DNA from: Candidatus Velesiimonas alkalicola
Lineage (GTDB): Bacteria > Omnitrophota > Gorgyraeia > Velesiimonadales > Velesiimonadaceae
Direction of reading: 5' to 3'
DNA length: 64,000 bases
NCBI GenBank assembly: GCA_013626165.1
Contig: NDHX01000007.1
Coordinates: 6,560-70,559, forward strand
Each line of letters opens with the position of its first letter. The stretch's first letter is position 1. Positions 1-64,000 of the stretch are shown here, piece by piece. Below the pieces are notes generated by a model, which had not been told where the DNA came from, did not search any database, and saw only the letters and a list, made by a program, of their open reading frames with translations. The position numbers were made by a program, and so were the translations under genes.

Positions 1-77
1 CAATCCTCTCTTTTAATTCATCTTCACATATAATCTGAGAAACGCCTTTTTTTATTCTGTTTATTTGAAAATCTACA

Positions 78-917
78 TCATTCATTTTTTCTTACTCCCC
101 AGTAAAGTTTTTCTTTTAACATCTGGAAATATGTTCTTTTTTCCGACATAACAAGGTTTATCTTTATATTTGAGTATTTTATGTTCATTCTGTCACTGGA
201 TTTCATAGCAAATCCTTCCTGCCCGTCAATCATCAGTGCAACATTTTTTGCCTCTGAGTTCTCATCTATTTTTACAGAAATGGCTTTCTCTTCTGGTAAA
301 ACAATTGACCTGTTACTTAATATATGCGGACAGATAGGTGTGATAACAAAACCTCTTACACCGGGATGGATAATAGGACCGTTTGCTGAAAGAGAATGTG
401 CTGTTGAACCGGTAGGGGTTGAAACAATAAGACCGTCACAGATGTACGAAACAACCTCCTCACACCTGGTAAAAACAGTTAATGAAAGTATTCTTGATGT
501 TGCTCCTCTCTGGATAACTGCATCATTTATGAAATAGGACTTAAAAATTTCCTTATTTTCCCTATGGAGCGTAGATATAAAAATTTTTCTTACAGAAAAT
601 TTTGCCTTATCGGATTTAAGATTTTTTAAGGTTTCAAATATTTCATTCTGTTTTATCTCTGTAAGAAAACCTAAGCCCCCTATGTTTATACCCAGAACAG
701 ATGTTCCTGTTTTTCTTATCTGTCTTGCAATATTAATAAGTGTGCCATCGCCGCCGATTGCAATAATTGTATCTGCCCACTGTGCAATATCCGATCTTAT
801 AAAATCCAGATCTGTTCTTACAGAAAGGCTATTTTTATTACACCAGTTTATAACCGATTTATATATTTTTTTTGCGGATTTTTTATTTTGATTTACAACA
901 ATTCCTACTTTTTTCAT
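78..917 (-). CDS. nadK: NAD+ kinase
   Basis: GGDGT motif (IIAIGGDGTLI), typical NAD kinase length and C-terminal beta domain; operon-coupled to dxs. Confidence 0.9.
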   Translation of the reverse strand: MKKVGIVVNQNKKSAKKIYKSVINWCNKNSLSVRTDLDFIRSDIAQWADTIIAIGGDGTLINIARQIRKTGTSVLGINIGGLGFLTEIKQNEIFETLKNLKSDKAKFSVRKIFISTLHRENKEIFKSYFINDAVIQRGATSRILSLTVFTRCEEVVSYICDGLIVSTPTGSTAHSLSANGPIIHPGVRGFVITPICPHILSNRSIVLPEEKAISVKIDENSEAKNVALMIDGQEGFAMKSSDRMNIKYSNIKINLVMSEKRTYFQMLKEKLYWGVRKNE

Positions 918-2755
918 AACATTTTTATAGCCTCACTAACTATTCCTTCAACACTTATGCCTATTTTTTTAAGAATATCTTCCCTTTTCCCGTGCTGTAT
1001 ATGCCCCGGAACACCGATAATCTTAACATCAGCACCTGTATCAGATATTGCCTCAAGGATAGAACTTCCAGCCCCACCTTTTATAATACCATCTTCAACA
1101 ATCAAGATTTTTTTCAATTTTCTTGCAATATCTCTTAAAGCCTCCTTATCAAGGGGGCAGATAAATCTTAAGTTCAAAACAAGTGAAGATATATTCTTTT
1201 GTTCCAATATACTGTGTGCCTCTGTGCACATCTGTGTGGTAGGGCCAACACCGATAAGAGCAATATCTTTCCCGTCGGATATAAATTCAAGTCTACCTTT
1301 TTCTATCTTTAGACAGTCCCCATGGATTGAGGTTGGTGCTTTGGGAAACCTTATCGCAACAGGCTCGCCTAACGATAATGCAAAACAAAACATATTAACC
1401 AACTCAGGACCATCCTTGGGAGCAAGAAGGTTAAGGTGTGGAATATTTCTTAAATATGCAATATCAAAAATGCCCTGATGTGTCGGACCATCATCTGAGA
1501 CAATACCGGCTCTATCAATGATAAATATTACAGGAAGTCTTTGAATTGATATATCATGTATTATCTGGTCGTAGGCTCTTTGAAGAAATGTTGAATATAT
1601 TGCAATAACCGGCTTAAAACCATTCTTTGCAAGACCTGCGGCAAACCCAACAGCATGTCCTTCTGCTATACCAACATCAAAAAATCTTTCAGGATAAAGA
1701 AGAGAAAATTGTTTTGTTCCTGTGCCTTCTGGCATAGCAGCAGATATTGCAACAATTTTTTTATCCTTTTCTGCCTCTCGGACAAGTGCGCCTGAAAATA
1801 CATCTGTAAACTGTATATTTTTAAGGTGGGTTGGCTCTCCTGTCTGAACTGAAAAAGCAGGTGCACTGTGAAACTTTTCCGGATTATCTTCGGCAAATTT
1901 ATAACCTTTCCCCTTTTTTGTAAGACAGTGGATAAATACAGGGCCTTTTATGATCTTTACTCTTTCAAAGGTAGTTTTTAGCAATTCGATATTATGTCCG
2001 TCAACAGGACCTATGTACCTGAAACCCAACTCTTCAAAAATAAGACCCGGAACAAGAAGTGAATAAAGGTTTTTTTCAAGTTTTAAAGCAGCCCTGTATG
2101 CCCTGAAACCCCATCTTGGAATACGCTTTAAAAGATTTTGTATATCTAACCTTGTCTTATTAAGTGTGGGGTTTGTTACAATATTTACAAGATATTTGCT
2201 TAATGCCCCTACACTTGCCGAGATAGACCTTTCATTATCATTTAAGACCACAATTATATCTTTCCCTGCCTGACCTGCATAGTTTAACGCCTCAAATGCC
2301 ATACCACAGGCAAGAGAAGCATCTCCAATCACACACATAATCTTGTTATCTTCTTTTTTTAGGTCCCTTGCAAATGCAAGACCAAGTGCCCAGGATATAG
2401 ATGTAGCACTATGCCCTGTTATAAATAAATCATATGCGCTTTCATCAGAAGAAGGAAAACCGCTTATTCCGCCTTCTTTTCTTAATGTATGAAAATTATT
2501 GCACCTGCCTGTAAGTATCTTATGTGTATATACCTGATGTCCTACATCCCATATGATCATATCCCTTGGAGCATCAAAAACACTATGCAGTGCAACTGTA
2601 AGTTCCACCACTCCTAAATTTGGGGCAAGATGTCCGCCATTTTTTGAAACAACATCAATGATACACTCTCTTATCTCTAAACAAACATTGTTTAATTCTT
2701 TTATAGAAAGTCCTTTTAGGTCTGATGGGGATTTGATACGGGGAAGAATTTTCAT
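914..2755 (-). CDS. dxs: 1-deoxy-D-xylulose-5-phosphate synthase
   Basis: 613 aa; N-terminal DXS signature (GGHLAPNLGVVELTVALH, DVGHQ), TPP-binding GDG, transketolase-like domains. Confidence 0.95.
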   Translation of the reverse strand: MKILPRIKSPSDLKGLSIKELNNVCLEIRECIIDVVSKNGGHLAPNLGVVELTVALHSVFDAPRDMIIWDVGHQVYTHKILTGRCNNFHTLRKEGGISGFPSSDESAYDLFITGHSATSISWALGLAFARDLKKEDNKIMCVIGDASLACGMAFEALNYAGQAGKDIIVVLNDNERSISASVGALSKYLVNIVTNPTLNKTRLDIQNLLKRIPRWGFRAYRAALKLEKNLYSLLVPGLIFEELGFRYIGPVDGHNIELLKTTFERVKIIKGPVFIHCLTKKGKGYKFAEDNPEKFHSAPAFSVQTGEPTHLKNIQFTDVFSGALVREAEKDKKIVAISAAMPEGTGTKQFSLLYPERFFDVGIAEGHAVGFAAGLAKNGFKPVIAIYSTFLQRAYDQIIHDISIQRLPVIFIIDRAGIVSDDGPTHQGIFDIAYLRNIPHLNLLAPKDGPELVNMFCFALSLGEPVAIRFPKAPTSIHGDCLKIEKGRLEFISDGKDIALIGVGPTTQMCTEAHSILEQKNISSLVLNLRFICPLDKEALRDIARKLKKILIVEDGIIKGGAGSSILEAISDTGADVKIIGVPGHIQHGKREDILKKIGISVEGIVSEAIKML

Positions 2756-3612
2756 TGTTTAAGACCGTCAGTAAGCCATTGAATAAATTCTAAAAGAATA
2801 TCTTCTTTTAATCCTTTATTTTTTATTGACTTTGTAGCACACTCACTTTCTTTTTCTACTTTCTTATATGCATTACTTAAACCGACAACCTGCACATATC
2901 CCTGTTTATCAATAATATCATCAACTATCTGGAACATATAACCTAAATGTATCCCAAAATTTCTAAGACAATTTGTTTTTTTATTCCCCGCCCCTGACAC
3001 AATTGCCCCGCACATAGCAGAGGCTGTAATAAGAGCACCTGTTTTTAAGGTGTTTATATATTCAAGCGTAGGAATATCTAAAGAAAGCATACCTTTCTGT
3101 ACTTGCATATCAACTGTCTGTCCTTCAACCATACCCTGATGTCCACAAAATCTCGAAATCTCCCTAACAAGTTCTGTCCCATATTTTTTATTCATCGCAA
3201 CACACTTAAACCCAAGAGTAAGAAGAGCATCTCCTGCAAGGATTGCAACATCTTCCCCAAATTTTGCAAAACAGGAAAGCCTTCCTCTTCTAAATTTGGA
3301 ATTATCCATCGCAGGAAGGTCATCATGAACCAGTGAATAACAATGTATAATCTCAATACCTGCTGCAACTGAAATAGCACTATGAATATTCCCGCCGCAG
3401 GATTCTGATGCAGCAATAGTTAACAGGGGCCTAAACCTTTTTCCACCAGGAAATACAGAATAATACATAGCCTTATGCAATACAGAAGACCTGCCTTTTG
3501 GGTTTGGCAAAACACCTTTAAGAAAGGTATCAATATCCTGTTTTCTATTATTTAGATAATTTTTAAACTGTTTTTCCAATGTTTTTTGTTTTTCTCGGCA
3601 GATCCGTTTCAA
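2752..3612 (-). CDS. ispA: polyprenyl diphosphate synthase (farnesyl/geranylgeranyl diphosphate synthase)
   Basis: First and second aspartate-rich motifs (LVHDDLPAMDN ... DDIID), GGKRFRP motif; start uncertain (overlaps xseB 3' end). Confidence 0.85.
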   Translation of the reverse strand: MKRICREKQKTLEKQFKNYLNNRKQDIDTFLKGVLPNPKGRSSVLHKAMYYSVFPGGKRFRPLLTIAASESCGGNIHSAISVAAGIEIIHCYSLVHDDLPAMDNSKFRRGRLSCFAKFGEDVAILAGDALLTLGFKCVAMNKKYGTELVREISRFCGHQGMVEGQTVDMQVQKGMLSLDIPTLEYINTLKTGALITASAMCGAIVSGAGNKKTNCLRNFGIHLGYMFQIVDDIIDKQGYVQVVGLSNAYKKVEKESECATKSIKNKGLKEDILLEFIQWLTDGLKQ

Positions 3613-3841
3613 GCGGCTTTAATATTAAATTCCCTTGCTCATCTTTTATCAGTTCTTCTACCTTTTTTTCAGCAGTTTGAAGTTTAGATGCAAGATACCG
3701 CGTAAGGGCTATACCTTCTTCATAACATTTCAACGCCTCATCCAAAGGAATATTTCCCTGTTCAAGCACACCTACAATTTTTTCAAGCCTTTGCAAGGCA
3801 TCCTCAAACTTTAACTGTAAAATCTGTTCTTTTTTATCCAT
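3563..3841 (-). CDS. xseB: exodeoxyribonuclease VII small subunit
   Basis: 92 aa coiled-coil protein, FEDALQRLEKIV...LDEALKCYEEG matches XseB family pattern; sits beside xseA and ispA as in many bacteria. Confidence 0.85.
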   Translation of the reverse strand: MDKKEQILQLKFEDALQRLEKIVGVLEQGNIPLDEALKCYEEGIALTRYLASKLQTAEKKVEELIKDEQGNLILKPLETDLPRKTKNIGKTV

Positions 3842-3964
3842 CTAAACCCTCTCTACAATAGATAAGGCTTACTGAAAGCCTTGATTACACAGATTTTTGA
3901 AAGATTACACCGATTTTGTCGTCGGGTTTTAATCTGTGTAATCTGCTTTTTAATCTGTGGAATC

Positions 3965-3993
3965 AGGGTCTGATGAGTTTTTCAGCAGACCCT
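3965..3993 (-). terminator. recurrent 3'-end hairpin element (copy overlapping the xseA stop codon)
   Basis: agggtctgatgagtttttcagcagaccct is the reverse complement of the 60317-60345 element. Confidence 0.45.
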
Positions 3994-5214
3994 AGATAGG
4001 AATTCTCCTTTTAATATCTTTGTTTTAATAACCTGTCCTTTTTTAACATCTTTGGTATCCCTTATTATGTTATCACTTTTTTCATCAAATGTAATACTGT
4101 ACCCCCTTTCTAAAACCGAAAGAGGACTAAGGGCATTAAGTCTTCCAGCAAACTTTGCCAGTTCAGAATTGTATATCTGCAAGATATGTTTAAAAGAAAG
4201 ATTAAGCCTGTTTAAAAACTCATCTATCCTCTGTTTCTGTTCATCAAATATAAACTTAGGCTCTCTGATACACCTTTTTTGAGAAAGATTTTTTAGTTTT
4301 TCTTTTAAGGAAGAAATAAAACCAAGAACAGTTAATTGAAGTCTTTTTCTTAAATGGAAGATATTGTTTTCAAGGTCATCCTTGTTTGGCATAACAAGTT
4401 CTGCGGCAGCCGAAGGAGTAGGGGCTCTTAGATCTGCAACAAAGTCTGATATTGTCCAGTCCACCTCATGGCCGACCGCACTGATAACAGGTATCTTTGA
4501 ATGATATACCGCCCTTGCTACACACTCTTCATTAAATGCCCAGAGGTCTTCCAGGCTTCCTCCTCCTCTTCCTACAATTATACAATCAACACATTTAAAA
4601 CTATTGAAATCTTCTATCCCGCTTACAACTTCTTGCGCGGCACCTTCACCCTGAACCTTAACGGAACGCAGTATAATCTCAACCCCTGTCCATCTTCTTT
4701 TCATAATATTTATTATATCATGAAATGCCGCACCGTCTTTTGAGGTCACCACACCTACACGACGGGGAAAAAATGGGATCTGTCTTTTTCTTGATTGTTC
4801 AAACAGTCCTTCTTTCCTTAATTTTTCTTTTAACTTTTCAAATGCAATCTGAAGAGCACCAATCCCCTTTGGCTCAAGATGCTGGGCATATATCTGATAC
4901 TGTCCTGATTTTTCATACACACTGATTCTTCCGCACACTATAACTCTTAGACCATTTTCAATCTCAAATTTTAAATTATTTTTTTCGGTCTTAAATATAA
5001 CAACTTTCACTTGTGCATTTTCATCCTTTAATGTAAAATATATATGTCCGAGTGATGAGCAGATTAAATTTGACACCTCGCCATCAACCCAGATAAGAGG
5101 ATATGCTGTCTGGAGAAGGTCTTTTATTTCTCTGGTAAGCTCACCTACGGTATAAATACGGGCTCGCCCAACGACGGAGTTTTCAAAAGGAACATTACCG
5201 AATAAATCATTCAT
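3982..5214 (-). CDS. xseA: exodeoxyribonuclease VII large subunit
   Basis: 410 aa; N-terminal OB-fold, conserved XseA core (GRGGGSLEDLWAFNEE), C-terminal coiled region. Confidence 0.9.
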   Translation of the reverse strand: MNDLFGNVPFENSVVGRARIYTVGELTREIKDLLQTAYPLIWVDGEVSNLICSSLGHIYFTLKDENAQVKVVIFKTEKNNLKFEIENGLRVIVCGRISVYEKSGQYQIYAQHLEPKGIGALQIAFEKLKEKLRKEGLFEQSRKRQIPFFPRRVGVVTSKDGAAFHDIINIMKRRWTGVEIILRSVKVQGEGAAQEVVSGIEDFNSFKCVDCIIVGRGGGSLEDLWAFNEECVARAVYHSKIPVISAVGHEVDWTISDFVADLRAPTPSAAAELVMPNKDDLENNIFHLRKRLQLTVLGFISSLKEKLKNLSQKRCIREPKFIFDEQKQRIDEFLNRLNLSFKHILQIYNSELAKFAGRLNALSPLSVLERGYSITFDEKSDNIIRDTKDVKKGQVIKTKILKGEFLSRVC

Positions 5215-5248
5215 ATATTGGCACCTTACACATTGATACCTCTATGAC

Positions 5249-6556
5249 TTAAATAATACGCACCGCTACACCTTTTTCCCTAACGAGTTTTTGAAAATAT
5301 CTTTTTAAGTACTGCAAATAATTGGAAGGTATTTTTACCCTTGTATCCATATCCAACTTAATTTTTATACCGGGCTTTCCGATATCTACCTGCCTTACAT
5401 CTTTAATAAATATCCTCTGTGTATTAACAACAGGAGGCGGCCTTCTTGACACTATAACTTTTAATGTCCGCCGTAACTTTTCCTGGTCAAGCCTTAAAAA
5501 CAAAGAGTCATACGCATGTAATATCTTATCAATTGCAGAATCTATATTCCACCTTTGTTTTGCAGATATAAACAAAACAGGAATGAAATCTATAAAGGGT
5601 GCCTTTTTGCGGATACTATTTTCATATTCAGACTTTTTTATATCTTTTATAATATCCCATTTATTTACACATATGACAAGGGGCTTATACTGTTCACAGA
5701 CAAGATTTATTATATGCAGTTCTTCTGATGCAAGTCCTCTTAATGCATCAAGTATTAAGATAACTGCACCTGCTTTTTTTATATTATCCTTTGTTCTGAT
5801 TATACTGAAAAGGTCGGCAGATTCTTTTAACTTTGATATTTTTCTTATACCAGCGGTATCAACCAGTACTATCTGTTTGTTCTTATACTCAAAACTTATA
5901 TCAACACTGTCGCGGGTAGTACCCGGTGTGTGATGAACAAGAACCCTTTCTTCATTAAGAAGCGCGTTTACAAAAGATGACTTTCCCACATTAGGTGTAC
6001 CTACTATTGCAATGTGAATTATATTTCTTTGTTCTTTTGATTTTATATATCTGTTAAAACTTACTATCTTATCAAGAAGTTCTCCTGTTCCCAGCCCATG
6101 TGTTGCAGAAACAGGAAATACATCAATACCGAACTTATAAAAATCAGAAAGTAGTGTTTCTTTTTCCAGTGTATCAATTTTATTGACAACAAGGAGTATT
6201 TTCTTACCTGTTTTTCTTAAATTATCCAAAATCTTTTCATCTACTACCGTGAACCCCTGCTGACCGTCACACAGAAACACAATCAAGTTTGCTTCTTTTA
6301 TTGCAAAGTCTGTTTGTTTTTCAACCGCTTTATAAATCTGGTCAGTAGTGGTTTCAGTCCCTATGCCACCCGTATCAACAACACGAAACCAACACCCACT
6401 CCACTGAATATCTGCATAAAGTCTATCTCTGGTAACACCCGGGAGGGAATGAACTATGGCTTTTCTTCTGCCAATTATTCTATTAAAAAGGGTTGACTTT
6501 CCTACATTTTGTTTTCCTATAATTGCAACCACTGGAATATTTTTTTCACCTGCCAT
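5249..6556 (-). CDS. der: ribosome-associated GTPase Der (EngA)
   Basis: Two tandem GTPase domains each with a P-loop (GKQNVGKST; GTPNVGKSS), C-terminal KH-like domain. Confidence 0.95.
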   Translation of the reverse strand: MAGEKNIPVVAIIGKQNVGKSTLFNRIIGRRKAIVHSLPGVTRDRLYADIQWSGCWFRVVDTGGIGTETTTDQIYKAVEKQTDFAIKEANLIVFLCDGQQGFTVVDEKILDNLRKTGKKILLVVNKIDTLEKETLLSDFYKFGIDVFPVSATHGLGTGELLDKIVSFNRYIKSKEQRNIIHIAIVGTPNVGKSSFVNALLNEERVLVHHTPGTTRDSVDISFEYKNKQIVLVDTAGIRKISKLKESADLFSIIRTKDNIKKAGAVILILDALRGLASEELHIINLVCEQYKPLVICVNKWDIIKDIKKSEYENSIRKKAPFIDFIPVLFISAKQRWNIDSAIDKILHAYDSLFLRLDQEKLRRTLKVIVSRRPPPVVNTQRIFIKDVRQVDIGKPGIKIKLDMDTRVKIPSNYLQYLKRYFQKLVREKGVAVRII

Positions 6557-7109
6557 ATTTACCAGATTTTCTTGTTAAAAAATAAAATCCTCTTATTAAA
6601 TAATCAAATCCCGATATGATTGTCCATATTGTCGCTACCTTCCATCCTAAAGGAGAAAGGCCTGATCCAAGAAGCACAAGCCCGACCGACAACACTTGCA
6701 AAAATGTACAAATCTTTCCTATAACAGTCGGTTTTATTTCAAATCTATGTTTCAACTTGATAAAGATAAAAATACCCGTTATAAGAATAATATCCCTGCT
6801 TACAACTACCGCAGGCACATAAAGGGGAAAACTAAATGGAGAGATTTTTGTAAAAGAATTTGGAATGGAAAGACTTATAAATGCTGCATTAAGTAAAATT
6901 TTATCTGCAAGAGGGTCCAGGATTGCTCCAAGGGGTGTTTTCTGTCTGAAAAGTAAGGCAATTGCTCCATCTAATACATCAGTAAAAGAGGCAACACAGA
7001 ATATCAAAAACGGTGTTGCCTCCCAGATTTTATCGTAATAGACAAGAGAAAGCACAAACAATGGAACACAAAAAATACGAAATACAGTTAATACATTTGA
7101 CACACCCAT
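6546..7109 (-). CDS. pgsA: CDP-alcohol phosphatidyltransferase (CDP-diacylglycerol--glycerol-3-phosphate 3-phosphatidyltransferase-like)
   Basis: Polytopic membrane protein with the CDP-OH_P_transf signature DVLDG...A...G...DPLADK. Confidence 0.8.
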   Translation of the reverse strand: MGVSNVLTVFRIFCVPLFVLSLVYYDKIWEATPFLIFCVASFTDVLDGAIALLFRQKTPLGAILDPLADKILLNAAFISLSIPNSFTKISPFSFPLYVPAVVVSRDIILITGIFIFIKLKHRFEIKPTVIGKICTFLQVLSVGLVLLGSGLSPLGWKVATIWTIISGFDYLIRGFYFLTRKSGKYGR

Positions 7110-7230
7110 CTTTTACCGTATTCTACATTTTTGTCTGGATTTACACAGATATTCTTTTAGTTTTTTAATATTGGGGTTCTCAATTGGCTTATATTTTTAT
7201 CCCGTTAAAAATCTATTTCTTAAACGGGAT

Positions 7231-7674
7231 CTACTTCCTTAATTTCAGTTCTGTTCCATCTGATGGGCAAAACCTTGTGCGTAACGGATACTGTGCTCCA
7301 CAAACATGACAAAACATTGGGGTATCCTGCTGTGGTGATAGCTGTGCGGGTTGTTGCTGCACTGTTTCACCCTTCCATTTTAAGGGTGTTCCATCTATAG
7401 GGCACACATTTACACCTGCGGTATAGCCTTTCCCACAGGTTGGGCAGAATTTTCTCTCCATCTGCTCACCAATCAATGCTCCTGCTAATCCACCAACACC
7501 TGCCCCTATAAGAGCACCTTCTTTAGCCCTGTCCCTCTGATGCCCTATTATTGCTCCAGCACCTGCTCCAAGAGCACCACCTCCAATGGCACCTTTCTGT
7601 GTTGTCGTGCAACCTGAAATAAACATAACCCCTGCACTAATACAACATATACCTATTACCAATTTTTTATTCAT
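7231..7674 (-). CDS. lipoprotein with glycine-zipper segment and tandem zinc-ribbon modules (hypothetical)
   Basis: Start moved to MNKK (AGGAGG Shine-Dalgarno 5 nt upstream); lipobox FISGC; G-rich GxxxG run; two repeats of CxxCG-x8-CP-x-DGT-x-LK. Confidence 0.5.
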   Translation of the reverse strand: MNKKLVIGICCISAGVMFISGCTTTQKGAIGGGALGAGAGAIIGHQRDRAKEGALIGAGVGGLAGALIGEQMERKFCPTCGKGYTAGVNVCPIDGTPLKWKGETVQQQPAQLSPQQDTPMFCHVCGAQYPLRTRFCPSDGTELKLRK

Positions 7675-7782
7675 AACTACCTCCTGTTTGCCAGTGCACC
7701 AGTGCACCAGACTATAATTTATTATAATATTAAACCTGGAAAATTCAATTGAAAAAAAAAACAGATATGATAGAGTATTTAC

Positions 7783-8565
7783 ATGGTTGATATAATTAAG
7801 TTAAGATTAAGAAATATAGATAGAAAAATATGCTGTCTTACAAACGGACTACAGGACTTAAAGCCTGGTAGACAGGTTGTAATACAGGATGAAGGATGTT
7901 TTGAGCATGGGAGCATTCTTTCTTATCCTGAAAAAATGTATTCTGAAAAAGGAAAGATCACAAAAAAGGTTATCAGACTCCTTACAGAAAAAGATAAAAT
8001 CCAGATTGAAGAAAATTCAAAGAAAGCACAAACCGCATTCTTGACCTGCAAGGCTAAAATAGAAGAGATGAAAATGAATATGAAACTTATACATTCGGAG
8101 TACTCTCTTGACAGAACAAAACTTGCATTTTATTTTAAGAGTGAAAAAAGGATAGATTTCAGGGAACTTGTCCAAGAACTAAGCACTATGTTTAAAGCAA
8201 AGATAGAACTCAGACAGATAGGGGTAAGAGACGAGGCTACCATATACGGTGGTTGTGGAAAATGCGGAAGAGAACTTTGTTGTGCAACATTTTTAAAAGA
8301 CATTGAGTCTGTAACAATGCGGTTGGCAAGGGACCAGAACCTGCCGCTTAATCCTTCGAAAATATCGGGTATATGTGGCAAACTGATGTGTTGTTTGGAA
8401 TATGAACATGATGTATATTGTGAACTTTTAAAAGGACTTCCGCATCAGGGTGATATTATAAAAACAAACGAGGGTGAAGGGAAGGTTGTGCAGGTTGATA
8501 TATTGAAAAGAACAGTGAATGTCTTATTGCAGGATGAAAGACAGATAAATGTAGTATACAGGTGA
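7783..8565 (+). CDS. PSP1 C-terminal domain protein (RicT/YaaT-like)
   Basis: 260 aa; Cys cluster GGCGKCGRELCC and PSP1-type domain layout. Confidence 0.75.
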   Translation: MVDIIKLRLRNIDRKICCLTNGLQDLKPGRQVVIQDEGCFEHGSILSYPEKMYSEKGKITKKVIRLLTEKDKIQIEENSKKAQTAFLTCKAKIEEMKMNMKLIHSEYSLDRTKLAFYFKSEKRIDFRELVQELSTMFKAKIELRQIGVRDEATIYGGCGKCGRELCCATFLKDIESVTMRLARDQNLPLNPSKISGICGKLMCCLEYEHDVYCELLKGLPHQGDIIKTNEGEGKVVQVDILKRTVNVLLQDERQINVVYR

Positions 8566-8599
8566 AGAGAGTGCAGGGCAGGGTGAATGGAAGGGAAAG

Positions 8600-10108
8600 A
8601 TGAAAAAGTTTTATGTTACAACCGCTATTGCATATGTAAATGCAGAACCTCATTTAGGTTATGCATATGAGATAATCGCAGCTGATACAATTGCGAGGTA
8701 TTACAGGCAAAGAGGTGTTTCTACATTCTTTTTAACCGGGACAGATGAACACAGCCAGAATGTAGAAAAAAAAGCAAAAGAGAAAAATATCCCCCCTCTT
8801 TTATACTGCAATCATATGGTAGCGTTGTATAAATCAGCATGGGAAACATTCAACATCTCAAATGATGACTTCATTCAAACATCACAACAAAGACATATAA
8901 AAGCAACCCAGATATTTATAGAAAAGCTTTTCAAATCCAAAGATATCTATAAGGGTAAATACAGCGGGTGGTATTGTGTGTCCTGCGAGTCTTTTTTAAG
9001 TGATGCGGATATAATTGAAGGCAATTGTACAGTCCATAAAAAACCAGTTGAGAAATTAGAAGAAGAAAACTATTTTTTCTCTCTTTCAAGATATAATGGA
9101 AAACTCCTGAAATATTTTAATGATAACCCGGAGTTTATAGCGCCTAAACCTAAGTTTAATGAGGTTATGAAAATATTAGAAGGAGGCCTCCAGGACACAA
9201 GCATATCCCGCTCCACAACAGGATGGGGAATCCCCTTCCCCGGGGACTCTTCACATGTTGTATATGTGTGGCTTGATGCACTTATAAACTATCTAAGTGG
9301 AATAGGATATGGCTATGACGAAGAAAAATTTAAAAAATATTGGCCTTCTGATGTTCATATAATAGGTAAGGATATTATAAGATTCCACTGCCTTTTATGG
9401 CCTGCACTGCTGATGTCTGTTGGGCTTGAGACTCCAAAAAAAGTGTTTGTGCATGGATTCTTAAATTTTGGCGGTGAAAAAATGTCTAAAACATCTGGCA
9501 ACATACTTTCACCGCAAGAGGCAGCAAAAACCTTCGGTGTTGACCCATTAAGATATTTTCTATTAAGGGAAATCCCGTTTGGTCTTGACGGAGATTTTTC
9601 CGAAGAATCTTTCTGGAAAAGATATAACAGCGACCTTGCCAACGATTTGGGAAATCTTTTACACAGAACTGTTGCAATGATTGAAAAACATTCTCAGGGC
9701 ATAGTTCCGGAATCGGTCAACAATTGTCATATGAAACAGATAGCCGAGAAACTACCTTCTAAAATAGATGAGCATATAGCAGAGATTGATTTTGGCGCAG
9801 CAATAAAAGATATCTGGGAACTTGTTGAAAGTGCAAACAAATATGTTGAAACAAGCAGACCCTGGGCGCTCTCAAAAGAAGGGAAAAAACAAGAACTTGG
9901 CGCCTGCATGGCAAATCTTGCACAATCTTTGGAGATAATTGCCCTTGCTCTATGTCCTTTTATTCCTGATACATCTAAAAAAATATTTGAACAGATAGGG
10001 CTTAAAGATCTTCCGCAAACCCTGCCAGAACAGTGGAATAGATGGGAGGGAATAAAAGGCAATATAAAAGTAAAGACTGGAAAACCAATATTCCCAAGGA
10101 AAGAGTAG
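8600..10108 (+). CDS. metG: methionyl-tRNA synthetase (short form, no C-terminal tRNA-binding domain)
   Basis: HIGH-class motif PHLGY, KMSKS as KMSKTSGN, class I aminoacyl-tRNA synthetase anticodon-binding helical domain. Confidence 0.95.
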   Translation: MKKFYVTTAIAYVNAEPHLGYAYEIIAADTIARYYRQRGVSTFFLTGTDEHSQNVEKKAKEKNIPPLLYCNHMVALYKSAWETFNISNDDFIQTSQQRHIKATQIFIEKLFKSKDIYKGKYSGWYCVSCESFLSDADIIEGNCTVHKKPVEKLEEENYFFSLSRYNGKLLKYFNDNPEFIAPKPKFNEVMKILEGGLQDTSISRSTTGWGIPFPGDSSHVVYVWLDALINYLSGIGYGYDEEKFKKYWPSDVHIIGKDIIRFHCLLWPALLMSVGLETPKKVFVHGFLNFGGEKMSKTSGNILSPQEAAKTFGVDPLRYFLLREIPFGLDGDFSEESFWKRYNSDLANDLGNLLHRTVAMIEKHSQGIVPESVNNCHMKQIAEKLPSKIDEHIAEIDFGAAIKDIWELVESANKYVETSRPWALSKEGKKQELGACMANLAQSLEIIALALCPFIPDTSKKIFEQIGLKDLPQTLPEQWNRWEGIKGNIKVKTGKPIFPRKE

Positions 10109-10162
10109 GCAACAGGGCAACAGGTGTTTTGGTGCAATGGTGCTCTGAAGGGTGGGTTAATT

Positions 10163-11482
10163 ATGATGAAATGGTCTGAGTATTTTCTTCCAACACTAAA
10201 AGATGCGCCTTCTGATGCAGAAAGTATAAGCCACAAACTAATGTTAAGGGCGGGTCTGGTAAAGAAACTCTCATCAGGTATATATTCTTATCTTCCCTGT
10301 GGATTAAAAGTCCTTCAAAAAGTTCAAAACATTGTAAGAGAAAAGATGAACGAGATAGGCTGTCAGGAGATATTGATGCCTGCAATACATCCTATAGAAT
10401 TATGGCATGAAAGCAAAAGATGGGAACATTTTGAACAGACCCTGTTTCGCCTTAATGATACAAGAGGAGTAACTCCTTTTGTTCTTGGTGCAACACATGA
10501 GGTTGTGATAACAGATATCGCACGTTCTGAATTCCATTCATACAAGGACCTTCCCAAAACTTTATACCAGATACAAACTAAATTCAGAAACGAACCCAGG
10601 CCGAGATTTGGACTTATAAGATCCAGAGAATTTATAATGATGGATGCATACAGTTTCCACAGAAACGAAGAAGACCTTAATAAAACATACAGCACCATCT
10701 ATAATGCACATAAGAGGATATTTGAAAAATGTGCAATTGATGTAATAATCATTGAGGCAGATTCAGGACCTTTTGGAGACGGTATATCACATGAATTTAT
10801 GGTTCTATCAGACTATGGAGAAGACAAGATATTGATATGCAATTTTTGTTCACATTGTGCAGATACAAAGAAGCATCAGATAAAAGAAGGAACACCACTC
10901 TGTATAAAATGCGGGAAAGAACTTTCCGTCCAATCTGCTATTGAACTGGACCATATATTCAAATTAGGAACAACCTATAGTGTTCCATTAAAAGCAATGT
11001 TCCTTGATGAGGATGGTTCTTACAAACCTCTTGTGATGGGTTGTTATGGAATCGGCATATCAAGGCTTTTAAGTGCAATACTTGAAAAACACAATGATAA
11101 GGATGGGATATGCTGGCCATTTTCTGTTGCGCCGTTTGATGTTGTTATAACACAGATAGATGTCCAGGATAAACAAACAGAACAGAGGACAACGGATTTA
11201 TATAATAAACTTGTTTCAAAGGGTATGGATGTTCTTATTGATGATAGGGATAAAAGGCCAGGGGTTAAATTTAAGGATGCTGACCTTGTAGGATTTCCGA
11301 TAAGGATTGTCCTTGGTGAAAAGGCGGTAAAAGAAAATAAGGCAGAGGTTTTTAACAGAAAAACAAAAACTGTTAAACTGATGGGGATTGAAGAAGCGGT
11401 ATCTCAAATATCAGAACTCAAAAAGGGCTATCAAGATGATGGGGAATCAAACAATAATCAACGAACAAAATCCAATAACTAA
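10163..11482 (+). CDS. proS: prolyl-tRNA synthetase (bacterial-type, editing domain missing, Cys cluster insert)
   Basis: Start set at MMKWSEY (Shine-Dalgarno upstream); class II motifs, HIFKLGTTYS, C-terminal anticodon-binding domain; unusual 18-residue tail overlapping next gene. Confidence 0.9.
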   Translation: MMKWSEYFLPTLKDAPSDAESISHKLMLRAGLVKKLSSGIYSYLPCGLKVLQKVQNIVREKMNEIGCQEILMPAIHPIELWHESKRWEHFEQTLFRLNDTRGVTPFVLGATHEVVITDIARSEFHSYKDLPKTLYQIQTKFRNEPRPRFGLIRSREFIMMDAYSFHRNEEDLNKTYSTIYNAHKRIFEKCAIDVIIIEADSGPFGDGISHEFMVLSDYGEDKILICNFCSHCADTKKHQIKEGTPLCIKCGKELSVQSAIELDHIFKLGTTYSVPLKAMFLDEDGSYKPLVMGCYGIGISRLLSAILEKHNDKDGICWPFSVAPFDVVITQIDVQDKQTEQRTTDLYNKLVSKGMDVLIDDRDKRPGVKFKDADLVGFPIRIVLGEKAVKENKAEVFNRKTKTVKLMGIEEAVSQISELKKGYQDDGESNNNQRTKSNN

Positions 11483-12314
11483 ACCTCCGGATAATAATCG
11501 ATCGGTAATCAAAGATTTATTGGATAAATTTCAGATAAGAGACCTAAACGATTGGGGCGGGGTTAACGCTGATTTAATTGTTACAGACCCACCGTTTGGA
11601 ATACAATTCAGCGGCAAAAACACCAACTACCACAGAAATGTTAAAAATGTCGTAGATGGTTATGTTGAATGGAAGGTACCAGAATACGGCTGGAAAACCC
11701 AACAATTATTAGATTGTATAAAAAAGAATTTAAAAGAAAGAGGTCAAGCTTTAATTTTCTCCGGATGGAACAATAGTAATATTATTCATGATAGAATTAT
11801 GAGATTTAACGGATTAACACTCAGAGGAAAAATGTATTGGACTTATAATTTTGCTCCGGTTTGCAGAAAGAAACTATCCCATAATGTATATGAGGTTTAT
11901 TGGGTAACAAAGGGTGAACAATGGGCATTTCATAATCGATGTAATACTCACCACTGCCGAGGGGGTGAACCGAATTTAACAAATTTAAATTTCAAAAGAG
12001 ATTACAAGGTCAATATGCCCAAATATCCGACAAGACTTCCCTTTAATCTCCTTCAGTGTTTAATAGAGCATTTTTCTAATAAAAATGATTTAATTTTTGA
12101 TCCTTTGTGCGGCAGTGGAATGGTGGGAGTAGTTTCTCATATGCTAGAGAGGGATTTTATAATGGGTGATTTAAATCCAAACGGGAAGCTAGTTTTTGAA
12201 CATTTGTTGGATTATTATCTAAATAAAAATGGTTTAGATCAAGATATTAGATTAAGTACTTGGTGGAAAAATGACCAAAGAAGACTTTTTAAAAATAGCC
12301 CAAGAGATATCTAG
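11433..12314 (+). CDS. DNA methyltransferase, beta-class amino-MTase (N6-adenine or N4-cytosine)
   Basis: Motif IV DLIVTDPPFG precedes motif I FDPLCGSGMVG (beta permutation); start ambiguous (11388 / 11433 / 11436) and overlaps the proS 3' end. Confidence 0.75.
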   Translation, partial: KMMGNQTIINEQNPITKPPDNNRSVIKDLLDKFQIRDLNDWGGVNADLIVTDPPFGIQFSGKNTNYHRNVKNVVDGYVEWKVPEYGWKTQQLLDCIKKNLKERGQALIFSGWNNSNIIHDRIMRFNGLTLRGKMYWTYNFAPVCRKKLSHNVYEVYWVTKGEQWAFHNRCNTHHCRGGEPNLTNLNFKRDYKVNMPKYPTRLPFNLLQCLIEHFSNKNDLIFDPLCGSGMVGVVSHMLERDFIMGDLNPNGKLVFEHLLDYYLNKNGLDQDIRLSTWWKNDQRRLFKNSPRDI

Positions 12315-12930
12315 GGGGTTTAAAAACATTCCTATTCTTTGGGACGGAAGAAAATCTATTCTAGAAATGAAAAAGGCGGGATTTAACCAATGGAAACAGA
12401 TGGAATGGATTGGTTGGTATTTTCAATTTTTGTGTGAAAAGCTTTTAAAGAGTGTCGTAAAAATCCCGGGCCCAAGATATGGTAATGTTCAATTTGATGG
12501 GCTTAGAAAAATACCCTGGGATTTTAAAGCACATGCAATCAATACAAGTAGTCATCAAGTTATTGTAAATGATAGCGAAGCTACGGCTAATGCTATAAAT
12601 GAATTTGGTTGTGTGGGTTTAATTCTGGCTATGGGGGAAGTGGAATACAATGACGATAAACGGACATTTCAGAAATGGCACGAAGCGCTTAAAGGCGGTA
12701 AATCAAAATATGAATTAGAAAGAATTCAAAGAGGCGCTTGGTCAAGATTAAGAAAAGTAGAATTTAGATTGGAACAAATTTCTTTTATCAAAATAGATGA
12801 TGCAGTTTTGGTTAAATCTGGCGCATTTCAAAGAGATTTCCGCAACGCCGATGGCACCCCAAGAAGAGAAAAGGTTTTAGTGAATTTAGAAAAATTAGAA
12901 GAAGAAATAGTGCATTTTCTTGATTTTTAA
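12271..12930 (+). CDS. putative type II restriction endonuclease (PD-(D/E)xK candidate), partner of the upstream MTase
   Basis: Start overlaps MTase stop (translational coupling); candidate catalytic motif FDG-x8-DFK; no other recognisable family; looks more AT-rich than flanks by eye. Confidence 0.4.
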   Translation: MTKEDFLKIAQEISRGFKNIPILWDGRKSILEMKKAGFNQWKQMEWIGWYFQFLCEKLLKSVVKIPGPRYGNVQFDGLRKIPWDFKAHAINTSSHQVIVNDSEATANAINEFGCVGLILAMGEVEYNDDKRTFQKWHEALKGGKSKYELERIQRGAWSRLRKVEFRLEQISFIKIDDAVLVKSGAFQRDFRNADGTPRREKVLVNLEKLEEEIVHFLDF

Positions 12931-12990
12931 ATAGAAGTAGAATGAATTTTATTTTTGACTTTGACTTGTAATTTTTAAATTAGGAGAAGT

Positions 12991-13638
12991 ATGTATATCA
13001 TAATTGTTGGTTGCGGACAGTTAGGAGCACAATTGGGTAGACTTCTTTCAAGCGAAGGACATAATGTTGTCATTGTTGATAAGAACCCAGATTCTTTTGA
13101 AAGAATTAGTAAAACCTTTAATGGATTAACAATAAGCGGCGATGCCATCAATATTGATGTATTAAAACAGGCTGGCATTGAGAACACAGACGCATTCTAT
13201 GCGGTAACCGATAACGACAATGCAAATATAATGTCATCCCAGATTGCAAAAAATATATTCAAGATACCCCGTGTTATTGCCCGCGTATATGACCCTGGTA
13301 AGGCATCTATATATAAAAAATTTGGACTTGATATTGTGAGCGGAACAACGCTTCTTGCATCTATGATGAGAGATAAACTAAAAGATATGCGTCTGAGCGA
13401 CAGATTGATAGAAAGCGAATATGTTGGAGTTCTTGAATTTAATGTTGATGAAAACCTGAAAGGCAAAAAAGTTGAAGACATAAATATAACACAGAACTTC
13501 CTTATTGTTGTTGTAGAAAGAAGTCAGGAAACCATTATACCCGAACCGAGTTATATACTTGAACAGGATGACAGAATACTTGGAGTTGTAAAAATAGATG
13601 CAATTGAAGATGTGAAAAAGAAGCTGGGAATATTATAA
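12991..13638 (+). CDS. trkA: Trk/Ktr potassium-uptake regulatory subunit (TrkA-N + TrkA-C)
   Basis: Rossmann motif IIIVGCGQLG, RCK_N then RCK_C domain; followed by paralog and trkH. Confidence 0.85.
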   Translation: MYIIIVGCGQLGAQLGRLLSSEGHNVVIVDKNPDSFERISKTFNGLTISGDAINIDVLKQAGIENTDAFYAVTDNDNANIMSSQIAKNIFKIPRVIARVYDPGKASIYKKFGLDIVSGTTLLASMMRDKLKDMRLSDRLIESEYVGVLEFNVDENLKGKKVEDINITQNFLIVVVERSQETIIPEPSYILEQDDRILGVVKIDAIEDVKKKLGIL

Positions 13639-13640
13639 GT

Positions 13641-13705
13641 CCGTATTCCGTATTCCGTAAAAAAAACAGAGTACGGAATACGAGCAACGAAATACGGTAT
13701 ACGAA
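13641..13705 (+). promoter_or_regulatory. intergenic hairpin / repeated CGTATTCCGTA dyad between the two trkA genes
   Basis: ccgtattccgtattccgta ... tacggaatacg ... tacggtatacg: inverted and direct copies of an 11-mer form a strong stem-loop. Confidence 0.35.
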
Positions 13706-13719
13706 ATCGTGATGCAGAG

Positions 13720-14394
13720 GTGAATATGTATATTCTTCTTGTAGGTGGCGGAAACGTCGGATATTATCTTGCAAAGCGTCTTGTAGGGGATAAACACACG
13801 GTTGTATTAGTAGAAAAAGAGCCTGTTATATGTGAGAAAATAGCGCAAGGTATGGATATACTTGTTATAAACGGAGATGGTTGTGAACCGGATGTACTTA
13901 AAGATGCAGGTATAGAGAAGGCTGATGTTATTGCAGCGTTGACAGGAAACGATACCGATAACCTCATAATATCACAGATTGCAAAACAGACATTTAATAT
14001 ATCAAGAACTGTCGCAAGAGTAAATGACCCTGGTAATACACACTCGTTTAGTGAACTCGGGGTTGATGTTCCCGTTGACTCAACTTCCATAATTGCAAAG
14101 ATAATTGAAGAAGAGGTCTCACTGGAAGATTTTATAACGCTTATGACATTTAAAAAGGGAAAGATTGCGCTTGTGCGTGTGGATTTAGAAAAAACCTCTC
14201 CGTCTGTTGGAAAAATGGTAAAAGATATAAACCTTCCCTTAAACTCTGTTCTTGTTTCCATATTAAGAGCCAATGATATTATAATACCCAAGGGGAGTAC
14301 CATCCTTCAGGAAAGAGATGACATAGTTGCACTAACACCCATAGAAAACGAACAAGAACTCATAACAGCCATCTTGGGAAAAGTGGAAGAATAA
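13720..14394 (+). CDS. trkA: Trk/Ktr potassium-uptake regulatory subunit, second paralog
   Basis: GTG start; LLVGGGNVGYYLAKRL Rossmann motif, RCK_N + RCK_C. Confidence 0.85.
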   Translation: MNMYILLVGGGNVGYYLAKRLVGDKHTVVLVEKEPVICEKIAQGMDILVINGDGCEPDVLKDAGIEKADVIAALTGNDTDNLIISQIAKQTFNISRTVARVNDPGNTHSFSELGVDVPVDSTSIIAKIIEEEVSLEDFITLMTFKKGKIALVRVDLEKTSPSVGKMVKDINLPLNSVLVSILRANDIIIPKGSTILQERDDIVALTPIENEQELITAILGKVEE

Positions 14395-14523
14395 TGGCAA
14401 AGAAAAAGCTTATATTTAATATGTTTGACTTTTTTACCGGTGTTCTTATAGAGTTTGCGTTCTGCACCTTAATAATATTGTTGGGTTTTGCCATAAGCCT
14501 GATCGTTTTTTTGTTGTAGTAAA

Positions 14524-16041
14524 TTGAGAGGGTTCTGTATGCTTATCCGCCCGAGATTTATTGACTTTAAGATAATTTTGTATTATCTCTCAAGGGCTAT
14601 GACTGGTTTTGCCCTGCTGATGTTTGTTCCTCTCATTATCGCGCTTTTGTATTCAGAGACCAACCCCGCCATTGATTATTGTATCGGAATCATTATTACA
14701 TTAATTGTTGGTATAACAATCCAGACCCTTTTCCACACAAAAGAAGACTTAAACTTTATGCATTCAATGGTTCTTGTATCATTGCTGTGGATTTTTGCTA
14801 TGTTTTTTAGCGCAATCCCGTTATATTTAAGCGGACATATGGGAAGTTTTCTTGATGCCTGTTTTGAAACAATGAGTGGTCTTACCACAACAGGGCTTTC
14901 ATTAAGTCAAGACCTTGACCATATGTCAAGGGCACACAACTTCTGGAGACATTTTTTAATATTCATCGGTGGTCAAGGGATAATTGTTGTTGCAATAAGC
15001 ATTCTTATAAAAAGCACATCAGGCGCAGTAAGGCTTTACATAGGAGAAGCAAGGGACGAAAGACTTATGCCAAATGTGATTCACACTGCAAGGTCTATAT
15101 GGTTGATAAGTCTGTTTTATCTTATCTTATGTTCATCAATACTTTCAGGGGTTCTGGTTTTAGAGGGGTTTGATATTAAATCCGCAATATTTAACGGAAT
15201 ATGCCTTTTTATGGCAACATTTGATACGGGTGGATTCGGTCTTATGTCACAGAATATCTTATTTTATCATAGCCCGCTCCTTGAAATTACATCTTTGGTG
15301 TGTATGCTTTTAGGAGCAATGAACTTTCACCTACACTATAAGATTATGACAGGTGATAGAAAAGAAATTTATAAAAATATTGAAATAAGAACATTTTTTT
15401 TATCCATTCTTATTCTGTCTATTTTAGTCTTAATATCTGTACAGATAGCAGGTGAATTTAATACCGTATTTTCTGTCTTTAGGAAAGGATTTTTCCAGAT
15501 TATATCTGCTCATACAGGCTGTGGACTCCAGACAATTCCCGCATCAGAATTTAAAAATGGCATAGGCTATGCAGGTTGTTTTGCTATTATTATTGCAATG
15601 GGTCTTGGGGGCGCAGTAAATTCAACAGCAGGAGGAATAAAATCTCTAAGAATCGGAATTCTATCTAAAGCAATAATCCGTGAAATGAGAAAAATGGTGC
15701 TTCCGGAAAGAACAGTCATAATACAGAAGTTCCACCATATAAAAGATATGGTGCTTCAAAGTGAATATGTTAAAGCAGCCGCTCTTATGACCATTTCATA
15801 TATTGTCCTTATACTTATAGGTTCACTTGCAGGAATGTTTTTAGGATATGGGTTTGTTGAATCCATATTTGAGTCTGCATCCGCTTCCGGCAACGTAGGA
15901 TTAACCATCGGTGTTACACAGCCATCTATGCACTGGTTTTTAAAAATTGTATACATAGTGCAGATGTTGGCCGGAAGACTTGAATTCTTATCCATATTTT
16001 CACTTATAGGGTTTTTTATGTCTATATGGAGGGGAAAGTGA
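14524..16041 (+). CDS. trkH: TrkH/KtrB family potassium transporter
   Basis: 505 aa polytopic membrane protein with repeated selectivity-filter-like GxG segments (TTTGLS, FDTGGFG, HTGCGLQ, SGNVGLTIG). Confidence 0.9.
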   Translation: MRGFCMLIRPRFIDFKIILYYLSRAMTGFALLMFVPLIIALLYSETNPAIDYCIGIIITLIVGITIQTLFHTKEDLNFMHSMVLVSLLWIFAMFFSAIPLYLSGHMGSFLDACFETMSGLTTTGLSLSQDLDHMSRAHNFWRHFLIFIGGQGIIVVAISILIKSTSGAVRLYIGEARDERLMPNVIHTARSIWLISLFYLILCSSILSGVLVLEGFDIKSAIFNGICLFMATFDTGGFGLMSQNILFYHSPLLEITSLVCMLLGAMNFHLHYKIMTGDRKEIYKNIEIRTFFLSILILSILVLISVQIAGEFNTVFSVFRKGFFQIISAHTGCGLQTIPASEFKNGIGYAGCFAIIIAMGLGGAVNSTAGGIKSLRIGILSKAIIREMRKMVLPERTVIIQKFHHIKDMVLQSEYVKAAALMTISYIVLILIGSLAGMFLGYGFVESIFESASASGNVGLTIGVTQPSMHWFLKIVYIVQMLAGRLEFLSIFSLIGFFMSIWRGK

Positions 16042-16649
16042 ATATTGCAGTATTTTGTTCAGGAGCTGGAACAAATTTTCAAGCCATAATAGATGCCCAG
16101 AAACAGGGATTATTAGAAAAAGGACAGGTTGTGCTTATGGTCTGCGACAATCCACACGCACAGAGTATAGAAAGAGCAAAAAAAGAAAATGTCCCCTCTT
16201 TTCTTGTCTCTGGAAAATTGTATGAAAATAAAACAGCCCTTGAACTGGCAATAATTAAAAAACTTGAAGAATACAGAATTGAACTTCTTGTGCTTGCGGG
16301 ATATATGAGACTTCTTTCATTAAATTTTATTAAAAAATATAAGAACAGAATATTGAACATTCACCCTGCGCTTCTTCCTTCATTTCCCGGAACAAAAGCA
16401 GTTGAAGATGCCTTAAACTATGGTGTAAAGACCACAGGCGTCACAGTTCATTTTGTTGATCAGGGTATGGACACAGGTCCAATAATACTTCAGGAATCTG
16501 TTCCTGTTTATGAGAATGATACAATCCAAACCCTTTCAGAAAGAATACATAAGACTGAACACCGGATATATCCAAAGGTAATAAAACTATTCTGCGCTGG
16601 AAGGCTAAAAATTGAAGACAGGAAAGTATCTACCCTACCAACCTCGTAG
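16026..16649 (+). CDS. purN: phosphoribosylglycinamide formyltransferase
   Basis: NIAVFCSGAGTNFQAI, NIHPALLPSFPG, formyl-transferase fold. Confidence 0.9.
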   Translation: MEGKVNIAVFCSGAGTNFQAIIDAQKQGLLEKGQVVLMVCDNPHAQSIERAKKENVPSFLVSGKLYENKTALELAIIKKLEEYRIELLVLAGYMRLLSLNFIKKYKNRILNIHPALLPSFPGTKAVEDALNYGVKTTGVTVHFVDQGMDTGPIILQESVPVYENDTIQTLSERIHKTEHRIYPKVIKLFCAGRLKIEDRKVSTLPTS

Positions 16650-16664
16650 GTTAAACCTACGAGG
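16641..16664. terminator. bidirectional terminator hairpin between convergent purN and abiEii
   Basis: Perfect 24-nt palindrome acctcgtaggtt|aacctacgaggt covering the purN stop codon. Confidence 0.5.
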
Positions 16665-17457
16665 TAAGTGAGAGAAAGTTCTTCCGGGTCAAAATCTTCC
16701 TGTCCCCTTCCCTTTCAAGAAATGGTGCTGCATCATTAACAACCACTTTCCAGTTTATATTTTTAATGTGCTTTAATAAAATGCTTTTCCAGTTTTTGTT
16801 GTTTATTTTTTGCCCTTTCCACTTTGTTTGCTGTAAGGCATTATTTAACAAAACAAAATTCGGAACAGTCCATGATGAGTCTGCAAACATCCATACCAAA
16901 TCAAATATATCTCTACCCTTTGTATATTTTCTAGCAAGAATTGCATGCAGCTTGCCAGCAAAAAGCGAAGACTTATCATAATGCAAAACATTTAGCATAA
17001 CATACCGCCTGAAGAGGGTAGTGGTAGTTGTCCCGCCTTCTGGTGGATTGATATCTATTTCAATCTTAACAGACAAAACCTCATCCCTGAGAGGAGAAAG
17101 ATTAAGTTCATACAAAAGTCCCTGAAAACGGATAAATGCACTTATAACCGGTTTTTCTTGTTTTGTCTTGATAAAAATTTTATAATTTTCCGCTTCAAAA
17201 TCTTTTCTAATACGATACAAGAATTTATTAAAATCAATCTTTTCAGGCAATACGAGTGAAAAATCCAAATCTTCAGAATACCTTGGTAGGGAATACAAAA
17301 ACCTCAGGGCAGTTCCACCTACAAAAGCCAAACTCAAAAATGCTTTGCTATCCTGTAAAGATTGTAATAGACGAGCCTGCAGATACTCTATGACAGCGCT
17401 CCGTTTAAGCAGAATATTGGGCTGCTCTTTTATAATCTGCCCTAAATATTCTTTCAT
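16657..17457 (-). CDS. abiEii: nucleotidyltransferase AbiEii/AbiGii-family toxin (type IV TA)
   Basis: N-terminal NTase motifs FVGGTALRF and RYSEDLDF, ~266 aa, overlaps upstream AbiEi-like gene. Confidence 0.8.
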   Translation of the reverse strand: MKEYLGQIIKEQPNILLKRSAVIEYLQARLLQSLQDSKAFLSLAFVGGTALRFLYSLPRYSEDLDFSLVLPEKIDFNKFLYRIRKDFEAENYKIFIKTKQEKPVISAFIRFQGLLYELNLSPLRDEVLSVKIEIDINPPEGGTTTTTLFRRYVMLNVLHYDKSSLFAGKLHAILARKYTKGRDIFDLVWMFADSSWTVPNFVLLNNALQQTKWKGQKINNKNWKSILLKHIKNINWKVVVNDAAPFLEREGDRKILTRKNFLSLTS

Positions 17458-18052
17458 ATTTTTTTACTATTCTTATAAGTTTTGGAATTCCTGATTGTTG
17501 AGCAAAAGAGGCGAGAACCTTTGTACTGATAGATTCTAAATTCTGAAGCCTCAATTCTTCAAGATAACCTTCTTTATCAGAATGAGGGGTTAAATAGAAC
17601 AAATCCAGTAATCCTTTCTCAGGTAATGCAATAAAAACCTTTATACCACCTGACACCTCTACCTCTTGATAGCCCCAGAAAAGTTCTTTTTTGATGTGTT
17701 TGAATTGAAATGTTCCAAAAGGGGTGTGTATTTCTTCTGGCCTGCCAGTACTAACACTTGTAATTACCGGCACATATTCAGGGATAAGTCCATAGTGCGA
17801 AAGTGCAGACTGCAAGCTTATATAAGACCCGCTTTTTATTCTGTTTGCAGCCATGAATGGATGGGGTTGCAATTCCCTGTATGGTTGTGCCACTGCATAA
17901 ATCCCTCTTCGCAACTGGATTAATTTTCCTTTTGACACCCATCTTGTCAATTGTTTTCTAACGACAACAGGCGATACCTTCCCTGCTAAAATAAGAGATG
18001 ATGAAAAAATAGATTCCCCGCTTAACAATCTTAATAGCTCCTCATATTTCAT
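17405..18052 (-). CDS. abiEi: AbiEi-family antitoxin / transcriptional regulator
   Basis: N-terminal winged-helix with the family-typical ...LxRWVxKGKLIQLRRGIY motif, 215 aa, 50-nt overlap with abiEii. Confidence 0.7.
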   Translation of the reverse strand: MKYEELLRLLSGESIFSSSLILAGKVSPVVVRKQLTRWVSKGKLIQLRRGIYAVAQPYRELQPHPFMAANRIKSGSYISLQSALSHYGLIPEYVPVITSVSTGRPEEIHTPFGTFQFKHIKKELFWGYQEVEVSGGIKVFIALPEKGLLDLFYLTPHSDKEGYLEELRLQNLESISTKVLASFAQQSGIPKLIRIVKKYERIFRADYKRAAQYSA

Positions 18053-18109
18053 AGCAATAAAATACCATAAATGTCTATTTACTGCAACAAATTTTGGGTT
18101 GGTTGTTGT

Positions 18110-18703
18110 TCATCTATACTCAATCCCCCGAAAGTCTGCCAGAGGCTCTGTTTGCTGTTTTAATTTCTGGGATTCTCTTTTTACAATCTTCATAATATGG
18201 ATGGATACAAAAACTGGCTCTTCAATACCAAGCATTTCCTGAACCTTGCCTTTAATAAGCCCCTGTATTTTTTCTGTAACATCGGGAATATTTACATCAG
18301 ACCACAGGGTAATATTGCTTGATATTTCTATTTTTTTTCTTCTTGCAATTACATCCGAACGAATTTCCTTTATTTCAGGAATCTGGGATGATATATCCTT
18401 GATAAAACCCTCAACCGCTTTTAGTGATATTATTACCTGTCCATCAGGATTGTTAAAGGCAATTGTTTTTTCTTTTTGAAACCTATGTAAAAGAAGCGAA
18501 AGAACAAGAAAACCCATAATAATGATAAATATCCCTATGCTACCTGTTATAATCCTGTATTGTCTTGAAATCTCCACCTCTGCAAGCATTGAAGATAACT
18601 GCCCTGAATCAATCCATTGCATTGCAAATGCAATCAAAAACACTGCAAATGCCCAGAATATAATCGTATAAAACATTGTTACAAAAAGATTAAAAAGTCT
18701 CAC
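18110..18703 (-). CDS. alkaline-shock-response membrane anchor protein AmaP-like
   Basis: N-terminal two transmembrane segments + soluble domain, immediately downstream of and overlapping an Asp23-family gene. Confidence 0.5.
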   Translation of the reverse strand: MRLFNLFVTMFYTIIFWAFAVFLIAFAMQWIDSGQLSSMLAEVEISRQYRIITGSIGIFIIIMGFLVLSLLLHRFQKEKTIAFNNPDGQVIISLKAVEGFIKDISSQIPEIKEIRSDVIARRKKIEISSNITLWSDVNIPDVTEKIQGLIKGKVQEMLGIEEPVFVSIHIMKIVKRESQKLKQQTEPLADFRGIEYR

Positions 18704-19059
18704 TGTTTCTCCTCTTTTTCCACTTCCACAATATCTACATTTACATCCACTGAAGAAAGATTTGCCATCTTTTCAATTGCGTTTTTGACATTTTCCTGAA
18801 CTCTATGTGCGATATCAGGCAAATTGGCACCATATTTAGCAACTATTTGGATGGACACCTTTGTATGTTTTTCTGTAAAATGAACCTGAAGGCCGCTTTT
18901 AAATCCAGATATACTAAAAAATTTAAGTAGTTTTTCAAAAAAATCTTTCTGTATTCTCTTGACGCCTTCAACAGAATTTGCAGCAATATCTGCAACTGAG
19001 ACTATTGCCTGCCTTTTTATTCTTATCACACCATAATCAGATTTTTTTGCTTCATACAT
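18700..19059 (-). CDS. Asp23/Gls24-family envelope stress protein
   Basis: Start moved to MYEAKK (listed longer ORF runs into accC); pattern IRIKRQAIVSVADIAANSVEGV typical of DUF322/Asp23. Confidence 0.75.
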   Translation of the reverse strand: MYEAKKSDYGVIRIKRQAIVSVADIAANSVEGVKRIQKDFFEKLLKFFSISGFKSGLQVHFTEKHTKVSIQIVAKYGANLPDIAHRVQENVKNAIEKMANLSSVDVNVDIVEVEKEEKQ

Positions 19060-19084
19060 TGTATTTTCTTTCCCACTAAAAAAT

Positions 19085-20440
19085 CTAACTACCTGACGAC
19101 TCGCTGAGCAGGTTTTCAACAAAGTCTGTGGCAATCCTGCCTCGCACAAATGCCTGATTTGATAATATTATCTTATGAAAAGGGATTGTTGTTTTTATAG
19201 GTGTAATGATTGTTTCATCAAGTGCTCTGTGCATTGTCTTTATAGCATTTGGCCTGTTTTTCCCGTAGACAATAATTTTTGCAAGAAGTGAATCATAATA
19301 TGAGGGAATTGTATAACCACTATATATGTGGCTATCAACCCTTGTCTGTGGTCCGCCCGGAAGATATAGTTCTTGTATCTTACCCGGACAGGGGATAAAA
19401 TCTTTTGAAGGATCTTCTGCGTTTATCCTGCATTCTATTGCAGAACCCTGAAATTTTATATCCTCCTGTCTTGTTGTCAATTTTTCACCATAAGCAATAA
19501 GTATTTGTTCCTTCACTATATCAACCCCTGTCATAAGTTCTGTCACAGGATGTTCAACCTGAAGTCTTGTATTCATCTCCATAAAATAGAAATTGCCGTT
19601 TATATCAAGTAAAAATTCTAGTGTTCCAGCATTTACATATCCAACTATTTTTGCCCCTCTTACTGCTGCTTCACCCATTCTTTTTCTCAGTTTTGGATCC
19701 ATCGCAGGAGAAGGTGATTCTTCTAACAATTTCTGATATCTTCTCTGTACTGTGCAATCTCTTTCTCCAAGATGGACAACGTGCCCATATTTATCGGCAA
19801 GTATCTGAAATTCAATATGTCTGGGCTTCTCAACATACTTTTCAATATATACCGATGGATCGCCGAAAGCGGCCTCTGCCTCTGCCTGCGCTGTCATAAA
19901 TGCACTCACTAAACGGACATCATTGTGCGCAACACGCATTCCTCTTCCGCCGCCTCCGGCAGATGCTTTTATAATTACAGGATACCGTATTCTCTGGGCA
20001 ACCTTCAGTGCCTCGTCTTTATCTTTTACAATACATGAACTTCCGGGAATTACAAGAATACCTGCCCTGCGCATTGTTTCTTTTGCAAGCATCTTGTTAC
20101 CCATCACTTTTATGTTCTCAACAGTTGGCCCTATAAACACAATCCCGCAAGAGTTGCATATTTCTGCAAAGTGTGCATTTTCCGCAAGAAAGCCATAACC
20201 GGGATGTATTGCATCCACATCTGTTATTTCTGCTGCACTTATAATAGAAGCAATATTAAGATAACTGTACTTACTTGAAGCAGGACCTATACACACTGAT
20301 TCATTCGCAAGTCTTACATGTAAAGATTCTGTATCTGCATCAGAGTATACCGCAACCGTCTTTATCCCTAATTCTTTGCAGGCTCTTATTATTCTTACAG
20401 CGACCTCACCCCTGTTTGCAATAAGAATTTTATTAAACAT
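19085..20440 (-). CDS. accC: acetyl-CoA carboxylase biotin carboxylase subunit
   Basis: 451 aa ATP-grasp; [26 protein letters not shown]..., [14 protein letters not shown]. Confidence 0.95.
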
Positions 20441-20875
20441 TCAAGGTGTCTCTACAAGAAATAATGTCTGACCAAACTCTACGGGTTGAACATTTTCAAC
20501 AAGTATCTGTTTTATTTTTCCTTTCGTCTCAGATTTTATTTCATTCATAACCTTCATTGCTTCTATAACACATACAACCTGACCAACAGATATATCAGCA
20601 TTTATATCCACAAAAGGAGCGGCATCAAGAGCAGGGGCCCTATAAAATGTTCCTACCATAGGAGCCTTTATAGGTATAAGATTCTGTGGCGGTTCCTCCT
20701 TTTGTTGCGAAACCTGCTGTTCAACTGCCCTTGCAGAAATTCCAGTTGATACTAATGTTTTAGCTTCCCCGGATTTTTTAAGTCTTATCCTTTCACCTTC
20801 TGATTCTATTTCCAATTCAATAAGGCTATTTTGATTCATAAGTTCAATAAGTTTCTGTAGTTTTTCCTGTTCCAT
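20441..20875 (-). CDS. accB: acetyl-CoA carboxylase biotin carboxyl carrier protein
   Basis: C-terminal biotinyl domain with EAMKVMNEI (biotin-attachment lysine motif). Confidence 0.9.
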   Translation of the reverse strand: MEQEKLQKLIELMNQNSLIELEIESEGERIRLKKSGEAKTLVSTGISARAVEQQVSQQKEEPPQNLIPIKAPMVGTFYRAPALDAAPFVDINADISVGQVVCVIEAMKVMNEIKSETKGKIKQILVENVQPVEFGQTLFLVETP

Positions 20876-20904
20876 TTTTTCCCCCGGTTGCAGTGACAGG
20901 CAAC

Positions 20905-20975
20905 TGGTGCTCTGGTGCTCTGGTGCCTGGTGCTCTGGTGCTCTGGTGCCCTGGTGCCCTGTCGCCAGTCACCTT
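20905..20975. repeat. GGTGACTGG-headed 8-mer (GGTGCTCT/CACCAGAG) tandem array upstream of accB
   Basis: Direct reading of ctggtgctctggtgctctggtgcctggtgctctggtgctctggtgccctggtgccctgtcgccagtcacc. Confidence 0.9.
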
Positions 20976-20978
20976 GTT

Positions 20979-22208
20979 TTATCCACCACCTAATGCACCC
21001 ATTAACTGAACAAGTGGCATAAACATTGCAACAACTATAAATCCAACCACGCCACCCATACCTAAAATTAGAATTGGTTCAAGAAGAGATGTAAGCCCGG
21101 CAACAGTAGTATCAACATCATCTTCGTAACTGTCGGCAATTTTTCCGAGCATCTGATCAAGGGCACCTGTTTCTTCTCCGACCTCTATCATACTTACAAC
21201 AAGTAACGGAAAAATTTTCACCTTTGCCAGTGGCCTGGCAATGGTCTCGCCTTCACGGATATTGTCATGAACAACCCCAAGCCCTTTACTTACAACCTCA
21301 TTTGCAACCGTGTTTCGGACAATCTGAAGTGCCTGAAGTATTGGAACACCGCTTGTAATAAGTGTCGCCAATGTTCTTGCAAAACGAGCAATCACTATCT
21401 TTTGCAAAAGAACACCTATTATCGGAATGTGTAGTTTTAACATATCAATGTAATAATTGATAACAGGGATTTTTACCAAAACCTTAAGCAATATAACCAT
21501 CCCCACAATTCCGCATATGGCAAAATACCATCTCTCTCTTGCAAAATTACTTATGCTCATTAAAAACAGAGTAATCCCGGGCATCTGAACATCCATCTCT
21601 GTAAATATTGTCATAAATTGCGGAACAATAAAAGTTACAAGAAACCCAACAACAATAGTAGCCACACATATAACTGCTGCCGGATATATAAGTGCGGACT
21701 TAACCTTTGCAATAAGTTTCCCTGCCTTTTCTGCAAATTCAGCAAGTCTTTCTAATACAACCTCAAGAGAACCGCTAGCTTCGCCTGCTTTTACCATACT
21801 TACATACAGCCTAGGAAATACCTTTGGATAAAAGGTAAGAGCCTCAGAGAATGTACTTCCTGTTTCAACTTTTTCTACAAGTCCTGAAAGAACATTTTTT
21901 AATCCGCCCGGATTGCACTGGTCCCTTAAAACATTTAAACTTCTAACCAAGGGAAGCCCTGCATCAAGAAGTGTGGCCATCTGTCTTGTAAAAAGTGTAA
22001 CCTCCTTGGATTTAACACCTGCTCCAATCGTAATGTTTGCAAGTCCCTTGCCCCCGGCCCACCATTTTGTCTTTACCTTATTTATAGTTGTTGTATAAAG
22101 TCCTTTGTCTCTTAATTTATTTATAGCCTGTGCAACATTATCCGCATCAATTGTCCCTTGTGCAGCCTTCCCAGCTCTGTCTGCTGATTTATATGTAAAT
22201 GTAGGCAT
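20979..22208 (-). CDS. pilC: type IV pilus / T2SS inner-membrane platform protein PilC (GspF family)
   Basis: 409 aa, two GspF repeats, three transmembrane segments, N-terminal MPTFTYKSADRAGK...G.IDA pattern. Confidence 0.9.
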   Translation of the reverse strand: MPTFTYKSADRAGKAAQGTIDADNVAQAINKLRDKGLYTTTINKVKTKWWAGGKGLANITIGAGVKSKEVTLFTRQMATLLDAGLPLVRSLNVLRDQCNPGGLKNVLSGLVEKVETGSTFSEALTFYPKVFPRLYVSMVKAGEASGSLEVVLERLAEFAEKAGKLIAKVKSALIYPAAVICVATIVVGFLVTFIVPQFMTIFTEMDVQMPGITLFLMSISNFARERWYFAICGIVGMVILLKVLVKIPVINYYIDMLKLHIPIIGVLLQKIVIARFARTLATLITSGVPILQALQIVRNTVANEVVSKGLGVVHDNIREGETIARPLAKVKIFPLLVVSMIEVGEETGALDQMLGKIADSYEDDVDTTVAGLTSLLEPILILGMGGVVGFIVVAMFMPLVQLMGALGGG

Positions 22209-22225
22209 ACCTACCCCCTTGTTTC

Positions 22226-22285
22226 AGGCAACTGGCAACAGAGCACCAGGCACCAGAGCACCAGAGCACCAGTTGCCTATCACCA
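22226..22285. repeat. 8-mer CACCAGAG tandem array upstream of pilC
   Basis: caggcaactggcaacagagcaccaggcaccagagcaccagagcaccagttgcc. Confidence 0.9.
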
Positions 22286-22294
22286 ATTATTTAA

Positions 22295-24013
22295 TCATCC
22301 TGCTAGTTGTGTTTCTCTTATAATCTCTTCTACTGTTGTTGTCCCATCAAATATTTTCATAAGGCCATCCTCTCTGAGGGTGCGCATACCAAACGCTTGC
22401 GCAGCCTTTCGCAATTCAGATGTTGAAACCCTTTGTAGAATAAGTTCACGGATTGTATCATTTACAATAAAAAGTTCGCATATTGCAGTTCTTCCAAGAT
22501 AGCCGGTATTATTGCATCTTTCACATCCTGTGCCATAGTATAGTTTTTTCCCCTCTATATTTTTTCTTGTAAGTCCAAGTTCTTTTAATACATAATCATC
22601 AGCCGTATATTCTGTCCTGCAATGTTGACATATTTTACGCACTAATCTCTGAGCAAATATTGCTTCAATAGAAGATGTAATAAGGAAAGGCTCCACTTCC
22701 ATATCCATAAGACGGGTTATTGTACCCGGCGCATCGTTCGTATGAAGTGTTGAAAATACAAGATGTCCTGTAAGTGAGGCCTGTATAGCAATCTGTGCAG
22801 TTTCGGTATCACGAATTTCTCCTACCATTATAATATCAGGGTCCTGCCTTAAAAATGACCTTAAACAGGAAGCAAATGTAAGTTTTATTTTTGGTTTTAT
22901 CTGAACCTGTATAATACCGGGCATATCGTACTCAACAGGGTCCTCCGTTGTCAATATCTTTACCTCAACAGAGTTGACCTCTCTTAAACACGAATAAAGT
23001 GTTGTAGTTTTTCCACAGCCTGTTGGGCCTGTAGCAATTACAATCCCGTTTGGCTTGGCTATTATCTGTCTTAGTTTTAAGAGAACATCTGCCGGGAACC
23101 CAATCTGATTAAGATCAAGACTTACAACTGTCTTATCAAGGACTCTTAAAACCACACTTTCACCAAATACTGTCGGAAGCGTAGAAACACGAAAGTCTAT
23201 ATTTTTTTGCCCTATTCGCAGGGGCATATGACCATCCTGAGGAAGTCTTCTTTCTGCAATGTCCATATCTGCCATAACCTTTATACGGCATGTTACGGGG
23301 ATTGCAAGACGCTTGGGAGGGGGAACCATATCATAAAGAACACCATCTATACGATACCTTATCCTGAATTCGTCCTCAAAGGGCTCAAAATGTATGTCAC
23401 TTGCATGGTCTTTAACAGATTGTGATAATATCAGAGCTACAAGTTTAACAACCGGTGCCTGTGCAGCCATTTCCCGAAGGCTTGCGATATCCAGTTCTTC
23501 TTCTGCGGCGGCGGTTACTTCAGGAATTTCCTGTTCCATTGTAGCAATAAGATCGCTCATTGATTCTACCTCTGTCCCATAATATTTTTGTAAAGCTCTT
23601 ATGATAGAATCTTCCTTAGCAACCACACTTTTAACCTTACAATCCAACATAAATTGAAGGTCATCCATAATATTTATGTTCAATGGATCTGCTATTGCAA
23701 TGGCGAGGGTATTGTTTTCAAATCTTACCGGAATAATGTTATATATCTTTGCAACAGATGCCGAAATCTTATCTATAACATTTCTCTGAATTTCTAAATT
23801 ATCAAGGTCTACTGTTTCAATGCCCGCTTGAAACCCAAGGGCCTGAAGCACATCTTCTTCAGAAACAAATCCCAACTCAATAAGAACTCTTCCAAGAAAC
23901 TTTCCGGATGTTCTTTGTTCTTCAAGCGCCTGTTCCAGCTGTTTCTCTGTTACAAGTCCCGCCTCTTTTAGCATTCTCCCCAGCGGTCTATATATTCTTC
24001 TTTCTTCAACCAT
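22295..24013 (-). CDS. pilB: type IV pilus assembly ATPase PilB (GspE family)
   Basis: N-terminal T2SSE_N domain, Walker A GPTGCGKTT, Asp box, His box, tetracysteine CQHC...CERC. Confidence 0.9.
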   Translation of the reverse strand: MVEERRIYRPLGRMLKEAGLVTEKQLEQALEEQRTSGKFLGRVLIELGFVSEEDVLQALGFQAGIETVDLDNLEIQRNVIDKISASVAKIYNIIPVRFENNTLAIAIADPLNINIMDDLQFMLDCKVKSVVAKEDSIIRALQKYYGTEVESMSDLIATMEQEIPEVTAAAEEELDIASLREMAAQAPVVKLVALILSQSVKDHASDIHFEPFEDEFRIRYRIDGVLYDMVPPPKRLAIPVTCRIKVMADMDIAERRLPQDGHMPLRIGQKNIDFRVSTLPTVFGESVVLRVLDKTVVSLDLNQIGFPADVLLKLRQIIAKPNGIVIATGPTGCGKTTTLYSCLREVNSVEVKILTTEDPVEYDMPGIIQVQIKPKIKLTFASCLRSFLRQDPDIIMVGEIRDTETAQIAIQASLTGHLVFSTLHTNDAPGTITRLMDMEVEPFLITSSIEAIFAQRLVRKICQHCRTEYTADDYVLKELGLTRKNIEGKKLYYGTGCERCNNTGYLGRTAICELFIVNDTIRELILQRVSTSELRKAAQAFGMRTLREDGLMKIFDGTTTVEEIIRETQLAG

Positions 24014-24120
24014 ATATCACCTAGCACCTATCACCAGGACACCTGTATTTCGTATCCCGTCTTTACAAACGACAGCTTTTACCTGTTATCTGTTGCCAGT
24101 TACCAGTCACCTTAACTTTA

Positions 24121-24191
<71 letters not shown>

Positions 24192-24200
<9 letters not shown>

Positions 24201-25271
24201 TTTTTTCTGCGATATTTCCTTTATCTTTGCCTGCATCTGCTCAGTGTCAAAACACTTTGTTATTGTCTCACCATATGAAATAATACCTCTTCCATATAAA
24301 TCAAAAAGATGTGCATCAAAGGTCTGCATGCCATATTTTGCGCCAGTCTGTATATCACTTGTAATTCTATATGTTTTTTTATCCCTTATCAAGGCCTGTA
24401 TTGAAGATGTGGTTATCATAATCTCAAAGGCTGCAACCCTTCCTTTGCCATCTGCTTTGGGAAGTAACTGTTGACATAATATCGCAAGAATACTGGTTGA
24501 AAGTTGTGTTCTTATCTGGTCCTGCTGGTGTGTAGGAAATACATCTATAATACGGTCAACTGTCTGTGCCGCACTTACAGTATGAAGTGTTGCCATAACA
24601 AGGTGACCTGTCTCTGCTGCCATAACAGCCGCTTCAATTGTGGCAAGATCCCTCATTTCACCAACAAGTACTACATCAGGATCCATACGAAGCGCCCTTA
24701 CAAGTCCCTCTTTGAAAGACGGAACATCTACCCCGAGTTCTCTCTGGGTAACAAGACCTTTTTTATGCGTATGGTAATATTCTATCGGATCTTCAATTGT
24801 AATGATATGACAGTCCCGTTCAACATTTATATAATCAAGCATCGTTGCAAGGGTTGTTGTTTTTCCACTTCCCGTAGGACCTGTTACAAGTATAAGTCCC
24901 CTCGGTTTATGTAGTATGTCTTTTATACCTGGTGGAATTCCAATCTGCTCAAAGGTAAGAAGTTTTTTAGGAATCATACGAAGTGCAACCCCAATTGTTC
25001 CTTTTTGTTTATGTATTGAAACACGAAATCTTGCAACATCCCCGAATGCAAAACCAAAGTCCATTCCTCCCTGTTCATGAAGTTTCTGCTGATGCTCCGG
25101 ACTTGTTATAGATTTCATCAATTCTTCTGTATCATCAGGTGTAAGCGACGCGCCAGAGACTCTATGTAATATACCATGTAGACGAAGTGTAGGCGGACTG
25201 TCCACAATCAGATGTATATCTGATGCACCCATATCCACACACATCTGAAGAATTTCACTTATATCTGGCAT
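24192..25271 (-). CDS. pilT: type IV pilus retraction ATPase PilT
   Basis: Start moved to MPDISE (AGGAGG Shine-Dalgarno); Walker A GPTGSGKTT, PilT-type AIRNLIRE-like region; listed N-terminal extension is translated repeat. Confidence 0.9.
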
Positions 25272-25281
25272 AGACCTCCTT

Positions 25282-25362
25282 AGAGCACCAGAGCACCAGA
25301 GCACCAGAGCACCAGAGCACCAGTCGCCAGTCACCTGTCTTTACTACCTACTACCTACTACC
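25282..25362. repeat. 8-mer CACCAGAG array plus adjacent 7-mer CTACCTA array upstream of pilT
   Basis: tagagcaccagagcaccagagcaccagagcaccagtcgccagtcacc ... tactacctactacctactacctactat. Confidence 0.9.
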
Positions 25363-25370
25363 TACTATTT

Positions 25371-27068
25371 TTACGCTATATCCTGCTGTGTTATACGCAA
25401 AACTTCTGGCAGGGTTGTTATCCCTACAAGCACCTTTCTAAAACCATCTTCCCTGAGTGTTTTCATTCCTGCTTCTCTTGCCTTCATTTTTATAACATTG
25501 CTCGGAGATCTTTCAAATATCAGTTCTCTTATCTTATCATTCATTATCAGAAGTTCATATATACCTTTTCTTCCCCTGAAACCTGTTTGTGAACACTCAT
25601 TACATCCCCTGTCCTTATAAATTATCCTGCCTTCTAAATCAGACCTTTTCCAGCCTGCGGCTGCAAGTTCCTGGTCTGTTGGTTCATAAGGTTCTTTACA
25701 TTTTTCACATATGGTCCGGATAAGCCTTTGTGCAAGGACCGCCTGAACAGCAGAAGCAACAAGATACGGTTTTATACCCATATCAATTAAACGGGTTATG
25801 GCACTTGGCGCATCGTTTGTATGAAGTGTTGAAAATACAAGATGCCCCGTAAGTGCAGCCTGTATCCCAACACCAGCGGTCTCATAATCACGCATCTCTC
25901 CTACCATAATGACATCAGGCGCCTGACGCAACATAGCACGAAGTCCACTTGCAAATGTAAGCCCTATCTGTGGTTTTACATGAACCTGATTAATGCCTGT
26001 TATCTGGTATTCAACAGGGTCTTCTACTGTTATAAGTTTTCTGTTGGGCTTATTTATACTTGAAAGTGCGGCATAAAGAGTGGTTGTTTTCCCACTTCCC
26101 GTAGGACCTGTTACAAGAAGTATACCATTGGGTGATTCTATAATTTTTACAAACTTTTCAAGGTCTTCTTCCATAAAACCAAGTTCAGGAAGACTTTTCA
26201 TCATTCCGGTTTTGTCAAGTATTCTCATAACAATACTTTCGCCATGGATACCGGGTATATCAGACACACGAAGATCAAGCTGCCTTCCGGCAAATACAAT
26301 CATAATACGTCCGTCCTGTGGAAGCCTTCTTTCTGCAATATCCATACCTGCCATAAGCTTAATCCTTTGCAAAACAGAAGCCTGAAGCCTTCTGGGAGGT
26401 GCCGGAATCTCCTGTAACACACCATCTATCCTGAAACGGATACGCAACCTGTTTGAAAGAGGTTCTATATGAATATCAGAAGCTCTTGTCCTGAATGCTT
26501 CATGTATAAGAAGTGAAACAAGTTTAATAACAGGAGCTTCTTCTTCTTCAACAGAAACTGTTTTTTCCTCTTCTTTTATTAATGCGAGTTCCTGTTCGGT
26601 TAACCCCTGTATCATTGTATCAACTGTCTCTGATACCATTGGATAGTATACCCCAAGACATGTTTTCATATCATCTTCTGTTGACCGAACAACCTCTACA
26701 TTACATTTTAAAAGCATCCTCAGTTCATCTATCATTACAAGATTATCAGGATCAAATGTAGCAACTGTAAGAGTATTATTTTCAAACTGGACCGGTATAA
26801 TGCGATAGCGATGGGCAACCTGAGGTGTAATTATGCTTATAACATCAGCAGGTATTTTTAAATCAAGAAGAGAAATTGTCTGTGCCCCAAAATGTGCCGA
26901 TATTACTTTCAGAACTTCTTTTCTTGAAAGAAAACCCAGTTCAACAAGCACTTCTTCTATGGGACTGTCTTTTTCAGAATGTCCAAGCAACACCTTTTCT
27001 GATTGCTTTTTTGTTAATAACCCTAACTTGCGCAAAACATCACATAGTTCTTGCGCAGGCACAGTCAT
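25371..27068 (-). CDS. second GspE/PilB-family secretion ATPase paralog
   Basis: Start set at MTVPAQ (GGAGGGG Shine-Dalgarno); T2SSE_N domain, Walker A GPTGSGKTT, tetracysteine CEKC...CNEC. Confidence 0.85.
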   Translation of the reverse strand: MTVPAQELCDVLRKLGLLTKKQSEKVLLGHSEKDSPIEEVLVELGFLSRKEVLKVISAHFGAQTISLLDLKIPADVISIITPQVAHRYRIIPVQFENNTLTVATFDPDNLVMIDELRMLLKCNVEVVRSTEDDMKTCLGVYYPMVSETVDTMIQGLTEQELALIKEEEKTVSVEEEEAPVIKLVSLLIHEAFRTRASDIHIEPLSNRLRIRFRIDGVLQEIPAPPRRLQASVLQRIKLMAGMDIAERRLPQDGRIMIVFAGRQLDLRVSDIPGIHGESIVMRILDKTGMMKSLPELGFMEEDLEKFVKIIESPNGILLVTGPTGSGKTTTLYAALSSINKPNRKLITVEDPVEYQITGINQVHVKPQIGLTFASGLRAMLRQAPDVIMVGEMRDYETAGVGIQAALTGHLVFSTLHTNDAPSAITRLIDMGIKPYLVASAVQAVLAQRLIRTICEKCKEPYEPTDQELAAAGWKRSDLEGRIIYKDRGCNECSQTGFRGRKGIYELLIMNDKIRELIFERSPSNVIKMKAREAGMKTLREDGFRKVLVGITTLPEVLRITQQDIA

Positions 27069-27092
27069 TTTCCCCTCCATTAAAAGGCTATA

Positions 27093-27162
27093 TGGGGTCA
27101 ACTCTATTTTCTTTTTTTAATAATACTACATTGGTTTTTTAGAGAAAATAGAGTTGACCCCA
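27093..27162. repeat. 70-bp perfect-palindrome element (copy 1 of 2)
   Basis: tggggtcaactctattttc ... 32-nt loop ... gaaaatagagttgacccca; near-identical copy at 53249-53318. Confidence 0.85.
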
Positions 27163-27180
27163 CTAAATGCCTGAATAAAC

Positions 27181-27543
27181 TTATCTTTTAAAAATAACCC
27201 AAAATCCCAACATAATAATTATTATTGAAACAATATAAAAATCATAATATCTTATAAAATCCATCATTTTGTTTTTTACCGAATATTTTAAAGATGACAG
27301 CACCTCTTCAATAGTTTCTTCACCTGTGAACATAACAGAATTTTTCATTTTTTTTGTGTTATAAATAATGGATTGTATTTTAAGTTTGTCAAAAATGTAA
27401 TCACCTTTTGCTACCTTGCGGGGTAAAAGTTTTTTACAGACCAGATCCCGAATAGTTTTTTCATCTGTATTAAAAATTTCTGCAACCTGATTTATATTAA
27501 AATATGAGTGTCTCATGCTTTCCCACTTTAAATAAGGTTTCAA
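27181..27543 (-). CDS. hypothetical protein, N-terminal excisionase/MerR-like HTH, C-terminal transmembrane helix
   Basis: INQVAEIFNTDEKTIRDLVCKKLLP resembles HTH_17-type DNA-binding helices; hydrophobic C-terminus. Confidence 0.35.
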   Translation of the reverse strand: MKPYLKWESMRHSYFNINQVAEIFNTDEKTIRDLVCKKLLPRKVAKGDYIFDKLKIQSIIYNTKKMKNSVMFTGEETIEEVLSSLKYSVKNKMMDFIRYYDFYIVSIIIIMLGFWVIFKR

Positions 27544-28481
27544 GGTGTTGTAGAGTATTCTGTCATTTGTTCTAGTGCCTTAACCGTCATCCATAAAAAT
27601 TTATTTACAGGTGTAGGTAGATTAAATGGTACTGCATTTTGGACAACTGCACCGTTTATTGCATCAATCTCTGTTTTTCTTTTTGCTAAAATATCCTGCA
27701 GCATTGAAGATCTGTTCTGTGATGTAAGTTTTGCTGTGTCTTGTGTTTTTTCTGTCATATCAGGATATAAAAATTTTATACCAATTTTATCTCCAACACA
27801 AACTGTTTCTTGGACAGCAGTATCCATAATATCTGATGAATACTCTGACTCAAGAAGTTTTCCATTCGAAACTTTCAAGATAGCTGTTAATGCATTGATG
27901 CCTGTATTTATCGCAAGCTTTGTCCACAGTGTATCAGAAACCCTGCCTGTAATTTTGGCATCAAAACCAGCAGATTTTATAACATTAAGTATTTTTTTAA
28001 TTCTCTCGCCGGCTGCACTGCCTGTTTGTTTATAAAAATATCCGAAAATAGTTTCGCCTTTGCCTGCATACCTTATACAACCGTTTTTAAGAAAAGTAGA
28101 CCCCTCTGATGTTGTTCCTGCAAGCAGACTTTCTTTTTTGATAAATCTGCTCATACTTTCAGCATTGCCAATGCCATTCTGAAGTGTAAGAACAAATGCA
28201 GAGTCCAAACACGGCAACCAATATCTTATAGCCTGTTCTGTGCTGTATGATTTTACAGCAAGAATGACAAGTTCAAGGTCTTTTATCTTTGAGGGGTCAG
28301 ATGTTGAATGGACCTTCACCTGTTTTAAGCCCCCGATACCTTCAATATTTATATATTCTGAGGACAAAGCTTTCGCCCTTTCCTTCCTGTGGTCAAGCAG
28401 CCAGACATCCTGTCCTGCTCTTGAAAGAAATCCGGCAAAAAGGCAACCTATCGCACCCGGTCCAATTATTCCTATCTTCAT
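27540..28481 (-). CDS. panE: 2-dehydropantoate 2-reductase (ketopantoate reductase ApbA/PanE family)
   Basis: MKIGIIGPGAIGCLFAG Rossmann motif, ApbA_N + ApbA_C layout. Confidence 0.75.
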   Translation of the reverse strand: MKIGIIGPGAIGCLFAGFLSRAGQDVWLLDHRKERAKALSSEYINIEGIGGLKQVKVHSTSDPSKIKDLELVILAVKSYSTEQAIRYWLPCLDSAFVLTLQNGIGNAESMSRFIKKESLLAGTTSEGSTFLKNGCIRYAGKGETIFGYFYKQTGSAAGERIKKILNVIKSAGFDAKITGRVSDTLWTKLAINTGINALTAILKVSNGKLLESEYSSDIMDTAVQETVCVGDKIGIKFLYPDMTEKTQDTAKLTSQNRSSMLQDILAKRKTEIDAINGAVVQNAVPFNLPTPVNKFLWMTVKALEQMTEYSTTP

Positions 28482-29371
28482 AACTTAGGTATTATTTTTA
28501 AGAAAAACGCCTCTAATGTCTCTCTCGGTTGTGTAACAAGAAATTGAAGGTCGGGGTTCTGAGATAAAACTAATTCTTTTATTTTATCCAAAGTTTGAGA
28601 AGATAATAAACCCGTTTGAATCTGTATTTTTGAAGAGTCTTTAAGAAGTTCCTGTATAGAACCTGTGGCACAAACCGACCCATTAAAAAGAATGGCAATC
28701 CTGTCACACACATCCTCTACATCTGCAAGAAGATGACTTGAAAGGAAAACTGTCTTTCCTCTGGAACGAAACTCTTTTATCAAATCTTTTATCTGATGGG
28801 TTCCCAGAGGGTCCATACCGGCGGTTGGTTCATCAAGTATAACAAGTTCCGGGTCATTTATAAGTGCCTGTGCCAAACACAGTCTTCTTGCCATACCTTT
28901 TGAATACTCGCCCAACGGTCTTTTTTTCGCTGCCCTCAGTCCCACAAGGTCTATAAGATATTCTATTCTTTTTTTTCGTTCATATGATGGGATGCCAAAA
29001 AGTTTCCCATAAAAATCAAGTGTTTCTTCTGTGTTTAAATATTTGTAAAGATATGATTCTTCGGGTTGATATCCTATCCGGTGCCTTATTCTTATATCCC
29101 TGGGATGATATCCCAAGATGGAAATTCTTCCCCCGGTCGGAAACAGAAGCCCCTGTATGCAGTGTATAATTGTTGTCTTACCTGAACCGTTTGGACCAAG
29201 AAGTCCAAAAACTTCTCCTTTTTGGACATTAAATGAAACATCCCGGACAGCGGCAACCCTTTCTCTGCGCCAGAAGTCTTTGAAGGTCTTTGTTAATCCG
29301 ATAACATCAATAACTGTGCCATTCTGTTGGACTTGTCTACTGACAGGAAGATCTGTTTTTTCGGTTGTCAA
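28478..29371 (-). CDS. ABC transporter ATP-binding protein
   Basis: Walker A GPNGSGKTT, signature YSKGMARRL, Walker B ILDEPTAG; 4-nt overlap with upstream P-type ATPase. Confidence 0.85.
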   Translation of the reverse strand: MTTEKTDLPVSRQVQQNGTVIDVIGLTKTFKDFWRRERVAAVRDVSFNVQKGEVFGLLGPNGSGKTTIIHCIQGLLFPTGGRISILGYHPRDIRIRHRIGYQPEESYLYKYLNTEETLDFYGKLFGIPSYERKKRIEYLIDLVGLRAAKKRPLGEYSKGMARRLCLAQALINDPELVILDEPTAGMDPLGTHQIKDLIKEFRSRGKTVFLSSHLLADVEDVCDRIAILFNGSVCATGSIQELLKDSSKIQIQTGLLSSQTLDKIKELVLSQNPDLQFLVTQPRETLEAFFLKIIPKL

Positions 29372-31245
29372 ATTCCTGTGTCTCCAAACTTTATTAGTCT
29401 TGCACTGTTAAATACTACAATAATTGAACCAACTGTATGAAGAATTGCTGCAAAAACAGGACCAAGAATTCCTAACCCTGAAAGCAGAAGCCCTGTTACA
29501 ACAAACAAAGCCCCAAACAGAAGATTCTGATTTATTACATTTTTTGACTTTCTTGAAAGAATCACAATGTCAGGGATTCTTCCAAGATCATTATTCATAA
29601 GCGCAATGTTTGCACTATCTATCGCAAGGTCATTTCCTGCTGCTCCCATGGCAATTCCTATGTTACCTGCTGCAAGTGCAGGAGCATCATTGATGCCGTC
29701 GCCTACAACTGCAACATTGTATTTTTGTTTCAGTAGATTAACAATACTCAATTTACGATCAGGCAGGCACTCTGCTTCAACATTTGTGCATCCCAATTCA
29801 TCTGCAACCTTTTTTGCCCTGTTCCACTTATCTCCTGTAAGCATAAATATGTGTTTGCATCCAATTGATTTTAGATGCTGTGTTGCATTTTTTGCATCAT
29901 CCCTTGTTTTATCCTCAATATATATTACGCCTGAAAATCTATTGTCTATAGAAACATAAAGCCCCGCTTCTTCTTCTTCTTTTTCAAGTTCTTTAACTGC
30001 TTCTGTTTCAAGCCATCTGTGTTTTCCTATTTTTATTGTCTTATCCTCAATAATGGCACTTATACCTTTGCCTGCTGTTTCAATGATATTTTTCGTATCT
30101 AAAAATGATATTTCCTTTTGTTTCGCAAAATCGGTTATCGCTTTTGCAACAGGGTGATTGCTGTGCCTTTCTACAGAATAGACATATTTAAGAAGTTCAT
30201 CCTCAGATATATTTTTTGTCTTTATTTTTGAAACTGTTATATCAGCAGTTGTCAGTGTCCCTGTCTTATCAAAAACAACACAAGATATATCTGCCGAAGA
30301 TTCTAATATATTCACATCTTTTATAAGTATACCAAGTCTTGCTGCGGCAGAAAGTGCAGCAACAAGTGCAGTAGGGGTTGCAAGTATCAAGGCACACGGA
30401 CAGGCAACAATGATTGCCGAAATTGCCCTTGTTATATCTTTTGTAAAAAACAATATGAAGCCGGCAATCATAAGAATGGTCGGAACATACCAAACCGAAT
30501 ATTTATCAATAATTCTCATAAAAGGGGTTTTTGTTCTTTCAGCATCTGTGATAAGTTTTTGTATTTTCCCAAGCGTTGTATCCATGCCTACCTTTGTAAT
30601 AGACACATCAATAACTCCATTGAGATTTATTGTCCCTGCAAATACATTATCGCCGATATTCTTATCAGACGGGATAGCCTCCCCTGTTACAGATGCCTCC
30701 TGCACACTTGAATAGCCCGAAACAACCTTCCCATCAGCAGGTATTGATTCGCCAACCCTTACCCTTATTATATCTGAGGGTTTAAGTGTTGATGAGGGAA
30801 CATCTTCTTCTTTTTCCTCTTTTATAAGATGTGCAATTGAAGGAGTAAGATGCATGAGTTTTTCTATAGAGGCTCTTGCGCCTGTGGCTGTTCTTGTAAG
30901 AATCAACTCCGAAAAAAGAAGAAGAAAAGCGACTGTTCCGGCCGTTCTAAAATCCCCGATGGCAAAACACCCTAATATTGCAAGTGCGACAAGTTCAGAC
31001 ATACGCATCCTTGCAGACAATATATCTTTTATCACATTGTAGAATATAGGAATTGAAAGAAGTAGACTTCCCACAAGTGCGGATGCATCTGCTGCTGTTT
31101 GTCCTGATGTAAGAAATTGTTGTGCAAGATATGAATTAAGTATCAGAACCCCCCCTATCAATGTAAGGGCAATCTCAATCCATACAATATTCATCTGAAC
31201 ATTACGTTCAGGAGAACAAGATATAGAAGGTTTATATGTATGCAT
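29368..31245 (-). CDS. P1B-type heavy-metal translocating ATPase (no N-terminal metal-binding domain)
   Basis: CPC motif in transmembrane helix 6 (IVACPCALILATP), DKTGTLT, GDGINDAPAL; only 625 aa. Confidence 0.85.
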   Translation of the reverse strand: MHTYKPSISCSPERNVQMNIVWIEIALTLIGGVLILNSYLAQQFLTSGQTAADASALVGSLLLSIPIFYNVIKDILSARMRMSELVALAILGCFAIGDFRTAGTVAFLLLFSELILTRTATGARASIEKLMHLTPSIAHLIKEEKEEDVPSSTLKPSDIIRVRVGESIPADGKVVSGYSSVQEASVTGEAIPSDKNIGDNVFAGTINLNGVIDVSITKVGMDTTLGKIQKLITDAERTKTPFMRIIDKYSVWYVPTILMIAGFILFFTKDITRAISAIIVACPCALILATPTALVAALSAAARLGILIKDVNILESSADISCVVFDKTGTLTTADITVSKIKTKNISEDELLKYVYSVERHSNHPVAKAITDFAKQKEISFLDTKNIIETAGKGISAIIEDKTIKIGKHRWLETEAVKELEKEEEEAGLYVSIDNRFSGVIYIEDKTRDDAKNATQHLKSIGCKHIFMLTGDKWNRAKKVADELGCTNVEAECLPDRKLSIVNLLKQKYNVAVVGDGINDAPALAAGNIGIAMGAAGNDLAIDSANIALMNNDLGRIPDIVILSRKSKNVINQNLLFGALFVVTGLLLSGLGILGPVFAAILHTVGSIIVVFNSARLIKFGDTGI

Positions 31246-31254
31246 AATATTTAA

Positions 31255-31292
<38 letters not shown>

Positions 31293-31404
31293 GAAAAATC
31301 TAAAATAAAATTTCAAATCCCAAATATTCCAAACGACAGCTTTTCACATGTTTTGGTCTTGAACATTGGTTATTGTTTGGTGCTTGGAGTTTGGTTATTG
31401 GTTC

Positions 31405-31470
31405 CCACCTCCCACCTCCTACCTACTACCTCCTATCTACTATCTACTATCTACTACCTCCTACCTACTT
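31405..31470. repeat. 7-mer CTACTAT/CCTCCTA mixed tandem array
   Basis: cccacctcccacctcctacctactacctcctatctactatctactatctactacctcctacctact. Confidence 0.9.
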
Positions 31471-32474
31471 TCTCTTCCTATCAATATTCTTATCTGGTCA
31501 GAGGGGCTTGTTCTCTTTATTATATATTTATCCTCTGTTTTTGCTAAAACCCGTTTTATTGTACTCTGCCATAAAAAATTTTTTACAATTTTTGGATTTT
31601 CCTTATATTGTGAAAACAGGCTCTTAAAATAAGATGCATCGGCTCTTGCTTCCTCAATTGTTCTGTTGCTGTATATCCTTGCATCTTCAAGAACAGATGT
31701 GGCGACCCCTCTTGCCTGTTCCAATGTTTTGCTATAATATCCGAGTGCCTCATTGATTTTTCGTCCCCTTTCCTGTCCTGCCCTGATAACCTCTTCAAAA
31801 TCTCTCTTCACAAAGAAAGGAGGAGATATGTCTTCAAGGTCAATTCTTTCTATGATTATTCCGGAATTGATTTTTTCCAATTGGCCCTGAACATTTTTCC
31901 TTATAAGTTCTACAGCCTTGTGTCTTTCAAACATAGCAATATCTACAGCCAGACTCGCATATACTTTTACGGCTTCAGACTCAATAATACGGGATAACAC
32001 ATATTCAGGATTTGCAATTTCTAAATATGCGATAGGGTCTGATATCTTATATCTTGCAGTAAGATTTATATTAATAATATTTGTATCTGCTGTTAGAACA
32101 TATCCATCAATATCCGGTTTAAGTGTAGAACGAGCCTGTTCTCTACCTGTTCTGTCCCAGAAGCAGTTTATCTGAAGTGTATGGACACGTCCTGTTGGAA
32201 CTTTAACAACCTCATCTACCAGATATGGAAAAGCCCAGTGAAGGCCTGGGGATAATACCCTTTCTGCTGGTAGCCCTCTAATCTTCCCGAACCTTAAAAC
32301 TATCGCAGACTCATACTGTTCTACTGTAAATATTGAGGATAAGAAGAAAATCAAAAGAGCCAATCCCATAAGAATCTGAAGCAGCTTGAAACTTACACTC
32401 AGTGCTTCCGATAGTGCGCCCATAGGTGTCTGTTGACCATTTTTAAGTTGTTCTTCTTTCTTTTCCATATCCAC
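31461..32474 (-). CDS. SPFH/band-7 domain protein, HflK-like
   Basis: N-terminal transmembrane segment then VLRFGKIRG...LSPGLHWAFPYLV prohibitin-homology domain. Confidence 0.75.
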   Translation of the reverse strand: MDMEKKEEQLKNGQQTPMGALSEALSVSFKLLQILMGLALLIFFLSSIFTVEQYESAIVLRFGKIRGLPAERVLSPGLHWAFPYLVDEVVKVPTGRVHTLQINCFWDRTGREQARSTLKPDIDGYVLTADTNIININLTARYKISDPIAYLEIANPEYVLSRIIESEAVKVYASLAVDIAMFERHKAVELIRKNVQGQLEKINSGIIIERIDLEDISPPFFVKRDFEEVIRAGQERGRKINEALGYYSKTLEQARGVATSVLEDARIYSNRTIEEARADASYFKSLFSQYKENPKIVKNFLWQSTIKRVLAKTEDKYIIKRTSPSDQIRILIGRESR

Positions 32475-32507
32475 ATCTTTTATAAAGAAATACGAACACT
32501 AAATAAC

Positions 32508-32562
32508 AAGGAGATAGTAGAGAGGAAATGGAGCCCCCTACCTACTACCTACTATCTACTAT
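32508..32562. repeat. 7-mer CTACTAT array
   Basis: ggagatagtagagagg...cctacctactacctactatctactatc. Confidence 0.85.
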
Positions 32563-33436
32563 CTTTTTCTCCTTCTAATAAATCAAAAGGGGGGGTTCTT
32601 GTATCAAGAATAACCGTAGATTTCTGTTTCAGCGTCTCTTCTAATGCTTCAAGTTTTTTTAAAAATATTGCAAATTCTTCGTTTTCCTTAAATACTTCAT
32701 AATACTTTGCAGCTTCTGCATCTGCCTGTCCTTTTATTATCCTACCTTGCGATTCTGCCCGTACAATAATCTTTTCTTTTTCAGAGTCTGCCATTGCTCT
32801 TATTCGTATGGCTTCGGCCTCTCCTTCTGCTCTGTATTTTTTTGAGAGCCTTTTTCTTTCTTCCCTCATTCTCTCAAATACCTTTTCAGTTACAGCTTCT
32901 GGAAGAAGAAGTCTTTTTATCTTGAAAAAAGCAATCTCTATACCATATCTTTCATATGACTCTTTTGCAACAGGTCTTAAAATATCTTCTTCTATCTGGT
33001 CAAATTTCATTTTTTCCCTATCAGTAGAAATAAAACTGCTTAAGGGGTATGTTCCTATAACAGCATTCTGATAACTTCTTACCAGCCCTTCAAGATTTTT
33101 TTGTGCTTCATAAAAATTCCCAAGACTGGTAAGAAATTTTAAAGGATCTTTTATTCTCCAAGCTACAGTCCCAAGCACAATTATATTTTTTGCATCCTTT
33201 GTAAATGTCTCTTCAATTCGTCCGTCAAAAACCTGCAACCTTGCATCAAACTTACGAACCTTTTGCACAGGGAAAGGAAACTTAAAATAAAGCCCGGCTT
33301 CTGTGATACTTCTTGTTGGTTTATCAAATGTTGTTACAACCGCAACCTCTCCAAATCTTACCTGAAATGTAATTGCGGTAAGTAAAAGTATGATGCCGAC
33401 TATTGCGGCAACCATTATTGAAAAAATAGATTTCAT
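32552..33436 (-). CDS. SPFH/band-7 domain protein, HflC-like
   Basis: N-terminal transmembrane segment, FQVRFGEVAVVTTF...GLYFKFPFPV, C-terminal coiled-coil (AEGEAEAIRIRA). Confidence 0.75.
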   Translation of the reverse strand: MKSIFSIMVAAIVGIILLLTAITFQVRFGEVAVVTTFDKPTRSITEAGLYFKFPFPVQKVRKFDARLQVFDGRIEETFTKDAKNIIVLGTVAWRIKDPLKFLTSLGNFYEAQKNLEGLVRSYQNAVIGTYPLSSFISTDREKMKFDQIEEDILRPVAKESYERYGIEIAFFKIKRLLLPEAVTEKVFERMREERKRLSKKYRAEGEAEAIRIRAMADSEKEKIIVRAESQGRIIKGQADAEAAKYYEVFKENEEFAIFLKKLEALEETLKQKSTVILDTRTPPFDLLEGEKDSR

Positions 33437-35334
33437 CGTTTGTTTTCCTCCTTTTCCATAAAAAGCATCTCAGGCGTAACTTTTTCTTCCAAATTTATAA
33501 CTGTTATCCTGCCAGCAGATACACCAGATGGAAGTATGTATTTTCTGGTAGGCGAGAGCGCTATTTTTAAACTATCAAGATACAATTTCATCCTGTAGTA
33601 TAATGGAACAACCCTTTCTGATAATAACCGCTGTGAAAATCTCTCAGCATCAGAAGAAGCAAGAAGAACTGTCCTTGCGGCATAACTTTCTGATTGATAG
33701 ATAAGAGAGGCAGCATTTGCACTTGCAATAGGAAGTAGCGCCGCTCTGTAGCCCTTCGCCCTAAGAATGGATGTTTCTTTCTGTTCCATTGACGCTATTA
33801 CACCTTGATATGCATCGACAACATGTACAGGCGGATGCATGCTCGCAGGCAAAACATTTACAATCTGTATCCCTAAGTTATATCTGTCAGCAAAGTCCTG
33901 AATTGAATGTTTTAAGCCTCTTGCAAATTCCATTCTTCCACTTGTCATAGCGTCTATAATATCAAGACTTGCAGACTTTCTTACGGCATTCCTGTATGCA
34001 ATGTTTCTTAAAACCGCAACTGGATTTGAGGTGCTGTATGCATACAAATGGACATCTCTAATTTTATATTGGACCTGAATATCCATACAGATAATGTTTG
34101 CAACAGCCATGTCTTCTTCCTGCGTCTTTCCTGCGACAAGAAATGAATGTTCCATTTCATAGTGTGCTTTGGTCCACAGATATGCCCCTCTGGCTTTTTC
34201 ATGTTCCTCATCTTCACAGCCCAACCACATAACCTGCACCTTATCAAAAGGATATGTATAGACCTTTTCAATAGGAAAAGGCCACTTAAAATGAATCCCC
34301 GGTAAAAGGACCTCGCCATATTTTCTTGGTTTTCCGAAACGTTCTACAATGGCTCTTTCTCCCGGACCCACAGTTACCACAACGGTAAGTAAAAGAAAAG
34401 CCCCTGCCTGAAAAAGTATAAGAGGAGCGAGAATCTTCTCAAAAAAACTGAAAAGCCATACCTGTGAGACCTTAAACCCAAACTGATAATTAAGTGACTC
34501 CAGTATTGCACCGGTTATATTCTTTGGCTTTACAAGAAGACACAGTATTCTGCTTTCATATAAAAAATATTTAGATGCTTCAGTCTTTGGCCTGTAAATC
34601 TCAAGTATAAAACAGACCAGTTTCTCTGCTCCAAGAACAGCAAGCAGTATAAATATTAAAAAAGAAAAAACTTTCTCTTGCACCTGAAAACCAAAATGGA
34701 AAAGCGAAGATGAAATACCTGATACAAAACATAAAAGAGCACCTGCAAGCATAACAGAAGAACCGGCCCGCAGGGGCTTGCATAATAAACTTTCGCTTAA
34801 ACATGCCGAAAACTTACCAAGTAAAAAAAGAAAGAAACTTAAGGGGAAAAGAAATGCTGCTGAAAGAGCCGGATTTTTGATAATAAAAGCAGGATCTGTT
34901 AAAACATTGAAATATATAAAAGAAAGATACAGGCTAAAGGTCGCTATCAGTATTGAAAATACAGGGACAACCCACTTTTCAACCTGTTTTAATCTCTCTT
35001 TTGCACTGTAGACTGATGAGATCTGTTCAAAAATTTTTGACTTATCTTCATATCTGCTTTTAAGTTCCTCTTCTTCAATCTGTTCAAGCAGTGCAAGTTT
35101 TTGCTGATGAATATGTAAAATAACAATGAGCCAAACAGGCATACCAGAAACAAGATATAAGGCAAGCCCTTTTTGAAGAACAGAGAGATTTGTTGCAGAA
35201 AGAATAAGAACAGATATTGCGGCAATAGACTGCAGAATAAGCCCAGAGATTGAAACCTTTAAACCGGTTCTGCACAAATATATCCCTTTTTCAACTGTAT
35301 CTCTATTCTGAACCTTGATATCTAATGTTTGCAT
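33433..35334 (-). CDS. large polytopic membrane protein with C-terminal SPFH/band-7 (HflK-like) domain
   Basis: ~300 aa multi-transmembrane N-terminal half, then VTVGPGERAIVERFGKP...LLPGIHFKWPFPIEKV SPFH domain. Confidence 0.6.
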   Translation of the reverse strand: MQTLDIKVQNRDTVEKGIYLCRTGLKVSISGLILQSIAAISVLILSATNLSVLQKGLALYLVSGMPVWLIVILHIHQQKLALLEQIEEEELKSRYEDKSKIFEQISSVYSAKERLKQVEKWVVPVFSILIATFSLYLSFIYFNVLTDPAFIIKNPALSAAFLFPLSFFLFLLGKFSACLSESLLCKPLRAGSSVMLAGALLCFVSGISSSLFHFGFQVQEKVFSFLIFILLAVLGAEKLVCFILEIYRPKTEASKYFLYESRILCLLVKPKNITGAILESLNYQFGFKVSQVWLFSFFEKILAPLILFQAGAFLLLTVVVTVGPGERAIVERFGKPRKYGEVLLPGIHFKWPFPIEKVYTYPFDKVQVMWLGCEDEEHEKARGAYLWTKAHYEMEHSFLVAGKTQEEDMAVANIICMDIQVQYKIRDVHLYAYSTSNPVAVLRNIAYRNAVRKSASLDIIDAMTSGRMEFARGLKHSIQDFADRYNLGIQIVNVLPASMHPPVHVVDAYQGVIASMEQKETSILRAKGYRAALLPIASANAASLIYQSESYAARTVLLASSDAERFSQRLLSERVVPLYYRMKLYLDSLKIALSPTRKYILPSGVSAGRITVINLEEKVTPEMLFMEKEENKR

Positions 35335-35337
35335 TGC

Positions 35338-36291
35338 CTACACTTCCCTTTCTTCAAAAAGCAATATTCCAATAATTATAGCGGCACATACATATAGCAC
35401 TGTATATAAAAATGCATTAAAGATATAGATGGTTGGAATTGTCTTTTCAAATATCAATGCATCTGCCATCCAGAAAATCTGGAAATTTGGAATTATAGCA
35501 TAAAAGAATGTAAAAATAGGTGCGCTTGCGAATTCTCCCAATATAAAATCAGATACGAGTCCTGTTATAAATATAGAAACAGATATCAATATTGTTAAAA
35601 CAAGATTCAATCTTGTAGAAAGTGCAAGGCATACTGACGATATAATAAGGCTGGATAAGGCAATAAGAGCACAGGCTTTGACAAGTTCTAAGTTCAGGTT
35701 ACGAGCAAATGCCAGGTTCCAATCAGGCCCTATAAACAACAAAAATATTATACCCATTGTATAAAAAAATGCAAGAGAAAGTATAAGGCAGGACCTAAAA
35801 GGCTTATCATAAAAATAGTTGACAAAACAGGCAAATAAAAATGAGAGAAAAAGACCGAACAGTTTAACAAACATACTTGTCGTATCAAGCCTTTGCCATG
35901 CAGCATCAAGAACCCCTGCTCTTACTGTCACAATAAGCACTATGCTTAATATATAAACTGAAAGAAGTACTGAAAACAATAAACCTATAGATTTGCCTAT
36001 AATAAACCCCGCTCTCGTAATGGGTTTTGAAAGAACTGTCTGGGCGGTCCTACCTTCAATTTCGGATGATATAGAGGAGGAGGATGAAAAGCCGCTTATT
36101 AGAAGAGAACAGAGAAGGATAGAGGCAAGACCTGTGTCCATAACCATCTTTCCACTTTCTGCAAGTGTGAACATTGTAAAGGCAGGGCTTGCAGCGATAA
36201 GTCCCAGAAACACAAACAGTATTATTGAAAAAAATCCCTGACGGATAATTTCTAAAAATGTATTAAAAGAAATTATAATAATCTGCCTCAT
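35338..36291 (-). CDS. ABC-2 family transporter permease (GldF-like), no cognate ATPase adjacent
   Basis: Six transmembrane segments, EIEGRT motif after the second segment, typical of ABC-2 permeases. Confidence 0.6.
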   Translation of the reverse strand: MRQIIIISFNTFLEIIRQGFFSIILFVFLGLIAASPAFTMFTLAESGKMVMDTGLASILLCSLLISGFSSSSSISSEIEGRTAQTVLSKPITRAGFIIGKSIGLLFSVLLSVYILSIVLIVTVRAGVLDAAWQRLDTTSMFVKLFGLFLSFLFACFVNYFYDKPFRSCLILSLAFFYTMGIIFLLFIGPDWNLAFARNLNLELVKACALIALSSLIISSVCLALSTRLNLVLTILISVSIFITGLVSDFILGEFASAPIFTFFYAIIPNFQIFWMADALIFEKTIPTIYIFNAFLYTVLYVCAAIIIGILLFEEREV

Positions 36292-36392
36292 TTATCAGAA
36301 TCACCTGTGAGCATAACCATCCGCTTGTGTTATTCCCCTTAAAACTTGTCTTTATGAAAAATCAGGAACAGGGAATGCTCTTCTTCGTTATC

Positions 36393-37292
36393 TTAAAAAT
36401 GTGTTAGAAACTCAAATTCTCTGTATCTTTTTTTTATAGAAGACAGGTTTAACTGTTTTAACCTGTTTAAACTGAAATCCTCCACACAAAACGATGCAAG
36501 CACGGTCCCATACACCACAGAATGTTTAAGTGTTGCTTCGTCCATTTTATCTTGCTTTGTAAGATACCCTATCATCCCGCCCGCAAAACTATCTCCTGCG
36601 CCTGTTGGGTCAAACAGTTCCTCCAATGGATATGCGGGGATGGAAAAAAAATCACTCTTTATTAACATCATTGCACCATGTTCACCCTTTTTTATTACGA
36701 TAATCTGTGGTCCAAGTCTTTTAATTGCTCTTGCGGCCTTCATCAGATTGGGTTCCTGTGTAAGTTTTCTTGCTTCTACATCATTAAGTATAAAAAGATT
36801 AACATCCTTTAGAAGTTTCAACAGTTGTGCTTTTTTGTTTTCTATCCAGTAATTCATTGTATCGCAGGCAGTAACCTTAGGAGAATGGATCTGTTTTAAT
36901 ATGTTTCTCTGCAATTCTGGGTCTATATTGGCAAGAAATATATACTGACTGTGCCTGTAATCTTGAGGAAGGGTTGGATTAAAGTCTTTAAATACATTAA
37001 GGTGTGTCCATATGGTGCGAGCCTCGTTCAGGTCATATGCATATGCTCCTTTCCATCTGAATGTTTTTCCATTACCGGTCTTAAGCCCGTCTGTATTTAT
37101 CTTCCTTGATAAGAAAAGATGGACATATTCCTTCGGGAAGTCTGTCCCGACAACTGCAACAAGATTAACAGGTGTAAAAAAACTTGCAGCAACAGAAAAA
37201 TATGATGCAGAACCGCCCAATACCTCTTTTACCTCACCCTTCGGTGTCTTTACGGTATCAAGACCTACTGAACCAACAACAAGAAGTTTCAT
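36393..37292 (-). CDS. PfkB-family carbohydrate/nucleoside kinase
   Basis: C-terminal pfkB signature DPTGAGDSFAGG, ribokinase-like fold length. Confidence 0.8.
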   Translation of the reverse strand: MKLLVVGSVGLDTVKTPKGEVKEVLGGSASYFSVAASFFTPVNLVAVVGTDFPKEYVHLFLSRKINTDGLKTGNGKTFRWKGAYAYDLNEARTIWTHLNVFKDFNPTLPQDYRHSQYIFLANIDPELQRNILKQIHSPKVTACDTMNYWIENKKAQLLKLLKDVNLFILNDVEARKLTQEPNLMKAARAIKRLGPQIIVIKKGEHGAMMLIKSDFFSIPAYPLEELFDPTGAGDSFAGGMIGYLTKQDKMDEATLKHSVVYGTVLASFCVEDFSLNRLKQLNLSSIKKRYREFEFLTHF

Positions 37293-38569
37293 TTAAAATA
37301 TTCCTCTACCAATTTTATCGCACAATACTTACCACACATAGTGCATACATCTGAAAAAATAGGACGAGAACTTTTACGAATCTTAAATGGTTTTACAGGG
37401 TCTATAGCCAATTCCATCTGTTTTTTCCAGTCTCTTTTTTTTCTTGCAATGGAAATTTTTTTATCCCATTCTATTGCACCGGGTATATTCTTTGCTATAT
37501 CGGCACAGTGTGCTGCAATTCTTGCTGCAATTATTCCTTCTTGGACATCTTCAAGAGAGGGAAGTCTTAAATGTTCCGATGGTGTAACATAACACAAGAA
37601 ATCTGCTCCTGCTGATGCCGCAACCGCACCACCTATCGCAGATGTAATATGGTCATAACCAGGAGCAATATCTGTAACAAGTGGCCCAAGCACATAAAAC
37701 GGAGCGCCCTGGCACAGTTTTTTCTGAAGAATAACATTCGGCACAATCTGGTCAATCGGCATATGACCGGGCCCTTCAACCATAACCTGAACACCTGCGC
37801 TTTGCGCTTTTTTACATAATTCGCCCAATATAATCAACTCCTGAAACTGTCCCCTGTCACTTGCATCTGCAACACAACCGGGTCTTAATCCGTCTCCTAA
37901 TGACAGGACAATATCATGTTTTCTTGCAATATCAATAATCTTATCAAATTTTTCATAAAGCGGATTTTCTCTTTTATTATATATCATCCATTCAATAAGA
38001 AGTGCACCACCTCTGCTTACCACATCAAGTATCCTGCCTTGTTTTTTTATCCTTTCTACAGACTCTAATGTTATGCCACAGTGGACAGTCTGAAAATCCA
38101 CACCCTCTTGTGCCTGTTTTTCAATTGCATTGAACAGGTCATCTTCTGTCATTGTTTTAAGGCCGCCTCTTCTGCTTGCAGCAATAACAGCGGCCTCATA
38201 CATTGGAACAGTTCCAAGCGGAACCTTACAATTTCTTAATATATCTTTTCTTATCTTTGTTAAATCCCCGCCTGTGCTTAAATCCATAACAGCATCAGCA
38301 CCCGCTGATATACAGATTTTAAGTTTTTTAGCCTCATATTTTATATCCACAACATCTGTGGATGTTCCGATATTGGCATTAACCTTTGTCCTTAATCCTT
38401 CGCCTATTGCACAGGGTTTTTCAATGTTTTTATTTGTATTTGAAAGCAAAATAACCCTGCCTTCTGCAATTTTTTTCCTTAATATTTCAGGGTCTGTTTT
38501 TTCAATTTTTGCAACCCTTTGCATTATTGAACTTATTTTACCTTTTCTTGCTATCTCTAACTGCGTCAT
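37289..38569 (-). CDS. thiC: phosphomethylpyrimidine synthase
   Basis: 426 aa radical-SAM ThiC, C-terminal CTMCGKYCA cluster, conserved ThiC core. Confidence 0.95.
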   Translation of the reverse strand: MTQLEIARKGKISSIMQRVAKIEKTDPEILRKKIAEGRVILLSNTNKNIEKPCAIGEGLRTKVNANIGTSTDVVDIKYEAKKLKICISAGADAVMDLSTGGDLTKIRKDILRNCKVPLGTVPMYEAAVIAASRRGGLKTMTEDDLFNAIEKQAQEGVDFQTVHCGITLESVERIKKQGRILDVVSRGGALLIEWMIYNKRENPLYEKFDKIIDIARKHDIVLSLGDGLRPGCVADASDRGQFQELIILGELCKKAQSAGVQVMVEGPGHMPIDQIVPNVILQKKLCQGAPFYVLGPLVTDIAPGYDHITSAIGGAVAASAGADFLCYVTPSEHLRLPSLEDVQEGIIAARIAAHCADIAKNIPGAIEWDKKISIARKKRDWKKQMELAIDPVKPFKIRKSSRPIFSDVCTMCGKYCAIKLVEEYFK

Positions 38570-38610
38570 AATTTCCTGCCACCAGTTACCGGTTACCAGT
38601 CACCTTGTTT

Positions 38611-41004
38611 TTAAAATCTATGTGCCATACTAAAATAATACTGGGGCTTTTTTTCCTCCCCCCGTATAGTATCCAGCGGAAAACCAATATCTAAATTTAC
38701 AGGACCTATAGGAGTTTTTACTCTTATACCGACGCCTACGCCTGAAACAATATCACCAAAATCTACATCGCCCGGCTTTGCCCATACATAACCTGCATCA
38801 TAGAATGCTGCACCTCTGAAGTGCTCTCCAAAAAGAGGGAAATTTATCTCTATGTTTCCAAGCCATAAAACATCTCCACCTATCATATCTCCTGAAAGAA
38901 TATCCTGAGGACCTACTGCCCTTTCTCTATAACCCCTTATGGTAGTTCCTCCTCCTGCATAGAATCTGTCATATATAGGCACATTTCGTGTATCACCAAA
39001 GGCCTGGGCATATCCACCCCTTGTTGAAAGTTTTAAAACCCATTTAGGGTATAATGAATAAAATATATCATAACCGGCCTGATAGATTGTATAATCTTTA
39101 TCACCCCCAAAAGGCCCTCCGGCTACTCTTGTAGAAACAAATGTAGTATAACCCTTTGTTGGGTTAAAGATATTATCCCTTGTATCCCGGCTCAGTTTTA
39201 ATTCAGGACCGCTTATAAGATATGTTCCCTCTTCATCTTTTAGCGCCTGAGATGCAAGCCCGACAATATTTGATATTTCAACCTCTTCTAAACGATATGT
39301 GGTATCCCACCTTGTATATTCTAAAAACTCTTGCCCTAATCTTAAAGCACCGCCTGTTCTTCTTTCTTCAAAACCACGACCTGCCCTTCTTCCTCTTCCA
39401 CGTGTTCTGTCATAAATGTCAAAACCAAAAAGAAGGGGCTCACCCAAAAACCATGGTTCTGTGAAATTGAGTTCATAGTTCTGACGGGTTTCTGCAATGT
39501 CAAGATAGAGTTTTAATATCTGTCCTCCGCCGGTAAATGTGGGCCAGTTTAGAAGGTCAAAGTTCCTTTGTGTGATGCTTGCAAATCCTAATAATCCATC
39601 AACGGTGCTATATCCTGCGCCAATTGCAAATTCACCTGTCTTTGTCTCTTTTACCCGGACCACAAGGTCCTTCTGGTCCGGAATATCTATATCTAATATC
39701 TGATAACTTATCTCTTCAAAATAGCCGAGGTTATGAAGTCTTTCCTTGCTTTTTTTTAATTTTTCACCGTCAAAAATATCGCCCGGGTATATCTTCAGTT
39801 CTCTTCTTATAACCTCATCTTTTGTTTTTACATTCCCTTTTATATCTATGAGCCTTACCCTATACACATCACCTTCTGCAATAACATATCCGATATCCAT
39901 TCTCTGGGTTTTTCTATTGAATGCGGTTTTTGCCCTTATCCTTGCTGAGATATATCCGCGTTCAAAATAATATGACTGTATATTTCTGATATCTGCATCC
40001 AGCCCCTCTTCACTGAATATAGTTCCTGTTTTCATATTAAGCCTTGAAATAAGTTCATCTTCTGTGACAATTTCATTGCCCGATACCGTGATATCCCCGA
40101 TAATATACTTTTCACCTTCATCAATAATTATTGTAAGATAAAGGAGGTTGTCCTTCTGTTCTATTTTAGAATCTACTTTTACATCCAAAAATCCCTGCGA
40201 ACGATAAAAAGACTGGATTCTGTTAACATCTTCTCTAAGAACATCCCTTTTTATAAAACCGGATGAGAAAAGAGTGCGTCTTCTGGTTTTTATAATCCTT
40301 AATATTCTTCTATCGGGAAATGCGAAGTTGCCTTCTACCTTAATATCTTTTATTCGTACCCTCTGCCCTTCATTTATTATAAACTTTACAGACGCCCTTT
40401 GTTCTTCATCCTGCATCTGTATGTAATATGTAACATCTACATCGGCCCATCCTTTATCAATATAAAGTTTTTTTATCTTTAGACTATCCCGCCGCACCTT
40501 TCCAGGATCAAGTATTTCTATAATCTTGCTTTCTATTGTTGCTGTTAAAAGCCTGGACCTTATATTTTTATTGCCCTCAAACTCAATAGAAGATATGACT
40601 GCTTTTTCAACTACTATAAAAATTATTTTAATATCATCTTCAACATCTTCTACATTAACACTTATATCTGAGAAGAAGCCAGTGGCATAAAGCCTTCTTA
40701 TATCCTCACTTAAAACATCCTGTGAAAAGCTCCGGCCTGCTTGCAATTTTATCTTTGATAAAATAACATCTGTACTTACATTCCTATTCCCTTTTATTTC
40801 AAGTTCCCTTACTGTACGGGTTGGGATAGCAACCGCTTTTTCAAAATTTATCCCAACCTCTTTATCGGGGAAAATATCTTCTTGTTCCTGCTCCCATTCT
40901 GCTTTTTCCTCTTTCTGTTGAGCCAGTAAAGACCTTGTTATAGAAGTACTGGAAAAAATAAAGCAAACTAAAAATATATATACTATCATCCTGTATATCC
41001 GCAT
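38611..41004 (-). CDS. bamA: outer membrane protein assembly factor BamA
   Basis: Signal peptide, five POTRA-like repeats, C-terminal Omp85 beta-barrel ending ...YYFSMAHRF. Confidence 0.9.
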   Translation of the reverse strand: MRIYRMIVYIFLVCFIFSSTSITRSLLAQQKEEKAEWEQEQEDIFPDKEVGINFEKAVAIPTRTVRELEIKGNRNVSTDVILSKIKLQAGRSFSQDVLSEDIRRLYATGFFSDISVNVEDVEDDIKIIFIVVEKAVISSIEFEGNKNIRSRLLTATIESKIIEILDPGKVRRDSLKIKKLYIDKGWADVDVTYYIQMQDEEQRASVKFIINEGQRVRIKDIKVEGNFAFPDRRILRIIKTRRRTLFSSGFIKRDVLREDVNRIQSFYRSQGFLDVKVDSKIEQKDNLLYLTIIIDEGEKYIIGDITVSGNEIVTEDELISRLNMKTGTIFSEEGLDADIRNIQSYYFERGYISARIRAKTAFNRKTQRMDIGYVIAEGDVYRVRLIDIKGNVKTKDEVIRRELKIYPGDIFDGEKLKKSKERLHNLGYFEEISYQILDIDIPDQKDLVVRVKETKTGEFAIGAGYSTVDGLLGFASITQRNFDLLNWPTFTGGGQILKLYLDIAETRQNYELNFTEPWFLGEPLLFGFDIYDRTRGRGRRAGRGFEERRTGGALRLGQEFLEYTRWDTTYRLEEVEISNIVGLASQALKDEEGTYLISGPELKLSRDTRDNIFNPTKGYTTFVSTRVAGGPFGGDKDYTIYQAGYDIFYSLYPKWVLKLSTRGGYAQAFGDTRNVPIYDRFYAGGGTTIRGYRERAVGPQDILSGDMIGGDVLWLGNIEINFPLFGEHFRGAAFYDAGYVWAKPGDVDFGDIVSGVGVGIRVKTPIGPVNLDIGFPLDTIRGEEKKPQYYFSMAHRF

Positions 41005-41063
41005 ATTTATTCCCCTTTATTTATCCGTAAACCGTAGACCGTATTCTGTCGTTAGTATATCGC

Positions 41064-41117
41064 TCACCGTAACACCAGAGCACCAGAGCACCAGAGCACC
41101 AGAGCACCAGAGCACCA
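41064..41117. repeat. 8-mer CACCAGAG perfect tandem array (6.5 units) upstream of bamA
   Basis: caccagagcaccagagcaccagagcaccagagcaccagagcaccagagcaccag; flanked by 11-bp inverted repeat ccgtattctgt / acagaatacgg. Confidence 0.9.
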
Positions 41118-41219
41118 GAGCACCAGTTGCCCGTTACCTATGTTCTGATACCTTGAACCCTGTCTGCCGCAGGCTGGAACAGAATACGGGAGATAGACAA
41201 CTGACAACAGGCAACGGCT

Positions 41220-42578
41220 TTAGTATCCATCTTCTATTGGGCTTTTATTCCCAAATCTTGTGTATTCCTTAAGAAATACAAGGTCTATGGCGCCTGTAGG
41301 ACCATTTCTTTGTTTTGCAACCTTAAGTTTGACAGTATGACCCTGTTTCTTAGAAGCATCGCCTTGTGAAAAACTATCTTCTTCATCCTGTTCAGTATCT
41401 CTCCACAACATAAAAACCACATCGGCATCCTGCTCAAGGGAACCACTCTCTCTTAAATCTGAAAGACGGGGTTCGCTGTTTTTTCTGTCTCTTCGCTCCG
41501 GCTCTCTTGATAACTGGCATAATGCAAGAACAGGTATTTTCAATTCTTTCGCCATTGATTTTAATGCTCTTGATATGTCAGAAACCTCCTGTTGTCTGTT
41601 TTCAAACCTTCTTTCGCCATGTGTCATAAGTTGCAGATAATCTATCGCAATAAGACCGATATCATATTTCCGTTTTAGCCTTCGTGTAGCAGCCCGTAGT
41701 TGCACAGGAGTTAAGACAGCACTTTCATTAATATATATTTTAAGTTCATTCAATTTACCGGCTGCAATTTGTATATCTGCCCATTGATTGGCTATTCTCC
41801 CCTGTCTTATATTATGACTGTTCACCCTTGCGCAGGAACAAAGCATACGGAAGGTAAGCTCCATTTTAGACATCTCAAGGCTGAATATAGCAACAGGAAT
41901 ATTATTTGAGGCAGCATTTTCTGCAACACAACACATAAACGAAGTTTTACCGATGCTGGGTCTTGCAGCAAGCAATGTTAACTCACCCGGTTGCAGCCCC
42001 CTTGTCAGTCCATCAAGTTCATAAAAACCAGTTAAAACAACCCCGGGTTCTTTATTTCCCTGTGAAACCGAATCTATCATTGCAACAGTTTCATGCAATA
42101 CCTCAGAGATGGGAAACTCTTTTTGAGTATATCTATCTGTGGAAATAGAATATATCCTGCTTTCTGCTATATCAAGCATATCTTCAGCAGACACATTCTG
42201 TTCATATGAGGATGTTGCAATCTCAGAGCAATAGTGGATAAGTTTTCTAAGAGTGGCTTTTTCTTTTACAATCTGTGCATAATAATTACAGTTAGCAGCA
42301 GTTGGAACAGACAAGGCAATACTTGTAATAGCAGTAGGACCACCCACTGTATCAAGTACATTATCTTTTTTAAGTTGCTCTATAAGTGTAAGACTATCCA
42401 GGGGTTGGTTCTGTTGATGAAGTTTTTTTAAAGCATTAAATATTTTTGCATGTGATTCTTTATAAAAATCATCCGCCGTAAGAGTAGAGAATACTTCTTC
42501 TGCTACTTCTATTTCAAGTATCATGCTTCCAAGAACAGCCATTTCTGCTTCACAATTTTGTGGAGGAAGTCTTTCCAT
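41220..42578 (-). CDS. dnaB: replicative DNA helicase
   Basis: Start set at MERLPPQN (3 nt after rplI stop); N-terminal DnaB domain, Walker A ARPSIGKTSF, RecA-like C-terminal domain. Confidence 0.9.
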   Translation of the reverse strand: MERLPPQNCEAEMAVLGSMILEIEVAEEVFSTLTADDFYKESHAKIFNALKKLHQQNQPLDSLTLIEQLKKDNVLDTVGGPTAITSIALSVPTAANCNYYAQIVKEKATLRKLIHYCSEIATSSYEQNVSAEDMLDIAESRIYSISTDRYTQKEFPISEVLHETVAMIDSVSQGNKEPGVVLTGFYELDGLTRGLQPGELTLLAARPSIGKTSFMCCVAENAASNNIPVAIFSLEMSKMELTFRMLCSCARVNSHNIRQGRIANQWADIQIAAGKLNELKIYINESAVLTPVQLRAATRRLKRKYDIGLIAIDYLQLMTHGERRFENRQQEVSDISRALKSMAKELKIPVLALCQLSREPERRDRKNSEPRLSDLRESGSLEQDADVVFMLWRDTEQDEEDSFSQGDASKKQGHTVKLKVAKQRNGPTGAIDLVFLKEYTRFGNKSPIEDGY

Positions 42579-42579
42579 T

Positions 42580-43023
42580 TCACTCTTTAATAACCCAAAC
42601 CTTAAGACTTGCAATTATATCTTTGTAAGGATGAACCTGGACAGTATAAACCCCTAATGTTTTTATCTCTTCTGTTATGTGAACATTCCTTTTATCAATA
42701 GAAATACCCTGCTCTTTTAAGGCATTTACTATATCAGAGGATGTTACAGTGCCAAAGATTTTATCTTCTTCTCCTGCTTTCATACGAATTGTTACAGAGG
42801 TATTAGAAATATTTTTTGCAACCTGTTCCATATCCTGTCTTATTTTAACTTGCAGAGCTTCCTGATGTTTTTTTTCATTTTCTATTTGTTGTGCAATTTT
42901 TTTAGAATATTCAACTGCTAACCCTCTTGGGATAAGATAATTCCTTGCATAGCCGTCTTTTACATCCTGAATATTTCCAATTTTACCAATATTTTCAACA
43001 TCTTTTCTAAAAATAATTTTCAT
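42580..43023 (-). CDS. rplI: 50S ribosomal protein L9
   Basis: [36 protein letters not shown] canonical L9 N-terminus. Confidence 0.9.
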
Positions 43024-43032
43024 AATTTAACT

Positions 43033-43218
43033 GAAATTCCAACATAAGGATGAAATACGAACTCATTCCCCTTTTTCTTAAAAGGGGTGGCAACGAAGTT
43101 GACGGGGTATTCAATGCTACCTTATAACCCAATACCCCACCTGCTAACGCAGGCACCCCTTTACGAAAGGGGAATTAAATACTTGTTTAATCCTTATAAT
43201 TCTTATGTCGGAATTTCA
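43033..43218. mobile_element. MITE-like structured element with ~17-bp terminal inverted repeats (copy A), filling the rpsR-rplI spacer
   Basis: Terminal inverted repeats gaaattccaacataagga / tcttatgtcggaatttc; internal GGGG/CCCC hairpins; second copy at 46859-47040. Confidence 0.45.
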
Positions 43219-43221
43219 CTC

Positions 43222-43467
43222 CTAAGCCACAGAACCTGTTGGTAAAAGAGCAAGGTAACGGGCCCGTTTGACTGCTCTGGCAAGTGACCTTTGATGCCAC
43301 GCACAGGTGCCTGTTATGCGAGACGGAATCATCTTCCCTCTCTCTGTAATATATTTTGCAAGCTTTCCCGAATCTTTATAGTCTATATCTTTTGTATTAT
43401 CTTTACAAAATGTACAAAAAGAAGATCTGACTGTAAAAAATCTTCTTCTATTCACCTTTTTTTCCAT
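43222..43467 (-). CDS. rpsR: 30S ribosomal protein S18
   Basis: Start set at MEKKVNRRR (GAGAGGAG Shine-Dalgarno); [16 protein letters not shown]...[14 protein letters not shown] canonical S18. Confidence 0.9.
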
Positions 43468-43480
43468 ATCTCCTCTCATA

Positions 43481-43530
43481 AGAGCACCAGAGCACCAGAG
43501 CACCAGGCACCGGAGCACCGGAACACCTGT
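43481..43530. repeat. 8-mer CACCAGAG array upstream of rpsR
   Basis: agagcaccagagcaccagagcaccaggcaccggagcaccggaacacc. Confidence 0.9.
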
Positions 43531-43542
43531 CGCCTGTTTTTA

Positions 43543-43968
43543 TTAAAATGGAACATTTTTATTAGAATTTGCTTCTGGAGTTGGTTGTTCATGTGCCTCT
43601 GCTGATTCAGATGTTTCTTCAGAGGGGGGTATTTCTTTTAGTCTTGAAAGGAATTGAACATTTATTGCAACAACCTCCGTGGTGGTTCTTTCTATTTTAT
43701 CATCCCCAACCCATTTTCTTGTTTGAATACGACCTTCAACAAAAACTGAACTGCCTTTGGATAAGTATTTGTTGCAGCTTTCGGCGTTTTTTCCCCATGC
43801 AACTATTCTGATAAATGTGGCTTCTTCTTTTTTCTCCCCTGTTGCAAGTTTGAAAACACGATTTACAGCAATTGAAAATGTTGCCACAGCCTGCCCGCTT
43901 GCTATATACCTCAATTCAGGATCTCTTGTAAGATTACCTATTAAAAATACACGATTAAAACTCGCCAT
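43543..43968 (-). CDS. ssb: single-stranded DNA-binding protein
   Basis: Start at MASFNRVFLIGNLTRDPELRY (GGAGAGG Shine-Dalgarno); OB-fold SSB, acidic C-terminal tail ending ...NVPF. Confidence 0.9.
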   Translation of the reverse strand: MASFNRVFLIGNLTRDPELRYIASGQAVATFSIAVNRVFKLATGEKKEEATFIRIVAWGKNAESCNKYLSKGSSVFVEGRIQTRKWVGDDKIERTTTEVVAINVQFLSRLKEIPPSEETSESAEAHEQPTPEANSNKNVPF

Positions 43969-44094
43969 ACCTCTCCCTCTTTCCAGGGCACAAGAGCACA
44001 CCAGGCGAAAGTCACTGGTATGCTCCAATGCTCTATTGCTTAAATCATCAGTCGTCTATTTTTCGTAACTGACCCCTGCTTTCACGAGGACAAG

Positions 44095-44412
44095 TTATTT
44101 TTTACCTCGTTGTTTTTGTTCACATAAAAATATCCCAAATCTTAAAATCCCATCCTGGAGCCTGTAGATTCTTTCAAGTATTCTAACGGAAGACGGTTCT
44201 ATTTCAAACAAAAATCTTGTATATCCCCCTTCTGTTTGCTTTTGTATGGTATAGGAAAGCTTTCTCTTGCCTAAACTCTGTTTCTCCAGAATCTTGCCCC
44301 CCTGTTTTGTAATGTTTTCCTCTATCTGTCCCAGGAGCTGTTCCTCATCTTCTTTTAAAAAGACAACTTTTGTTACAAACATCCCTTCATAAACCCTCAC
44401 CCTCTGCAACAC
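44095..44412 (-). CDS. rpsF: 30S ribosomal protein S6
   Basis: S6-like ...GKRKLSYTIQK...GGYTRFLFE...ILERIYRLQDGILR; in the rpsF-ssb-rpsR-rplI gene order; start codon uncertain. Confidence 0.8.
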   Translation of the reverse strand: MLQRVRVYEGMFVTKVVFLKEDEEQLLGQIEENITKQGGKILEKQSLGKRKLSYTIQKQTEGGYTRFLFEIEPSSVRILERIYRLQDGILRFGIFLCEQKQRGKK

Positions 44413-44472
44413 CTCCTTTTACAGCAATAAAACCAGTTATATGATAGGTCTCTCGGGAAACTCCCCGAGCCG

Positions 44473-45027
44473 TCAGTTATATTTATGCATTGTTTCATCT
44501 GTTCCATTTTTAACCCAAAACTCACAAACATCAACGGATTCTTTTAATATAACCTCTATTTTTTTAATATCCTGCTTTCCCATGTGTAAAAGAACAAATT
44601 TCTCAAGACTTATTCCTGTGGGTTTCGGACCTATCCCTATTCTTAACCTTGGAAATTCATTTGTTCGCAAATAATGTATTATTGATTGTAATCCTTTATG
44701 TCCGCCCGCCGAACCCCTTTTCCTTATCCTTACCTGTCCTGCGGGCAACGATATATCATCTAATACAATGAGAAGATTATCAAGACAAATATGTTTATTT
44801 TTTATAATTTCATAAACCGCAACTCCGCTTTTATTCATAAATGTAAGAGGAAGAACAAGCAAAGTTTTTTTACCATCTACAATAATTTCACATATTTTAG
44901 AGTTATAAAATTTTCGGAATTTTTTATTATGTTGTTTTGCAAGAAATACTACAACATTATACCCGAGATTATGCCTGGTGTCTTGATATTTTTCTTCTGG
45001 ATTTCCAAGCCCAACAATACAGTGCAA
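44473..45027 (-). CDS. pth: peptidyl-tRNA hydrolase
   Basis: MHCIVGLGNPEEKYQDTRHNLGY canonical Pth N-terminus. Confidence 0.9.
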   Translation of the reverse strand: MHCIVGLGNPEEKYQDTRHNLGYNVVVFLAKQHNKKFRKFYNSKICEIIVDGKKTLLVLPLTFMNKSGVAVYEIIKNKHICLDNLLIVLDDISLPAGQVRIRKRGSAGGHKGLQSIIHYLRTNEFPRLRIGIGPKPTGISLEKFVLLHMGKQDIKKIEVILKESVDVCEFWVKNGTDETMHKYN

Positions 45028-45029
45028 AA

Positions 45030-45707
45030 CTACTCCTTAGTCTTTTCTTTCTTTTTATCTTCTTCGGGTTCTTCTTCCATCTTCTTTTCTTTTATAACCT
45101 CAGGCTCTGCTATAGCAACACCAGGCAGTACCTCTTCAACTTTCTCCTCAACAGGTGCAGCAACACTTATAACTACAAGTTCCATATCACGCATTATACG
45201 GACACCTTCAGGCAATTTTAATTCCTTCAGATGTATTGCATCACCTATGTTTAGATTTGATACATTTACATCTATCTTATCCGGTATATTCGTTGGCAGA
45301 CACTCAACCTCAACTTCCCACATAATATGTTGTAAAAGGCCTCCTTCTTTTACGCCCGGTGCAGAGCCTTTTACCGATATCGGAACTGTAATTCTTAACT
45401 TCTCTGTAAGAAGTATCTGATTAAAATCTATATGAAGAAGTTTTCCATGTACCGGGTCATATTGTAATTCTTTTATTATTACTGTTCTATCCTTGTTTTC
45501 TCCTTTTAATTTCAGATTTATCAAAATATTTTCACTCCCTGATGTTTTAAACACTTTATTCAAGTCACCAATCTTTACCTGGATAGGAACAGCGTCTTTT
45601 CCTTTTCTATAAACTACTGCTGGAATAATAGAAGACTTCCTTAATGCTTTAACCCTTGATTTTCCCTTTTCTTCTCGGACATCTGCGCCCAATGTAACCT
45701 GTTTCAT
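45030..45707 (-). CDS. rplY: 50S ribosomal protein L25 / general stress protein Ctc
   Basis: L25 N-terminal domain (RKSSIIPAVVYRKGKDAVPIQV) plus Ctc-type C-terminal domain and acidic/lysine-rich tail. Confidence 0.85.
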   Translation of the reverse strand: MKQVTLGADVREEKGKSRVKALRKSSIIPAVVYRKGKDAVPIQVKIGDLNKVFKTSGSENILINLKLKGENKDRTVIIKELQYDPVHGKLLHIDFNQILLTEKLRITVPISVKGSAPGVKEGGLLQHIMWEVEVECLPTNIPDKIDVNVSNLNIGDAIHLKELKLPEGVRIMRDMELVVISVAAPVEEKVEEVLPGVAIAEPEVIKEKKMEEEPEEDKKKEKTKE

Positions 45708-45716
45708 GTTTCCTTT

Positions 45717-46658
45717 CTAGTTAAATAAAATACTTACCGATTCTTCTTTATGAATTCTTCTTATAGCTTCTCCTAGAAGTGGTGCTATAGATAGAACAAG
45801 TATTTTGTCTATTTGTTTATCTGCGGCAAGTGGTATTGTATCTGTCACAACAAGTTTTTCAATACTGGAGCCTCGTATCCTTTCAATGGCAGGTCCTGCT
45901 AACACAGGATGTGTTACAGCCGCATATACCGTTTTGGACCCTGCTTTTTTAAGTGCATCTGCGGCCTCAACAAGTGTCCCGGCGGTAGAAACAAGGTCAT
46001 CTACTATAACAACATCTCTATCCTTTACCTCTCCTAATATGTTCATCACTTCTATTTCCCTATCATTTACCCTTTGTTTGTCAACAACAGCAAGGGATGC
46101 CTTTAAACGTTTTGCATATGCCCGTGCCATTTTAATTCCCCCAACATCAGGTGATACAACAACAGGATTTTTAAGCCTCTGCTTTTCAAAATATTCTACA
46201 AACTCGTTTACTGCAAAAAGATGGTCAACAGGAATATCAAAAAAGCCTTGTATCTGCCCTGCATGTAAATCAACAGTGAGCACCCTGTTTGCACCGGCAA
46301 TCGTAATAAGATTTGCAACAAGTTTTGCCGTAATAGGAACCCTGGGTCTGTCTTTCCTGTCCTGCCTTGTATACCCGAAATATGGCATAATAGCAGTTAT
46401 TCTTCTTGCCGATGCCCTTTTAAGTGTATCAAAAAAAATTAATAATTCTACAAGATTTTCATTCACAGGTGTACAGGTTGACTGAACTATAAATACATCT
46501 CTTCCCCTTACATCTTCATCTACTTTTATATGTGTTTCACCGTCCGGAAAATTAGTAATACATACATTGCCCTGTTGAATATCTAAATATTTACATATTT
46601 TTTCTGTCAATTTATGATTTGATGAACCAGAAAAAATTGCCAATTCTACCTTATCCAT
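45717..46658 (-). CDS. prs: ribose-phosphate pyrophosphokinase
   Basis: Start at MDKVELAIFSGSSN (GGGGGGAGAG Shine-Dalgarno); PRPP-binding motif VVIVDDLVSTAGT; classic prs-rplY-pth order. Confidence 0.9.
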   Translation of the reverse strand: MDKVELAIFSGSSNHKLTEKICKYLDIQQGNVCITNFPDGETHIKVDEDVRGRDVFIVQSTCTPVNENLVELLIFFDTLKRASARRITAIMPYFGYTRQDRKDRPRVPITAKLVANLITIAGANRVLTVDLHAGQIQGFFDIPVDHLFAVNEFVEYFEKQRLKNPVVVSPDVGGIKMARAYAKRLKASLAVVDKQRVNDREIEVMNILGEVKDRDVVIVDDLVSTAGTLVEAADALKKAGSKTVYAAVTHPVLAGPAIERIRGSSIEKLVVTDTIPLAADKQIDKILVLSIAPLLGEAIRRIHKEESVSILFN

Positions 46659-46689
46659 AATCTTACTCTCCCCCCCTTTTAGAACAACA

Positions 46690-46742
46690 GACACCAGAGA
46701 AGTGACTAGTTTACTGGTGCTCTGATGCACTGGTGTTCTGGG
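46690..46742. repeat. degenerate 8-mer CACCAGAG array immediately upstream of prs
   Basis: acaccagagaagtgactagtttactggtgctctgatgcactggtgttctggg. Confidence 0.8.
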
Positions 46743-46858
46743 AGATTATGCCGCTTCTTTTTCCATTACAATTTTTGGTTTTTCACCTCAGGTGCAATCA
46801 GGATGGATGACGCACTGTTTTACACCTTGCATTGAAGGTATTTCATAACTGAAATTCC

Positions 46859-47040
46859 GACATGGGGATGAAATACGAACTCATTCCCCTTTTCTCAAAA
46901 AGGGGTGGCAGACCGAAGGTCTGACGGGGTATTCAATGCTACCTTATAACCCAATACCCCGCCTGGCTAACGCAGGCACCCCTTTACGAAAGGGGAATTA
47001 AATACTTGTTTAATCCTTATAATCCTTATGTCGGAATTTC
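46859..47040. mobile_element. MITE-like structured element with terminal inverted repeats (copy B), flanked by 11-bp direct repeat ggtatttcata
   Basis: Terminal inverted repeats gaaattccgacatgggga / ccttatgtcggaatttc; flanking ggtatttcata at 46848-46858 and 47041-47051 (candidate target-site duplication). Confidence 0.45.
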
Positions 47041-47045
47041 GGTAT

Positions 47046-47416
47046 TTCATACATAACATTTAACATTATTTCTTCTTATGACGGTTTGCTCTCAGCCTCT
47101 TCTTTCTTTTATGTTTTGCCATTTTTGCTTTTTTGCGTTTTCTCCCGCAAGGCATACAAACATCCCCCTTTCTGTTATTCTATTGTTAAGAACCTGTAAG
47201 TTCTAATTCCCCTCACACCAGTGCACCAGACCGGTGACTGATGCACCAGACTGGTGACTGGTGCTCCGGTGCTCTGGTGCTCTGTTCATACATAACATTT
47301 AACATTATTTCTTCTTATGACGGTTTGCTCTCAGCCTCTTCTTTCTTTTATGTTTTGCCATTTTTGCTTTTTTGCGTTTTCTCCCGCAAGGCATACAAAC
47401 ATCCCCCCCCTTCTGT
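47046..47416. repeat. ~130-bp perfect direct duplication (47046-47177 and 47285-47416), each followed by an 8-mer array; minus-strand micro-ORF in each copy
   Basis: Identical ttcatacataacatttaac...ggcatacaaacatccccc units; minus-strand ORFs 47066-47155 and 47305-47394 encode MPCGRKRKKAKMAKHKRKKRLRANRHKKK with GGGGGA Shine-Dalgarno. Confidence 0.8.
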
Positions 47417-47466
47417 TTAGAGCACTAGGCACCAGAGCACCAGACTGGTGACTGGTGCTCTGCTAA

Positions 47467-48351
47467 CTATGGTATCACTTTATTTAGCGCATATTCTACT
47501 ATCCCCTCTGCTCCTGTTTTGAGAAGTTTCGGTATTAAATCTCTTACAATCTTCTCATCAATAATTGTATCTACATCATACCATCCTTTTGTGGAAAGAG
47601 GTGCAACTGTGGGTTTTTTCATGGCCGGTAATATTGAAAGAACTTTTTTTAAGTTTTTTGAATGGACATTCATCTTTAAACCAACCTTTTCCTCTGCAAA
47701 AATAGCGCCCCTTAACAAAAGTGCTATTGTTTGCATCTTATTTCTTTTCCATAAATCGGACCAGGAACTGTGTGAAGATATAAACTGCGTTTTTGATATG
47801 CATACATTATCAATAATCTTTAACCTATTTGTGCGAAGTGAAGAGCCTGTTTCTGTTAATTCTACAATTGCATCTACAAGTCCCAGCGCCGGCTTTACTT
47901 CTGTTGCTCCCCAACTAAATTCAACATCTGCATGGACATTATGATTTTTAAGATATTTTTTTGTAACCTGCACAAGCTCTGTGGCAATTCTTTTCCCTTC
48001 CAAATCTTTTACGGATTCTATATTAGAATCTTTCAGAACGGCAAGCACCCATCTAACAGGACCAGATGTAGCCTTTGAATATGTAAGTTCACATACCTGT
48101 ACCACATCACAATCATTCTCATTCACCCAGTCCTGTCCTGTTATTCCACAATCCAGAACGCCTGCTGCAACATATCGTGGCATTTCCTGTGCTCTTATAA
48201 GCAGTGCCTCTATCTGTTCATCATCCACAACAGGATAATATGACCTTTCGCTTACATAGATATTAAACCCAGCCTTCTTAAACATCTTTATAGTTGATTC
48301 CTGAAGGCTTCCTTTTGGGAGTCCCAATTTTAGTTTTTTATTGGGTTTCAT
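47467..48351 (-). CDS. hisG: ATP phosphoribosyltransferase (long form)
   Basis: [15 protein letters not shown]-terminus, HisG catalytic domain + C-terminal regulatory domain, 294 aa. Confidence 0.85.
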
Positions 48352-49933
48352 TTAATTTTTTCTCAAGCGCAAGACCGATTTTCTTTTGTTTTTCGTCAAT
48401 TTTTATAACTTTTACCAAAACCTTCATCCCCTCTTTAAAAAACTCATTAATATTTTTGTTTTCAGGGATGTTCAATCCAGATATATGGATTAGCCCTTCT
48501 ACCGCAGATGTGGGTGATTGTAGATTTTGTTCAAGTTCAACAAATGTACCGAAATTTGTGATCTTACATATAATGCCCTCCACAACCCTGCCCACGGTAT
48601 ATTTTTCAACAATACCTGGCCAGGGGTTTTCTTGCAACTGCTTCAGACCCAATGATATCTTCTGTCCATCCGTATCTATTGCAAGAACAATCACACTGAG
48701 CCTTTCGCCCTTTTTAAATACTTCTGAAGGGTGATTGATATACCTTGTCCAACTTATATCAGAGTTATGTATAATACCGTCTATACCGCCTTCTAATTCT
48801 ACAATTGCCCCCTGCTCTGAAAATGCTTTGATAACTCCTTCTGCCTGTGAGCCTACATTAAATCTTTCTTCTATGTTTTCCCAAGGATTGGGTTCCAACT
48901 GCTTTAAGCCGAGTGCAATCCGCTGGTTTGCCCTTTCTATACTTAAAACCGCTGCTGTAACAATATCTCCCAATTTAAACATCTCCTGCGGGTGGTTAAT
49001 TTTTCTTGTCCATGAGAATTCTGAAATGTGCGCAAGCCCTTCTATGCCGTTTTCTAATTCTACAAACACACCATAAGAAACGATATTTACTACTTTTCCC
49101 TGCACCTTCGTCCCAATGGGATACTTTTCTTCTATACTTTCCCAGGGATTTGCAGACATCTGTTTCATTCCTAATGAAATTTTCTGTTTTTCCTTATCCA
49201 CATTAAGAACCATTACCTCAACTTCTTTCCCCATGAAAAGATATTCTGATGGATGTTTAATCCTGCCCCATGTTATGTCCGTAATATGAAGAAGACCGTC
49301 AACCCCTCCTATATCAATAAACGCACCGAAACCTGTTATATTCTTTATGATGCCTTTTTTTATCTGACCCGGTTCAAGCGATTGAAGGATTTTTGTTCTT
49401 GTCTGTTCTTTTTCTGATGAAATTGCCTCTTTTCTTGAAAGGATAACATTTTTTCTTGTCCTGTTTATTTTCATTATCTTAAACTTTAATTTCTTCTTTT
49501 CAAACCCAGAAAGATTCTGTTTTGGATGCTGCAATATCTGTGATATCGGAAGAAATGCTTCCATTCCGATATCAACCATCAATCCCCCTTTTATCTTTTT
49601 TATAATTTTCCCCTCTATCAAATCACCTTCTTTAAAATTCTTCAATAGGTTTTCCCACCCGAACTGTCTATCTGCCTTCCTTTTTGAAAGAAGAGGCATA
49701 CCATCTTCCCCTTCAACCTCATCAACAATGGCAAGTATCTTGTCACCAGGTTTTAAGTCTATTATGTCTGTTACTTCTTCAGATGGGATTCTCCCCTCAG
49801 ATTTATAATTTATATCAACAATAACATCTTTAGAGGTTACATACAAAACTGTCCCTTCTACCAAATCCCCTTCTTTAACTGCTTTAAATGTTTGAACATA
49901 AAGTTGCTCCATCTGTTCTTTTGTCTGTTCCAT
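48338..49933 (-). CDS. rpsA: 30S ribosomal protein S1
   Basis: 531 aa with six S1 OB-fold repeats (recurring G.V..I...G.FV.L motifs). Confidence 0.9.
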
Positions 49934-49950
49934 TTTTTAAATTTCTCCTT

Positions 49951-50060
49951 TTATATTAACCCTTCATTAGGGTATCAAGGTGTCAAGGTTTCAAGGTGTC
50001 AACGGTGAAATCTTGATTTTATCTTGATGTTTTACTCTCGATGCCTCGAAACCTTGAAAT
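49951..50060 (-). promoter_or_regulatory. rpsA upstream region with tandem CAAGGTG(T) 8-mers / repeated TTGACA-like boxes
   Basis: ggtatcaaggtgtcaaggtttcaaggtgtcaacggtg...gaaaccttgaaatc; in mRNA sense contains TTGACAccttgaaaccTTGACAcc. Confidence 0.3.
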
Positions 50061-50065
50061 CTTCC

Positions 50066-50899
50066 TTACCCATTTAATTCTTTCGCAATTTTCCTTACAA
50101 CCAGCCGTGGAGTGGAGGCTCCACTTATAATACCAACAGTTTTCACCTCCTTACTCAAAGATGCAGGCACCTGCTCTGTTCCTTCCAAATACCACACATT
50201 TTTACAGTGTCTCTTACATATCTTCACAAGTCTTTTTGTGTTTGCACTTGACTTGCCCCCCAGAACAATCATTGCAGAAACATTTTTAGAAAGATGGGTT
50301 GCTTCTTCCTGTCTTCTTATCACATCTTTACATATCGTATTAAATATATTAATCTCAAGCGGTGCAAAATCAAAAAACTTCTTTACTACCTTAAAATAGT
50401 TGCCAGGATCCTGTGTGGTCTGAGATACAATTCCTATTTTTTTACCCTTTATAAGATTACCTTCTAATTCTCCAATATCGCTTATAACAATCCCCTTGCT
50501 CTTACAAAATCCAAAAAGCCCACGAACCTCGGGATGTGTTTTATCTCCTACTATTATACAATAATCATATCCACTTTTAATGATATTTTTTACAATACTC
50601 TGTATTGCTATAACATTAGGGCAGGTTGCATCAACAAGTTTTACATTCTGTTTTTTTAATTTGTTTACTATTTGAGGAGAAATCCCATGCGATCTTATAA
50701 CACCTGTGCAATTTTTTAAATCCTGCCAATTATCTGCAACCTTTAAACCCTTTTTATTAAGTTCTTCAACAACATATGGGTTATGTATTAAAGGGCCTAT
50801 TGAATATGCAGGGGCATCTTTAATTGTGTCTTCGGCAATTCTTATTGCCCTTTTAACACCGTAACAAAATCCACTACACTTACCAACTATTATCTTCAA
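50066..50899 (-). CDS. ispH: 4-hydroxy-3-methylbut-2-enyl diphosphate reductase
   Basis: MKIIVGKCSGFCYGVKRAI N-terminus with conserved Cys, LytB fold, three cluster cysteines. Confidence 0.9.
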   Translation of the reverse strand: MKIIVGKCSGFCYGVKRAIRIAEDTIKDAPAYSIGPLIHNPYVVEELNKKGLKVADNWQDLKNCTGVIRSHGISPQIVNKLKKQNVKLVDATCPNVIAIQSIVKNIIKSGYDYCIIVGDKTHPEVRGLFGFCKSKGIVISDIGELEGNLIKGKKIGIVSQTTQDPGNYFKVVKKFFDFAPLEINIFNTICKDVIRRQEEATHLSKNVSAMIVLGGKSSANTKRLVKICKRHCKNVWYLEGTEQVPASLSKEVKTVGIISGASTPRLVVRKIAKELNG

Positions 50900-51501
50900 T
50901 TTTTAAGGCTCTTTATCCCTTCCATAATAATTTCACTTGCACCTTGAAAACTCCCTGCCCCTTTAAGGGTCCCGGTCATTATTGGTTTCCCAAACCAGAC
51001 ACTTACAGGATACAGTCTTATCCATTTCGCACCCACCGGAAGCGCATTATGTGTGCCTTCTAAATACACAGGAACCACAGGCACACCTGCCTTTATTGCA
51101 ATAAGGCCTACTCCTCTTTCAGGCTTCATCAAAGTTCCGTCTGCTGATCTTGTTCCTTCAGGAAATATCACAACACCCCTTCCCTGTCTTAATCTTTTAA
51201 AAAATTCTTTTAATGCACCCACATCAGGTCTCTTGCGGTTTATCGGGAAAGTATTACAACGTTTTATAATCCAGGAAAGAAATTGGACATCAAAAAGCTC
51301 TTTCATTACAAGAAAATTTAATTCCCGTGGACAGGCAACACCAAGCATTACAGGGTCAAGATAACTTGTATGATTACTTGCAAGAATAAATCCACCCGAG
51401 GAGGGGATATTTTGTACCCCGAAAAAGCGGATGCGAAATAATATTTTACAAAGAACACTGCCTAAAACCTTAAAAAAAGCGTACCACAGGTTATGTTTCA
51501 T
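50896..51501 (-). CDS. plsC: 1-acyl-sn-glycerol-3-phosphate acyltransferase
   Basis: HxxxxD motif as NHTSYLDP, FPEGTRS motif. Confidence 0.85.
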   Translation of the reverse strand: MKHNLWYAFFKVLGSVLCKILFRIRFFGVQNIPSSGGFILASNHTSYLDPVMLGVACPRELNFLVMKELFDVQFLSWIIKRCNTFPINRKRPDVGALKEFFKRLRQGRGVVIFPEGTRSADGTLMKPERGVGLIAIKAGVPVVPVYLEGTHNALPVGAKWIRLYPVSVWFGKPIMTGTLKGAGSFQGASEIIMEGIKSLKN

Positions 51502-51653
51502 ATTTGCCTTAAAGAGCGCCCCTTACACTTACCCTAATAGAACAGATAACTGGTAGCAAATGCCAGATGTCAAAATCTAAATGTCAAATCAAATCCAAAA
51601 TCCAGATGACAAAAAGTATGACCTGTTGATATCTATTTGACATTTGACATTTG

Positions 51654-52373
51654 TTATTTTTTTGTCATTTGTATCTTGGTGCCAAGGCGCTTGGAATTTA
51701 TGCTCACAGATTTTTTGATATAATCATACAGATATTGCACAACTGATTCTATATCCATATGGGTTGTATCAATCCTTACCGCATCATCCGCCTGTTTTAA
51801 TGGTCCTGTTTTCCTTGAATAGTCACTTTTATCTCTAACGCAGAGTTCTTTCTCAATTTCTTCAACCGTTATAAATGGATTTATTAGTTTTATTTCCTCA
51901 TACCTTCTTAAAACCCTTTTTTTGAGATCCGCATCCAAAAAAAATTTTAAATCGGCGCCAGGACACACAACTGTTCCTGTATCTCTGCCTTCAAGAACAA
52001 CATTCCCGGATTCTGCCATCTGTCTCTGTTTATTAACTAAAATTTCTCTAACTTTAGGAATCCTTGCAATGGACTTAACCTTTGTTGTAAGTTCAGTTGT
52101 TCTTATAACACCTGAAACATTTTCACCATCTGCAAATACAAGAACCCTGCCGTGTTTTTCTTTTTTAAAACTTATCTTCATACCTCCCGCAATAGAAACC
52201 AATGCCTTTTCATCTTCTAAATTAACATTGTCTCTTACCGCCTTAAGTGTGACTGCCCTGTACATAGCGCCTGTGTCCAAATACATAAACCCTAACTTTT
52301 CAGCAAGAATCCTGGCAACAGTGCTTTTACCCGAACCAGCAGGTCCATCTATTGTGATTACTAATCCTGGCAC
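51654..52373 (-). CDS. cmk: cytidylate kinase
   Basis: ITIDGPAGSGKSTVARILAEKLGFMYLDTGAMYRAV canonical Cmk N-terminus. Confidence 0.9.
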   Translation of the reverse strand: MPGLVITIDGPAGSGKSTVARILAEKLGFMYLDTGAMYRAVTLKAVRDNVNLEDEKALVSIAGGMKISFKKEKHGRVLVFADGENVSGVIRTTELTTKVKSIARIPKVREILVNKQRQMAESGNVVLEGRDTGTVVCPGADLKFFLDADLKKRVLRRYEEIKLINPFITVEEIEKELCVRDKSDYSRKTGPLKQADDAVRIDTTHMDIESVVQYLYDYIKKSVSINSKRLGTKIQMTKK

Positions 52374-52379
52374 TTAATT

Positions 52380-53213
52380 TTAAACTATCCTTTCTCTTTT
52401 ATTTTTTACATCTTCAAAAAACTTATGCAGGCTATCCCATTTGTCTTTTTCTATTATATATTTAATTTTTTGCAAATGCTTCTTAAATTTTTCTAATGAG
52501 TTAAGGATTTCCCTTTTATTCGTAATACAAATATCTCTCCACATAACAGAATCAGCAGATGCTAATCTTGTAGCATTTCTAAAACCGGTTGAAGATATCC
52601 AAGAATCTTTTTCTTTCACAGAAGAAATAAGACAGCAGGCAACAATATGGGGAAGGTGTGAAAACATTGAAACAAGTCTATCATGTTCAGAAGGTCCAAT
52701 CAGTCTTACCCTGCAACCGATAGACTCCCAGAATCCTGAAACTATTTTAAGAAATCTATTGTTTGTCCATTTAACCGGCGTAATAACGCAGACTGAGTCT
52801 TGAAAAATATTGTCCCTTGCAAACTCAACACCGCTTTTTTCCGAACCTGCCATCGGATGACTTCCAATGAATCTTTCTTTCCCCCTTAATTTAGAAATAT
52901 CCCTTAAAATATCGGACTTGGTGCTGGCCACATCAGTAATTATACAGTCAGGATTTAAAGATAAAACCTTTGCCGTATAACCCGGCACCAAACAGGCAGG
53001 CGTAGATATTACTGCAAATTCTGCATCTTTGACACAATCCTCAATGCAGAGTCCGCCTCTATCAATAGCACCTAACTTCATTGCCTTTCGGATTGAACTT
53101 TTTCTTCTTCCAACGGCTATAATCTCTTTTGCAATTCCTTTTTTTTTTAATGCAAGTCCTATAGAACCGCCTATAAGGCCTGCGCCAACTATTAACACTT
53201 TATTAAATCTCAT
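52380..53213 (-). CDS. tyrA: prephenate/arogenate dehydrogenase
   Basis: Rossmann VLIVGAGLIGGSIGLAL, PDH_N/PDH_C layout. Confidence 0.8.
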   Translation of the reverse strand: MRFNKVLIVGAGLIGGSIGLALKKKGIAKEIIAVGRRKSSIRKAMKLGAIDRGGLCIEDCVKDAEFAVISTPACLVPGYTAKVLSLNPDCIITDVASTKSDILRDISKLRGKERFIGSHPMAGSEKSGVEFARDNIFQDSVCVITPVKWTNNRFLKIVSGFWESIGCRVRLIGPSEHDRLVSMFSHLPHIVACCLISSVKEKDSWISSTGFRNATRLASADSVMWRDICITNKREILNSLEKFKKHLQKIKYIIEKDKWDSLHKFFEDVKNKRERIV

Positions 53214-53248
53214 TAGACCCTATTCAAGTTCATATTGACCTTTGTAAA

Positions 53249-53318
53249 TGGGGTCAACTCTATTTTCTTCTTTTAATAATACTACATTGGTTTTTTAGAG
53301 AAAATAGAGTTGACCCCA
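53249..53318. repeat. 70-bp perfect-palindrome element (copy 2 of 2)
   Basis: tggggtcaactctattttc ... gaaaatagagttgacccca; 1-nt loop difference from copy at 27093-27162. Confidence 0.85.
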
Positions 53319-53508
53319 TAGTATTTTATCCTATCAATTATATTACAGCAAGCATTTTTTTGCAGGGCCTTGTGCGAGGGGGTTAAAAATAGGCACAGTA
53401 CAAATGGCTCTGGGAGATTTTTTTATTTACAAAAAATTTAAAAATTTGATACAATACATATCTGGTGCTCTGGTGCATTGGTGCTCTAAGAAAAAATAGG
53501 AGGAAGGT

Positions 53509-54399
53509 ATGTTCAGAATTGTTCCAAAAACGAACATTGATTTTTTAGGGAAAAGAAAGGTGGCATATACATTTTCTTTTCTTCTTCTTTTAACAGGCAT
53601 TGTATCACTTATCTATCATAAGGGGCCAAACTGGGGAATAGAATTCACAGGTGGTTCACTTATGCAGATCCATTTTAATGAGGCAATGGATATCGGTAAA
53701 GCAAGGAGCATACTAAAACAGGCAGGCCTACAGGATGCTTTCTTACAACAGTATGAACGGAACAGAGGTTTAATAATAAGGATTAAGGGCGAAGGCGGGA
53801 ATGTTTCTGATACAATCACAGAGGCACTTAAAAAGAATATCGGTGAAGGAAAATTCAGAGTAGAAAGAACAGAAGAGGTTGGTCCTGTTGTGGGAAAGGC
53901 AATGCAGAGAAAAACACTCATTGCGGTAATAGCTGCCGCAATTGTTCTTACAATGTATATTGCGTTCAGGTTTGACTTTAAATTTGGTGTTGCAGCGACA
54001 ATCGCAACATTTCATGATGTTGTGGCAGTTGTAGGTATATTTTCAATAATGAACAAGGAAATAACCCTGCAGATTGTTGCAGCACTTCTTACACTCGCTG
54101 GATACTCAATGGCAGATACGGTTGTTGTATTTGATAGAATAAGAGAAAATATGAAGGAAAAAAGGAAAGAGGCAAAAGAAAATATTATCAGCATAATGAA
54201 CCTGAGTATAAATGAGATTCTTTCAAGATCACTTATGACATCTATTACAACACTTTTAGCGGTTGGAGCATTGTTTTTCTTAGGCGGTGAAGTAATTCAT
54301 GACTTTACATTTGCACTTCTTATTGGTATAATTATCGGAACTTATTCATCTGTTTTTATTGCATCACCCATAGTTGCAGACTGGCCAAAGAATAGGTAA
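53509..54399 (+). CDS. secF: protein translocase subunit SecF (no adjacent secD)
   Basis: MFRIVPKTNIDFLGKRK N-terminus, six transmembrane segments, SecD/SecF family C-terminal core; GGAGGAAGG Shine-Dalgarno. Confidence 0.85.
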   Translation: MFRIVPKTNIDFLGKRKVAYTFSFLLLLTGIVSLIYHKGPNWGIEFTGGSLMQIHFNEAMDIGKARSILKQAGLQDAFLQQYERNRGLIIRIKGEGGNVSDTITEALKKNIGEGKFRVERTEEVGPVVGKAMQRKTLIAVIAAAIVLTMYIAFRFDFKFGVAATIATFHDVVAVVGIFSIMNKEITLQIVAALLTLAGYSMADTVVVFDRIRENMKEKRKEAKENIISIMNLSINEILSRSLMTSITTLLAVGALFFLGGEVIHDFTFALLIGIIIGTYSSVFIASPIVADWPKNR

Positions 54400-54402
54400 C
54401 AG

Positions 54403-54502
54403 GTGACTGGTGCTCTGATGCCTGGTGCTCTGGTGCTCTGGTGGCTGGTGCTCTGGTGCTCTGGTGGCTGGTGCTCTGGTGCTCTGGTGGCTGGTGCTCT
54501 GT
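54403..54502. repeat. GGTGACTGG-headed 8-mer array with 24-mer higher-order periodicity, ending at the Shine-Dalgarno of the next gene
   Basis: caggtgactggtgctctgatgc then (ctggtgctctggtgctctggtggc) x3. Confidence 0.9.
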
Positions 54503-54520
54503 CCTAGCGGGAGGGTAGAA

Positions 54521-55345
54521 ATGGAAATAGGGGTTATTAGTGAACTAGGCAAGGAAGGGCGATGTTTTGAATATGTCCGACAATTCGGATTAAATGTTTG
54601 CCAGTTGGCAGGCTGGGATATATCTTTGGCTCAGGGTAATGTGGCTGATAATGTTATAAAAACAGCAGACAGAGCAGGTGTGCGTATCTGCGGTTTTTGG
54701 GCTGGATGGCCAGGACCTGCAGAATGGAATTTTAAGACAGGTCCTACAACATTAGGATTGATGCCCAAAAGGTACCGTCAAAAAAGAGTAAAAGTTCTTA
54801 AAAAATGGGCTGATTTTGCCCAACAAGTGGGAAGTCCTTCTATTATTACTCACTGTGGATTTATACCTGAAAATATAACTGATCCAAATTATCAACAGGT
54901 TGTAGATGCTATTAAAGAGGTATCTGAGTATTGTAAAAGAAAAAAATTAGAATTCTGGTTTGAAACAGGGCAGGAAACCCCCGTGGTTTTATTAAGAACC
55001 ATAGAAAGAATTGGTACTGATAACCTTGGAATCAATCTGGATCCTGCCAACCTACTGATGTATGGCAAGGGCAACCCCATAGATGCCCTGTCTGTATTCG
55101 GTAAATATGTCAGAAATATTCATATTAAGGATGGTTTATGTCCGACAGATGGCGAAAATCTTGGCAGAGAAGTCCCTGTGGGTAGTGGTATGGTGCGGTA
55201 CCCTGAGTTTATTTCTAAATTAAAAGAAATAGGGTTTAACAAAGAGCTGATTATTGAGCGTGAAATAGAAGGAGAACAACAAATAAAAGATATACAAAAA
55301 ACTATTAAGGACCTTAAAAAATGGTTGCAGAAAGGAGAGAGATGA
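54521..55345 (+). CDS. sugar phosphate isomerase/epimerase (xylose isomerase-like TIM barrel)
   Basis: Start set at MEIGVIS (GGGAGGG Shine-Dalgarno); AP-endonuclease-2/xylose-isomerase-like TIM-barrel pattern with conserved E/D/H metal ligands. Confidence 0.7.
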   Translation: MEIGVISELGKEGRCFEYVRQFGLNVCQLAGWDISLAQGNVADNVIKTADRAGVRICGFWAGWPGPAEWNFKTGPTTLGLMPKRYRQKRVKVLKKWADFAQQVGSPSIITHCGFIPENITDPNYQQVVDAIKEVSEYCKRKKLEFWFETGQETPVVLLRTIERIGTDNLGINLDPANLLMYGKGNPIDALSVFGKYVRNIHIKDGLCPTDGENLGREVPVGSGMVRYPEFISKLKEIGFNKELIIEREIEGEQQIKDIQKTIKDLKKWLQKGER

Positions 55346-56184
55346 AAAAATCTATTAATCAGTGGGCGTTTCCAAAGACACAGGTATTGGAAAAAAGTCT
55401 TGAGGTTGCAAAAGATTCAGGTTTTTCTGCAATTGAGGTTTGTTTCGGAGAAGATGAATGGATTACACAGGACACAAAACTTTCAGATGTAGAAATCTTA
55501 AGAAAAAAAATAGAGTCTCATCACTTAAAAATATCAAGCCTTGCCTCGGGGCTGTTCTGGAAATATGCCCTTACATCAGATTCTCTTAAAGTTTCTCAAA
55601 AAGCATCAGATATTATCCGTTCAATGCTTAAAGCGGGCAGTATATTGGGTGTAGATACTATACTTGTAATCCCCGGCTGGGTTTCTGTGCCATGGGTTCC
55701 TGATGCAGAAATAGTTGATTATAAAACAGCACATAAAAGGGCATCGGAATCATTAAAAGTTCTTTCATCTGATGCAGAAAAAGAAAAGGTATGTATAGGA
55801 ATTGAAAATGTATGGAACAGGATGTTATTAAGTCCCCTTGAGATGGCAGAGTTTATAGACAAAATCGGCAGTCCCTATGTGGGCGCATATTTTGATATAG
55901 GCAATGTTGTCTATAGCGGGCATCCCCAGCACTGGATAGATATACTGGGGCATAGAATAAAAAAGGTTCATTTTAAGGATTATAAAAATTCTATAGGCAC
56001 ACTTGATGGGTTTGTTCCTCTTTTGTATGGAGATGTTAACTGGAAGGAAGTAATGAAGGCATTGAGGGGTGTTGGGTATGATTCATATTGTGTGGCAGAA
56101 TTTTTCCCTAAACCCGAATTTGCCGAGTGTTTAATAAAACAAGTCTCTATGGCTATGGACAAAATTCTGGAGGTGGAAAAATGA
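55342..56184 (+). CDS. second xylose-isomerase-like TIM-barrel protein
   Basis: ATGA start/stop overlap with upstream gene; AIEVCFGE...GIENVWN...FDIGNV pattern of the sugar-phosphate isomerase/epimerase family. Confidence 0.7.
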   Translation: MKKSINQWAFPKTQVLEKSLEVAKDSGFSAIEVCFGEDEWITQDTKLSDVEILRKKIESHHLKISSLASGLFWKYALTSDSLKVSQKASDIIRSMLKAGSILGVDTILVIPGWVSVPWVPDAEIVDYKTAHKRASESLKVLSSDAEKEKVCIGIENVWNRMLLSPLEMAEFIDKIGSPYVGAYFDIGNVVYSGHPQHWIDILGHRIKKVHFKDYKNSIGTLDGFVPLLYGDVNWKEVMKALRGVGYDSYCVAEFFPKPEFAECLIKQVSMAMDKILEVEK

Positions 56185-57215
56185 TAAATGTTGGACTAAT
56201 AGGTTTTGGATTTATGGGCAGGGTTCATTATTCCTGTTATGGAAACTTAAAAAATGCCAGAGTAGTTTCAGTATGCGACAAAGATATTAAAAGATTAAAG
56301 GGCACTGAAAGTGTTCAGGGAAATATTGAAACAGGACAAAATGTTGTTAACCTTTCTGGTGTAAAAACCACTATAAACCCAAATAATATCTTTAAAGATT
56401 CAAGTATTCAGATGGTGGATTTGTCCTGCCCTACTTTTCTTCACTGTAAACACACAGTAAAAGCGGCTGAATCGGGTAAGAATGTGCTTTGTGAGAAACC
56501 TATGGCAAGAAATGTAAAAGAAGCGCAAAGGATGATAGATGCCTGTAAGGCTAATAATGTAAAGATTATGGTGGCACATGTATTAAGATTTTGGCCTGAA
56601 TATCTTTTTTTGAAAGACGCAGTTCATAGCAGGGGGTTCGGCACATTGCTTTCAGTAGTATTCACAAGGCTTGGAAGTACTCCAAGATGGAGCTGGAAGA
56701 ACTGGATACTAAATCCAAAACTTGGTGGAGAAGCAATCCTTGATTTTCATATACATGATGTTGATACCGCGCTGTGGTTATTGGGCAATCCTTCATCTGT
56801 TTTTGCACAGGGTAAAGTAAAAGAATCTATAGGAGAGGGCATAAATTATGTTGTTGCACATTATCTTTATTCAAACGGTCCTGTCTGCACATTAGAAGGA
56901 GGATGGATTACAGAAGGCGGATACCCGTTCACAATGGCTTTTTTAGCGACATTTGAAAATGCGGTTCTTATGTATAACTGTAATAACAAGCCTACACTTT
57001 GTTTGTATGAAAAGGATAAAGAACCCCGGTATCCTCAAATACCTGTGGTTAACGCATATCAAGCAGAAATAGAATATTTTCTAAATTGCATAGAAACAAA
57101 TAAACAGATAGAAGAGGTCCCACCTGAAACATCCCTTGAAGCAGTAAGAATTGTAAGGCTTGAAAGTTCTGCAATTAAAAAAGGTAAAGTAGTTAAAGTA
57201 AGAAGTATAAAGTAA
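56181..57215 (+). CDS. Gfo/Idh/MocA-family NAD(P)-dependent oxidoreductase
   Basis: ATGA overlap with upstream gene; N-terminal Rossmann INVGLIGFGFMGRVH, EKPMA motif, C-terminal alpha/beta domain. Confidence 0.8.
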   Translation: MINVGLIGFGFMGRVHYSCYGNLKNARVVSVCDKDIKRLKGTESVQGNIETGQNVVNLSGVKTTINPNNIFKDSSIQMVDLSCPTFLHCKHTVKAAESGKNVLCEKPMARNVKEAQRMIDACKANNVKIMVAHVLRFWPEYLFLKDAVHSRGFGTLLSVVFTRLGSTPRWSWKNWILNPKLGGEAILDFHIHDVDTALWLLGNPSSVFAQGKVKESIGEGINYVVAHYLYSNGPVCTLEGGWITEGGYPFTMAFLATFENAVLMYNCNNKPTLCLYEKDKEPRYPQIPVVNAYQAEIEYFLNCIETNKQIEEVPPETSLEAVRIVRLESSAIKKGKVVKVRSIK

Positions 57216-57268
57216 GAAGACAGATGCTCTCTGGTAAATTGCTTACTCTTGAATAAAAAGGAGGAGGA

Positions 57269-59425
57269 ATGGATTTGTTATTGTTAGCGCCGGTTGGTTC
57301 AATTATTGCCCTGGGTTTTGCTGCATATTCTGCAGCCAGTATCCTAAAACTTTCAGAGGGGACAGAGCGGATGAAAGAGATTGCCTCTGCTGTCCGAGAA
57401 GGGGCAAAGGCATATCTTAAAAGACAGTACTTCATTGTTTCAATATTTTTTGCAAGTATATTTGTGGCCCTTCTTGTAATGGCAATGTTGGACCTTGTTG
57501 TAATATTTACTCCGTTTGCATTTTTGACAGGAGGATTTTATTCTGGTTTAAGCGGTTTTATAGGAATGACCATAGCAACACAGTCAGGTTCAAGAACAGC
57601 AAACGCAGCCCGTAAAAGTCTTAATTTGGGCTTAAGGGTTGCGTTTTCAAGTGGTACTGTTATGGGACTTACAGTTGTAGGGCTTGGGCTTTTAGATCTT
57701 TCTATCTGGTATTATTTTTTAAACTGGTATTACAGTGTCTATCCCTTACCGGGCGGTGTTGCTGATAAGATAGGGGCTATAACATCGGTAATGCTTTCCT
57801 GTGGTATGGGCGCATCTTCAATGGCTCTTTTTGCCCGTGTCGGAGGCGGGATATTTACAAAAGCAGCTGATGTGGGAGCAGACCTTGTGGGCAAAACAGA
57901 AGCAGGAATACCTGAAGATGACCCCAGAAACCCGGCGGTTATAGCAGACAATGTAGGAGACAATGTGGGTGATGTTGCAGGAATGGGTGCTGACCTTTAT
58001 GAATCATATGTGGGTGCAATAGTTTCAACATCTGCACTTGCAGTTGCAGCAGGACTTGGGAAGGGAGGTGTTACAGTTCCTATGACAATTGCAGCCTTAG
58101 GGATTGTTGCTTCTATAATAGGCACATTTTTTGTAAGATCAAAAGAACAGGCAGAACAGGGTGCTCTTCTTGCTGCACTGAGAAGAGGAACATTTACAAG
58201 CGCGATGCTTATTGCAATACTTTCGTTCTTTATTATAAGGTCTGTACTAGGCATGCAGTATATCGGTGTTTATTGGGCAATTCTAATAGGGCTTGTTGCG
58301 GGTGTTCTTATAGGTTTAAGCACAGAGTATTTTACATCTGATAGATATCATCCTACAAAAACAATTGCAGATGCTTCTGTTACAGGTCCTGCAACAGTTA
58401 TCATAGCAGGATTAGGAGTTGGTATGCTTTCAACTGCTATTCCTGTTATTATTGTAGGAATTGCAATACTTTTTTCATATTATCTTCCCATAGTTATTGC
58501 AACAGCAAACGGTGTTGTGTTTTTATCAAATGTCCATCAACTTAATGTGGGCCTTTATGGTGTTGCTGCATCAGCAGTTGGTATGCTTTCAACTCTCGGT
58601 ATAACGCTTGCAACAGATGCATACGGACCTGTTGCAGACAATGCAGGCGGAAATGCACAGATGTCTCATCTTGAACCCGAGGTAAGAAAAAGAACAGATG
58701 CCCTTGATTCACTTGGCAACACAACAGCGGCAACAGGAAAAGGATTTGCAATAGGAAGTGCTGCTCTTACATCGCTTGCGCTTATTGCTGCATACAAAAG
58801 TCAGGTTGAAATAGTCGCAGCAAGGCTTAATATCCATTTAGATATGGCATTAGATTTAAGTATAATAAATCCGAGGGTTATTGCAGGACTTTTTATAGGA
58901 GGTATGCTTCCTTTCTTTTTCTCTTCTCTTACAATGCGGGCAGTTGGTCGTACGGCCCAGGGTATCGTAAAAGAGGTAAGAAGGCAATTCCGAGAAATAC
59001 CTGGAATTATGGAAGGAAGCGCAAAACCGGACTATGCAAGATGTGTAAGAATATCTACTGCTGGGGCACAGAAAGAAATGATAGCGCCATCTATACTTGC
59101 AGTATGCTCTCCTATTGTTGTTGGAATTACAATGGGTATTGAGGCCTTGATAGGATTGCTTACAGGTTCTCTGGTAAGTGGTTTTGTTCTTGCTGTTATG
59201 ATGGCAAATGCAGGCGGTGCGCTGGACAATGCAAAGAAGTACATAGAAGGCGGAAAACACGAGGGGAAGGGGTCATATGCACACAAGGCGGCTGTTGTAG
59301 GAGATACCGTAGGCGACCCATTAAAAGATACATCGGGTCCTTCTTTAAACATACTTCTTAAGCTTATGCCAATAGTATCAATAGTTTTTGCGGGTTTGAT
59401 TTTAAAATATACAATATACCCATAG
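57269..59425 (+). CDS. hppA: membrane-bound proton/sodium-translocating pyrophosphatase
   Basis: 718 aa, 16 transmembrane segments, GDNVGDVAGMGADL, DNAGGN motifs; Ala in GNTTAATGKGF suggests K+-dependent subtype. Confidence 0.95.
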   Translation: MDLLLLAPVGSIIALGFAAYSAASILKLSEGTERMKEIASAVREGAKAYLKRQYFIVSIFFASIFVALLVMAMLDLVVIFTPFAFLTGGFYSGLSGFIGMTIATQSGSRTANAARKSLNLGLRVAFSSGTVMGLTVVGLGLLDLSIWYYFLNWYYSVYPLPGGVADKIGAITSVMLSCGMGASSMALFARVGGGIFTKAADVGADLVGKTEAGIPEDDPRNPAVIADNVGDNVGDVAGMGADLYESYVGAIVSTSALAVAAGLGKGGVTVPMTIAALGIVASIIGTFFVRSKEQAEQGALLAALRRGTFTSAMLIAILSFFIIRSVLGMQYIGVYWAILIGLVAGVLIGLSTEYFTSDRYHPTKTIADASVTGPATVIIAGLGVGMLSTAIPVIIVGIAILFSYYLPIVIATANGVVFLSNVHQLNVGLYGVAASAVGMLSTLGITLATDAYGPVADNAGGNAQMSHLEPEVRKRTDALDSLGNTTAATGKGFAIGSAALTSLALIAAYKSQVEIVAARLNIHLDMALDLSIINPRVIAGLFIGGMLPFFFSSLTMRAVGRTAQGIVKEVRRQFREIPGIMEGSAKPDYARCVRISTAGAQKEMIAPSILAVCSPIVVGITMGIEALIGLLTGSLVSGFVLAVMMANAGGALDNAKKYIEGGKHEGKGSYAHKAAVVGDTVGDPLKDTSGPSLNILLKLMPIVSIVFAGLILKYTIYP

Positions 59426-59430
59426 TAGGA

Positions 59431-59575
59431 TAGAGCACCAGTGCACCAGAGCACCAGCGCACCAGAGCACCAGAGCACCAGTGCACCAGAGCACCAGCGC
59501 ACCAGTCACCAGTGCACCATGGCACCAGTCACCAGTGCACCATGGCACCAGTCACCAGAGCACCAGAGTAGAGAG
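59431..59575. repeat. 145-bp 8-mer CACCAGNG array with 32-mer and 23-mer higher-order repeats upstream of nagB
   Basis: gagcaccagtgcaccagagcaccagcgcacca x2, then gtcaccagtgcaccatggcacca x2. Confidence 0.9.
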
Positions 59576-59581
59576 AGAAGT

Positions 59582-60313
59582 ATGAATATAATAATTGTAA
59601 AGAACAAACAAGAACTTGGCAAGAAAGCGGCAAGTGTCGGAACTCAAATTATAAAAAAAGCAATAAAACAAAGAGGCTATTGCAATGTTATTCTTGCAAC
59701 AGGTCTATCACAGTTTCAAGTGCTTGAAAATTTATTAAAAGAAGATATAAACTGGAATAAAATTGTCGGATTTCATTTGGACGAGTATATAGGTTTGCCT
59801 ATTGCACACCCTGCATCTTTCAGGCTTTATCTCTGGAAAAGGTTTATAAGCAGGTTGCCTTTCCCGTTGAACAATTTTTATTTTATAAATGCAGATGTTA
59901 ATCCTGAAACAGAATGCGCAAGGCTCGGGGAAATAATTAAAAAACATCCCGTAGATGTCGCGTTTATAGGAATCGGAGAAAACGGACACATTGCCTTTAA
60001 TGACCCTCCTGCTGATTTTAAGACAAAAAAACCATATATTGTTGTCCAATTGGACAAAAAATGTAAAATACAGCAATACAAGGAAGGTTGGTTTAAAACT
60101 ATACAAGATGTGCCAGGCAGGGCAATATCTATGTCAGTCCAACACATATTAAAAAGCAAAACAATCATCTGCTGTGCCCCTGATAAGAGAAAGGCAGAGG
60201 TTATAAGGAGTGCGATTAAGGAAAAGATTTCACCAGATTGTCCTGCATCGGCCTTGCAAAAACACCCCGATGTTTATATGTATTTAGACAAAGAATCCGC
60301 AAGCCTTTTGTGA
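59582..60313 (+). CDS. nagB: glucosamine-6-phosphate deaminase
   Basis: Start at MNIIIV (Shine-Dalgarno GAGAGAGAAG); NagB motifs ILATGLSQ, FHLDEYIGLP, GIGENGHIAFNDPP. Confidence 0.8.
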   Translation: MNIIIVKNKQELGKKAASVGTQIIKKAIKQRGYCNVILATGLSQFQVLENLLKEDINWNKIVGFHLDEYIGLPIAHPASFRLYLWKRFISRLPFPLNNFYFINADVNPETECARLGEIIKKHPVDVAFIGIGENGHIAFNDPPADFKTKKPYIVVQLDKKCKIQQYKEGWFKTIQDVPGRAISMSVQHILKSKTIICCAPDKRKAEVIRSAIKEKISPDCPASALQKHPDVYMYLDKESASLL

Positions 60314-60316
60314 AAT

Positions 60317-60345
60317 AGGGTCTGCTGAAAAACTCATCAGACCCT
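60317..60345 (+). terminator. recurrent 3'-end hairpin element AGGGTCTGCTGAAAAACTCATCAGACCCT (copy after nagB)
   Basis: 12-bp stem with one mismatch; same element in same gene-relative orientation at 3965-3993 (overlapping xseA stop) and a partial copy at ~60980-61000. Confidence 0.5.
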
Positions 60346-60479
60346 AAAATAATCAATATGTTTTTCTTTGGTGATATAATGGAGAAAGGATCAGTATTAA
60401 AAAAGCCAGAATATCTGGAACAAGCTTACACTCTCGGAATGAATTTAAAGGATTTATAGAAAAAGGGGGTAGATTAGAT

Positions 60480-60680
60480 ATGCTAAAAATAGAGGAAATA
60501 GAAGCTACAATTGAATCGCTTTCAGACGATGAATATGCTCGTTTGAGAGAGTGGTTTTATGAAAGGGATTGGAAAAAATGGGATAGACAGATTGAAGTAG
60601 ACTCAGAATCGGGAAATTTGGATTTTCTGATCAAGGAAGCTATTGATGAAAAAAAACAGGGAAATCTCAAGGAACTCTAA
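60480..60680 (+). CDS. putative type II antitoxin (addiction-module component)
   Basis: 66 aa acidic protein directly upstream of, and stop/start-overlapping (TAAATG), a RelE/ParE-like toxin; extended -10 TGaTATAAT about 90 nt upstream. Confidence 0.55.
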   Translation: MLKIEEIEATIESLSDDEYARLREWFYERDWKKWDRQIEVDSESGNLDFLIKEAIDEKKQGNLKEL

Positions 60681-60941
60681 ATGCATCTAACAATAAACCG
60701 CTTTTGGAAGTGTTTTAAGAATCTTCCTGTTGCCGTTCAAAAGGTATCAAAGAAAAACTTTGAGTTGCTCAAAACGAACCCTTCGCACCCATCCCTCCAT
60801 TTCAAGAAAATTGGTAAGTTTTGGTCAGTACGAGCTGGAATTAATCATAGGGCGCTTGCGATTGAGGATGGTGAAGACTTTATTTGGGTTTGGATTGGCA
60901 CTCATGAAGAATATGAAAGAATGATTAAGGGAATGGGCTAA
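60681..60941 (+). CDS. RelE/ParE-family type II toxin
   Basis: 86 aa; ...LHFKKIGKFWSVRAGINHRALAIEDGEDFIWVWIGTHEEY matches the RelE/ParE beta-sheet core pattern. Confidence 0.7.
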   Translation: MHLTINRFWKCFKNLPVAVQKVSKKNFELLKTNPSHPSLHFKKIGKFWSVRAGINHRALAIEDGEDFIWVWIGTHEEYERMIKGMG

Positions 60942-60950
60942 TAATTTATT

Positions 60951-60978
60951 CCAGCGGGTGGCTATCAGCCACCCGCTG
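60951..60978 (+). terminator. hairpin terminator after the TA pair
   Basis: ccagcgggtggct atc agccacccgctg, 12-bp perfect stem. Confidence 0.5.
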
Positions 60979-61078
60979 AATTAGTGAAAAACTCATCAGA
61001 CCCTGCAATCTTTTCAAAATCTGTGTAACCAGGTATAATCCTTAAGTTTACACCTGAAGATTATACCAGGAGGAAATT

Positions 61079-61270
61079 ATGGATACCACAAGATTTGTGC
61101 ATTGGCAAGACGATAATATGTGGCTCGGCTATTTGGAAGAATATCCTGACTACATAACGCAGGGAGAAACTTTAAATGAATTAAAAGAAAATTTAAAAGA
61201 TTTATATAACGACCTGATTGGCGGTGTAATTCCCTGCGTCAGAAAACTTGCTGAGTTAGAAGTGGCGTGA
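61079..61270 (+). CDS. hicB: HicB-like antitoxin (UPF0150, short form without DNA-binding domain)
   Basis: 63 aa; FVHWQDDNMWLGYLEEYPDYITQGETLNELKENLKD typical HicB/UPF0150 fold; AGGAGG Shine-Dalgarno. Confidence 0.65.
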   Translation: MDTTRFVHWQDDNMWLGYLEEYPDYITQGETLNELKENLKDLYNDLIGGVIPCVRKLAELEVA

Positions 61271-61377
61271 AAAGAAAAGACTTAATCAGGCAATTAGAGA
61301 ACATAGATTGTGTTTTTATAAGACATGGAGGAAAACATAACTGGTATCAAAATACTAAAACAAAAATAGTTTAACCT
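61267..61377 (+). pseudogene. hicA: truncated HicA-like mRNA interferase remnant
   Basis: GTG overlapping hicB stop; VKRKDLIRQLENIDCVFIRHGGKHNWYQN matches HicA N-terminus (KxLIKxLEKxGW..R..GSH), premature stop after 36 codons. Confidence 0.4.
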
Positions 61378-61431
61378 ATTCCGAGGCATAACGAAACGAA
61401 TCACTTTACCAGGCCCCGTAAAAACTTGGAA

Positions 61432-61475
61432 GCAACTGGTGCACTGGTGCACTGGTGTTCTGGTGCTAAGGGCTT
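61432..61475. repeat. 8-mer array (GGTGCACT variant)
   Basis: caactggtgcactggtgcactggtgttctggtgct. Confidence 0.85.
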
Positions 61476-64000
61476 ATTAGTTTGATATTTGTTTCTAACA
61501 GCGTCTTTTCTTGTTTTAAAAGAGTAAGTCTTTGTTTTGTTTCTGATACCACCTGTTCGGGTGCATTTTGTATAAACGAAGGATTTTTTAGTCTTTTTTC
61601 AATGCTCTGTATTTCTTTTGTTGTTGTATCAATCTGTTTTTTCAGCCTGCATTTTTCCTTTTCTATATCAATAATCCCTTTTAGTGGTATATATATCTGT
61701 ATATCTTCAACAACTCTTATTGCCGCATCAGAAACAACTGTTGTGTTTTTTTCAAAGGTAATTTTTCCTGCCCCTGATAGAAAAGAAATGGTGTGATGAT
61801 TATTCTTTAATACTTCTCTGTATGCCTCTTTTTGGACGCACACTGTAACATCTATAATTTTGTCCCTGGGTATATGTGTATCTGCCCGTATATTTCTTAT
61901 TGCACTGACCACATGCATTAGACTTTTCATCTTTGATTCTGCATCTGTGGAAATTAATTTTTGGTCACAAACAGGCCAGGATGCTATTATTATGTGTCTT
62001 TTGTTTTCATCCGGTATATACTTTTTAACCTCTTGCCATATCTGTTCTGTAATAAATGGCATAAACGGATGTAATAGTTTAAGTATATTATCAAGAAGAT
62101 ATATAAGTATTCTTGATGTATTTGGGTCTGAGAGTCTTGATTTTGCAATTTCAACATACCAATCACAGAACTCACTCCAAACAAAATTGTATACAATGTT
62201 TGCAGACTCACTAAAATGATAATTGTCCAATGCGTTTGAAACATCTTTTATCGTAACCTGCATCCTTGATATTATCCATCTATCTGCAAGTGAAAGGCTC
62301 TCTACATCATTAAACATATCAATTATCTTTTTATCCTGCACCTGCATCAATACAAACCTTGATACATTCCAGGCCTTATTTGCAAAGTTTCTCCCTAATT
62401 CAAAATGTTTTGATGAGTTCACTGTTTTTCCAAGAAAAGTCTTTACCCGTTTAACAGGAAGTCGGACATCCTGTGTTTCTGTTGCTATGTGTGCTAATGT
62501 CCATCTTAGTGCATCTGCACCATAAAGTGTTATTATGTCTTCCGGGTCAACACCGTTGCCCAAACTTTTTTTCATAGGCCTTCCCTGCCCATCCTGTATA
62601 ACGGTATGTATGACAACATCCTTAAAAGGAATTTCCTTCATATTATAAAGACCGACTACAACCATTCTTGCAACCCACAGTGTTATGATTTCTCTTGCAG
62701 TGATAAGAACATCCGTAGGATAGTATGCTTTTAACTGTTTTTCATTATCAGGCCAGCCTAATGTTGCAGATGGCCACAGGGCAGATGAAAACCAGGTATC
62801 AAGAACATCCCTGTCTTGCTCAATTGTTGCTCCCTTTATTGCATCAGAAGATATATCGGTATCTCTTGAACAGATAAAAATAGTATCCCCTTCTTTCTTT
62901 AATGCAATGTCATCTCTGTTTGCAAATATTTCTTTTACCTTTTTCTCATCACAGTTTCTTGCCCACCACACCGGAATTCTGTGTCCCCACCACAACTGCC
63001 TTGATATGCACCAGTCTTTTTTTTCTCCGAGCCAGTCAAGAAAAGTTTTTGCATACCTTTGAGGATAAAATTTTATTCTTCCGCTTTTTACCGCATCAAG
63101 TGCCGGACTTGCAATCTCAGACATCCTTACAAACCACTGTTCTGAAAGCATCGGTTCTATCGGTGTCTTTGAACGGTCACTGTGTGCAATCTCTGTTGTA
63201 TAATCCTCCATACGGTCAATAAGCCCCAAGATTTGCAGTTCTTCAACAATGGCCTTTCTTGCAGAATATCTTTCAAGCCCCTTGTATTTACCTGCATTTT
63301 CATTAAGTGTTCCATCCGTATTCAGAATGTTAACCATAGAAAGTCTGTTCCGTAAGGCGCAAGCATAATCATTGGGGTCGTGGGCAGGAGTAACCTTTAC
63401 GCAACCGCTTCCAAATTCCATACTTACAAGAACAGAATCCGCAATAATAGGAATCTGTCTTTTTAGTATTGGAAGGATACAAGAACGTCCTATAAACTTT
63501 TTATATCTTTTATCATCCGGATGAACCGCAACCGCCACATCCCCTAACATCGTTTCAGGTCTTGTGGTTGCAACAATAAGATACCCGCTTCCATCCGTAA
63601 GTGGGTATCTTATGTGCCATATATGTGTTTTTACGGTATCATGATACAGTTCATCATCTGCAACCGCCGTCTGCAAAAAAGTATCCCAGTTTACAAGCCT
63701 TTTCCCCCTGAAAATAAGCCCCTGCCTGAACAATTCAAAAAATGTATATCTTACCGCTTTTGCGCATACAGAATCTAGTGTAAACCGTTTTTTATCCCAG
63801 TCACAGGAACATCCCATTTTTTTAAGCTGTTTTATTATCCTTGATTCATATTCATCCTTCCATTGCCACATCTTTTGGACAAGTCCTTCTTTTCCTATGC
63901 TATATCTTGTTTTCTTTTCTTGTTCAAAAAGTCTTTTTTCAACGACAGCCTGTGTTGCAATACCCGCATGGTCTGTTCCCGGCACCCACAATGTATCAAA
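61466..64000 (-). CDS. valS: valyl-tRNA synthetase (N-terminus beyond window edge)
   Basis: KMSKS as PMKKSLGNG, class I editing and anticodon-binding domains, C-terminal coiled-coil; ORF open at 64000. Confidence 0.95.
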   Translation of the reverse strand, partial: FDTLWVPGTDHAGIATQAVVEKRLFEQEKKTRYSIGKEGLVQKMWQWKDEYESRIIKQLKKMGCSCDWDKKRFTLDSVCAKAVRYTFFELFRQGLIFRGKRLVNWDTFLQTAVADDELYHDTVKTHIWHIRYPLTDGSGYLIVATTRPETMLGDVAVAVHPDDKRYKKFIGRSCILPILKRQIPIIADSVLVSMEFGSGCVKVTPAHDPNDYACALRNRLSMVNILNTDGTLNENAGKYKGLERYSARKAIVEELQILGLIDRMEDYTTEIAHSDRSKTPIEPMLSEQWFVRMSEIASPALDAVKSGRIKFYPQRYAKTFLDWLGEKKDWCISRQLWWGHRIPVWWARNCDEKKVKEIFANRDDIALKKEGDTIFICSRDTDISSDAIKGATIEQDRDVLDTWFSSALWPSATLGWPDNEKQLKAYYPTDVLITAREIITLWVARMVVVGLYNMKEIPFKDVVIHTVIQDGQGRPMKKSLGNGVDPEDIITLYGADALRWTLAHIATETQDVRLPVKRVKTFLGKTVNSSKHFELGRNFANKAWNVSRFVLMQVQDKKIIDMFNDVESLSLADRWIISRMQVTIKDVSNALDNYHFSESANIVYNFVWSEFCDWYVEIAKSRLSDPNTSRILIYLLDNILKLLHPFMPFITEQIWQEVKKYIPDENKRHIIIASWPVCDQKLISTDAESKMKSLMHVVSAIRNIRADTHIPRDKIIDVTVCVQKEAYREVLKNNHHTISFLSGAGKITFEKNTTVVSDAAIRVVEDIQIYIPLKGIIDIEKEKCRLKKQIDTTTKEIQSIEKRLKNPSFIQNAPEQVVSETKQRLTLLKQEKTLLETNIKLISP

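Follow-up and report, generated by a model that had tools for sequence, protein, structure and literature searches.

A folded repeat in a ribosomal-protein operon of Candidatus Velesiimonas alkalicola, probably a MITE derived from a DUF559 gene cassette

Between rpsR and rplI of Candidatus Velesiimonas alkalicola lies a repeat of about 190 bp that is predicted to fold strongly, and a second copy lies upstream of prs. A preliminary description of this DNA left two readings of the repeat, a non-autonomous transposon or a mobile structured non-coding RNA module, and took paired differences between the copies as a sign of selection on secondary structure. We asked which reading fits the locus, what the interior of the element is and where its hairpins come from. 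The analysis covered the window (the whole 64-kb stretch of DNA, to which all coordinates refer unless a locus is named) and related loci in MAGs and metagenomes. We conclude that the element is probably a MITE that has the ends of an IS4-like insertion sequence (IS) encoding DDE_Tnp_1 and DUF6788 proteins, encloses the interior of a passenger cassette whose DUF559 gene was lost, and was copied to a second site. For annotation, this would make a strongly folding repeat in a ribosomal-protein operon the remnant of a transposon instead of a novel RNA.

Two copies bounded by terminal inverted repeats

We observed two ~190-bp copies of the repeat in the window, in the same orientation, 186–194 bp long and 91.6% identical over 190 columns. 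No third copy or other similar sequence was found elsewhere in the 64-kb window. The preliminary description had recognized both copies, but gave 46859 as the start of copy B, 8 nt inside the true start at 46851 (46849 with the terminal CT); the copy ends at 47040. Without its terminal dinucleotides, copy A spans 43033–43217/8. Both copies end in terminal inverted repeats (TIRs) of 16–18 bp (GAAATTCCRACATAAG...CTTATGTCGGAATTTC), close to the ~17 bp given before, and 16 of 18 positions match inside each copy.

43031..43219, plus strand: copy A, whole, with CT...AC termini; orientation set by the DUF559 remnant, antisense to the rpsR-rplI operon
43033..43048, plus strand: copy A left TIR, GAAATTCCAACATAAG; the same 16-mer (0–1 mismatch) stands at the IS ends in L015 and L113–L118
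43202..43217, minus strand: copy A right TIR, GAAATTCCGACATAAG on the minus strand (TIR comparison)
46849..47042, plus strand: copy B, whole, with CT...GG termini
46851..46866, plus strand: copy B left TIR, GAAATTCCGACATGGG (TIR comparison)
47025..47040, minus strand: copy B right TIR, GAAATTCCGACATAAG on the minus strand (TIR comparison)
46837..46847, no strand: left 11-bp direct repeat GGTATTTCATA, like a target-site duplication; 3 nt (ACT) from the copy B TIR
47041..47051, no strand: right 11-bp direct repeat GGTATTTCATA, directly abutting the copy B TIR

The 11-bp repeat around copy B, previously likened to a target-site duplication, is perfect, but its left member is set off from the TIR by the 3 nt listed above. 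No target-site duplication was found at copy A. The sole open reading frame (ORF) in the copies is a 52-aa chimeric remnant without a Pfam match, and the window contains neither a transposase gene (tblastn with the IS transposase as query) nor a DUF559 gene.

A search for further copies, which the preliminary description had proposed, returned related elements in other MAGs and metagenomes; in the window and in strain-level metagenome contigs of 99.6% identity (L106, L108 and L111) there are only the same two copies, with both sites filled. No empty site was found, as the strain-level contigs are all filled and the L9 protein, 100% identical to MBA2124126.1, has a next-nearest homologue of only ~51% identity. 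Segmental duplication was considered as the source of the second copy and rejected, since the flanks share only TTTCATAA. A blastn search of plasmids and phages with the element gave no match, and a scan of viral contigs with the TIR 16-mer gave 12 chance matches, in which similarity was limited to the TIR.

Ends of an insertion sequence and the remnant of a DUF559 gene

Species-representative genomes were scanned with the TIR. Besides chance matches, the hits clustered in a few uncultured bacteria: the MAG CAYOYL01 (15 contigs), CAYOFY01 (3), CAYORP01 (2), the Omnitrophota MAG JAZDPL01 (L018) and an Elusimicrobia-labelled contig (L015). The L015 element measures 2,289 bp from end to end and encodes two proteins, DDE_Tnp_1 (505 aa) and DUF6788 (144 aa). 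The termini (C[T/A])GAAATTC[C/T]GACATAAG are common to the MITE and to both ends of this IS. The same gene pair was found amid different flanks in L113, L115, L116 and L118, with ends (CAGAAATTC[C/T]GACATAAGG) that are 2,289 bp apart in each. A further IS copy (L119) lies in JAZDPL01, the Omnitrophota MAG that also holds L018, a relative of the element. Homologues of the L015 transposase are numerous and mostly found on contigs of ~2–3 kb, which is typical of repeats. The preliminary description had suggested looking for a cognate transposase with matching TIRs, and this search was successful at several loci in other MAGs; for the present organism it covered the 64-kb window only.

The L015 transposase scores 29.7 bits against Pfam PF01609, above the cut-off of 23, and 26.7 and 25.1 bits against the NCBIfam IS4 equivalogs, whose cut-offs are 115 and 152. 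A phmmer search with the transposase found no similar chain in the PDB. From these profiles the transposase appears IS4-like, though it falls well under the NCBIfam IS4 cut-offs. The elements in CAYOYL01 and CAYOFY01 have the same ends around unrelated interiors of 159–291 bp, and we therefore regard the ends as defining a superfamily composed of an autonomous IS and assorted non-autonomous derivatives. Flanking repeats occur elsewhere in the superfamily, with 8 bp at L109 and 8 bp with one mismatch at L018, and no target-site duplication was seen at L015, L051 and L071.

Two further observations concern this superfamily. First, 13 of 48 element ends carry an outward-reading perfect TTGACA, compared to ~1.2 expected (L015, L018, L026, L047, L049, L052, L055, L062, L071, L073 and L117). 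The hexamer lies mostly 17–28 nt from the element end, with a -10-like hexamer (TAAAAT, TATAAT or TAGAAT) beyond a 17-nt spacer. This excess suggests that superfamily elements tend to lie just upstream of sigma-70-type promoters; the pattern is absent at copies A and B. Second, in L113 (38–2138) an IS66-type transposase next to the studied IS also has a DUF6788 ORF ahead of it, and DUF6788 may on this account be a general transposase accessory protein.

The interior of the two copies was traced through longer relatives with the same ends. L107, L109 and L110, found in a metagenome scan, are one locus sampled three times and hold an element of ~580–610 bp. In the L109-type element, an intact 129-aa DUF559 ORF (Pfam E = 9.5e-30) lies between GGGGTATTTAATGCTACCTTATAACCCAAAT and AATACCC...CCCCTTTTACAAAAGGGGAATTAAATAC; this ORF starts at the ATG that the window copies retain within their 19-nt "loop". 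The closest full-length relative is the 1,461-bp contig L120. Its TIRs lie at 551 and 1122, and its DUF559 gene is intact, with two modules in tandem on the left and modules also on the right. Across these full-length relatives (L109/L107/L110 and L120) the intact DUF559 ORFs are 129–145 aa long. L018 is an intermediate that keeps just the last 39 DUF559 codons, and a four-way alignment revealed nested deletions. What the window copies retain of the gene is as follows.

43114..43131, plus strand: copy A DUF559 remnant, ATG plus five codons (MLPYNP), with the deletion junction at 43131/43132 (tblastn, alignment and homologue N-termini)
46936..46953, plus strand: copy B DUF559 remnant, ATG plus five codons, with the deletion junction as in copy A

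DUF559 homologues from many phyla have the N-terminus (K)LPYNPxLKxKARELRK. Since MLPYNP is this conserved N-terminus, the six retained codons derive from a DUF559 gene. Copies A and B have the common junction CCCAA/TACCCC, which argues for a single deletion before the duplication.

These data suggest the following sequence of events. The ancestor would have been a DUF559 (Vsr-like) endonuclease gene bracketed by inverted palindromic modules of ~45 nt, inside IS-type TIRs. One internal deletion would have removed the gene and joined its first six codons to the right-hand module. A copy of the resulting ~190-bp element would then have reached the second site, with in-trans action of the IS transposase as the most likely means; such a transposition would yield the direct repeat around copy B. 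The hairpins would have been inherited from the cassette, and the two copies would differ through unequal recombination that kept different members of a tandem module pair.

As gene-less derivatives of a mobile insertion cassette, the window copies would be MITEs in the usual sense (definition in PMC3129680). Like MITEs they are small, lack a transposase, carry the TIRs of an autonomous IS, have a direct repeat at one copy and contain a strongly folding palindromic body. They differ in their very low copy number (two), in that the interior comes from a passenger-gene cassette instead of a deleted IS and in that the partner IS is known from other MAGs. The transposon half of the earlier reading is supported by TIRs that match the ends of the DDE_Tnp_1/DUF6788 IS, by the direct repeat at copy B and by the 8-bp repeats at related elements. 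Evidence against the MITE reading is that there are just two copies and no filled/empty pair, that copy A and several IS copies are without a target-site duplication, and that the copy B repeat is 3 nt off on one side. The element is of an ordinary kind with an unusual origin, and its body did not evolve in place as an RNA. The same ends tie a set of MITEs and cassettes in Omnitrophota-like MAGs to an uncharacterised IS (DDE_Tnp_1 plus DUF6788).

The mobile insertion cassette MIC231 has the ends of IS231, an IS4-family element, and is moved in trans by the IS231 transposase (PMC6199540). L109 and L120 resemble it, with IS-type inverted repeats around a non-transposase gene and a partner transposase that also appears IS4-like. 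The window copies differ from mobile insertion cassettes in keeping six codons only, so that they are derivatives of such a cassette and not members of the class. The passenger of the present cassette is a further difference: it is a putative nuclease gene and brings inverted palindromic modules of its own. Movement in trans is here what we infer.

Palindromic modules and the covariation of their hairpins

We counted four occurrences of CCCCTTT..AAAGGGG in the window compared to 0.02 expected, and all of them are within copies A and B. The left part of the element (ATT-CCCC-TTT..AAA-GGGG-TG-[small hairpin]-GGGG-TATT) and its right part are copies of the same ~45-nt module in opposite orientations. 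Copies A and B contain the following modules.

43064..43111, plus strand: copy A left module, with a hairpin at 43068–43087, the small hairpin CAACGAAGTTG at 43091–43101 and then GGGGTATT; 96% identical to L120 module 2
43131..43176, minus strand: copy A right module, the inverted left module, with the small hairpin CCTGCTAACGCAGG at 43140–43153 and a hairpin at 43156–43172; its counterpart in DUF559 ORFs is the C-terminal tail region
46882..46933, plus strand: copy B left module, with a hairpin at 46886–46905 and the small hairpin CAGACCGAAGGTCTG at 46909–46923; matches L120 module 1, with an identical 15-mer in L129
46953..46999, minus strand: copy B right module, with a small hairpin containing a bulged G at 46961–46977 and a hairpin at 46979–46995

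Predicted folding was far stronger than that of shuffled sequences on both strands of both copies (z = -6.4 to -8.5). The three internal GGGG/CCCC hairpins described earlier are present, but the minimum-free-energy (MFE) fold is a long TIR-closed rod and not three independent hairpins: the left CCCCUUU pairs with the right AAAGGGG, long-range helices are nested, and three hairpins stand at the tip. By its TIR wobbles, copy A favours pairing on the minus strand, whereas copy B favours the plus strand; the copy A mismatch is a G-U in the mRNA sense and an A-C on the opposite strand.

Very stable predicted folds on both strands could also mark a stand-alone structured non-coding RNA gene, repeated by chance. 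We give this explanation hardly any weight. Rfam gave no match in the window at the gathering score and none around copy A at E<=10, which also removes the support for the mobile RNA module of the preliminary description. On six DUF559 loci with related modules, Rfam returned sub-threshold generic hairpin matches only (for example anti-hemB, 25.5 versus 49.5 bits). The copies are without promoter- or terminator-like sites, their centre is the remnant of a protein-coding gene, the module is found in both orientations, and its small hairpin is strictly Watson-Crick paired in the seven modules compared below.

Next to these folds stands the claim that two hairpins differ between the copies by compensatory changes. 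One such difference is real, with CAAC-GAA-GTTG in copy A and CAGACC-GAA-GGTCTG in copy B; the second consists of a bulged G and one substitution that adds a closing pair. The small hairpin of copy A is also found in L018, L107–L110 and L120 module 2. That of copy B is unchanged in L129 and recurs with one compensated pair in L120 module 1, to which the left part of copy B is 86% identical over 94 nt including the TIR. Both variants are thus present side by side in L120, as paralogous modules, and recur unaltered in other organisms, so that the argument from the A/B differences to selection on RNA structure is not supported in the form given. The argument is weakened further by the central "hairpin" being the scar of the DUF559 deletion and by the TIR wobbles favouring opposite strands. 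The simplest account of the A/B difference would be an ancestor with two tandem modules, of which each copy lost a different one, and this is supported by module numbers of two versus three among L107, L109 and L110. Paralogous palindromic modules can in this way mimic compensatory evolution in comparisons of two copies.

Conserved structure, as such, was upheld in the wider module family. We counted pairs on a gap-free alignment of the small hairpin from seven modules of five organisms, because the variable first loop is wrongly placed when whole modules are aligned with MAFFT; the remaining values come from a shuffle test. Five of six pairs were changed on both sides, and 42 of 42 cells were paired, all Watson-Crick and with no G-U. 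Observed values were reached in 0–1 of 500 shuffles, and slid controls paired at <=33%. Among 29 distinct middle segments nearly all were perfect stems of 4–8 bp, with well over ten different stem sequences (Fisher p = 9e-20). The first hairpin alternates between CCCCTTT/AAAGGGG and CCCCTCT/AGAGGGG across modules. Judged from these alignments, the structural constraint is one on the palindromic modules that flank DUF559 genes. The strictly Watson-Crick pairs, the occurrence of modules in both orientations and the opposite-strand TIR wobbles point to a constraint on DNA palindromes, which fits better than one on a single RNA strand.

The same module architecture was found around DUF559 genes without IS TIRs, in L121 (Elusimicrobia), L125, L126 (Parcubacteria), L128 (an Aenigmarchaeota MAG) and L129. 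Modules often form tandem arrays of 2–3, and many predicted DUF559 proteins have N- or C-terminal tails that are translated modules. In L121 (2425–2500) a left-type module is nested in the loop of a right small hairpin, and in L109 (~8110–8155) and L110 (~832–876) a module of 14 codons lies in frame inside the DUF559 ORF. Solitary modules or doublets away from DUF559 genes were absent from ~0.9 Mb of fetched loci and, aside from its two elements, from the window.

Homologues of the cassette protein at 55–90% identity (P0101–P0220) carry Firmicutes, Dehalococcoidia, Elusimicrobia, Nitrospirae, Francisellaceae, Parcubacteria and Aenigmarchaeota labels. This range suggests that DUF559 proteins have spread widely by horizontal transfer, with errors in MAG binning as a possible contribution. 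L128 further contains a direct duplication of 97 bp and 92% identity (~1490–1590 and ~2130–2230) on either side of the DUF559 cassette. What is duplicated is the 5' end of an N6/N4 methyltransferase gene that lies downstream; this gene has remained complete, and its duplicated N-terminus forms a fusion with the DUF559 ORF. Long flanking duplications were rejected as a general feature of DUF559 cassettes, as L128 (97 bp) was the sole clear case and L126 a weak one.

The arrangement recalls REP/REPIN-RAYT systems, with a single nuclease-type gene flanked by inverted palindromes, fixed flanks and variable stems, and a gene-less doublet that folds as a long hairpin. It differs in that the gene is DUF559 (Vsr-like PD-(D/E)xK fold) and not a Y1 transposase and in that no dispersed doublets were seen, so the window elements stand outside the REPIN-RAYT class. 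Rickettsia palindromic elements are in-frame insertions into coding genes. The in-frame module of L109/L110 and the modules that are read through as protein tails are similar to these, in contrast to their sequence family, which is a different one, and to their location, as the present modules were seen only in and around DUF559 genes and not in housekeeping genes.

On the REP/REPIN model, the DUF559 endonuclease itself could move or copy the inverted module doublet via hairpins, and the IS-type ends would then be incidental. We consider this very unlikely for the window copies. Both keep complete IS-type TIRs, the direct repeat at copy B flanks the TIRs and not the modules, and the window is without a DUF559 gene. 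The lack of solitary modules or doublets in the loci surveyed, and of biochemical data on DUF559 in our literature search, also weighs against it. For it speak the modules that bracket DUF559 genes without an IS TIR (L121, L126, L128 and L125/L129), their tandem, nested and in-frame arrangements, and the covariation of the small hairpin between fixed G4 flanks.

A broader proposal, which we put forward tentatively and hold to be possible though doubtful, is that DUF559 genes with inverted G4/C4 modules (AATT-CCCCTYT..ARAGGGG-TG-[variable hairpin]-GGGGTRTT ... inverted copy) constitute an undescribed selfish cassette that spans bacterial phyla and extends to at least one MAG of Archaea. The nuclease would act on DNA hairpins in a REP/RAYT-like manner, modules would multiply locally by tandem, nested and in-frame insertion, and the cassette would settle in short operon spacers; the window elements would be gene-less doublets riding on IS ends. 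A literature search on DUF559 found no paper on repeats or mobility and none describing a cassette of gene plus palindromes. It is this cassette, and not the MITE itself, that is possibly new. DUF559 is a very common nuclease family of "unknown function", and its bracketing by covarying palindromes across distant phyla makes its biology directly testable.

Copy A in the rpsR-rplI spacer

The neighbouring genes are all on the minus strand, with rplI at 42580–43023, rpsR ending at 43222, and then ssb, rpsF, pth, ctc, prs and hisG. Copy A takes up 189 of the 198 bp of spacer between the rpsR stop (43222–43224) and the rplI ATG (43021–43023), in agreement with the earlier statement that it fills this spacer, and copy B is situated upstream of prs. 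Neither copy contains a site that resembles a promoter or a terminator. Copy A should for this reason be transcribed together with rpsR and rplI, antisense to its DUF559 remnant. The rplI ATG is 7 nt 3' of the terminal CT of copy A (43031–43032). Other genes in the window have GGAG-type motifs 5–12 nt upstream of their starts, and rplI has none within 13 nt; one such motif lies on the far side of the element.

43219..43223, minus strand: AGGAG, Shine-Dalgarno-like; overlaps the rpsR stop codon and directly precedes copy A on the mRNA

The element likely separates the rplI ATG from its Shine-Dalgarno motif. We also observed that the right terminal dinucleotide of copy A (43218–43219) is AC where relatives have AG, and that this change completes the mRNA-strand AGGAG at the rpsR stop.

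This placement raises the possibility that copy A has been exapted as a cis-acting RNA, kept in the rpsR-rplI mRNA for a rod-like fold that either brings AGGAG near the rplI AUG as a split ribosome-binding site or stabilizes the transcript. In phage T4 gene 38, a split ribosome-binding site is bridged by a hairpin. The copy A stem could similarly bring a distant Shine-Dalgarno motif beside a start codon; its intervening structure is 189 nt compared to ~20 nt in gene 38, and the copy A case is purely inferred. Copy A does lie between rplI and its sole good Shine-Dalgarno motif, in a window where other genes have theirs close by, and there is no terminator- or promoter-like site within the element. 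The modelled mRNA-sense fold closes with the TIR stem (-81.3 kcal/mol, z = -5.8) and would leave motif and AUG ~10 nt apart, and the TIR mismatch of copy A pairs as G-U in this sense. A hairpin-bridged ribosome-binding site would, if the predicted fold forms, explain how the insertion of copy A was tolerated. Overall we regard such a role as unlikely. The two TIR wobbles of copy B favour the opposite strand, so that the strand signal is inconsistent, the Shine-Dalgarno motif is partly paired in the predicted fold, and the case is one locus only, with the nearest L9 homologue ~51% identical. Reduced rplI translation may also simply be tolerated, given that L9 is dispensable in E. coli.

Other repeats occur in the same region. 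In the strain contig L108, an insertion of ~140 bp (L108 11147–11290) lies at the junction of the rplI stop and dnaB start (window 42575–42589) and is flanked by a 15-bp direct repeat, CCATTTCACTCTTTA. A relative of this insertion lies at 3878–3994 of the window (87.5%), with fragments at 60316–60345 and 60985–61005. This insertion is MITE-like too, and polymorphic, which makes it the second such repeat in the operon. Arrays of the octamers AGAGCACC/CTGGTGCT stand beside several gene starts (43481–43527, 46690–46740, 47222–47284 and 47419–47457), and a 123-bp direct repeat lies just to the right of copy B (47046–47168 and 47285–47407). In this region of octamer arrays and 123-bp repeats, the window is 194 bp longer than the strain contig L111.

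Follow-up and report, generated by a model that had tools for sequence, protein, structure and literature searches.

Two identical genes for a predicted ribosomal protein bS22, set among octamer arrays, between hisG and prs of Candidatus Velesiimonas alkalicola

The hisG-prs interval and its repeats

The locus analysed here lies within a contiguous 64,000-nt stretch of DNA from Candidatus Velesiimonas alkalicola, referred to throughout as the window, and consists of minus-strand genes whose order, in the gene sense, is rpsA, hisG, bS22 copy 2, bS22 copy 1, a 195-nt element, prs, rplY (L25) and pth. The two bS22 copies are the micro-ORFs to which an earlier note on this DNA had drawn attention; both are present where that note placed them, between hisG and prs and co-directional with these genes, and they encode an identical 29-aa peptide, MPCGRKRKKAKMAKHKRKKRLRANRHKKK. 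The features of the locus, in the gene sense, are:

47467-48351, minus strand: hisG (ATP phosphoribosyltransferase, long form), an ORF with Pfam HisG and HisG_C domains, directly upstream of the bS22 copies
47421-47462 (47419-47462 in the octamer listing): octamer array C, opposed GCACCAG and CTGGTGC units starting 5 nt after the hisG stop
47437-47460, minus strand: 24-nt direct repeat GAGCACCAGTCACCAGTCTGGTGC, proximal occurrence, in array C
47403-47410, minus strand: SD-like G8 run of bS22 copy 2 (GGGGGGGGA-N7-ATG)
47305-47394, minus strand: bS22 copy 2 ORF, 29 aa and stop (ORF list, PDB matches)
47285-47407: repeat copy 2, 123 nt, reaching from within the SD through the ORF to a 20-nt 3' tail (repeat scan)
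47216-47284: octamer array B, between the bS22 copies
47243-47266, minus strand: twin of the 24-nt direct repeat, in array B
47169-47215, minus strand: unique spacer of 47 nt, upstream of copy 1 only (alignment)
47164-47168, minus strand: SD-like G5 run of bS22 copy 1
47066-47155, minus strand: bS22 copy 1 ORF, 29 aa and stop (ORF list, PDB matches)
47046-47168: repeat copy 1, 123 nt (repeat scan)
46846-47040: MITE-like repeat of 195 nt, with 22-nt terminal inverted repeats at 46848-46869 and 47022-47043
46679-46743 (46692-46740 in the octamer listing): octamer array A, an opposed octamer-like hairpin just upstream of the prs SD
45717-46658, minus strand: prs (ribose-phosphate pyrophosphokinase; Pfam Pribosyltran_N and Pribosyl_synth), first gene of prs-rplY(L25)-pth

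A repeat scan of the whole window recovered an exact direct repeat of 123 nt (47046-47168 and 47285-47407, 100% identity) with a start-to-start spacing of 239 nt. It is the sole long perfect non-array repeat within the 64 kb, and its exactness over 123 nt excludes a chance origin. The locus had previously been described as a perfect tandem duplication of about 130 bp; the perfect identity holds over the shorter length of 123 nt, the remaining 8 or so bases (TTCTGTT) being alike in both copies in a shifted register, and the copies form a same-orientation pair rather than a strict head-to-tail array, separated by a 116-nt spacer (47169-47284) that comprises 47 unique nt and an octamer array. On the plus strand, the exact match breaks off at a C-run, which contains five residues in copy 1 and eight in copy 2 (G5 and G8 in the gene sense) and beyond which the shifted bases follow.

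In the gene sense these runs lie 8 nt ahead of the bS22 ATG. The GGGGGA-N7-ATG arrangement noted previously was thus found ahead of both ORFs, with the longer run in copy 2, and comparable G-runs precede other long ORFs, including prs. Tracts of G5 to G8 act as the apparent SD of several genes in the window, at 46670-46676 (prs, G7), 47164-47168 and 47403-47410, with further instances at 20881-20885, 22214-22218 and 60465-60469; the unlike run length of the two bS22 copies marks such tracts as prone to slippage. The hisG stop and the start of bS22 copy 2 are 72 nt apart, with one hairpin between them. A consensus scan detected neither a sigma-70-like promoter nor an intrinsic terminator on the minus strand near either bS22 copy, and the window contains no tRNA or tmRNA gene in a dedicated scan and no rRNA gene in a scan with Rfam at gathering thresholds.

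Each repeat copy has, as reported earlier, an octamer array beside it, on its high-coordinate side and hence upstream in the gene sense (47216-47284 and 47419-47462). The adjacency is real, but the arrays do not belong to the biology of the duplicated unit. They form a genome-wide, intergenic repeat built of the tandem octamer GCACCAGA or its complement. The window contains 61 occurrences of GCACCAG, 3.7 being expected, and these group into 13 or more clusters with at least two units each. All clusters but one, which overlaps the end of a called ORF, lie between called ORFs; the distance from a stop codon to the start of an array is often about 10 nt or less, and the arrays take either orientation relative to the genes. 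Beyond the hisG-prs interval they are found at:

7696-7710
20904-20957
22243-22272
25285-25323
41080-41126
43484-43521
53462-53476
54407-54497
59435-59566
61436-61466

Fold prediction on the minus-strand RNA yields an 11-bp perfect hairpin for array C (centroid -25.3 kcal/mol) and a strong hairpin for array B (-40.9 kcal/mol, z -3.5). Many arrays carry degenerate units (TCACCAGT, TTGCCCGT) as caps, the number of units after hisG varies among assemblies of one population (1 vs 4), and the arrays break short-read assemblies. None were present in 80 loci of relatives, and their sequence has no counterpart in the literature searched or in Rfam.

The 195-nt MITE-like element is bounded on both sides by the direct repeat GGTATTTCATA (46837-46847 and 47041-47051), possibly a duplicated target site; the bS22 repeat has its distal boundary (47046) inside this 11-mer, 5 nt from the element. 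The predicted fold of the element is very stable (z -4.97). A second, largely identical copy occupies 43028-43217, between rpsR (S18) and rplI (L9), and both copies sit just 3' of small ribosomal protein genes (bS22, S18) in minus-strand operons. A Logan contig (L087) begins exactly at GGTATTTCATA, which hints that the element is polymorphic, with filled and empty alleles. Searches with Rfam (the window at gathering thresholds and 46600-47500 at E <= 10) returned only spurious matches to miRNA and viral hairpins, and the repeat unit, the octamer arrays and the MITE-like element correspond to no RNA family described there; the 195-nt element may represent a MITE, or else a structured RNA that is transcribed.

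Other repeats are dispersed through the window. A near-perfect palindrome of 74 nt (TGGGGTCAACTCTATTTTCT...AGAAAATAGAGTTGACCCCA) occurs at 27089-27162 and 53245-53318, the two instances being 97% identical and 26 kb apart, and arrays of the heptamers CTACTAT and CTTCTAT in a 14-nt register (24109-24196 and 31409-31496) constitute a second intergenic microsatellite-like family. Two adjoining minus-strand ORFs, 22295-24013 (572 aa) and 25371-27101 (576 aa), share stretches of 72-93% identical DNA at a constant offset of 3079 nt (22620-22846 with 25699-25925, 23226-23284 with 26305-26363, and 22997-23038 with 26076-26117); the sequence suggests a tandem gene duplication of greater age that has since diverged, and each of the two genes has octamer arrays beside it.

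Identity and conservation of the encoded peptide

The peptide had been likened in the earlier note to ribosomal micro-proteins, a comparison that can now be replaced by a name, bS22, on the basis of full-length alignment to chains of three cryo-EM ribosomes. Searching all PDB chains with phmmer returned three matches and no others, all of them bS22 in cryo-EM ribosomes:

7JIL chain 5: Flavobacterium johnsoniae, E 8.7e-7
9I5V chain 10: Porphyromonas gingivalis (assigned via PMC12123416), E 5.6e-6
8FMW chain V: Borrelia burgdorferi, E 7.7e-6

The alignments cover residues 1-28/29 with 71-76% identity. A six-sequence bS22 profile recovers the same three chains from the PDB at E 1.7e-14 to 5e-13, values that add little independent support because three of the six profile rows are these very chains and the matches are in part self-matches. 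All 14 columns that are invariant in the six-sequence alignment (M1, P2, G4, K6, R7, K8, K11, H15, K16, K18, K19, R25, H26 and K28) are present in the peptide. With 29 aa and 66% Lys, Arg and His (19/29), it also falls within the size and composition of bS22 (about 28-33 aa, >60% K/R/H); the extreme basicity remarked upon previously is borne out, at a figure somewhat lower than the 70% or so then given. By sequence comparison, the peptide is ribosomal protein bS22 and not a new kind of peptide, and its location in the ribosome is predicted.

Curated models do not contribute to this assignment. No NCBIfam family matches the peptide at E <= 10, and its score against Pfam COX24_C (PF08213), the mS38/AURKAIP1 domain whose name some bS22 bear, is 10.2 bits (E 0.75, residues 6-29), below the gathering threshold of 23 bits. 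Structurally verified bS22 of the Bacteroidota/Borrelia subtype score no better against COX24_C, their best match (E 0.26) being likewise sub-threshold, so these models are not diagnostic for this subtype. The peptide resembles the Bacteroidota/Borrelia bS22 in its length (28-30 aa), in the motif MP-x-G-[KR]-KRK...HK[RK]KK...RHKK, in its extreme basicity and in being typically missed by annotation or labelled 'hypothetical'. The subtype is represented by Fjoh_1533 of F. johnsoniae (7JIL), bS22 of P. gingivalis (9I5V/9I5X) and bb0822 of B. burgdorferi (8FMW). The present case departs from these in having two identical gene copies and in belonging to an uncultured lineage, with its nearest HisG and Prs in Omnitrophota and Planctomycetia MAGs; association of the protein with the ribosome is predicted here.

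In solved ribosomes, bS22 is a basic helix that inserts at the subunit interface, between h44 and h45 of 16S rRNA, and makes contact with H68/H70 of 23S rRNA; its gene is a candidate essential gene in Borrelia, and the protein of M. smegmatis modulates the aminoglycoside site in h44 (PMC7797042, PMC10618245, PMC12123416, PMC10081302). In both Borrelia and Flavobacterium the gene was unannotated or annotated as 'hypothetical' (PMC10618245, PMC7797042). Mycobacterial bS22, mitochondrial mS38 (AURKAIP1/COX24, PF08213) and eukaryotic eL41 fill the same h44/h45 pocket with a similar basic helix, and whether these proteins and bS22 are related by homology or by convergence is debated (PMC10618245, PMC12123416). 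The similarity of our peptide to this group is sub-threshold, as in the weak COX24_C match (E 0.75), and the six-sequence profile reached none of the three in the PDB at E <= 1.

For the comparison with relatives, one genome per species was scanned with Prs, and the six-frame translations of all 80 loci collected were searched with a bS22 HMM. The closest Prs match is 65% identical, and the best matches come from Omnitrophota and Planctomycetia MAGs. ORFs for bS22 were detected in 2 of the 80 loci, with one copy per locus:

L010, Omnitrophota MAG: bS22 MPCGKKRKRVKIRTHKRKKLRKALRHLKKRATR, 100 nt past the hisG stop, AAGGAG upstream; hisG 60% identical
L009, Planctomycetia MAG: bS22 MPCGKKRKKRKIRTHKKKKLRKSLRHKKKRLS, 21 nt past the hisG stop, AAGAGG upstream; hisG 56% identical

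The bS22 DNA of both loci is strongly diverged from that of the window, with many synonymous or conservative changes, and the peptide aligns without gaps. The possibility raised earlier, that relatives might retain only the nucleotide repeat and not the ORF, is not what these loci present: the ORF is kept 3' of hisG in both, and the copy number, which the earlier note had also suggested comparing, is one in each. Judged from these alignments, the conserved entity is the protein rather than the nucleotide repeat, and the hisG-bS22 order is ancestral.

When the 39-aa stop-to-stop segment was run exhaustively with phmmer against a library of 1.84 billion proteins, 84 cluster representatives were returned at E <= 1e-3. 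In most of them the bS22 motif forms the C-terminal end of an over-extended ORF call, which indicates that the gene is too short for gene callers. One homologue in the representative library (P0006) is called as a 48-aa protein in which a partial internal repeat, MPSGRKRLRQKMATHKGVY, precedes the full MPSGRKRLRQKMATHKRKKRLRKNRHKKK; to judge from this protein, small duplications at bS22 loci may recur elsewhere.

Copy number in the population and origin of the second gene

An exact look-up of the HisG product places the organism in metagenomes from The Cedars, a serpentinizing (hyperalkaline) spring, and in several SRA runs; its contigs were found in the Cedars runs DRR093101-DRR093104, SRR8194967 and SRR21423783. 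Two Cedars assemblies, GCA_002581705.1 (GPS1 2011) and GCA_002581825.1 (BS5 2012), provide contigs across the locus, here termed L001 and L002, respectively. L001 has a single bS22 gene and equals the window after removal of the 194 nt between the two 24-mers GAGCACCAGTCACCAGTCTGGTGC, over 657 of 657 nt. L002 is also of the one-copy form and joins hisG to array B at another point than L001; taking the 178 nt between two array-borne 11-mers out of the window gives its sequence, save for one extra octamer. Both contigs carry the 47-nt spacer that is missing upstream of copy 2. These contigs differ in what they say about the genome. The L001 form is predicted both by recombination or slippage between arrays and by a shortcut in a de Bruijn graph of word size <= 24, and it fits a two-copy as well as a one-copy genome. 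The 11-nt overlap of L002 is too short for a k-mer shortcut, which makes its junction genuinely of the one-copy type.

Two Logan short-read contigs end at the exact base where the L001/window and L002 forms part, which suggests that these haplotypes coexist in the sample. Upstream of prs (window 46790-46805; positions ~50-65 of L087 and L088), contigs from SRR21423783 and SRR8194967 read GATTGCATCCGGGGTG where the window and L001 read GATTGCACCTGAGGTG, a difference that points to distinct strains in different Cedars samples. The two-copy form is seen in one assembly only, that of the window; the others are one-copy or broken in the region. An exact 29-mer search of metagenome contigs returned the BBPF contig only, and three antisense ORFs that span copy-2-specific junctions have no matches on record. 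Copy 2 is flanked, in place of the 47-nt spacer, by G8 and CTAGTGCTCTAAACAGAA, which the alignment recovers in no one-copy contig. We regard it as likely that the genome does have two copies and that members of the population differ in copy number.

The explanation that we favour for the locus as a whole, with a probability of roughly 0.8, is that it holds two identical bS22 genes, with array-borne repeats as the sites at which recombination or slippage adds or removes a copy. A segment containing the SD, the ORF and the 20-nt tail would have been doubled in the same orientation, 239 nt apart, to give two genes for one protein, and copy 2 would lie between short direct repeats of 24 nt and of 11 nt provided by the arrays. 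Through recombination between these repeats, or slippage during replication, one copy would then be gained or lost, and copy number would vary within the spring population. Copy-number change between short direct repeats is known in bacteria, as in REP/BIME-type or microsatellite-mediated tandem duplication and deletion. The present locus is comparable in that the L001 difference falls exactly at 24-nt repeats from a dispersed family and the L002 difference at an 11-nt pair plus one octamer; it is unlike REP/BIME-type repeats in that its tandem GCACCAGA octamers are without match in Rfam or the literature searched. The octamer arrays probably supply the recombination substrates here. Copy 2 is probably read through from hisG and copy 1 probably transcribed from its own upstream region, where the 47-nt spacer may hold a promoter. 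We infer that both copies are expressed and that the protein enters the ribosome with a net effect on dosage only; since both genes encode the identical protein, only dosage or regulation can differ between them.

The duplication is probably an ordinary, population-variable and recent one. The earlier note had called it very recent on the grounds of sequence identity, and the lack of any substitution over 123 nt does make this likely, although it falls short of proof because the copy flanks are extensively different and gene conversion is possible. Zero substitutions together with polymorphism in the population favour a recent event. Set against this, a single deletion step leads from the two-copy form to each of the one-copy forms, so that the two-copy allele may be older than the one-copy alleles sampled; deriving it from either one-copy form requires a duplication and, in addition, remodelling of the region upstream of copy 2. 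As an alternative to an older two-copy allele, the coding part may have been homogenised by gene conversion. Under both histories, the direct repeats at which a copy is added or lost come from the arrays. The direction of the event, gain or loss, is a matter that we infer rather than observe.

Other readings of the locus have to be weighed against recombination or slippage between array-borne repeats. An old duplication whose coding parts were kept identical by gene conversion or selection, leaving differently regulated paralogous loci, is unlikely, and the regulatory arrangement that goes with it, copy 2 co-transcribed with hisG and copy 1 feeding the prs-L25-pth operon from its own promoter, is doubtful to the same degree. 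Such a history would account for upstream regions that differ widely (the 47-nt spacer at copy 1 only, the array structure, G5 vs G8) and by more than is expected beside zero substitutions in 123 nt, as well as for one-copy forms that lie a single deletion step from the two-copy form when the reverse takes extra steps. However, arrays and homopolymer runs slip far faster than point substitutions accumulate, so that divergent flanks need little time; the relatives L009 and L010 are single-copy at this position; and the consensus scan revealed no promoter or terminator signals for separate regulation. More improbable still is an assembly artefact, in which there would be one bS22 gene and the second copy would stem from an assembler or scaffolder joining two strain variants of the locus. 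The short-read contigs are broken throughout the region, strain heterogeneity is evident in the arrays, and two other assemblies of the population have hisG followed by the copy-1-type upstream region. Yet the sequence that joins the tail of copy 2 to array B (GTATGAA followed by CAGAGCACCAG) has no overlap with one-copy sequence and needs real spanning reads, and the copy-2 flanks, G8 and CTAGTGCTCTAAACAGAA, are not a variant of L001 or L002 sequence; it is these two features that make a false concatenation of strain variants unlikely. Moreover, L001 is exactly the k <= 24 shortcut expected from a two-copy genome, and the assembly of the window surpasses every indexed short-read assembly of the organism in contiguity, the indexed contigs with MetRS from the far end of the window reaching at most 14 kb.

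That the repeat is non-coding, a mobile or regulatory element or a structured RNA with a fortuitous 29-codon ORF, is a reading to which we give almost no credence and which can be considered effectively refuted already. The region is indeed crowded with dispersed non-coding repeats, and gene callers leave the ORF uncalled on L001, but with only 29 codons it would be passed over just as bS22 has been in Borrelia and Flavobacterium (PMC10618245, PMC7797042). The peptide has full-length identity of 71-76% to experimentally modelled bS22, other phyla keep the ORF, in diverged DNA, at the corresponding genomic position, and there is no Rfam match. A different departure from repeat-driven gain and loss of an ordinary duplicate would give the arrays a role of their own, as recombination or hairpin modules that vary bS22 copy number and dosage in this hyperalkaliphile in an adaptive, switchable manner, with G5 vs G8 possibly shifting translation. 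We consider this highly improbable. The protein in question braces h44, the helix of the decoding centre, together with an intersubunit bridge (PMC7797042, PMC10618245, PMC12123416, PMC10081302), and the locus, if it did behave in this way, would represent an adaptive, switchable polymorphism of ribosome composition instead of a neutral duplication.

Annotation, range and possible consequences

Genomes that encode a very small ribosomal protein more than once are also known, with the zinc-dependent and zinc-independent paralogue pairs of S14, S18, L28, L31, L33 and L36 as examples (PMC6094098). Those pairs are diverged, separately regulated (Zur) and functionally distinct, whereas the products of the bS22 pair described here are identical.

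The main practical value of the finding lies in annotation, since a gene of about 29 codons such as that of bS22 is routinely missed. The known range of bS22 is modestly extended, to an uncultured serpentinite-spring bacterium, one Omnitrophota MAG and one Planctomycetia MAG; to our knowledge, structures of the protein come only from Actinobacteria, Bacteroidota and Borrelia. The bS22 duplication itself is less unusual than the octamer arrays and the MITE-like element; it provides a small example of repeat-mediated copy-number variation and shows how short-read assemblies can collapse loci of this kind. For the biology of the organism, the duplication would pose a new question only if the dosage of bS22 matters.
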